From Candidatus Woesearchaeota archaeon (GTDB lineage: Archaea > Nanobdellota > Nanobdellia > Nanobdellales > CAZNIQ01): 12,959 nucleotides of DNA. The notes under the pieces are model-generated. The model was not told the origin of the DNA. It saw nothing but the letters and a program-made list of their open reading frames with translations, and ran no database searches. Both the position numbers and the translations under genes were made by a program. This document shows positions 1 to 12,959 of this stretch, piece by piece. Location of the stretch: the NCBI GenBank assembly GCA_964573185.1, contig CAZNIQ010000008.1, positions 1-12,959 on the forward strand, in the 5' to 3' direction. Every line of letters starts with the position of its first letter. The first letter of the stretch is position 1.

Positions 1-137
1 TTTGGAAGCCAGAAGGTAAAATTAAAGGTATAGGAGAAAAGTACTTAGAAGAAGTAAAAGAAAACGAGGTAGTACATTTTATAAGATATGGATTTCTGAA
101 GAAAGAAAAAGATTACTTTATCTATATGCACAAATAG
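1..137 (+). CDS. gltX: 3' end of a CDS truncated by the window edge; probable archaeal-type glutamyl-tRNA synthetase C-terminus
   Basis: Reading from nt 3 gives WKPEGKIKGIGEKYLEEVKENEVVHFIRYGFLKKEKDYFIYMHK*, with TAG at 135-137. The v-x-F-x-R-x-G-F motif close to the C-terminus is what I remember from GluRS/GlnRS-type class I synthetases. Only 44 aa are visible, so the family call is tentative. Confidence 0.45.
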   Translation, partial: WKPEGKIKGIGEKYLEEVKENEVVHFIRYGFLKKEKDYFIYMHK

Positions 138-293
138 TTATTTTTGTTTTTTCATTAACTCTTTCATAATTTTTTCTAAGCTTCCAAACTGTTCCATCAT
201 TTTTTTAGCTCTGTATATCAAATAAACATAGAATATAATAAATCCTACAAATATTCCTAAGAGGAAACCTATTAAGAAGCTAAGAAGATTCAT
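138..293 (-). CDS. Hypothetical small membrane protein (51 aa, one N-terminal TM helix, basic tail); not in the ORF track
   Basis: Hand translation from ATG (293-291) to TAA (140-138): MNLLSFLIGFLLGIFVGFIIFYVYLIYRAKKMMEQFGSLEKIMKELMKKQK*. It exactly fills the gap between the gltX stop (137) and the L11 stop. It overlaps the L11 3' end by 14 nt, which suggests co-transcription. A 51-codon open frame is unlikely by chance in DNA this AT-rich. Confidence 0.4.
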   Translation of the reverse strand: MNLLSFLIGFLLGIFVGFIIFYVYLIYRAKKMMEQFGSLEKIMKELMKKQK

Positions 294-777
294 ATTTCTT
301 TATTAAATCGTCCCATTTGCCTTCTTCAACCTCCTTTAGTATTTCTTTTGGATCTTTATTTTCAACTTTTATCCCACATGCTCTTGCAGTTCCTAATACA
401 GACTTTACTGCCGCTTTTAAAGAGATAGTATTCATATCTTTTAGTTTCATTTTAGCAATCTTCACAACAGCCTCCATTGAAACGTTTCCGACCCACTCAT
501 GAACAGCTCTATGAGCGCCCAAAGTTATTCCAGCTTCTTTAAATAATAATTGAGAAGTTGGGGGCGTTCCTACTTCAATAGTATATTCTTTTGTTTCAAC
601 ATCTACAATTATCTTAACTGGAACCAATAATCCTTTGAAATCTTTTGTTTTTTGATTTATTTCTTGAACAACCTTTCCGACAGGTAATCTTAATTGAGAT
701 AATCTTGGTCCTAAAGGTGGTGTGGGCTTAGCATTCCCCCCTTCAACCATTACTTCTATAACTTCCTTCTTACCCAT
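280..777 (-). CDS. rpl11: 50S ribosomal protein L11 (uL11)
   Basis: 165 aa. The N-terminal GGNAKPTPPLGPRLSQL region matches the uL11 signature (PPLGP-type motif). Length and the secE-nusG neighbourhood are typical. Confidence 0.95.
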   Translation of the reverse strand: MGKKEVIEVMVEGGNAKPTPPLGPRLSQLRLPVGKVVQEINQKTKDFKGLLVPVKIIVDVETKEYTIEVGTPPTSQLLFKEAGITLGAHRAVHEWVGNVSMEAVVKIAKMKLKDMNTISLKAAVKSVLGTARACGIKVENKDPKEILKEVEEGKWDDLIKKYESS

Positions 778-787
778 TCGACATACC

Positions 788-806
788 TTTATAAAAATTT
801 AATAAA
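788..806. promoter_or_regulatory. Back-to-back TATA-like elements in the 39-bp divergent L11 / secE spacer
   Basis: TTTATAAA (788-795, + strand) is centred 25.5 nt before the secE ATG (817). TTTATTAA (reverse complement of 799-806) is centred 25.5 nt before the L11 ATG (777). Confidence 0.5.
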
Positions 807-816
807 GTTTTTGAGA

Positions 817-990
817 ATGGATGTAAAAGAATTTATAAAAGAAGTTAAAGATCTTTGGAAACTCTTAAGGAAACCTGATAAAGAAGAGATCAAAAGAACC
901 ATTATAGTAACTTTAGTATTTCTGGTAAGTATAGGATTTGTTGGTTGGTTGATACAAGAAATAATAAATTACATTTTAGCTTTATACTAA
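817..990 (+). CDS. secE: Protein translocase subunit SecE / Sec61-gamma (57 aa); not in the ORF track
   Basis: Hand translation: MDVKEFIKEVKDLWKLLRKPDKEEIKRTIIVTLVFLVSIGFVGWLIQEIINYILALY*. It has a charged N-terminus with a K-P-D/T-x-x-E motif followed by a single C-terminal TM helix. It ends 1 nt before the nusG ATG, the universal secE-nusG linkage. Confidence 0.75.
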   Translation: MDVKEFIKEVKDLWKLLRKPDKEEIKRTIIVTLVFLVSIGFVGWLIQEIINYILALY

Positions 991-991
991 A

Positions 992-1507
992 ATGCCGTTC
1001 TTTGTTGTAAGAACTGTTGGAGGAAGAGAAGATTTAGTAGCAGAATTTTTGGCTGAAGAAGCTAAAAGGAGGAAAGCAAAAATATATGCAGTTTTAGTCC
1101 CACCCGGAATAAAAGGTTATATCTTTGTTGAAGCAGATAATATATACGAAGTTCAAAGAGCTGTATATGGAATACCACATGCTAAAGGGGTGTTACCAAA
1201 AGAAGTTCCTTTTGAAGAGATAGAGAAATATCTAGTACCTGAAAAGAAAAAGATCGAAATTCACAGAGGTGATATTGTTGAAATAATTGCTGGCCCATTC
1301 AAAGGATATAAGGGAAGAGTTATACGTGTGGATGAACAGAAAGAAGAAGTTACAGTTGAATTAATGGAATCGATGATACCTATACCAGTAACAGTTAAGA
1401 TAGAAGATGTAAAAGTTGTTAAGAAAGAAGCAGAAGTTGCTAAAGAATTAGAAGAGAAAACTAAGAGGCTAGAGAAAGAGGTTGAGGAAGAATGGCTAAA
1501 GTTCTAA
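992..1507 (+). CDS. nusG: Transcription elongation factor Spt5 / NusG
   Basis: NGN domain (FVVRTVGGRE...KGYIFVEA) plus KOW motif (GDIVEIIAGPFKGYKGRV). Sits directly after secE. Carries a K/E-rich C-terminal tail of about 27 aa beyond the KOW domain. Confidence 0.93.
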   Translation: MPFFVVRTVGGREDLVAEFLAEEAKRRKAKIYAVLVPPGIKGYIFVEADNIYEVQRAVYGIPHAKGVLPKEVPFEEIEKYLVPEKKKIEIHRGDIVEIIAGPFKGYKGRVIRVDEQKEEVTVELMESMIPIPVTVKIEDVKVVKKEAEVAKELEEKTKRLEKEVEEEWLKF

Positions 1508-2553
1508 ATTATTTCAATACCTAACTCCTCTTCCAATTCCTTTTTCTTCTCTGGCGTTAATTTTTCTTCTCCTTTTACTTTTCTAACTATAGGAGGTATT
1601 TTTCTTAACCTAGTTACTATAATAAATACTCTTATTGTATTTCCCATTTCAGGATCTATTGCTGCTCCCCAAATTATATTTGCATCAGGAGCTAACTTTT
1701 CTTTTACCTTTTCCAAAATTCTTCCCAACTCTTCCATTTTTAAGTTCTCCCCACCTGTAATTCTTACTAAAGCAGCACCCGCACCTGAAATATCTAAGTC
1801 TAATAAAGGATTATTCAACGCTCTTTCCACAGCTTCCTCCGCTCTATTCTCTGAATCGGACTCTCCTACTCCAATCATACCATAACCTGCTTGTGACACT
1901 ATTGTTCTAACGTCTGCAAAATCAACATTCACTAATCCTGGTTTTGTCACTAACTCTACCATTTCTTTTATTGCAGAAGCTAAAACTTCATCTGCTACTT
2001 TAAAAGCCTGATTTAAGGGTAAGCTAGGGACTAATTCTAATAACTTATCATTCGGAATTACAACAAATAAATCAACCAAATCTTCAAGTTTCTCCAAACC
2101 ATATCTGGCATTATCCCATATTTTCTTCCCTTCAATTGAAAATGGAATAGTACATACCGCTACGGTTAAAGCACCTGCTTTTTTAGCTAATTCAGCAACA
2201 ACAGGAGCAGAACCAGTACCAGTACCACCTCCTAATCCACAGGTAATAAAAACTAAGTCTGCATCTTGAACAACTTGTTTTAATTCATTTTCAGATTCCC
2301 TTGCAGCTTCCTCACCTTTCTTAGGATCTTTTCCAGCACCAAGACCTCTACAAGTCTCTTTTCCAATGAGTATTTTCTTATGTGCTTTTACGGTAGCAAG
2401 ATGTCTAGCATCTGTATTTATCGCTATAAGTTCAACACCTTCTGGAACGCCCATTTCAAAAAGTCTATTTATAGTATTTGAGCCCGCGCCACCACAACCT
2501 ATAACTTTTATTCTTTTGGCTAATTGTTTTAATATCTCTTCTAGCTCTCCCAT
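1504..2553 (-). CDS. ftsZ: Cell division GTPase FtsZ
   Basis: GCGGAGSNT and the tubulin signature GLGGGTGTGSAPV are present. The track ORF begins at a TTG (2565). The first ATG (MGELEE, 2553) sits 28.5 nt from the TATA-like TTTAAATA (reverse complement of 2578-2585), whereas the TTG is only about 16 nt away. I therefore prefer 2553. Confidence 0.96.
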   Translation of the reverse strand: MGELEEILKQLAKRIKVIGCGGAGSNTINRLFEMGVPEGVELIAINTDARHLATVKAHKKILIGKETCRGLGAGKDPKKGEEAARESENELKQVVQDADLVFITCGLGGGTGTGSAPVVAELAKKAGALTVAVCTIPFSIEGKKIWDNARYGLEKLEDLVDLFVVIPNDKLLELVPSLPLNQAFKVADEVLASAIKEMVELVTKPGLVNVDFADVRTIVSQAGYGMIGVGESDSENRAEEAVERALNNPLLDLDISGAGAALVRITGGENLKMEELGRILEKVKEKLAPDANIIWGAAIDPEMGNTIRVFIIVTRLRKIPPIVRKVKGEEKLTPEKKKELEEELGIEII

Positions 2554-2576
2554 CTTGTTAATCAACGTTATTAAAC

Positions 2577-2590
2577 ATATTTAAATTTAA
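2577..2590. promoter_or_regulatory. Shared, partly palindromic TATA region for divergent ftsZ and FKBP genes
   Basis: ATATTTAAATTTAA contains the palindrome ATTTAAAT (2579-2586). It lies 24.5 nt from the FKBP ATG (2607) and about 28-29 nt from the ftsZ ATG (2553). Confidence 0.45.
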
Positions 2591-2606
2591 TGTTAAGGTT
2601 AAGGAA

Positions 2607-3203
2607 ATGATTAAAGAGGGGGATTTTGTTGAAATAGAGTACGAAGGGATAGTGAAGGAAACTGGAGAAGTTTTCGAAAGAAGTGGAAAACCTGTAATTA
2701 TACCTGTTGGAAAGGGATATTTGCCAAGCTTCTTAGATAAAAAATTAATAAATTTAGAGGAAGGTAAAGAATATGTTTTTGAATTCGAGCCTAAAGAAGC
2801 GTTTGGAGAAAGAGATCCAAATCTAATAAAAATAATTCCGGTGAAGGAATTCTTGAAAAGAGGAATAAATCCGGTACCTGGATTGATTGTAAATGTAAAC
2901 GGGATTTTAGGAACAGTTCTTTCTGTTACATCTGGAAGAGTGATAGTTGATTTTAATCATCCTTTAGCAGGAAAACACATAATTTATAAAATAAAAGTTA
3001 AAAGGAAAGTTACTGATTTGAAAGAGAAAATAGCAGGTCTCTTAGAATATATTTTTAACATTGATATGAAAGATAAGGTTGAGATTAAAGATAAGACATT
3101 AATTTTAAAGATAAAAGATATAGTAAGGAACGTAGAGCCCCTAGAGAGATTGCTTAAGGAGGTAATACCAGAGATAAAAGATTTTAAAATCGAACTACAA
3201 TAA
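2607..3203 (+). CDS. FKBP-type peptidyl-prolyl cis-trans isomerase (SlyD-like, with insert-in-flap and a helical C-terminal extension)
   Basis: VEIEYEG...GEVFE at the N-terminus, EAFGERDP, and the highly conserved DFNHPLAGK motif of SlyD/archaeal FKBPs. Confidence 0.9.
   Translation: MIKEGDFVEIEYEGIVKETGEVFERSGKPVIIPVGKGYLPSFLDKKLINLEEGKEYVFEFEPKEAFGERDPNLIKIIPVKEFLKRGINPVPGLIVNVNGILGTVLSVTSGRVIVDFNHPLAGKHIIYKIKVKRKVTDLKEKIAGLLEYIFNIDMKDKVEIKDKTLILKIKDIVRNVEPLERLLKEVIPEIKDFKIELQ
3182..3189 (+). promoter_or_regulatory. TATA-like box for tRNA-Ile, embedded in the last codons of the FKBP gene
   Basis: TTTTAAAA is centred 26.5 nt upstream of tRNA position +1 (3212). Only 8 nt separate the FKBP stop from the tRNA. 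Confidence 0.5.
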
Positions 3204-3211
3204 TTTTTAAC

Positions 3212-3286
3212 GGGCCCGTAGCTCAGCCTGGTTAGAGCGCCCGGCTGATAACCGGGAGGTCCCGGGTTCAAATCCCGGCGGGCCCA
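3212..3286 (+). tRNA. tRNA-Ile (anticodon GAU), no intron, no encoded CCA
   Basis: Hand-folded cloverleaf. Acceptor GGGCCCG/CGGGCCC, D stem GCTC/GAGC, anticodon stem CCCGG/CCGGG with loop CTGATAA (GAT at 3247-3249). Variable loop AGGTC, T arm CCGGG-TTCAAAT-CCCGG, discriminator A. 52 of 75 nt are G+C. Confidence 0.95.
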
Positions 3287-3490
3287 TTATTCTTCTAACC
3301 AGAAAATATCTTCAACTTTTACTCCAAAGAACTTTGCTATTTTTAATGCAAGTTCTAAAGAGGGACAATATTTTCCATTTTCAATAGCACTTATTGTTTG
3401 TCTGGAAACTCCTAAAGCTTTTGCTAGCTGTTCTTGCGTTAAACCGTATTTCAATCTAAATTCTCTTAATTTATTTTTTACTTTAGCCAC
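3287..3490 (-). CDS. XRE/Cro-C1-type helix-turn-helix transcriptional regulator (67 aa)
   Basis: LTQEQLAKALGVSRQTISAIENGKYCPSLELALKIAKFFG is a textbook HTH_3 sequence of the short y4mF-like type. The start codon is GTG (3490). It overlaps the upstream membrane-protein gene by 13 nt. Its stop codon abuts the tRNA 3' end. Confidence 0.9.
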   Translation of the reverse strand: MAKVKNKLREFRLKYGLTQEQLAKALGVSRQTISAIENGKYCPSLELALKIAKFFGVKVEDIFWLEE

Positions 3491-3867
3491 AGTAAAACCC
3501 TATGAATTACAAAATGCGCTATTAGAAGTATAAAGAAAGCTGTTGAAAATCCTAAATAAAACTCCACACTAATTCTTCCAATATCATTTAAGACCCATAA
3601 AATGAAGAACACAAATAGTAAAACTATAAAGCTATATCTAAAAGCTTCTAAATAGTATTTATATTCTCTCTCATCAATTACATATCCTAATTCTTTCTTC
3701 TTCAAATATTCATATATCTTCATTGAAGTGATAATCAAGATTACAAAATATAATACCCTTAGATTTGTTTCTTTTATTAATAATCCACCTAAAACTGCTA
3801 AAATTCCTGCCATTAATGGGATTATCTTGTAAAGTTCACTTGACACCATGTAAAATACATTTAACAT
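3478..3867 (-). CDS. Hypothetical integral membrane protein (about 4 TM helices) paired with the HTH regulator
   Basis: Hydrophobic segments: IIPLMAGILAVLGGLLI, VLYFVILIITSM, FIVLLFVFFILWVL and FSTAFFILLIAHFVI. An alternative start at Met7 (3849) lies 26.5 nt from the TATA centre and may be the real start. Confidence 0.7.
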   Translation of the reverse strand: MLNVFYMVSSELYKIIPLMAGILAVLGGLLIKETNLRVLYFVILIITSMKIYEYLKKKELGYVIDEREYKYYLEAFRYSFIVLLFVFFILWVLNDIGRISVEFYLGFSTAFFILLIAHFVIHRVLLWLK

Positions 3868-3884
3868 AAAATTTTTAAATTTTT
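3868..3884. promoter_or_regulatory. Bidirectional TATA element between the membrane-protein/HTH operon and vapBC
   Basis: AAAATTTTTAAATTTT. The octamer 3872-3879 is centred exactly 26.5 nt from the Met codons at 3849 (- strand) and 3902 (+ strand). Confidence 0.5.
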
Positions 3885-3886
3885 CT

Positions 3887-4135
3887 ATGTATTACAGTTG
3901 TATGACATCGATAGTAATTTCGGTGAGAATTCCTAAAGAAGTAAAGGAGTACTTAGAAAGGAATAATGTAAAAATTAGTAAAATTGTAAAAAAATTTCTC
4001 ATTTCTTATTATAAAATGTTAAAGAAGAAGGAATTAAGGAATAAAATAATAAATGAAATTAGAAAGTCTTTAGAAAAAGAAGAAGAAGAAAGAAAATTTT
4101 TGAATTTAATAAGAGATGATAGAGATACAAGGTAA
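3887..4135 (+). CDS. vapB: Putative VapB-type antitoxin (ribbon-helix-helix-like)
   Basis: Small protein. It has a beta-strand-like IVISVRIPKEV followed by two short helices, then a charged tail. It overlaps the downstream PIN gene by 20 nt. Met6 (3902) is a plausible true start. Confidence 0.6.
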   Translation: MYYSCMTSIVISVRIPKEVKEYLERNNVKISKIVKKFLISYYKMLKKKELRNKIINEIRKSLEKEEEERKFLNLIRDDRDTR

Positions 4136-4538
4136 GAAACTAGTAATTGATTCTTCTGCAGCTATCAGTTATATTTTGAAAGAAAAAGGATGGAAGGACA
4201 TAGAAAAAGTTTTATTAGAATATGATTTCTTATTTTCTACAAAATTATTAATTAAGGAAAGTTTAAATGCTATTTGGAAAAGGAAATATTTGATAAAAGA
4301 TTTAGAAAATGATAAAGAGGTCATAAGAAGATTGTTTCTCTTAATAAAAATAATAAATTTTTATAAGCAAAGTAAACTTTATAAGAAAGCATATAAAATT
4401 TCTTCTAAATATAATATAACAATTTATGATTCTTTATTTTTAGCTTTAGCTTTGAAAATAAGAGGAGATTTGCTTACGAGAGATAAGAAACAAGCAGAAG
4501 TTGGTAAAAAATTAGGAATAGAAGTTATAGTTATGTAA
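4116..4538 (+). CDS. vapC: PIN-domain ribonuclease toxin VapC
   Basis: The four PIN acidic positions are visible at typical spacing: LVIDSSA, LIKESLNA, IYDSLFLALA and LLTRDKK. Coupled to an upstream small antitoxin-like gene. Confidence 0.8.
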   Translation: MIEIQGKKLVIDSSAAISYILKEKGWKDIEKVLLEYDFLFSTKLLIKESLNAIWKRKYLIKDLENDKEVIRRLFLLIKIINFYKQSKLYKKAYKISSKYNITIYDSLFLALALKIRGDLLTRDKKQAEVGKKLGIEVIVM

Positions 4539-6354
4539 CAACGACCTTTATATTTCTTCCCTCTTTAAGAGCCCTTAGCAATTCTTGTGCTATACTAATT
4601 CTTTTAGATAACCTTATTCTTCCCTTTTTACCAACCGTTGCCGTGAACAATAATCTATCGTCCACATAAATGTTTACAGTTCTTCCCTCCAATTCCTCTG
4701 GAACTCTTATTATTATTACATTCTTCGTTTCCTCTATTTCGAACTCTACTTCTCCAGTATATTCTTCTTCAAAGGTTTTGACAGTGATTTTTACTCCAAA
4801 AGCTCTTTCAAGTGCTTCAATAGTTTTACCTCTTTTTCCTATTAATCTTGGTCTTAGCTCTTCCGGTACCCAAACAATAATTCTATTTGGACCCGCAACC
4901 TCCACTTTTACTTTTCTTGTACCTAAGAACTTCCTAAACTTTTCAACAAGCAATTTTTCCAAGAGAGACAACACAGGTGTTTTGCTAACTTTTACTTCTT
5001 TTACAGGAACAACCATCGTTTCTTCACCAAATACATAGATTTCATATTCCAATTCCCCTGTCTCAAAATCTCTTACTTCTACTACGGGTCTAGCCAAATC
5101 TTCTGCGGTCATACCTGTAGGAACTTTTACTACTAACTTCAATTCATATACTTTTTCAACTCCTCCTTTTCTAATAAATATTATCGTATCTACAACCTGA
5201 GGGATCATACCAACGTCTATTCTTCCTATAAACCTTTGAATAGCTTCTATAGGTTCTGTTGCATGTACTACTCCAATCATTCCTACTCCCGCTAATCTTA
5301 AATCAACATATAATTTGAAATCAGGGGTATCTCTCATTTCATCGAATACTACATAATCCGGTCTTGCCAGTAATAAGATATCATGAATTTCTTGGGAAGT
5401 TGCAAAGTTCTTAGAATACTGTGTTATAATATCTTCTACTTGTAAGTCTCTTGGAGATTCGACAGTCTTAACAATCTTTCCTTTGGAAGCATACCACTCT
5501 GCTAAAGCTTGTGCAAAAGTTGTTTTTCCATGTCCTGGAGCACCAGCAATTAAAATACCTTCTGCTTTTTCTTCTAATCTCTTTAGTAGCTTTTCGCTTA
5601 AATTGTAATCTTCTAACTTTAATTTCTTCAATGGTCTAACAATAGTTATTTCCCAGCCATCTGAAACTGGGGGCTTTACAATTACAATTCTATATTTTCC
5701 TAATTGAACGATAATGCTCCCCGGTCTTTCTATTTCTATAAAGCCATCTGGTCTTATTTTTGCAGCTTCCAAAATCTCTAATGCTAAATTCTCTATTTGC
5801 TTAGCATCTAATTTAACATCAAGAAATTCTAAATACCATTCACCCGGCTTACCCTTTTTTCTCATAATCGGAACGTTTTCTTTAATATGTAAAGAAGCTG
5901 TATTTTCATCAAACCACTGCTCAAAAGTAAGTTTATCCATTAAAGGTGCTTTCTCAATATAATAAACTTTACAGCCATATGCTTCAGCAGCTAAAGCTTG
6001 AACTTTATCAGAAGTTATTAAAACGGCATCTTCCTCTAAAGCAAGATCACGAATCATAGAATCGATTCTACCAGATTTTGCTAGTTTGATTTCTTCTAAA
6101 GTAGGAAGTCTACCAGCAAATCTTATTTTAAATCCTTTTTCTTTGGCTAATTTTTGTAATCTCTTTACCTCTTCTAATCCTATAAAACCCGTTTCTCTTC
6201 CTTTTGCCGCTTGCTGTATTAACTCATCCATTGAAGCGTTATGAATTATTATTTCATTTACTTCGAGTTCTCCAGATTCGATCATTTTAGAAAGTACTCC
6301 ATCTATAAGCACAGACGTATCTGGTACTACTTTATCTATTTTTAACTTTGCCAT
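4531..6354 (-). CDS. Conserved archaeal PIN-domain / PilT-like ATPase / KH-domain protein (COG1855-type)
   Basis: N-terminal PIN (VVPDTSVLIDG ... ITSDKV). Walker A GAPGHGKTT, Walker B VVFDEMRD and a GVVHAT box. C-terminal KH GXXG motif (IGKRGKTIEALERAFGVKI). Confidence 0.85.
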   Translation of the reverse strand: MAKLKIDKVVPDTSVLIDGVLSKMIESGELEVNEIIIHNASMDELIQQAAKGRETGFIGLEEVKRLQKLAKEKGFKIRFAGRLPTLEEIKLAKSGRIDSMIRDLALEEDAVLITSDKVQALAAEAYGCKVYYIEKAPLMDKLTFEQWFDENTASLHIKENVPIMRKKGKPGEWYLEFLDVKLDAKQIENLALEILEAAKIRPDGFIEIERPGSIIVQLGKYRIVIVKPPVSDGWEITIVRPLKKLKLEDYNLSEKLLKRLEEKAEGILIAGAPGHGKTTFAQALAEWYASKGKIVKTVESPRDLQVEDIITQYSKNFATSQEIHDILLLARPDYVVFDEMRDTPDFKLYVDLRLAGVGMIGVVHATEPIEAIQRFIGRIDVGMIPQVVDTIIFIRKGGVEKVYELKLVVKVPTGMTAEDLARPVVEVRDFETGELEYEIYVFGEETMVVPVKEVKVSKTPVLSLLEKLLVEKFRKFLGTRKVKVEVAGPNRIIVWVPEELRPRLIGKRGKTIEALERAFGVKITVKTFEEEYTGEVEFEIEETKNVIIIRVPEELEGRTVNIYVDDRLLFTATVGKKGRIRLSKRISIAQELLRALKEGRNIKVVVT

Positions 6355-6359
6355 AAGAA

Positions 6360-6977
6360 CTACTTCTCTTTTGGTTTTAAAACAACTTCTACCACCTTTC
6401 CCTTAGGTTCTACTTCCTCAAAAATCTGGCCTTGGAATTTGTAAATTTTAATCCCTTTCCATGTCCAGCAGTCCGGTGGTAATCCCGCTTTCAAACAAGT
6501 ATAAGATAAAAACTCCACAACATCCCATCCTTCTTCTACCGGAACCTGGGGTAATAATAAACCGGAATATGGGCCATATTGAATTATTAATCCATCTTTA
6601 CCGATTTTAATTTTTTCTAACAATTCTGAAGGATCCTTATATTTTATTTCCTGAGGTGGTGTTAAAACTGTTACTTCAAATATCACTTTATTTATTTCAT
6701 CTTTTCTTAAAGGAGGGAATCTCGGATCTTCAAAAGCAGCAGCTTTAGCAGAATCTATTAAAGCTTTCCATAAAGGAAAAATAGGATAAGGATAACCGAT
6801 ACAGCCTCTTAATTCTTTCTCAGGAAAAGTTTTTATAGTAACAAAAACGCCTCTTTTTTCAGAATATTTCTTCTTAAATTCTTCCGAAGGCTGAAATTCT
6901 TTTCCTTCTAAAGCTAATTCAACAACCTTTCTTGCTGTTTTTACTAATTCTTCCCCTTCTTTAAGACTTAAATTCAT
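6360..6977 (-). CDS. AMMECR1-domain protein
   Basis: The LRGCIGYP signature and DPRFPP motif are typical of AMMECR1. Length is 205 aa. Its start overlaps the rpoL 3' end by 17 nt. Confidence 0.9.
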   Translation of the reverse strand: MNLSLKEGEELVKTARKVVELALEGKEFQPSEEFKKKYSEKRGVFVTIKTFPEKELRGCIGYPYPIFPLWKALIDSAKAAAFEDPRFPPLRKDEINKVIFEVTVLTPPQEIKYKDPSELLEKIKIGKDGLIIQYGPYSGLLLPQVPVEEGWDVVEFLSYTCLKAGLPPDCWTWKGIKIYKFQGQIFEEVEPKGKVVEVVLKPKEK

Positions 6978-7251
6978 TTAATGCTTTAAGATACTCTTGC
7001 TTAAATTCTTGTAATTTCTGGATTATTCTTTTAACAGCATTTATTAAAGCTTCTCTTGGTTTCTCTTTCCCATTCGTTTCTAATATAAATTCCGCTTCAT
7101 TTTTTAATGGATGTTGAATTCTATAAGCTGCTAGAACTACATTAGGATCATTCCATAACTCTTTTCTCAAGATATTCAAAAAAGTATGTGTTTCCCCTTT
7201 GAAAACAATCTTCATTTTTGTATTGGTTTCCTCTATTATTTGGAATTGCAT
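6961..7251 (-). CDS. rpoL: DNA-directed RNA polymerase subunit L (Rpo11)
   Basis: 96 aa. GETHTFLNILRKEL...DPNV..AAYRIQHPL matches the RpoL/Rpb11 dimerisation-domain pattern (G-E-x-H-T-x-x-N-x-L-R). Confidence 0.88.
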   Translation of the reverse strand: MQFQIIEETNTKMKIVFKGETHTFLNILRKELWNDPNVVLAAYRIQHPLKNEAEFILETNGKEKPREALINAVKRIIQKLQEFKQEYLKALNEFKS

Positions 7252-7273
7252 AACATGGTTGATTAAAGTTCCG

Positions 7274-7290
7274 TTTTTAAGTTTTTATAA
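7274..7290. promoter_or_regulatory. Adjacent divergent TATA-like elements for rpoL and P1
   Basis: CTTAAAAA (reverse complement of 7274-7281) is centred 26.5 nt from the rpoL ATG (7251). TTTTATAA (7283-7290) is centred 26.5 nt from the P1 ATG (7313). Confidence 0.5.
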
Positions 7291-7312
7291 GAATCCCGAT
7301 TTATACTTATTC

Positions 7313-7864
7313 ATGAAATTTTCTGATCCAAGAAAAATAATCATTGAAGAAATAAAGGAAGAGGAGAAAGTTGAGCATGATATAGAATATTTACTTAATA
7401 ATTTTACACATTTAATAAATTTCCTTAACAGGGAATTCTTAACATTTGGAAAATTAATGAAAATTGAAGAAGAGAAAAGAACCTTAGCGAGAGAATTACA
7501 AGAAATTGAAAGAAGGTTAAGAATGTTTCTAACACAAATACACGAGTTTGAAGAATTTCTTAGAAAAGGAAATTGGAATATATCTTTAAGAGAATTGGGA
7601 ATTTTAAATAGTTTTGAAAGCTTTTTAAAGAGATTCGTGAATGTTGCTATTGAAAGAGTAGAAAAATTATGTGAAGAAGAAAAAAGAATTTTAGATGAAA
7701 TGAAACAAGAAATTAATAAGGAGCTACAGGAATTGAAAACAATAATAAAAGCTGAGAGAGGTGAATTACATAATTTATCGGAATTAGAAAAGCTGATTGA
7801 AAAAGAAAAATCCATTTATACGCAATTACCTGGAACGTTACTTAAAGGAAATCTTTTTAGGTAA
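7313..7864 (+). CDS. Hypothetical all-helical coiled-coil protein P1 (183 aa)
   Basis: K/E/L-rich heptad-like sequence (LARELQEIERRLRMFLTQIHEFEEFL; EEEKRILDEMKQEINKELQELKTIIKAE). I recognise no family. The track start at 7199 would overlap rpoL divergently by 53 nt and reads like an antisense shadow. ATG 7313 has correct TATA spacing. Confidence 0.7.
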   Translation: MKFSDPRKIIIEEIKEEEKVEHDIEYLLNNFTHLINFLNREFLTFGKLMKIEEEKRTLARELQEIERRLRMFLTQIHEFEEFLRKGNWNISLRELGILNSFESFLKRFVNVAIERVEKLCEEEKRILDEMKQEINKELQELKTIIKAERGELHNLSELEKLIEKEKSIYTQLPGTLLKGNLFR

Positions 7865-7885
7865 GAACATATATAAAATGAAAAC

Positions 7886-8383
7886 ATGAGAGGGTTATTT
7901 GGGTTCTTTAGAGGGAAGAAAAAGAAGCAAATAGATATTTCTGGGTTTGTAAGAAAAGAACCAAGTGGTTTGGGATACTCAAGTATTTCCGTACAGATCG
8001 GTGCAAGAGGTTTTCCATATATTGGAAAGATCGCTATGGTCTGGGCACAAAAACTGAAAAAAGATTTATCAGAAGCACAAGAGATACTTAAGAAAGAAGA
8101 AACAGAAGTTGCGGGCATCTCAAAAATTATCGAAGAGTTGTGGAAACTTGAACAAGAAAAATTGAAACTGTATAGATATTTAATGCTTATGGCAAAGAAA
8201 CCTGCAAATCTTCCAAAAGCAATAAAAGTTATTGAAACTTTAGATAAATTGATTCAAAAACAAATAGTTCTAATAAAACATCTCGCAAAGGAAGAGGGTT
8301 CTGAAAAACACACATTGGAAAAAGAGCGTGCCTTGCTAAAACAATTAAAAGGATTATTAGAAAAATATATACAACAAATGTGA
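7886..8383 (+). CDS. Hypothetical protein P2 (165 aa): amphipathic basic N-terminus, G/S/P-rich linker, C-terminal coiled coil
   Basis: Begins MRGLFGFFRGKKKKQ, followed by a linker of about 35 aa (EPSGLGYSSISVQIGARGFPYIGK), then about 110 aa of heptad-like helix. It lies 21 nt after P1 with no correctly spaced promoter, so it is probably co-transcribed. Confidence 0.7.
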   Translation: MRGLFGFFRGKKKKQIDISGFVRKEPSGLGYSSISVQIGARGFPYIGKIAMVWAQKLKKDLSEAQEILKKEETEVAGISKIIEELWKLEQEKLKLYRYLMLMAKKPANLPKAIKVIETLDKLIQKQIVLIKHLAKEEGSEKHTLEKERALLKQLKGLLEKYIQQM

Positions 8384-8403
8384 AATAATAAAAGACGAAG
8401 CCC

Positions 8404-8928
8404 TCACAAATCATTCACCAATTCTTCTAACGTTTTTCTAAATTCGTCCAAAATCCCATGTAAATCTAAGTTTAGAATTCTCTCTAATTCACTCATACTT
8501 TCGAAATCTACTTTTCCTTCTTTTATAAGTTCTATGATTGTTTTCCCCATTTTATCCCTACATTCCTTATATGAATTCCTTTGAGTACACATATTTAGCA
8601 ATCCCCATACCAATAAATCATGAAATTTTAGCTTTTTATCAGAAGATAGAGATTTTAATACAAACTTCCAGCCAGCTATATAATTTAAATCATCGTCAGC
8701 CGTAAAATCAAAACCAGTATCATAATTTTCCAAGGATTTTGCTGTTCTTACTATTCCTTGTGGTAATTCAATAATAAAATAATATATGTCAAAACCAAAA
8801 GATATTTTTCCTAAAACATTGTTATAACCGAATTCTCTTGCAAATCTATTAATATATTCATGGAATACTTTTGCATAAGATCGCATTAATTGTAGAACTT
8901 CTGAGATAAACTTCTCATACGCGCTCAT
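8404..8928 (-). CDS. Hypothetical globular protein P3 (174 aa)
   Basis: Aromatic-rich, non-repetitive sequence (FGFDIYYFIIELPQG, DFTADDDLNYIAGWKF) unlike its coiled-coil neighbours. It has its own TATA (reverse complement of 8951-8958) centred 26.5 nt upstream of the ATG. No family recognised. Confidence 0.7.
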   Translation of the reverse strand: MSAYEKFISEVLQLMRSYAKVFHEYINRFAREFGYNNVLGKISFGFDIYYFIIELPQGIVRTAKSLENYDTGFDFTADDDLNYIAGWKFVLKSLSSDKKLKFHDLLVWGLLNMCTQRNSYKECRDKMGKTIIELIKEGKVDFESMSELERILNLDLHGILDEFRKTLEELVNDL

Positions 8929-8949
8929 GAATAATGTTACTACTTCTAC

Positions 8950-8960
8950 TTTATAAAAAT
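8950..8960 (-). promoter_or_regulatory. TATA-like box for P3
   Basis: On the - strand ATTTTTATAAA; the octamer is centred 26.5 nt from the ATG at 8928. Confidence 0.45.
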
Positions 8961-8994
8961 TATTATCTATTTATACATAGTAGATTTTTAAAAC

Positions 8995-9003
8995 AATATT
9001 AAG
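8995..9003 (+). promoter_or_regulatory. TATA-like box for the P4-P5 operon
   Basis: TTTTTAAAA; the octamer 8996-9003 is centred 26.5 nt from the ATG at 9026. Confidence 0.45.
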
Positions 9004-9025
9004 AGAGAAGAAAAATATATTCTTT

Positions 9026-9250
9026 ATGCCCATTGATGAAAAACTTTCTAAGGAAAAAGAGGAGGATGTTCTAAAAGAAGAAATCGAGGTATTGGAAAGG
9101 GAAATAAAGTTAGCGATACTTGAATTGGAAGATCTAAAAGAAGATTTAAAAGAGTTAGGACTAAAGGAAAAATTAGAAGAGGATATAGAAGAAGTGGAGA
9201 AGTTCCTAAACAATGCTTATGAAATCGCGAAATTATTAAAACAATGGTAA
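9026..9250 (+). CDS. Hypothetical small, highly acidic coiled-coil protein P4 (74 aa)
   Basis: EEDVLKEEIEVLEREIKLAILELEDLKEDLKELGLKEKLEEDIEEVEKFL. The stop overlaps the P5 start (CAATGGTAA, 7-nt overlap), implying translational coupling. Confidence 0.65.
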   Translation: MPIDEKLSKEKEEDVLKEEIEVLEREIKLAILELEDLKEDLKELGLKEKLEEDIEEVEKFLNNAYEIAKLLKQW

Positions 9251-9948
9251 AGCTATCGGGTTTAGTAAAAAGGAGAACAAACAGATTATTAAAAACATTA
9301 AAGCAGTTTGGTAAAGAATTAGGAATTGAAGAAAAAGATTTGGAAAAACTTGAAATCTCGCTAAAGCAAGAAATAGAAAATTTAGAAAGACTAGAAAACG
9401 AAATTGGTAGAGAAACAGGAAAACTACTGAAAATATTATTGGAATATGAAGTTACAAAAAAAGAGCTTGCTACAAAAATAGTAAATGTTATACATATCTT
9501 GGCAGGAGTGCAAGGAAAAATACATAACCTAAGAGTAAGAGTTGCAAATGTTGGAACAAGAATAAAAACATTAATCAAAAAAGGAATTGGAAAATCTGCT
9601 TTGTTAGCACTAAAAGCCGCTGGATGGGCTGGATCTCCTACTGCGAGGCAGACGGCAGAAGCAGCAGAAGAAGAAATAGAGGAAACAATAATGTTAGAGA
9701 GACAATCGGCTTCTGCGATAAGATCTTTGAATAGAATTCTTTATGAAGTCAACGCAAGTATTGAAGGTACGCTTCAAAGATTAAAGGAGATAAATAATAA
9801 AGAAAAAAAGCTCTTAGATCAAATAAAGAATAATTTAAATAAAGAAGAAGAAATAATAAATAAAGCCCTACATATAGAAGCGACATTAAAAAATTTAGAA
9901 AGCCAATTAAGTCAAGTTTTGTCAGAACTACAAAGAACTAGTTCTTAA
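9244..9948 (+). CDS. Hypothetical protein P5 (234 aa): basic N-terminal helix and two coiled-coil arms flanking a central basic/hydrophobic region that ends in an Ala/Gly-rich segment
   Basis: N-terminus MVKLSGLVKRRTNRLLKTLKQF. Heptad-like arms at about residues 25-77 and 142-230. The central segment is IHILAGVQGKIHNLRVRVANVGTRIKTLIKKGIGKSALLALKAAGWAGSPTARQTAEAAEEE. No family recognised. Confidence 0.75.
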   Translation: MVKLSGLVKRRTNRLLKTLKQFGKELGIEEKDLEKLEISLKQEIENLERLENEIGRETGKLLKILLEYEVTKKELATKIVNVIHILAGVQGKIHNLRVRVANVGTRIKTLIKKGIGKSALLALKAAGWAGSPTARQTAEAAEEEIEETIMLERQSASAIRSLNRILYEVNASIEGTLQRLKEINNKEKKLLDQIKNNLNKEEEIINKALHIEATLKNLESQLSQVLSELQRTSS

Positions 9949-11602
9949 AGCTCAATATCTTTACCTCCCCAGTCCTTAAATTTTTTATAACAACTTTTGC
10001 CGGATCGGGAATATGTCCCATTTCTTTTTGGAATATTGTTAAGCCTTGCCAACATGAAGCATTGATTAAATCAATACCTTTATAGTTTCCATAAGCCGTA
10101 CGATGAATGTGACCAGTAACAAAGATATCCGGGATGGGATCAATTAACAGAGGATCTTCTGATGGGTATGGGATGTATGCTGTGGAACCATGAGTTGGAG
10201 CTAAATGTCTTAGTTGTAACATAAATTTCATTATCAAAACGGCATTTTCATATCCCCCATTTTGCCTTATCATTTCAACATTAGATACTAACCAATCCAT
10301 AGAATAACCATGATATATCAAAGTTAAAAATCCTTGGAAATCTTTAGTATAATGTATTCTAACGTAAGAAGGATTGGATAAGAAATAAACATTTTTCATT
10401 TGATACGCATTTGGTAAATATTCTTTTGGTATTGGAGGTTGTGGCTCTGCTAGTCTAACAACAACATCGTGATTTCCGGGTATTACTATTATTTTTATAT
10501 GTTCTGGGACTTCCTCTAAATACTTTTCAAATACTTCATATTGTTTATATATATCATCTATTTCCAATTCTTCCCTTTGATTTGGATATACACCAATACC
10601 ATCAACTATATCCCCAGGAATTACCCAGTAAGCCACTTTTCTTGCCATCTCCCTTTGTTTCTCATTTCCATATTCTCCTTTCAACCATTTAATAAATTTT
10701 TCAAATTCCTTTTTTAAGAAAAGCTTATTTCCGAACTGGAAATCGCCAGTAAATATAACATAAATATCTTCTTTTATCGGAGCAGTCTTCTTTTCCTTTT
10801 GAGGAACGTCTGGTAAGAATATTTGTTCAGGAAATACGGTTTCGTTTTTAATCGTACCGAAAACCCCTATAACAGAATCCTCCGGAATACTTTTAGCTAA
10901 AGAATATAATTCGCTATCTTTTTTAACGTAAACTGTAATATAACCAGTAGGATCTTCTAAAATTAGTTTAACATTACCGTTAGGCAAAATTCTCTTTTCA
11001 TAAACTAATCCTGCTATAGAAACTTCTTCATTTTCTTTTTTCTTAGCTAGATCTATACTAACCACATTTAACATTTCTTTATGCAATTTCAAAGCTTTCA
11101 TCAATTTCTTTAATCTTACTTTGAAATATTGTGCCCAAGCAGGAACAGATATCTCCTCAGGAGGATTTACATAGTTTTTCTCAATTTTGATATTTGTTTC
11201 AATTTCTTCTCCTATATATCTTTTCTTTGGCTCTATAATTTCTACTTCTTTTGGTTTCTCCTTTATAATAACTTTCTGCTCAATTTTCACTGTTTTCTCT
11301 ATTTTTACTTCTTCAGTTTCTTTTACCTCTTTAAAGAATTGAGTAAGTGTTATAGATTTTCCATTTGTTTTTACTTTAATTTTCCTTTCTTTTCTTAAAG
11401 TTTCACCCGTTTTTTTATTCTTTACTTTAACTAAAACTTCTTTTGTCAAAATTCTTGGTATGTTATTTCCATATACTAATCTCAAATTCTTTAGGAATTC
11501 TTCTATATCAAAATCTCCATTTATCTCTTCAAGAAAATCTGCTGTAACTATAAATCCTCTTCTCGCAAATTCTTCAATTATCCTTTTTATCTTTGGATTC
11601 AT
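9938..11602 (-). CDS. dp1: DNA polymerase II (PolD) small subunit DP1, with a calcineurin-like phosphoesterase domain
   Basis: Phosphoesterase motifs PGDIVDG, PGNHD, YHGYS and TGHIHRT are present. Also present are the OB-fold region, the conserved N-terminal domain and a K/E-rich linker. Motif I reads GDFQFG rather than the usual D-x-H. The ATG overlaps the cdc6 stop (ATGA). Confidence 0.93.
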   Translation of the reverse strand: MNPKIKRIIEEFARRGFIVTADFLEEINGDFDIEEFLKNLRLVYGNNIPRILTKEVLVKVKNKKTGETLRKERKIKVKTNGKSITLTQFFKEVKETEEVKIEKTVKIEQKVIIKEKPKEVEIIEPKKRYIGEEIETNIKIEKNYVNPPEEISVPAWAQYFKVRLKKLMKALKLHKEMLNVVSIDLAKKKENEEVSIAGLVYEKRILPNGNVKLILEDPTGYITVYVKKDSELYSLAKSIPEDSVIGVFGTIKNETVFPEQIFLPDVPQKEKKTAPIKEDIYVIFTGDFQFGNKLFLKKEFEKFIKWLKGEYGNEKQREMARKVAYWVIPGDIVDGIGVYPNQREELEIDDIYKQYEVFEKYLEEVPEHIKIIVIPGNHDVVVRLAEPQPPIPKEYLPNAYQMKNVYFLSNPSYVRIHYTKDFQGFLTLIYHGYSMDWLVSNVEMIRQNGGYENAVLIMKFMLQLRHLAPTHGSTAYIPYPSEDPLLIDPIPDIFVTGHIHRTAYGNYKGIDLINASCWQGLTIFQKEMGHIPDPAKVVIKNLRTGEVKILSFKN

Positions 11603-12825
11603 AGGAACTCCTCTTTTAGCAAATTCACTATCTTTTCATATACTTTGTCTGAAAAATTAATTGTGATTTCTCTTGTTCTACCGTATCTTCCTCTAGAAAT
11701 CACTTTTGCGTTTATAATACCAAGCATGTCTAACTCTGCTATAATATCTGAAACTCTTCTTTGGGTTAGAGGTGGCAACCCTATTTCCTTGCAAACCTTT
11801 GTATATTCTTCATAAACTTTTCCAGTATATGTCTTTTCGGAAGGATCCTTTACTAATCTTAAAATTGCAAACAATACTAATTGAGCTTGTTTTGGTAAAG
11901 ATCTTATCAATTCTGTTAAAGTATCTGTTTCTAACTTTTCTAAAGCTTTATCTACATGCTCCAATGTTATTTTTTCAGCACCCTCTCTTTCTGCAATCTC
12001 ACCAGCTAGTCTTAACAACTCTAAAGCTTTTCTAGCATCCCCATGTTCCCTTGCAGCAATTGCAGCTATCTTTTCAATAACTCCTTCCTCTATAACCCCT
12101 TCTCTAAAAGCCAACTTTGCTCTTTGATATAAAATATCTTTTAGTTGTTGAGCGTTATAAGGAGGAAATAAAATTTCCTCTGCATCCAATGAAGACTTTA
12201 TTCTAGGGTCTATATCATCTAAGAACGTCAAAGAGTTGGAAATCCCAACAAAGGATACCTGCGCTTTTTGCAATTCAGAATTTATTCTTGTAAGATTATA
12301 TAAAACTTCATCACCAGCCTTCTTAACCAAATGATCTATTTCATCTAAAATAATAATTACAACTTGCTCTTTTTTATCTAATAGCTCGAAGAACTTTCTA
12401 TATAGAATATCTAAAGGTAGACCTGTTGAAGGAACCTTGCCACCTAATTCATGTATTAGATTTGCAATAACTCTATATTCCGTATCAGAAACTTTTTTCA
12501 TCTTGCAATTAACATAGAGGATTTTAACAGGGACGTTATATTTTTGAGCGGCTCTTTCTAAGTGTATAGAAACGTATTTTGCAGTTAAAGTTTTACCAGT
12601 ACCTGTCTTTCCATACAAAAACACATTTGAAGGCTTTTCCAGTCTTAAAGCAGGAGCAAGAATAGCTGTCAATTGCTTTATTTGCTCTTCCCTATGTAAA
12701 ATTGTCTCAGGAATATAAGAATCTGTTAAAACCTTTCTGTTTACAAACAGAGATTTCTTTTTGACATATTGATCAAAGAAAGTTTCAAGGAAATCTGTTA
12801 TCTTTACTTGACTCATGGGATACAC
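11599..12825 (-). CDS. cdc6: Orc1/Cdc6 replication initiator (AAA+ with C-terminal winged helix)
   Basis: Walker A LYGKTGTGKT, Walker B IIILDEIDHL, sensor-1 FVGISNS and a winged-helix C-terminus (ISRGRYGRTREI). Met4 (12816) is an alternative start. Confidence 0.96.
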   Translation of the reverse strand: MYPMSQVKITDFLETFFDQYVKKKSLFVNRKVLTDSYIPETILHREEQIKQLTAILAPALRLEKPSNVFLYGKTGTGKTLTAKYVSIHLERAAQKYNVPVKILYVNCKMKKVSDTEYRVIANLIHELGGKVPSTGLPLDILYRKFFELLDKKEQVVIIILDEIDHLVKKAGDEVLYNLTRINSELQKAQVSFVGISNSLTFLDDIDPRIKSSLDAEEILFPPYNAQQLKDILYQRAKLAFREGVIEEGVIEKIAAIAAREHGDARKALELLRLAGEIAEREGAEKITLEHVDKALEKLETDTLTELIRSLPKQAQLVLFAILRLVKDPSEKTYTGKVYEEYTKVCKEIGLPPLTQRRVSDIIAELDMLGIINAKVISRGRYGRTREITINFSDKVYEKIVNLLKEEFL

Positions 12826-12842
12826 ATGAAATAAACCTTAAC

Positions 12843-12852
12843 TTTTATAAAA
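12843..12852 (-). promoter_or_regulatory. Palindromic TATA-like box (TTTTATAAAA) upstream of cdc6
   Basis: The - strand octamer TTTTATAA (reverse complement of 12845-12852) is centred 23.5 nt from ATG 12825 and 32.5 nt from Met4 (12816). Confidence 0.5.
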
Positions 12853-12862
12853 CTTTTTATTG

Positions 12863-12878
12863 CCCCCCCCCCCCCCCC
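12863..12878. repeat. C16 homopolymer (G16 on the cdc6-coding strand)
   Basis: Counted directly: 8 C at 12863-12870 plus 8 C at 12871-12878. It sits between the cdc6 TATA box and an ORB-like dyad, in DNA that is otherwise strongly AT-rich. Confidence 0.9.
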
Positions 12879-12891
12879 TTCCTGTTGTGAA
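12863..12891 (-). other. Candidate origin recognition box (ORB-like dyad plus G-string)
   Basis: The - strand reads TTCACAACAGGAA followed directly by G16. Characterised archaeal ORB elements combine a short TTCC..GGAA-type dyad with a downstream G-string. Only one copy is visible before the window ends. Confidence 0.35.
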
Positions 12892-12959
12892 TAATAATAA
12901 CAATTATTTAATTCAATTAAAAATATATTAGAGGCATATAATAATTAATAATTATTATT
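12892..12959. other. Extremely AT-rich stretch, candidate duplex-unwinding element of oriC
   Basis: TAATAATAACAATTATTTAATTCAATTAAAAATATATTAGAGGCATATAATAATTAATAATTATTATT has only a handful of G/C. It lies directly upstream of cdc6, as at Pyrococcus oriC. No ORF is present. Confidence 0.35.

Follow-up and report, generated by a model that had tools for sequence, protein, structure and literature searches.

A five-gene interval between rpoL and DP1 in a DPANN-type archaeon, probably a lineage-restricted variable gap

Five genes between rpoL and DP1

The window analyzed here, a 12,959-nt stretch of DNA, belongs to a metagenomic archaeal contig of DPANN type and hyperthermophile-like character. 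It contains an interval of five open reading frames (ORFs), P1 to P5, flanked by rpoL and DP1 (Table 1). All five are present where the original prediction had placed them, and the same products, of 183, 165, 174, 74, and 234 aa, are called independently in two further assemblies of the contig. With a stop-codon chance of ~0.078 per codon at 31% GC, the probability of an open frame of 165–234 codons runs from 1.5e-6 down to 6e-9; for the 74 codons of P4 it is only ~0.0025. P1–P5 have a coding-type pattern, with GC1 above GC2 and GC3 and with purine-rich sense strands, and the housekeeping genes are alike in this. The base composition had been described as native to the genome, and this is indeed the case: GC3 is 0.19–0.31, versus 0.21–0.24 for housekeeping genes, and the codon adaptation index (CAI) is 0.61–0.72, versus 0.68–0.75. 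Elsewhere in the set of reading frames, antisense shadow ORFs of 176 aa occur opposite K/E-rich sequence in the window.

Table 1. Features of the interval, in coordinates of the window
Feature	Coordinates	Strand	Description
TATA-like box TTTTTATAA	7282..7290	+	23–31 nt upstream of the P1 ATG
P1	7313..7864	+	183 aa, acidic (net −4, pI 5.8), helical
P2	7886..8383	+	165 aa, strongly basic (net +14, pI 9.8)
Indel segment, ~1.55 kb relative to the sister genome	8384..9938		carries P3, P4, and P5
P3	8404..8928	−	174 aa, acidic, monocistronic on the opposite strand
TATA-like box TTTTTATAA	8951..8959	−	23–31 nt upstream of the P3 ATG
P4	9026..9250	+	74 aa, very acidic (net −12.5, pI 4.4), helical
P5	9244..9948	+	234 aa, basic (net +8, pI 9.5)

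A TATA-like octamer had been proposed ahead of the first gene of each transcription unit. This holds for P1 and P3, whose boxes are the identical motif at identical spacing; P4 is preceded only by a looser TTTTTAAAA at ~33 nt. The number of TATA motifs in the window is not significant in itself (5 found vs 2.4 expected). The P1 box sits in a near-palindrome within the 61-nt divergent rpoL/P1 intergenic region, and this region aligns with the sister genome described below. At the other end of the interval, the P4 stop and the P5 start overlap by 7 nt (ATGGTAA), so P4 and P5 are probably translationally coupled, and the 3′ ends of P5 and DP1 overlap by 11 nt. Each of the two operons, P1-P2 and P4-P5, combines an acidic with a basic helical protein. 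This acid-base pairing, found in both operons, suggests heteromeric helical complexes.

Sequence families and predicted folds

As anticipated, none of the five proteins has a transmembrane segment (the maximum in a 19-residue Kyte-Doolittle window is ≤1.19 across P1–P5), the P-loop is absent from all of them, and each has between 0 and 2 cysteines. The heptad-like character that had been attributed to P1, P2, P4, and P5 alike is in fact uneven. It is strong in P2 and P5, which have a 3.5-residue periodicity with z scores of 9.7 and 23.3, whereas in P1 and P4 the a/d patterning is only local, covering 0.87 and 0.92 of their residues versus 0.33 and 0.31 in shuffled sequences; housekeeping proteins in the window score 0–0.64. 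P3 lacks a global 3.5-residue periodicity. Mutual comparison of P1–P5 revealed neither paralogy nor a shared domain. The results of these and the following analyses support a description of the five proteins as helical, soluble, and outside any family recognizable by sequence; for P2 and P5, this extends to the predicted fold.

All five proteins score below the curated cutoffs of Pfam and NCBIfam, as expected from the claim that they belong to no known family. Searches of PHROGs, PADLOC, and PDB sequences likewise gave no convincing match, and at lenient E-values the four family libraries (Pfam, NCBIfam, PHROGs, and PADLOC) gave only coiled-coil noise. Specifically, PHROGs and PADLOC yielded no match with E <0.002 (at most ~15 bits); in PADLOC, P4 had no match, and the best for P5 was the coiled coil of LmuB (E 0.002, 14 bits). 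PDB sequence searches with P2, P3, P5, and a P1 profile returned designed bundles or noise only. Among 5.8 billion proteins, P2, P3, and P5 each find themselves alone, as does P5 when 1.84 billion proteins are scanned exhaustively with HMMER, and in a 15-billion-protein collection only two lineages are present. For P1, the search covered family libraries, the PDB, phages, plasmids, viral contigs, and one metagenome scan with weak patterns. Metagenome scans with AMMECR1 and with the P1 alignment found nothing, the P1 patterns being poor and of low complexity. Viral contigs scanned with P1, P2, P3, and P5 contained no real match; an apparent P3 match there is due to chance, seeded by the 8-mer DEFRKTLE in an unrelated phage ORF. 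Phage records and BFVD gave no real match, and plasmids, queried with P1 only, gave nothing. Literature searches returned nothing on the accession numbers and nothing relevant on the topic.

Prefoldin, A-type ATPase stalk subunits, and SMC-like proteins had been named as characterized families that might account for such genes, and none of them does so with any confidence. Prefoldin subunits, α or β, have two coiled-coil helices around β-hairpins; the best match to them is TIGR00293 on P1, which at E 2.3 scores 8.4 bits where the cutoff is 53.9. For the ATPase stalk, V_ATPase_I matches P1 at E 0.27 and V-type subunit I matches P5 at E 9, both far below cutoffs, and there are no ATPase genes within the window. 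The NCBIfam Rad50 and SMC matches have E-values of 0.03–0.13, far below cutoffs, and involve coiled coil only. The best of the non-significant similarities of P5 are indeed to the arms of SMC, Rad50, and LmuB, which are long antiparallel hairpins, and its Foldseek match to an SMC arm has an E-value of 0.26. However, P5, at 234 aa, lacks the ATPase head, the Walker motifs, and the hinge domain, and would correspond to an arm alone.

P2 consists of an N-terminal MRGLFGFFRGKKKK motif, a Gly/Pro-rich linker that is predicted to be disordered, and a predicted four-helix bundle whose helices (residues 43–70, 78–102, 106–133, and 139–164) are of equal length, at 25–28 aa. The AlphaFold2 (AF2) single-sequence model is of moderate confidence (pLDDT 66.7, pTM 0.61), and its strands number just two, each of three residues and low confidence, in the N-terminal region. 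A Foldseek search of the PDB with this model gave no significant match, only generic or de novo four-helix bundles, the best at E 0.49. The N-terminus of P2 had been called amphipathic; a hydrophobic patch with a polybasic run after it is the more fitting description, and the hydrophobic moment, 0.44, is reached by 24% of shuffled sequences. For P5, a basic amphipathic N-terminal helix is predicted at residues 4–26, with a hydrophobic moment of 0.58, reached by 0.3% of shuffles. Two very long predicted helices follow (30–112 and 132–233), with a Gly/Ala/Pro-rich hinge between them. This helix layout and the kind of Foldseek matches obtained lead to the prediction that P5 forms an antiparallel helical hairpin. 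Its single-sequence AF2 model, again of moderate confidence (pLDDT 70.9, pTM 0.44), contains no strands, and Foldseek matches in the PDB and BFVD are to generic coiled-coil arms only, with E-values of at least 0.026, none of them significant.

The interval in a sister genome and in distant relatives

A single sister genome, L009, is known; its flanking proteins are 85–95% identical to those of the window, and conservation is read from this one genome pair. The sister P1 gene encodes 187 aa, with ~67% identity and a conserved start. For this pair, the dN/dS of P1 is 0.147 and its dN is 0.20, versus 0.02–0.08 for the flanking genes. Judged from these alignments, P1 is a genuine orphan on which purifying selection acts, and its non-synonymous evolution is ~3–10 times faster than that of its neighbors. 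Within the population, three SNPs fall in the island, too few for a selection test on P3–P5. The sister P2 orthologue is only ~28% identical overall, and its best-conserved part is the N-terminal hydrophobic-polybasic motif, MRGLFGxFxxKKK, with 10 of the first 14 residues kept. The orthologue is frameshifted within a T7 run. This may be an assembly error in the homopolymer, or it could mean that P2 is decaying rather than functional.

P3, P4, and P5 are missing from L009, in which ~18 nt between the P2 orthologue and DP1 stand in place of the three genes. Weak similarity of P5 to a 126-aa L009 orphan (27 bits) was judged to be compositional. Relative to this one sister genome, the segment may be either an insertion or a deletion. 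No direct or inverted repeats of note flank the 1.55-kb segment, and there is no integrase, adjacent tRNA, or viral similarity at the segment, the only tRNA being 4 kb away. A scan of genome contigs with DP1 identified six distant relatives with the order Cdc6-DP1-DP2, in which DP2 directly follows DP1, and no P1–P5 are detectable in the 7–18 kb around DP1 in these genomes. An apparent P2 match in the relative L005 is the charged tail of a protein that, from a reading of its sequence, looks ScpB-type. The original prediction of a five-gene system is thus not supported: the cluster is largely unconserved in relatives, and only P1 is clearly maintained in L009, which lacks P3–P5 and has a divergent, frameshifted P2.

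Weighing the possible functions

Do the five genes act jointly? They could form a filament, a scaffold, or a membrane-remodeling assembly, or take part in chromosome organization linked to cdc6/oriC. Their tight packing would fit such a system, as would the helical, heptad-rich character of four of the five, the basic N-terminal motifs of P2 and P5, and the adjoining DP1 and Cdc6 genes. Nevertheless, the sister genome keeps the rpoL to DP1-Cdc6 frame without P3–P5, no island accompanies DP1-DP2 at this position in the distant relatives, P3 is encoded on the other strand behind a promoter of its own, and there is no paralogy or common domain. Adjacency is the sole link to cdc6/oriC and replication, and we regard a joint system as very unlikely. 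A narrower proposal is that P2 and/or P5 are membrane remodelers of the ESCRT-III/PspA/Vipp1 superfamily that have diverged past sequence recognition, each with a membrane-binding motif at the N-terminus and a helical hairpin. The MRGLFGFFRGKKKK motif, which is also the best-conserved part of P2, resembles the hydrophobic/basic motifs at the N-termini of CHMP and Snf7 proteins and is a lead for this proposal, and the predicted layout of P5 resembles an amphipathic helix 0 followed by a long hairpin. However, Snf7 (PF03357) is not among the families listed for P2–P5 with E-values up to 10, nor among the best 25 of 27 for P1, in searches whose HMMER filters discard most matches above E ~0.1. PspA_IM30 (PF04012) is also absent from these lists for P1, P2, and P5, and there is no Pfam or NCBIfam match to it for P2 or P5. 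Among the 50 PDB Foldseek matches listed for either model, there is no ESCRT-III, PspA, or Vipp1 entry, and none has E ≤0.001. The lengths and order of the helices are also unfit, since the equal helices of P2 include no long α1–α2 hairpin onto which a shorter α3 and α4 would pack, and P5 has no α4 or α5 after its second long helix. Finally, the ESCRT-III partner genes Vps4/CdvC and CdvA are not nearby, and FtsZ is encoded in the same window. Membership of this superfamily is therefore highly improbable.

The absence of P3–P5 from the sister genome is also what would be expected if the segment were a mobile-element remnant or a conflict cassette, gained here or lost in the sister. For example, it might be toxin-antitoxin-like, with the small acidic upstream protein neutralizing the basic downstream one. 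Indeed, the size, charge, and overlap of P4 and P5 resemble a type II architecture, in that a small acidic protein (pI 4.4) overlaps a larger basic one (pI 9.5) by 7 nt and the presence of the pair varies. The window also has a genuine PIN-type pair at a distance of 3 kb, and the large-database searches with P3 and P5 found no homologue. Yet P4-P5 has no recognizable toxin or antitoxin domain: P5 is pure coiled coil, neither enzymatic nor like any known toxin in its fold, and a DNA-binding antitoxin domain is missing from P4. The hallmarks of an integrated virus or mobile element (integrase, transposase, flanking repeats, and an adjacent tRNA target) do not occur in the window, composition and codon usage are native, and support is lacking from PHROGs, PADLOC, viral contigs, phages, and BFVD, with plasmids searched using P1 only. 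On balance, a mobile or conflict cassette is unlikely. It is also conceivable that P2–P5 are decaying or non-functional ORFs and that P1 is the sole working gene. The frameshift and 28% identity of the sister P2 would fit with decay, as would the dispensability of P3–P5 and their lack of homologues, and the 176-aa antisense ORFs indicate how readily long ORFs appear on the strand opposite K/E-rich sequence. Against this, open frames of 165–234 codons are improbable at this GC content, positional GC and purine loading are of the coding type, P3 has a canonical TATA box with the same spacing as that of P1, and P4 and P5 have a stop-start overlap. Moreover, heptad regularity like that of P5 (z 23) is unexpected for junk, and the sister frameshift lies in a homopolymer where an assembly error is possible. 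Hence, we consider decay of P2–P5 quite unlikely.

The reading that we consider probable, while well short of certain, is that the conserved rpoL-AMMECR1 and DP1-Cdc6 blocks enclose a variable gap, restricted to its lineage and fast-evolving, which is made up of two unrelated parts rather than one system. One part would be the bicistronic P1-P2 operon, common to the sister lineage. The other would be the accessory 1.55-kb segment, found in this lineage only, with the monocistronic P3 and the coupled P4-P5 pair. Small archaeal and DPANN genomes have orphan genes in their variable gaps, and the interval resembles these in its narrow lineage and short, charged, helical proteins, and further in evolving faster than its neighbors, differing in presence between sisters, and having native composition. 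It differs from them in having two acid-base operons and one selectively conserved N-terminal motif, and these hint at function rather than noise. Mechanistically, the charge of the partners and the operon structure suggest that each acid-base pair would form a heteromer built as a helical bundle or coiled coil. The N-terminal motif of the basic partner may then tether the complex to an anionic surface, either membrane or nucleic acid, a step suggested by one conserved motif. These complexes would have accessory roles that the cell can do without, which is what one expects from taxonomically restricted genes in an archaeon of episymbiont type. There is a slim chance that P1-P2 and P4-P5 constitute something more: a new two-component coiled-coil scaffold, specific to hyperthermophile-like DPANN archaea and tethered to the membrane or nucleoid with the P2 motif as its anchor. 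Such a scaffold would be analogous to ESCRT-III/PspA-type or nucleoid-associated assemblies but of independent origin.

What are the implications of a variable gap at this locus? A candidate undescribed system is removed, and what looked like a coherent island becomes a variable gap of taxonomically restricted genes, of a kind that is common in small episymbiont-type archaeal genomes. No long-standing question is touched by the finding. What interest is left is modest and lies in the purifying selection on P1, the retention of the membrane-motif-like N-terminus of P2, and the acid-base pairs. Should such pairs turn out to form functional complexes, they would be an example of the way in which new helical proteins originate and persist in reduced genomes.

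The orphan genes between rpoL and DP1

The original prediction placed five orphan, mostly coiled-coil genes, P1 to P5, between rpoL and DP1 (the PolD small-subunit gene), and read them as one system beside cdc6/oriC. The observation itself was correct: the ORFs lie at the positions given, independent gene callers return the identical five products, and the proteins are true orphans. P1–P5 are not chance ORFs. Frames of 165–234 codons would be open by chance with p of 1.5e-6 to 6e-9 (stop probability 0.078 per codon), and the case is weaker for the 74-codon P4 (p only about 0.0025). All five have GC1 above GC2 and GC3, with purine-rich sense strands, matching housekeeping genes, and GC and AT skew reverses exactly over the minus-strand P3. 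GC3 and codon adaptation are native, and, as predicted, TM-like segments, P-loops and Cys/His clusters are lacking throughout P1–P5. Two antisense ORFs were rejected as genes, being Ser/Phe/Leu-rich shadows of K/E-rich coding sequence.

Coordinates of features (in the window unless L009, the 49-kb contig of the sister genome, is named)
Feature	Position and strand	Remark
tRNA-Ile (GAU)	3212-3286 +	
End of sister synteny	about 3868	L009 about 13386
82-aa protein	3887-4135 +	
PIN-domain protein	4116-4538 +	
Antisense ORF	7285-7815 -	176 aa, opposite P1
P1	7313-7864 +	acidic partner, net charge -4
P2	7886-8383 +	basic partner, net charge +14
P2 orthologue of sister	L009 8832-9370	
Segment with short counterpart in sister	8384-9938	about 18 nt between P2 orthologue and DP1 there
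P3	8404-8928 -	
P4	9026-9250 +	acidic partner, net charge -12.5
Antisense ORF	9048-9578 -	176 aa, opposite P4/P5
P5	9244-9948 +	basic partner, net charge +8
DP1	9938-11602 -	
126-aa orphan of sister	L009 19058-19438 -	
C homopolymer, 16 nt	12862-12877	G16 on Cdc6 strand, about 40 nt upstream of Cdc6
Candidate origin-proximal region	12862-12959	C16 and AT-rich stretch

P1–P5 are not known proteins, and they are not paralogues of each other. Pfam and NCBIfam gave nothing near a curated cutoff, PHROGs and PADLOC gave nothing convincing, and family-library matches were the usual coiled-coil noise (SMC, Rad50, LmuB, tape measure). PDB sequence searches returned designed helical bundles or nothing. 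Searches of 5.8 billion clustered proteins with P2, P3 and P5 returned no protein but the query, and so did an exhaustive phmmer scan for P5 across 1.84 billion representatives. The sole hint of a P5 relative is the 126-aa orphan of the sister genome (32% identity over 65 aa to the P5 N-terminal arm, 27 bits), a likeness that is probably compositional.

Heptad character, tested against shuffled sequences and other window proteins, is strong along the whole length of P2 and P5 (3.5-residue periodicity, z 9.7 and 23.3), but in P1 and P4 it is confined to local a/d patterning, which far exceeds that of their shuffles. The TATA-like elements claimed for each first gene were likewise borne out for P1 and P3, each with TTTTTATAA exactly 23–31 nt upstream of ATG; that of P4, TTTTTAAAA, is a looser version lying about 33 nt upstream. 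Taken alone, the number of such motifs in the window (5 found, 2.4 expected) is not significant.

Single-sequence AlphaFold2 models of moderate confidence were made for P2 and P5. In that of P2 (pLDDT 66.7, pTM 0.61) the first 41 residues are disordered and four helices of 25–28 residues follow; that of P5 (pLDDT 70.9, pTM 0.44) has helices at 4–26 and 30–112, a hinge, and a helix at 132–233. Neither has a Foldseek match at E ≤ 0.001. The nearest likenesses are de novo four-helix bundles for P2 (best E 0.49) and, for P5, SMC arms, EnvC and chemoreceptor hairpins (best E 0.26), with generic viral coiled coils in BFVD (best E 0.027). An ESCRT-III/PspA identity was weighed seriously because the N-terminal MRGLFGFFRGKKKK of P2 resembles CHMP/Snf7 N-termini. 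It was rejected for both P2 and P5: no such profile matched, and the 50 structural matches listed per model include no entry of this kind.

A probable variable gap at a split PolD operon

Do the five genes form one system? The one available comparison, with a single sister genome, does not support this. The second member of the RpoL 90%-identity cluster led to NCBI assembly GCA_054017035.1, where L009 (also L010) reads Cdc6-DP1-[121 aa]-[187 aa]-RpoL-AMMECR1-PIN-ATPase-PIN pair, a frame like that of the window. Flanking proteins are 85–95% identical (dN 0.02–0.08, dN/dS 0.03–0.12). P1 matches the 187-aa gene at about 67% identity with the same start (dN 0.20, dN/dS 0.147); it is a genuine gene subject to purifying selection, though it evolves several-fold faster than its neighbors. 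P2 is 28% identical overall, with 10 of the first 14 residues shared (MRGLFGLFKRKKK), and P3, P4 and P5 are absent. In the sister P2 orthologue the open frame ends 47 codons in, within a T7 run; lengthening this run to T8 restores a 178-aa ORF. This frameshift, identical in both sister-genome assemblies, which may share one sample, may mean a misassembly, a pseudogene or slippage. Across a 15-billion-protein collection, none of the flanking genes reached 90% in any further lineage.

Among six more distant Woese/Nanoarchaeota relatives, P1–P5 were undetected in the fetched loci, and all six have the order Cdc6-DP1-DP2, with DP2 directly after DP1. Neither this genome nor its sister has DP2 following DP1. 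This lineage has a split PolD operon, with the variable gap exactly at the break.

Two probably independent parts and what they may do

The interval is most likely a variable gap with two independent parts: a P1-P2 operon, shared with the sister genome but rapidly diverging, and a lineage-specific accessory segment comprising P3 and the coupled P4-P5 pair, in which P4 stop and P5 start overlap (ATGGTAA). The segment is without mobile-element marks (flanking repeats, integrase, nearby tRNA, viral or phage similarity). Each operon pairs an acidic with a basic partner, and the N-terminal basic motifs sit on the basic partners, P2 and P5; residues 4–26 of P5 make up a helix whose amphipathicity is significant (hydrophobic moment 0.58, reached by 0.3% of shuffles). 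Because of this pairing and these motifs, we infer that each operon may encode a heteromeric acid-base helical complex, whose basic subunit would be anchored on an anionic surface, namely the membrane or nucleic acid.

The same acid-base architecture of P4-P5 would also fit a toxin-antitoxin-like pair, which ranks second to the tethered complexes. It is possible that P2–P5 have instead decayed into non-function, a reading that the length of the ORFs, their codon-position signatures, the canonical P3 promoter and the extremely regular heptads of P5 speak against.

The organism and its composition

The window recurs almost unchanged in a 13-kb metagenomic contig (ENA ERZ27262635), which differs by 18 mismatches and a single 3-nt gap in 12.8 kb, and it is present too in a Logan assembly of SRR7968109. 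It is archaeal, given its gene content: L11, SecE, Spt5/NusG, FtsZ, FKBP, an HTH/DUF2178 pair, a PIN pair, a PIN-ATPase-KH protein, AMMECR1, RpoL, DP1 and Cdc6. By DP1 search, the closest genomes are Woesearchaeota/Nanoarchaeota MAGs (DP1 36–46%, Cdc6 52–58% identity). The tRNA-Ile is the sole tRNA/RNA family detected. The 82-aa and PIN-domain proteins overlap by 20 nt as a VapBC-like toxin-antitoxin pair, kept in the sister genome (86% identity, dN/dS 0.09–0.12). Beyond the end of synteny the window continues with DUF2178-HTH-tRNA-Ile-FKBP-FtsZ-NusG-SecE-L11, and the sister genome with a gene for a TYW2/TRM5-like methyltransferase plus four orphans, its L11 lying on another contig. At the opposite end, the C homopolymer gives way to very AT-rich sequence up to the window end, and the whole is a candidate origin-proximal region.

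Housekeeping proteins of the window are hyperthermophile-like (IVYWREL 0.475, charged-minus-polar 0.18, at 31% GC), and a K/E/I/L-rich background is therefore normal in this organism. This composition raises K/E/L/I in all proteins, which calls for caution when coiled coils are assigned by eye.

Follow-up and report, generated by a model that had tools for sequence, protein, structure and literature searches.

An orphan archaeal protein with an anchor-like, conserved N-terminus on a predicted four-helix core, outside the ESCRT-III, PspA/Vipp1 and SepF families

P2 is a small basic protein encoded in a 12,959-nt stretch of archaeal DNA (the window), and its first 14 residues are supported, by composition and helical geometry, as matching peripheral membrane-targeting sequences in their physico-chemistry. 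Comparison with the one known orthologue likewise supports selective conservation of this N-terminal motif on a protein whose remaining part has diverged almost to saturation. By homology searches, P2 is a lineage-restricted and fast-evolving member of an orphan family. Its membership of the ESCRT-III, PspA/Vipp1 and SepF families is rejected on sequence and model comparisons, since Pfam, hhalign, Foldseek and the layout of the protein all fail to yield a match to any of the three. The reading to which we give an even chance is that P2 is a lineage-specific peripheral-membrane tether, SepF-like in architecture and without homology to SepF. Membrane binding, a partnership with the neighbouring protein P1 and any cellular role of P2 are what we infer from these features, whose coordinates are collected in Table 1.

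Table 1. Positions of P2, its parts and related features in the window
Feature	Coordinates	Strand	Description
P2 coding sequence	7886..8383	+	intact ORF of 165 codons, 165 aa plus stop; translation starts MRGLFGFFRGKKKKQ
Putative membrane-targeting sequence	7886..7927 (codons 1-14, MRGLFGFFRGKKKK)	+	short amphipathic aromatic stretch, then a polybasic run
Flexible G/S/P-rich linker	7928..8011 (codons 15-42)	+	39% G/S/P; predicted disordered; unconserved in the orthologue
All-alpha core	8012..8380 (codons 43-165)	+	predicted up-and-down four-helix bundle
P1	7313..7864	+	183 aa; orphan; immediately 5' of P2; predicted long alpha-helical hairpin
P1-P2 intergenic spacer	7865..7885	+	conserved ATATAAAAT(N)AAA directly 5' of the P2 ATG (alignment with locus L009)
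FtsZ	1504..2565	-	Pfam Tubulin 5.6e-46, FtsZ_C 7.9e-33; context only

The window sequence is carried by a public contig (ENA ERZ27262635 k141_292563) and is also found in Logan SRR7968109. Besides FtsZ it encodes L11, SecE, Spt5, an FKBP, a PIN pair, a PIN-ATPase-KH protein, AMMECR1, RpoL, the small subunit of DNA polymerase D (DP1) and Cdc6/Orc1. The ftsZ gene adjoins those for L11, SecE and Spt5, a neighbourhood that is the usual context of ftsZ1 in archaea (PMC8178401). At the species level the nearest relatives of DP1 (36-46% identity) and Cdc6 (51-57%) come from MAGs labelled Woesearchaeota or Nanoarchaeota, which identifies the organism, as far as these markers go, as a Woesearchaeota-type DPANN archaeon, tiny and of symbiotic type, with FtsZ. 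The first-pass annotation, which had spoken of an FtsZ-encoding archaeon with a reduced genome, was reasonable on both counts, given the Pfam assignment of FtsZ and the kinship of DP1 and Cdc6. DP2 follows DP1 in four of the six other Woesearchaeota/Nanoarchaeota loci, and judged by that order the DP1 side of the present locus is rearranged within the lineage. An Rfam search of the region returned tRNA-Ile only.

The P2 reading frame translates as MRGLFGFFRGKKKKQIDISG... (MRGLFGFFRGKKKKQIDISGFVRKEPSGLGYSSISVQIGARGFPYIGKIAMVWAQKL...), and the protein is basic, with the same pI of 9.8 in both members of its family. Its position, strand and N-terminus, as first described, are borne out by the translation and by a gene caller run independently on the source contig, which chose the identical ATG. 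An internal start at Met51, which would remove the motif, is without comparative support: Met51 has no counterpart in the orthologue, which argues for initiation at Met1. A survey of upstream regions found no consistent Shine-Dalgarno motif among the genes of the window, which leaves ribosome-binding sites uninformative for the P2 start, and none is evident in the spacer between P1 and P2. A scan of the region for bacterial promoters and terminators gave background level only, in DNA of about 31% G+C around P2.

Among about 15 billion proteins, the P2 family numbers two. Run exhaustively over 1.84 billion representatives, phmmer gave a sole homologue, P0002 (121 aa, E 9.6e-5); a word-indexed search with P2 across 5.8 billion protein clusters returned P2 itself only, and a cluster search with the two-sequence P2 profile returned P2 and this same homologue only. 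P0002 lies on the NCBI MAG contig JBPMBW010000006.1 (GCA_054017035.1), here locus L009, whose gene order g82-PIN-PIN/ATPase-AMMECR1-RpoL-P1-P2-DP1-Cdc6 is the same neighbourhood as in the window. JGI metagenome scans returned nothing, whether anchored on AMMECR1 or run with the P2 profile, and scans of viral contigs with P2 and P5 were empty too; a 34-residue match of P3, at its C-terminus, to a viral contig is regarded as noise. Among species-representative genomes, P1-P5 and any motif-bearing ORF are absent from six Woesearchaeota/Nanoarchaeota loci that keep cdc6-DP1. Between the window and the L009 relative, identity is 86-95% for the flanking housekeeping proteins, 67-69% for P1 and 33-38% for the helical part of P2, and P2 as a whole outside its N-terminal motif is about 31% identical. 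At the nucleotide level the two loci are similar across the left flank and P1, up to window position 7930 (P2 codon 15), and become similar again at the DP1 stop codon. The segment 8404-9948, which holds the orphan genes P3, P4 and P5, is missing in the relative.

Conservation is concentrated at the very start of P2. Codons 1-14 are identical to those of the relative at 36 of 42 nucleotides and 10 of 14 residues, so the motif, whose loss in orthologues would have counted against the first-pass reading, is retained in the only orthologue. Two of the differences are synonymous (R2, G3) and the rest are F7L, R9K, G10R and K14E, replacements that by residue type keep the hydrophobic and basic character of the peptide. 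The conserved island consists of these codons together with 13 nt upstream and lies between the diverged tail of P1 and the diverged P2 linker. By the Nei-Gojobori method, codons 1-14 have a dN of 0.12 and the remainder of P2 one of 0.71; dN is about 0.6 for the P2 core, 0.20 for P1 and 0.02-0.08 for the housekeeping neighbours, with a background dS of 0.65-1.5. Amino acid replacements in the core have accumulated near the background synonymous rate, as would be expected if the gene were dispensable or decaying. The motif is also low in synonymous divergence, with a pS of 0.28 over some eight synonymous sites against 0.45-0.64 in neighbouring genes, and a DNA- or RNA-level element could be an alternative source of this pattern. 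These values describe one comparison, of two sequences with six nucleotide differences in the motif.

As assembled, the relative carries the two parts of P2 in different frames. Upstream of the called 121-aa gene lies a 47-codon ORF (positions 9831-9974 of L009) that begins MRGLFGLFKRKKKEEPN... and carries the motif. This ORF ends in a run of seven T (9966-9972), past which the helical part is read in the -1 frame; one T added to the run gives a 178-aa protein that aligns with P2 from end to end. The L009 locus as it stands in the assembly would not make an anchor-plus-core protein, and its motif would be uncoupled from its core. A second locus, L010, is identical to it over the 9200-10400 region and has the same T7 run. 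The frame change may reflect a pseudogene, a homopolymer or assembly error, or recoding; both assemblies that show it appear to derive from one sample.

The physical properties of the N-terminus resemble those of characterised anchors. Residues 1-9 (MRGLFGFFR) have a muH of 0.68 and an H of 0.70 on the Fauchere-Pliska scale; the hydrophobic stretch is followed by KKKK (K11-K14), and the net charge is +6 over residues 1-15. A helical wheel places M1, L4, F5 and F8 on one face within an arc of about 100 degrees, with R2, G3, G6, R9 and G10 on the opposite face. The anchor of H. volcanii SepF, MGIMSKILGGGG, which is experimentally defined (PMC8187382), has a muH/H of 0.53/0.75 when scored in the same way, and the N-termini of E. 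coli PspA, Synechocystis Vipp1 and B. subtilis SepF have best-window moments of 0.69-0.82. In muH, H and charge taken together, P2 is comparable with or above these SepF, PspA and Vipp1 N-termini. Random N-termini drawn from the amino-acid composition of the window reached the P2 values together with K/R at positions 11-14 once in 200,000 (about 5e-6), and P2 alone combines the anchor-like features among 144 ORFs of at least 80 aa from the window and seven related loci. The anchor-like feature thus exceeds chance, and the earlier description of the N-terminus as amphipathic and basic is confirmed by the wheel and moment calculations. AlphaFold assigns a pLDDT below 50 to residues 1-3 and 5-41, a lack of structure expected of anchors that fold only on lipid; the alpha0 helix of PspA is likewise unfolded without membranes (PMC12358876). 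The glycines at positions 3, 6 and 10 reduce helix propensity and count as a point against an anchor helix.

Beyond the motif, the AlphaFold model of P2, predicted from a single sequence (mean pLDDT 66.7, pTM 0.61), has helices at residues 43-70, 78-102, 106-133 and 139-164, each of 25-28 residues and together spanning 122 aa. The G/S/P-rich linker of the first-pass annotation is retained, at 28 residues, whereas the continuous coiled coil of about 110 aa that was to follow it becomes a four-helix bundle in this model. In the PDB, Foldseek ranks a designed four-helix bundle, 8a3k, first (E 0.33, TM 0.54/0.68), and the 50 PDB matches listed, all with E values of at least 0.33, include no chain of ESCRT-III, PspA, Vipp1 or SepF. 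Against viral structures, Foldseek gave no match with an E value below 0.4. Sequence and profile searches of the PDB with P2 and with P1 retrieved designed helical bundles or coiled coils only.

Direct tests of family membership agree with this. With E values up to 10, neither P2 member has a Pfam match to Snf7 (PF03357), PspA_IM30 (PF04012) or SepF (PF04472), and an NCBIfam search with P2 gave nothing relevant. The HHpred-type comparison with these three families that had been proposed was run as hhalign, with the two-sequence P2 profile against reference sequences of five ESCRT-III proteins, PspA, Vipp1 and B. subtilis SepF; the probability was below 1% for each, namely 0.9% for ESCRT-III (26 columns), 0.05% for PspA/Vipp1 and 0.09% for SepF. 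Equally thin ESCRT-III and PspA/Vipp1 profiles, compared with each other as a control, gave 26% (E 7e-4, 88 columns), and the thin-profile test is able to detect the ESCRT-III-PspA relation. All of these references are Pfam members of their families (E 2e-16 to 6e-72), which validates their domains and not each N-terminal residue. The N-termini of CHMP3, CHMP6, CHMP2A, PspA and Vipp1 quoted in the first-pass annotation agree with these reference sequences. The ESCRT-III and PspA references enter their Pfam domain at residue 11-22 or at residue 2; in P2 the motif is present and conserved, yet a disordered linker of about 28 residues precedes the first helix at residue 43. The ESCRT-III/PspA core of about 150-220 aa consists of an alpha1-alpha2(+3) hairpin followed by alpha4 and alpha5; the hairpin is elongated, alpha5 packs across it and alpha0 lies at the N-terminus (PMC12358876). 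The P2 model, with four equal helices, lacks this hairpin fold. No Vps4-like gene was found in the 13-kb window or in 20 kb of the L009 relative. The C-terminus of P2, ERALLKQLKGLL, fits the MIM1 pattern only in part and is unconserved in the orthologue.

P2 does not stand alone, as its neighbour P1 is equally confined to this lineage. The sole homologue of P1 is P0004 (67-69% identical), making a family of two, and the order and adjacency of P1 and P2 between RpoL and DP1 are maintained in the only related genome. The gap between them is 21 nt in the window and 8 nt in L009, so that the two genes probably form one transcription unit; this unit is divergent from rpoL, with a TATA-like box 21-29 nt upstream of the P1 ATG. 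AlphaFold (pLDDT 75.7) predicts P1 helices at residues 6-85 and 97-148 and a short third one at 155-170. Structure, PDB profile and hhalign searches gave P1 no significant fold or profile match. A Vipp1 chain, 6zvr, appears only at rank 10 (E 8, probability 0.12) and is not counted as evidence for a Vipp1-like P1; P1 and P5 were also considered as the actual ESCRT-III/PspA-like protein and set aside at hhalign probabilities of 0.5% or less for both. Among P1-P5, no paralogy is seen beyond low-complexity coiled-coil matches. The NCBIfam, PHROGs and PADLOC matches for these proteins were dismissed as coiled-coil noise, and a Pfam AAA_23 match (E 6e-4, below the cut-off), which covers the coiled-coil part of that Pfam model, was rejected.

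A tether of the kind favoured here would work in a simple way. On an anionic membrane the 14-residue peptide would fold into about 2.5 turns of amphipathic helix, with M1, L4, F5 and F8 inserting into the membrane and K11-K14 holding lipid head groups. A disordered tether of about 28 residues would then join this anchor to the four-helix bundle of about 120 residues, presumably the business end of the protein. Made from a two-gene unit with the orphan helical hairpin P1, P2 would most likely keep its bundle at the inner face of the cell membrane, probably together with P1 or another partner.

Among the other readings of P2, a minor though realistic one takes the motif as a linear motif that binds protein (P1, for example) or nucleic acid, or as a DNA or RNA signal, and P2 as a soluble basic helical protein. 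A promoter and a translation-initiation region were considered as examples of such a signal. This reading would account for the extension of the conserved island to the 13 nt 5' of the ATG, for the synonymous divergence of codons 1-14 falling below that of neighbouring genes, for the basic nature of the whole of both P2 members and for the position of the gene among the replication and transcription genes RpoL, DP1 and Cdc6. It sits poorly with the differences within the motif, two of six of which are synonymous and among which F->L, R->K and G->R are conservative, a pattern of protein-level constraint, and with an aromatic cluster followed by four lysines, a classic lipid-binding pattern. It is rather unlikely that P2 is an orphan gene, newly arisen or in decay, that does little or nothing and whose resemblance to an anchor is functionally insignificant. 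The family of two in about 15 billion proteins, a core whose dN is about 0.6 where the background dS is 0.7-1.5, the broken frame of the orthologue and the absence of the adjacent 8404-9948 from the relative, which marks a variable region, all suit such a gene. Against it, an ORF of 165 codons in DNA of 31% G+C is unlikely to survive without selection, the gene lies beside P1 at the same place in both genomes with its motif far better kept than the rest, and the T7 frame change is possibly an assembly error in what is apparently one sample. The same observations bear on the importance of P2 wherever it acts: its restriction to two closely related genomes, near-neutral core, broken frame and downstream indel suggest that it is probably not core machinery or a second membrane-remodelling system. 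It could be an accessory gene of fast turnover, possibly with a part in lineage-specific surface or host-contact biology, or a gene on its way out.

The remaining readings fare worse. There is a slim prospect that P1 and P2 form a so far unknown, lineage-specific split membrane scaffold, in which P2 would be the anchor and the 130-residue hairpin of P1 would polymerise or sense curvature. Such a scaffold would be analogous and not homologous to ESCRT-III/PspA or SepF, and its rapid evolution may reflect a role at the site of contact between symbiont and host. Very unlikely is a functional analogue of SepF, non-homologous to it, whose helical core binds FtsZ or another part of the divisome. The three-part layout is like that of SepF and FtsZ is encoded in the same window, but the core is all-alpha with neither a Pfam nor an hhalign match to SepF, 5.3 kb and several unrelated genes separate P2 from ftsZ, and an anchor of FtsZ should be conserved, whereas P2 occurs in two genomes at 33% identity with one copy frame-shifted. 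Most archaea with FtsZ, moreover, already possess a true SepF (PMC8178401). Extremely improbable is the reading from which the work departed, which places P2 in the ESCRT-III/PspA/Vipp1 superfamily as a divergent or minimal member, with its N-terminus as alpha0 or insertion motif and its helices polymerising to remodel membrane. Its attraction lies in an M-x-G-L-F-G sequence with basic residues that resembles the N-termini of CHMP3, CHMP6 and CHMP2A (reference sequences that Pfam accepts as Snf7), in a part past the linker that is all-alpha in the model and in the combination of FtsZ with members of the ESCRT-III superfamily, common in many archaea (PMC7613921). Against it stand the empty Pfam result, hhalign probabilities far below the 26% of the control, the lack of any chain of this superfamily among the 50 Foldseek matches listed, four equal helices of about 26 residues instead of an elongated hairpin plus alpha3-5, the disordered linker, a nearly neutral family of two and a window without a Vps4-like gene. 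On these sequence and model data the ESCRT-III/PspA reading of P2 is close to refuted. With no similarity to ESCRT-III, PspA or SepF, the second membrane-remodelling module that the first-pass annotation had envisaged beside FtsZ is unsupported, and two members, a near-neutral rate and a frame-shifted copy are unlike core machinery.

As P2 reveals no hidden ESCRT-III/PspA system in an FtsZ-dividing archaeon, it has no bearing on the evolution of cell-division machineries. It does illustrate that an M-x-LFG-basic N-terminus is by itself not diagnostic of ESCRT-III. Should the P2 peptide bind membrane, it would be a further case of the convergent design of amphipathic anchor, linker and small core. 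The lineage-specific proteins of DPANN archaea are mostly uncharacterised, and a membrane-bound P2 would provide a handle on those that are membrane-associated.

Set beside known systems, P2 shares with ESCRT-III, PspA and Vipp1 an N-terminal M-x-(G)-L-F-G/basic peptide that might insert into membrane, together with small size and alpha-helical content. It differs in that the motif of those proteins abuts alpha1, whereas that of P2 is held 28 residues away, and in that its model is without the elongated alpha1-alpha2 hairpin and the alpha3-5 arrangement. With SepF the likeness is one of layout, in which a short amphipathic peptide at the N-terminus leads through a flexible linker of about 30-50 residues into a small folded core, in a protein of similar size (about 150 aa) from an FtsZ-using archaeon. 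In B. subtilis SepF, the Pfam core begins at residue 64. In M. smithii SepF, residues 1-12 are the anchor and 54-149 the core, and a flexible linker joins the two (PMC8178401). Unlike SepF, which has an alpha/beta dimer fold, P2 is predicted to be an all-alpha bundle, has a stronger polybasic run and is confined to two genomes. The best structural matches to its core are four-helix bundles (8a3k sc-apCC-4, the copper storage protein Csp and pectin methylesterase inhibitor, TM 0.5-0.68), designed and natural, at E 0.33 or worse and 3-22% identity; the fold is generic and functionally uninformative. Closest in mechanism are the amphipathic and polybasic targeting sequences, such as the C-termini of MinD and FtsA and the H0 helices of Arf and N-BAR proteins, which P2 resembles in having hydrophobic residues on one face, a cationic cluster and a segment that would stay unstructured until bound to lipid. 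These motifs have arisen convergently on unrelated domains, none of them with a core like that of P2, and they define a mechanism and not a family. By its sequence, P2 is a newly found orphan and a candidate member of this known mechanistic class, the peripheral proteins anchored by an amphipathic helix.

The only known orthologue of P2, the 165-aa orphan protein with an anchor-like N-terminus, is carried by a related genome (GCA_054017035.1, contig JBPMBW010000006.1; L009), in which it lies in two pieces. A 47-codon N-terminal ORF is followed by a C-terminal ORF in the -1 frame, and the break falls at a run of seven Ts with a TAA immediately after it. Adding a single T to this run regains a protein of 178 aa. 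The split may mark the orthologue as a pseudogene, it may be an assembly error, or it may reflect slippage at the T7 run.

Downstream of P2, the window carries three further orphan genes, P3, P4 and P5, that are missing from the closely related L009 genome. There, DP1, the gene for the small subunit of DNA polymerase D, directly abuts P2, and for these reasons the intervening segment of the window is regarded as a variable island. P3, P4 and P5 have no match in Pfam, NCBIfam, PHROG or PADLOC, and hhalign ruled out P5 as a PspA- or ESCRT-III-like protein.

P1, the orphan directly upstream of P2, was found in two genomes only. With a dN of 0.20 and a dN/dS of 0.15, it evolves approximately 3-10 times faster than the neighbouring housekeeping genes. 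Elsewhere in the window, a small gene and the PIN-domain gene that it overlaps look like a VapBC-type pair; this pair and the adjoining 607-aa protein are kept in the relative at 86-95% identity. Rfam and ARAGORN searches over the window returned nothing besides one tRNA.

Features of the window and of the related locus L009
Feature	Location	Strand	Description
tRNA-Ile (GAT)	window 3212-3286		Rfam, ARAGORN
Small gene overlapping PIN-domain gene	window 3890-4538		small gene of 81-82 aa
PIN/T2SSE-like ATPase/KH-domain protein	window 4531-6354		607 aa
P1	window 7313-7864	+	orphan; predicted very long two-helix hairpin (helices of 80 and 52 residues)
P3	within window 8404-9948	-	orphan, 174 aa
P4	within window 8404-9948		orphan, 74 aa, acidic coiled coil
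P5	within window 8404-9948		orphan, 234 aa, basic amphipathic N-terminus MVKLSGLVKRRTNRLLKTLK
Homopolymeric C16 tract	window 12863-12878		~40 nt upstream of cdc6/orc1 start
P2 orthologue	L009 9831-10366		T7 run at 9966-9972
C11 tract	L009 13521-13531		~250 nt upstream of the relative's cdc6

The poly-C tract upstream of cdc6/orc1 is possibly origin-proximal. Its length differs among assemblies: for the relative, the Logan assembly (L010) has at least 15 Cs, and that contig terminates inside the tract. The ENA contig that bears the window sequence (L001; 13,020 bp) differs from the window in extent: it ends just short of the tract, and the window extends across it. The window therefore probably derives from the longer contig, of 26.5 kb, on record for P2.

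In the window's lineage, compared at window position 9938, DP1 is not followed downstream by DP2, the gene for the large polymerase D subunit. The operon is therefore broken there, cdc6-DP1-DP2, with a DP2 of ~1150 aa, being the order in other Woesearchaeota (L003, L004, L007 and L008).

Follow-up and report, generated by a model that had tools for sequence, protein, structure and literature searches.

The DNA directly upstream of the orc1/cdc6 initiator gene, at positions 12817-12959 of the window (the whole stretch analysed, 12,959 nt), probably represents the cdc6-proximal border of a chromosomal replication origin of the oriC1 type in an uncultured, low-GC DPANN archaeon. This reading rests mainly on comparison with relatives and not on the motif in the window. 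An origin next to cdc6, with a dyad and G-string resembling an origin recognition box (ORB), had been proposed for this DNA in the earlier note; the edge of an oriC1-type origin and the G-string of its proximal ORB are upheld by the sister locus L044 and by 40 of 40 more distant loci, while a convincing dyad is not. In favor of the origin, the element adjoins cdc6, the flanking AT-rich stretch has the lowest GC content of the window, and the G-string is oriented as in relatives. GC skew over 13-21 kb, covering the window and L044, tracked gene orientation and offered no usable inflection. The features of the region are collected in the table.

Table. Genes and sequence elements at the cdc6 end of the window
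Feature	Positions	Strand	Basis or remark
DP1 (PolD small subunit)	9938..11602	-	Pfam DNA_pol_E_B, Metallophos, OB-fold
cdc6 (orc1/cdc6 initiator, 405 aa)	11599..12816	-	Pfam Cdc6_C (6e-32), Cdc6_lid (1.5e-26), AAA
Promoter-proximal block AAGGTTTATTTCATGTGTAT	12820..12839	-	between TATA box and ATG; G-less, inverted half-site resembling a mini-ORB
cdc6 TATA box TTTTATAAAA	12843..12852	-	read directly; 10 nt from the G-run
G16, then CAA	12863..12878	- (C16 on + strand)	read directly
13-mer TTCACAACAGGAA on the cdc6 strand	12879..12891	- (+ strand, TTCCTGTTGTGAA)	read directly
AT-rich stretch, 68 nt, 8.8% GC	12892..12959	.	lowest-GC 68-mer of the window; runs to the window end

The initiator gene begins with an ATG at position 12816, and its product corresponds at 100% identity to P0001; homologues at E<=1e-100 number over 7700. 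Its stop overlaps the start of DP1 by 4 nt, the two genes forming an operon, and the pair also occurs in the related loci L042 and L044. Both the cdc6-DP1 pair and the TATA box, which had been called earlier, are real, as judged from the Pfam matches of the former and the conservation of the latter as TTTATAAA(A/T) in L044 and L042. Genes for L11, SecE, Spt5, FtsZ, RpoL and tRNA-Ile lie near the pair on this metagenomic contig of a low-GC (31%) DPANN archaeon, and Rfam and tRNA scans gave no match within the cdc6-upstream region. The order cdc6-DP1-rpoL-AMMECR1-PIN/KH ATPase is common to the window and L044. A variable island separates DP1 from rpoL (window ~7931-9938 vs L044 12888-13397): in the window it measures ~2 kb and holds three coiled-coil-looking ORFs of 165, 174 and 234 aa without a significant Pfam family, and in L044 it consists of 0.5 kb of unrelated sequence, although the flanking sequences share 82-85% identity.

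Upstream of cdc6, the 13-mer, the G16, the TATA box and the 68 nt at 8.8% GC were all found as the earlier note had them. Toward the gene, the order is dyad, G16 and cdc6; AT-rich DNA lies opposite, and the G-string points away from it. The G16 is the sole G/C run of seven or more within the window. The site is close to the cdc6 start, as had been noted; the measured distances from the ATG are 47-62 nt for the G-run and 63-75 nt for the 13-mer, in place of the ~40-65 bp given before. Only one ORB-like site is visible in the cdc6-upstream part of the window, and no second copy occurs within 12892-12959, the 68 nt before the window end.

The comparison that carries the origin reading begins with the wider DPANN archaea, in which a canonical ORB, approximately TTCCAnnnGAAAyAAAGGGGT(G)GGG, stands upstream of cdc6 in almost every locus. 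Where an ORB is on the cdc6 strand, its G-string faces the gene; the inverted ORBs are found across an AT-rich stretch, and the orientation of the window element is matched upstream of cdc6 in 95 of 96 relatives. In a held-out test on 40 JGI loci whose upstream DNA extends to 1 kb or more, scored at an ORB cut-off of 18 bits, direct and inverted ORBs were present within 1 kb upstream of cdc6 in every DPANN locus (40/40), at a density of 2.23 per kb in that 1 kb vs 0.023 per kb elsewhere. The gap between the ORBs of these 40 relatives has a median length of 168 nt and a GC content of 20.6%, vs 36.6% for whole loci. The succession of ORB, unwinding region and ORB is known as the oriC1 architecture of other archaea (PMC4010727), and the held-out loci, the ORB density and the AT-rich gap together indicate that it is general in the DPANN superphylum. 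Within the sub-clade of the window, L041 (Cdc6 73% identical) has no ORB within 1.2 kb upstream of cdc6, from which it follows that the linkage of origin and cdc6 is not fixed; at L041 positions 961-1227, cdc6 and a divergent 62-aa ORF are 42 bp apart.

The AT-rich region of DPANN origins also contains a 13-bp palindrome, ATAACAnTGTTAT, for which we know of no described function. Of 74 loci, 47 contain it (L012, L020 and L008 are examples); 60 of its 68 copies lie between inverted ORBs, and in the 40 held-out loci it is ~37-fold enriched relative to the remainder of the loci. Possible roles are a second protein-binding site or the start of melting. The palindrome is absent from the window, L044 and L042, and ATAACAATTATTT of the window was rejected as a counterpart, as it fails TAACnnnGTTA.

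Closer evidence comes from the sister genome. The 90% cluster of the window Cdc6 contains one other protein, P0121, which leads to L044 (NCBI GCA_054017035.1, 49-kb MAG contig JBPMBW010000006.1, with the origin at locus positions 9463-9753) and to the Logan contig L045. Between L044 and the window, Cdc6 is more than 90% identical and coding DNA 82-85% identical; the other closest species-level Cdc6 relatives reach at most 58% identity and belong to DPANN MAGs labelled Aenigmatarchaeota, Nanoarchaeota or Woesearchaeota, and a scan of JGI metagenomes returned relatives at 60% identity or less only. In L044, the end of a DUF460 gene, farthest upstream of cdc6, is followed by an inverted ORB (CCCCCACCCCCCTATTTCCTGTGGAG, 35.8 bits), by 235 nt of inter-ORB DNA at 17.9% GC, and by a proximal direct ORB of 31.0 bits, which consists of CTCCACATGAAAC, then G11, then CAAGAC. 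Approximately 215 bp separate this proximal ORB from the cdc6 promoter, TTTATAAAA...GGTACATTTCCTATGTAGCCCATG, which is homologous to that of the window. No orthologue of the neighboring DUF460 gene was found from the window strain. L045 starts inside the G-run, with 15 G (a minimum, as the contig is cut there) and then CAAGAC.

The DNA homology between the window and L044 ends at the TATA box (window 12851), and the sole further match upstream is G11CAA. Across 1.18 Mb of fetched DPANN loci, G/C runs of nine or more occur only at the proximal ORB G-string of L044 and L045, the G-runs of the other 214 ORBs in relatives being 2-8 long. Because the G-run with CAA is the only upstream match and runs of this length are found nowhere else in these loci, the G16-CAA of the window is, by sequence, almost certainly the same G-string as the G11-CAA of the L044 proximal ORB. 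The DNA between G-run and promoter is the site of a ~215-bp indel (window 12853-12862 vs L044 9753-9966) with CAA at both bounds; the segment is present in L044, where it carries a second TTTATAAAA and a palindrome, GGAAATTCTATGTTCC, and absent from the window. It may have been lost in the window lineage, possibly between the two CAA repeats, or gained in L044.

In L042/L043 (64% identity), CTTGCACAGGAAATCGA is followed by G7, scores 27.5 bits, and has a G-run that stops ~65 nt short of the ATG. At L042 1790-1812, ~100 nt upstream of the L042 ORB, the 15-bp ORB core (GATTTCCTGTGCAAG) recurs as an exact inverted copy. As this copy sits in a called ORF and its G-run is on the 'wrong' strand, it would be a mini-ORB and no true inverted ORB.

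As an ORB dyad, the 13-mer proved unconvincing. On a 28-nt position matrix built from DPANN ORB sites upstream of cdc6, the best ungapped fit, ACAACAGGAAG vs TCCACAGGAAA, agreed at 8 of 11 core positions and scored 11.7 bits, which falls inside the maxima of shuffled windows (mean 5.8, 95th percentile 12.0). This is a counterpoint to the origin reading: the score equals chance maxima, whereas the ORBs of close relatives reach at least 27 bits, with 27-36 bits on the same matrix (27.5-35.8 for L042/L044). In the ungapped ranking, the 13-mer came second in the window, behind one coding site; by our own estimate, chance would put a top-two site in the 143 nt where an ORB is expected, and orient it as expected, with a probability of about 1%. 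Three ORB-like sites within coding sequence (3927-3954, 4679-4706 and 8208-8235) score about the same as the 13-mer and were taken as chance. Deletion of one base (TTC[A]CA to TTCCA) raised the score to 16.6 bits, the best of the window, against a shuffle 95th percentile of 16.0; this single-indel rescue was rejected, as the score is borderline and the dyad spacing is left one base too long.

A second search gave the same answer. Infernal model R1, sequence-only and built from 148 ORBs of distant relatives with none from the clade of the window, reported no match to the 13-mer element even at E<=10. In 46 kb, it ranked the far ORB of L044, the ORB of L042 and the near ORB of L044 first to third (E 7e-5, 0.006 and 0.009), both L044 ORBs having been held out of training. 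The ORB consensus (TTCCAnnnGAAA, spacer, GGGG) is matched by the window element only in its GGAA and G-string part. In TTCACAACAGGAA, the right half-site CAGGAA is kept, the left half reads ACAA in place of TCCA, and the symmetry is limited to TTC/GAA; the TTCC core, broken in the window, reads TTCA, and a repaired form of the dyad would be TTCCACAGGAAA. In Pyrococcus, the TTCC core is perfectly conserved and its substitution lowers Cdc6 binding (PMC1904270).

It is conceivable, though on the whole unlikely, that the origin does lie here but that the G16 and the 13-mer are a decayed relic to which Orc1 no longer binds in a useful way, with the working ORBs past the window end and a leftover G-run beside the cdc6 promoter. 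The low matrix score, the missing Infernal match and the broken TTCC core fit decay, and the ~215 bp by which the distance from G-run to promoter differs from L044 implies that the region has been rearranged; yet the G-run has been kept, and is longer, in a lineage otherwise without G/C runs, CAGGAA on the right and the orientation have survived as well, and the G-string itself is essential in haloarchaea. The motif alone is not significant, and L041 has a cdc6 without an adjacent ORB, so that one might deny the region any origin function, regard the G16 and the AT-rich DNA only as promoter-upstream DNA of cdc6, e.g., a slippage-prone homopolymer that sets promoter strength, and place the origin elsewhere. 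The variation of G-run length among strains (11, at least 15, 16) would suit such a homopolymer. We regard this as improbable: the G-run of L044 is part of a 31-bit ORB that is paired with a 36-bit inverted ORB and stands 215 bp from the promoter, and origins occupy the matching position in 40 of 40 relatives.

A technical origin of the run, as poly-G from two-colour Illumina chemistry or as a mis-join, with the odd dyad produced by homopolymer-induced errors, appears very improbable. The near-identical ENA contig L001 does end at window position 12838, 25 nt short of the run, and the first bases of L045 belong to it; the run length is uncertain, and bases next to a homopolymer of 16 nt could contain assembly errors. 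However, the window and L044, which are independent assemblies, both cross a G-run with unique sequence on either side, L045 shares the CAA flank, and a run of 16 nt is far below assembler k-mers and would not by itself cause a false join. The border of an oriC1-type origin remains the preferred reading of 12817-12959. G-rich or G-quadruplex (G4) elements have been reported at metazoan origins, and a G4 at the window tract would echo these. That the homopolymeric tract (G11, at least G15 and G16 in three assemblies) is both slippage-prone and itself functional seems rather doubtful to us. One possibility is a G4-capable element at an archaeal origin; another is a hypermutable length 'dial' on Orc1 binding and origin firing and, here, also on cdc6-DP1 transcription, which the dial could reach, as the tract stops 10 bp short of the TATA box. 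A parallel G4 is a known fold of a G15 stretch (Sengar 2014, cited in PMC8044849).

Transcription of cdc6 itself may be tied to Orc1 binding. The TATA box is centred ~32 nt before the ATG, which suggests a leaderless or very short-leader mRNA. It had been supposed that initiator bound at the G16 site could regulate cdc6-DP1 transcription; this is sterically plausible, since 10 bp separate the window ORB from the TATA box and bound Orc1 could hinder TFB/TBP binding there, but the placement is unconserved, with the L044 ORB ~215 bp farther off. The promoter-proximal block AAGGTTTATTTCATGTGTAT is, by its sequence, a better conserved candidate than the G16 site for Orc1 autoregulation of cdc6. Its ATTTC.T.TG.A does not vary among the window, L044, L042 and L041, and deeper relatives have in its place a complete inverted mini-ORB, TTTCCnnnGGAA, that lacks a G-string. 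Taken alone, the block is not significant (Infernal 4.8 bits, E 3.3; 5.1 bits on a dyad-only matrix). The dyad-only (mini-ORB) matrix was set aside, as it does not discriminate in a K/E-rich, AT-rich genome, where many coding matches outscore AAGGTTTATTTCATGTGTAT.

In crystal structures of Orc1 on ORBs from Sulfolobus and Aeropyrum, Orc1 is monomeric, with the winged helix on the dyad and the initiator-specific motif on the G-rich side. From established work of this kind, we infer Orc1 binding, unwinding, firing and any autoregulation at the window site. The Orc1/Cdc6 encoded next door would bind ORBs placed around an AT-rich unwinding region with their G-strings outward, its winged-helix domain on the dyad and the initiator-specific motif of its AAA+ domain on the G-string, and the bound Orc1 would distort the DNA and load MCM onto the AT-rich part. 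As the G-string of the proximal ORB, the G16 would have expanded into a homopolymer across the customary spacer and the second GGGG block; it covers what relatives have as a 4-nt spacer, GGGG, T and GGGG, and could therefore still offer contacts for the AAA+ initiator-specific motif. With its diverged dyad, the site would probably be a weaker one for Orc1, dependent on contact with the G-string and on cooperation from ORBs past the window end. The unwinding region probably opens with the 68 nt at 12892-12959, and a partner inverted ORB would be expected 60-250 nt past the window end.

ORB origins adjacent to cdc6 are textbook knowledge, and extended G-strings are already known from haloarchaea; the unusual trait here is the G11-G16 homopolymer. 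In the searchable literature, no paper was found that pairs 'origin recognition box' with DPANN, and a 2026 preprint rotates Nanobdellota genomes to ORC1 without an analysis of origin sequences. The present comparison places a probable chromosomal origin for an uncultured DPANN archaeon and, through ~100 related loci, indicates that the classic ORB / AT-rich / ORB origin beside cdc6 is conserved across the DPANN superphylum. It may be of use in annotation, in rotating genomes and in estimating growth rates from read depth, and the general picture of archaeal replication is unchanged by it. Short-read assemblies break at the origin G-run (L001 and L045), whose length is 11, at least 15 or 16 depending on the assembly; the homopolymeric G-string would account for breaks exactly at the origin. 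Moreover, a G-string of 11-16 nt raises the question of how much of ORB recognition is carried by the G-string contact when the dyad is degenerate.

Among characterized systems, the origin of Pyrococcus is close in layout. Its oriC comprises ORB1 and ORB2 as an inverted repeat together with mini-ORBs, in the arrangement oriC-cdc6-dp1 (PMC1904270). As in P. abyssi and P. furiosus (PMC1904270), the origin of the window would lie directly upstream of cdc6, followed by dp1, with AT-rich DNA on the far side. The Pyrococcus ORB is a TTCC...GAA dyad with a G-run, whereas the TTCC core of the window dyad is broken; in the P. furiosus ORB1 probe, G6 comes after an 8-nt spacer, whereas the G16 of the window abuts the dyad. 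The Thermococcales-type region has a second ORB cluster in dp1, whereas no ORB match better than E=1 was obtained in 9938-11602 of the window, and, unlike in that region, dp2 does not come after dp1.

Sulfolobus solfataricus oriC1, with its ORB and mini-ORB elements, shares the expected binding mode and the polarity away from the unwinding region, although the window dyad is much further from the consensus. The sister origin of L044 differs from the window: there the dyad is canonical, the run is G11 and not G16, ~215 bp more DNA lies between ORB and promoter, and the far ORB is visible. For the G-string itself, there is a likeness with haloarchaea. In Haloarcula hispanica, extended G-strings are essential for oriC1 function and autonomous replication (PMC3936714), and the window lineage shares with the haloarchaeal extended G-string ORB a G-run beyond the classic 3-5 G (G16 in the window, G11 in L044, at least 15 in L045). 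The runs mutated in haloarchaea comprise 6-8 G/C in a GC-rich genome, whereas those of the window lineage are pure homopolymers of 11-16 that replace the spacer, in a non-halophilic DPANN archaeon of 31% GC.
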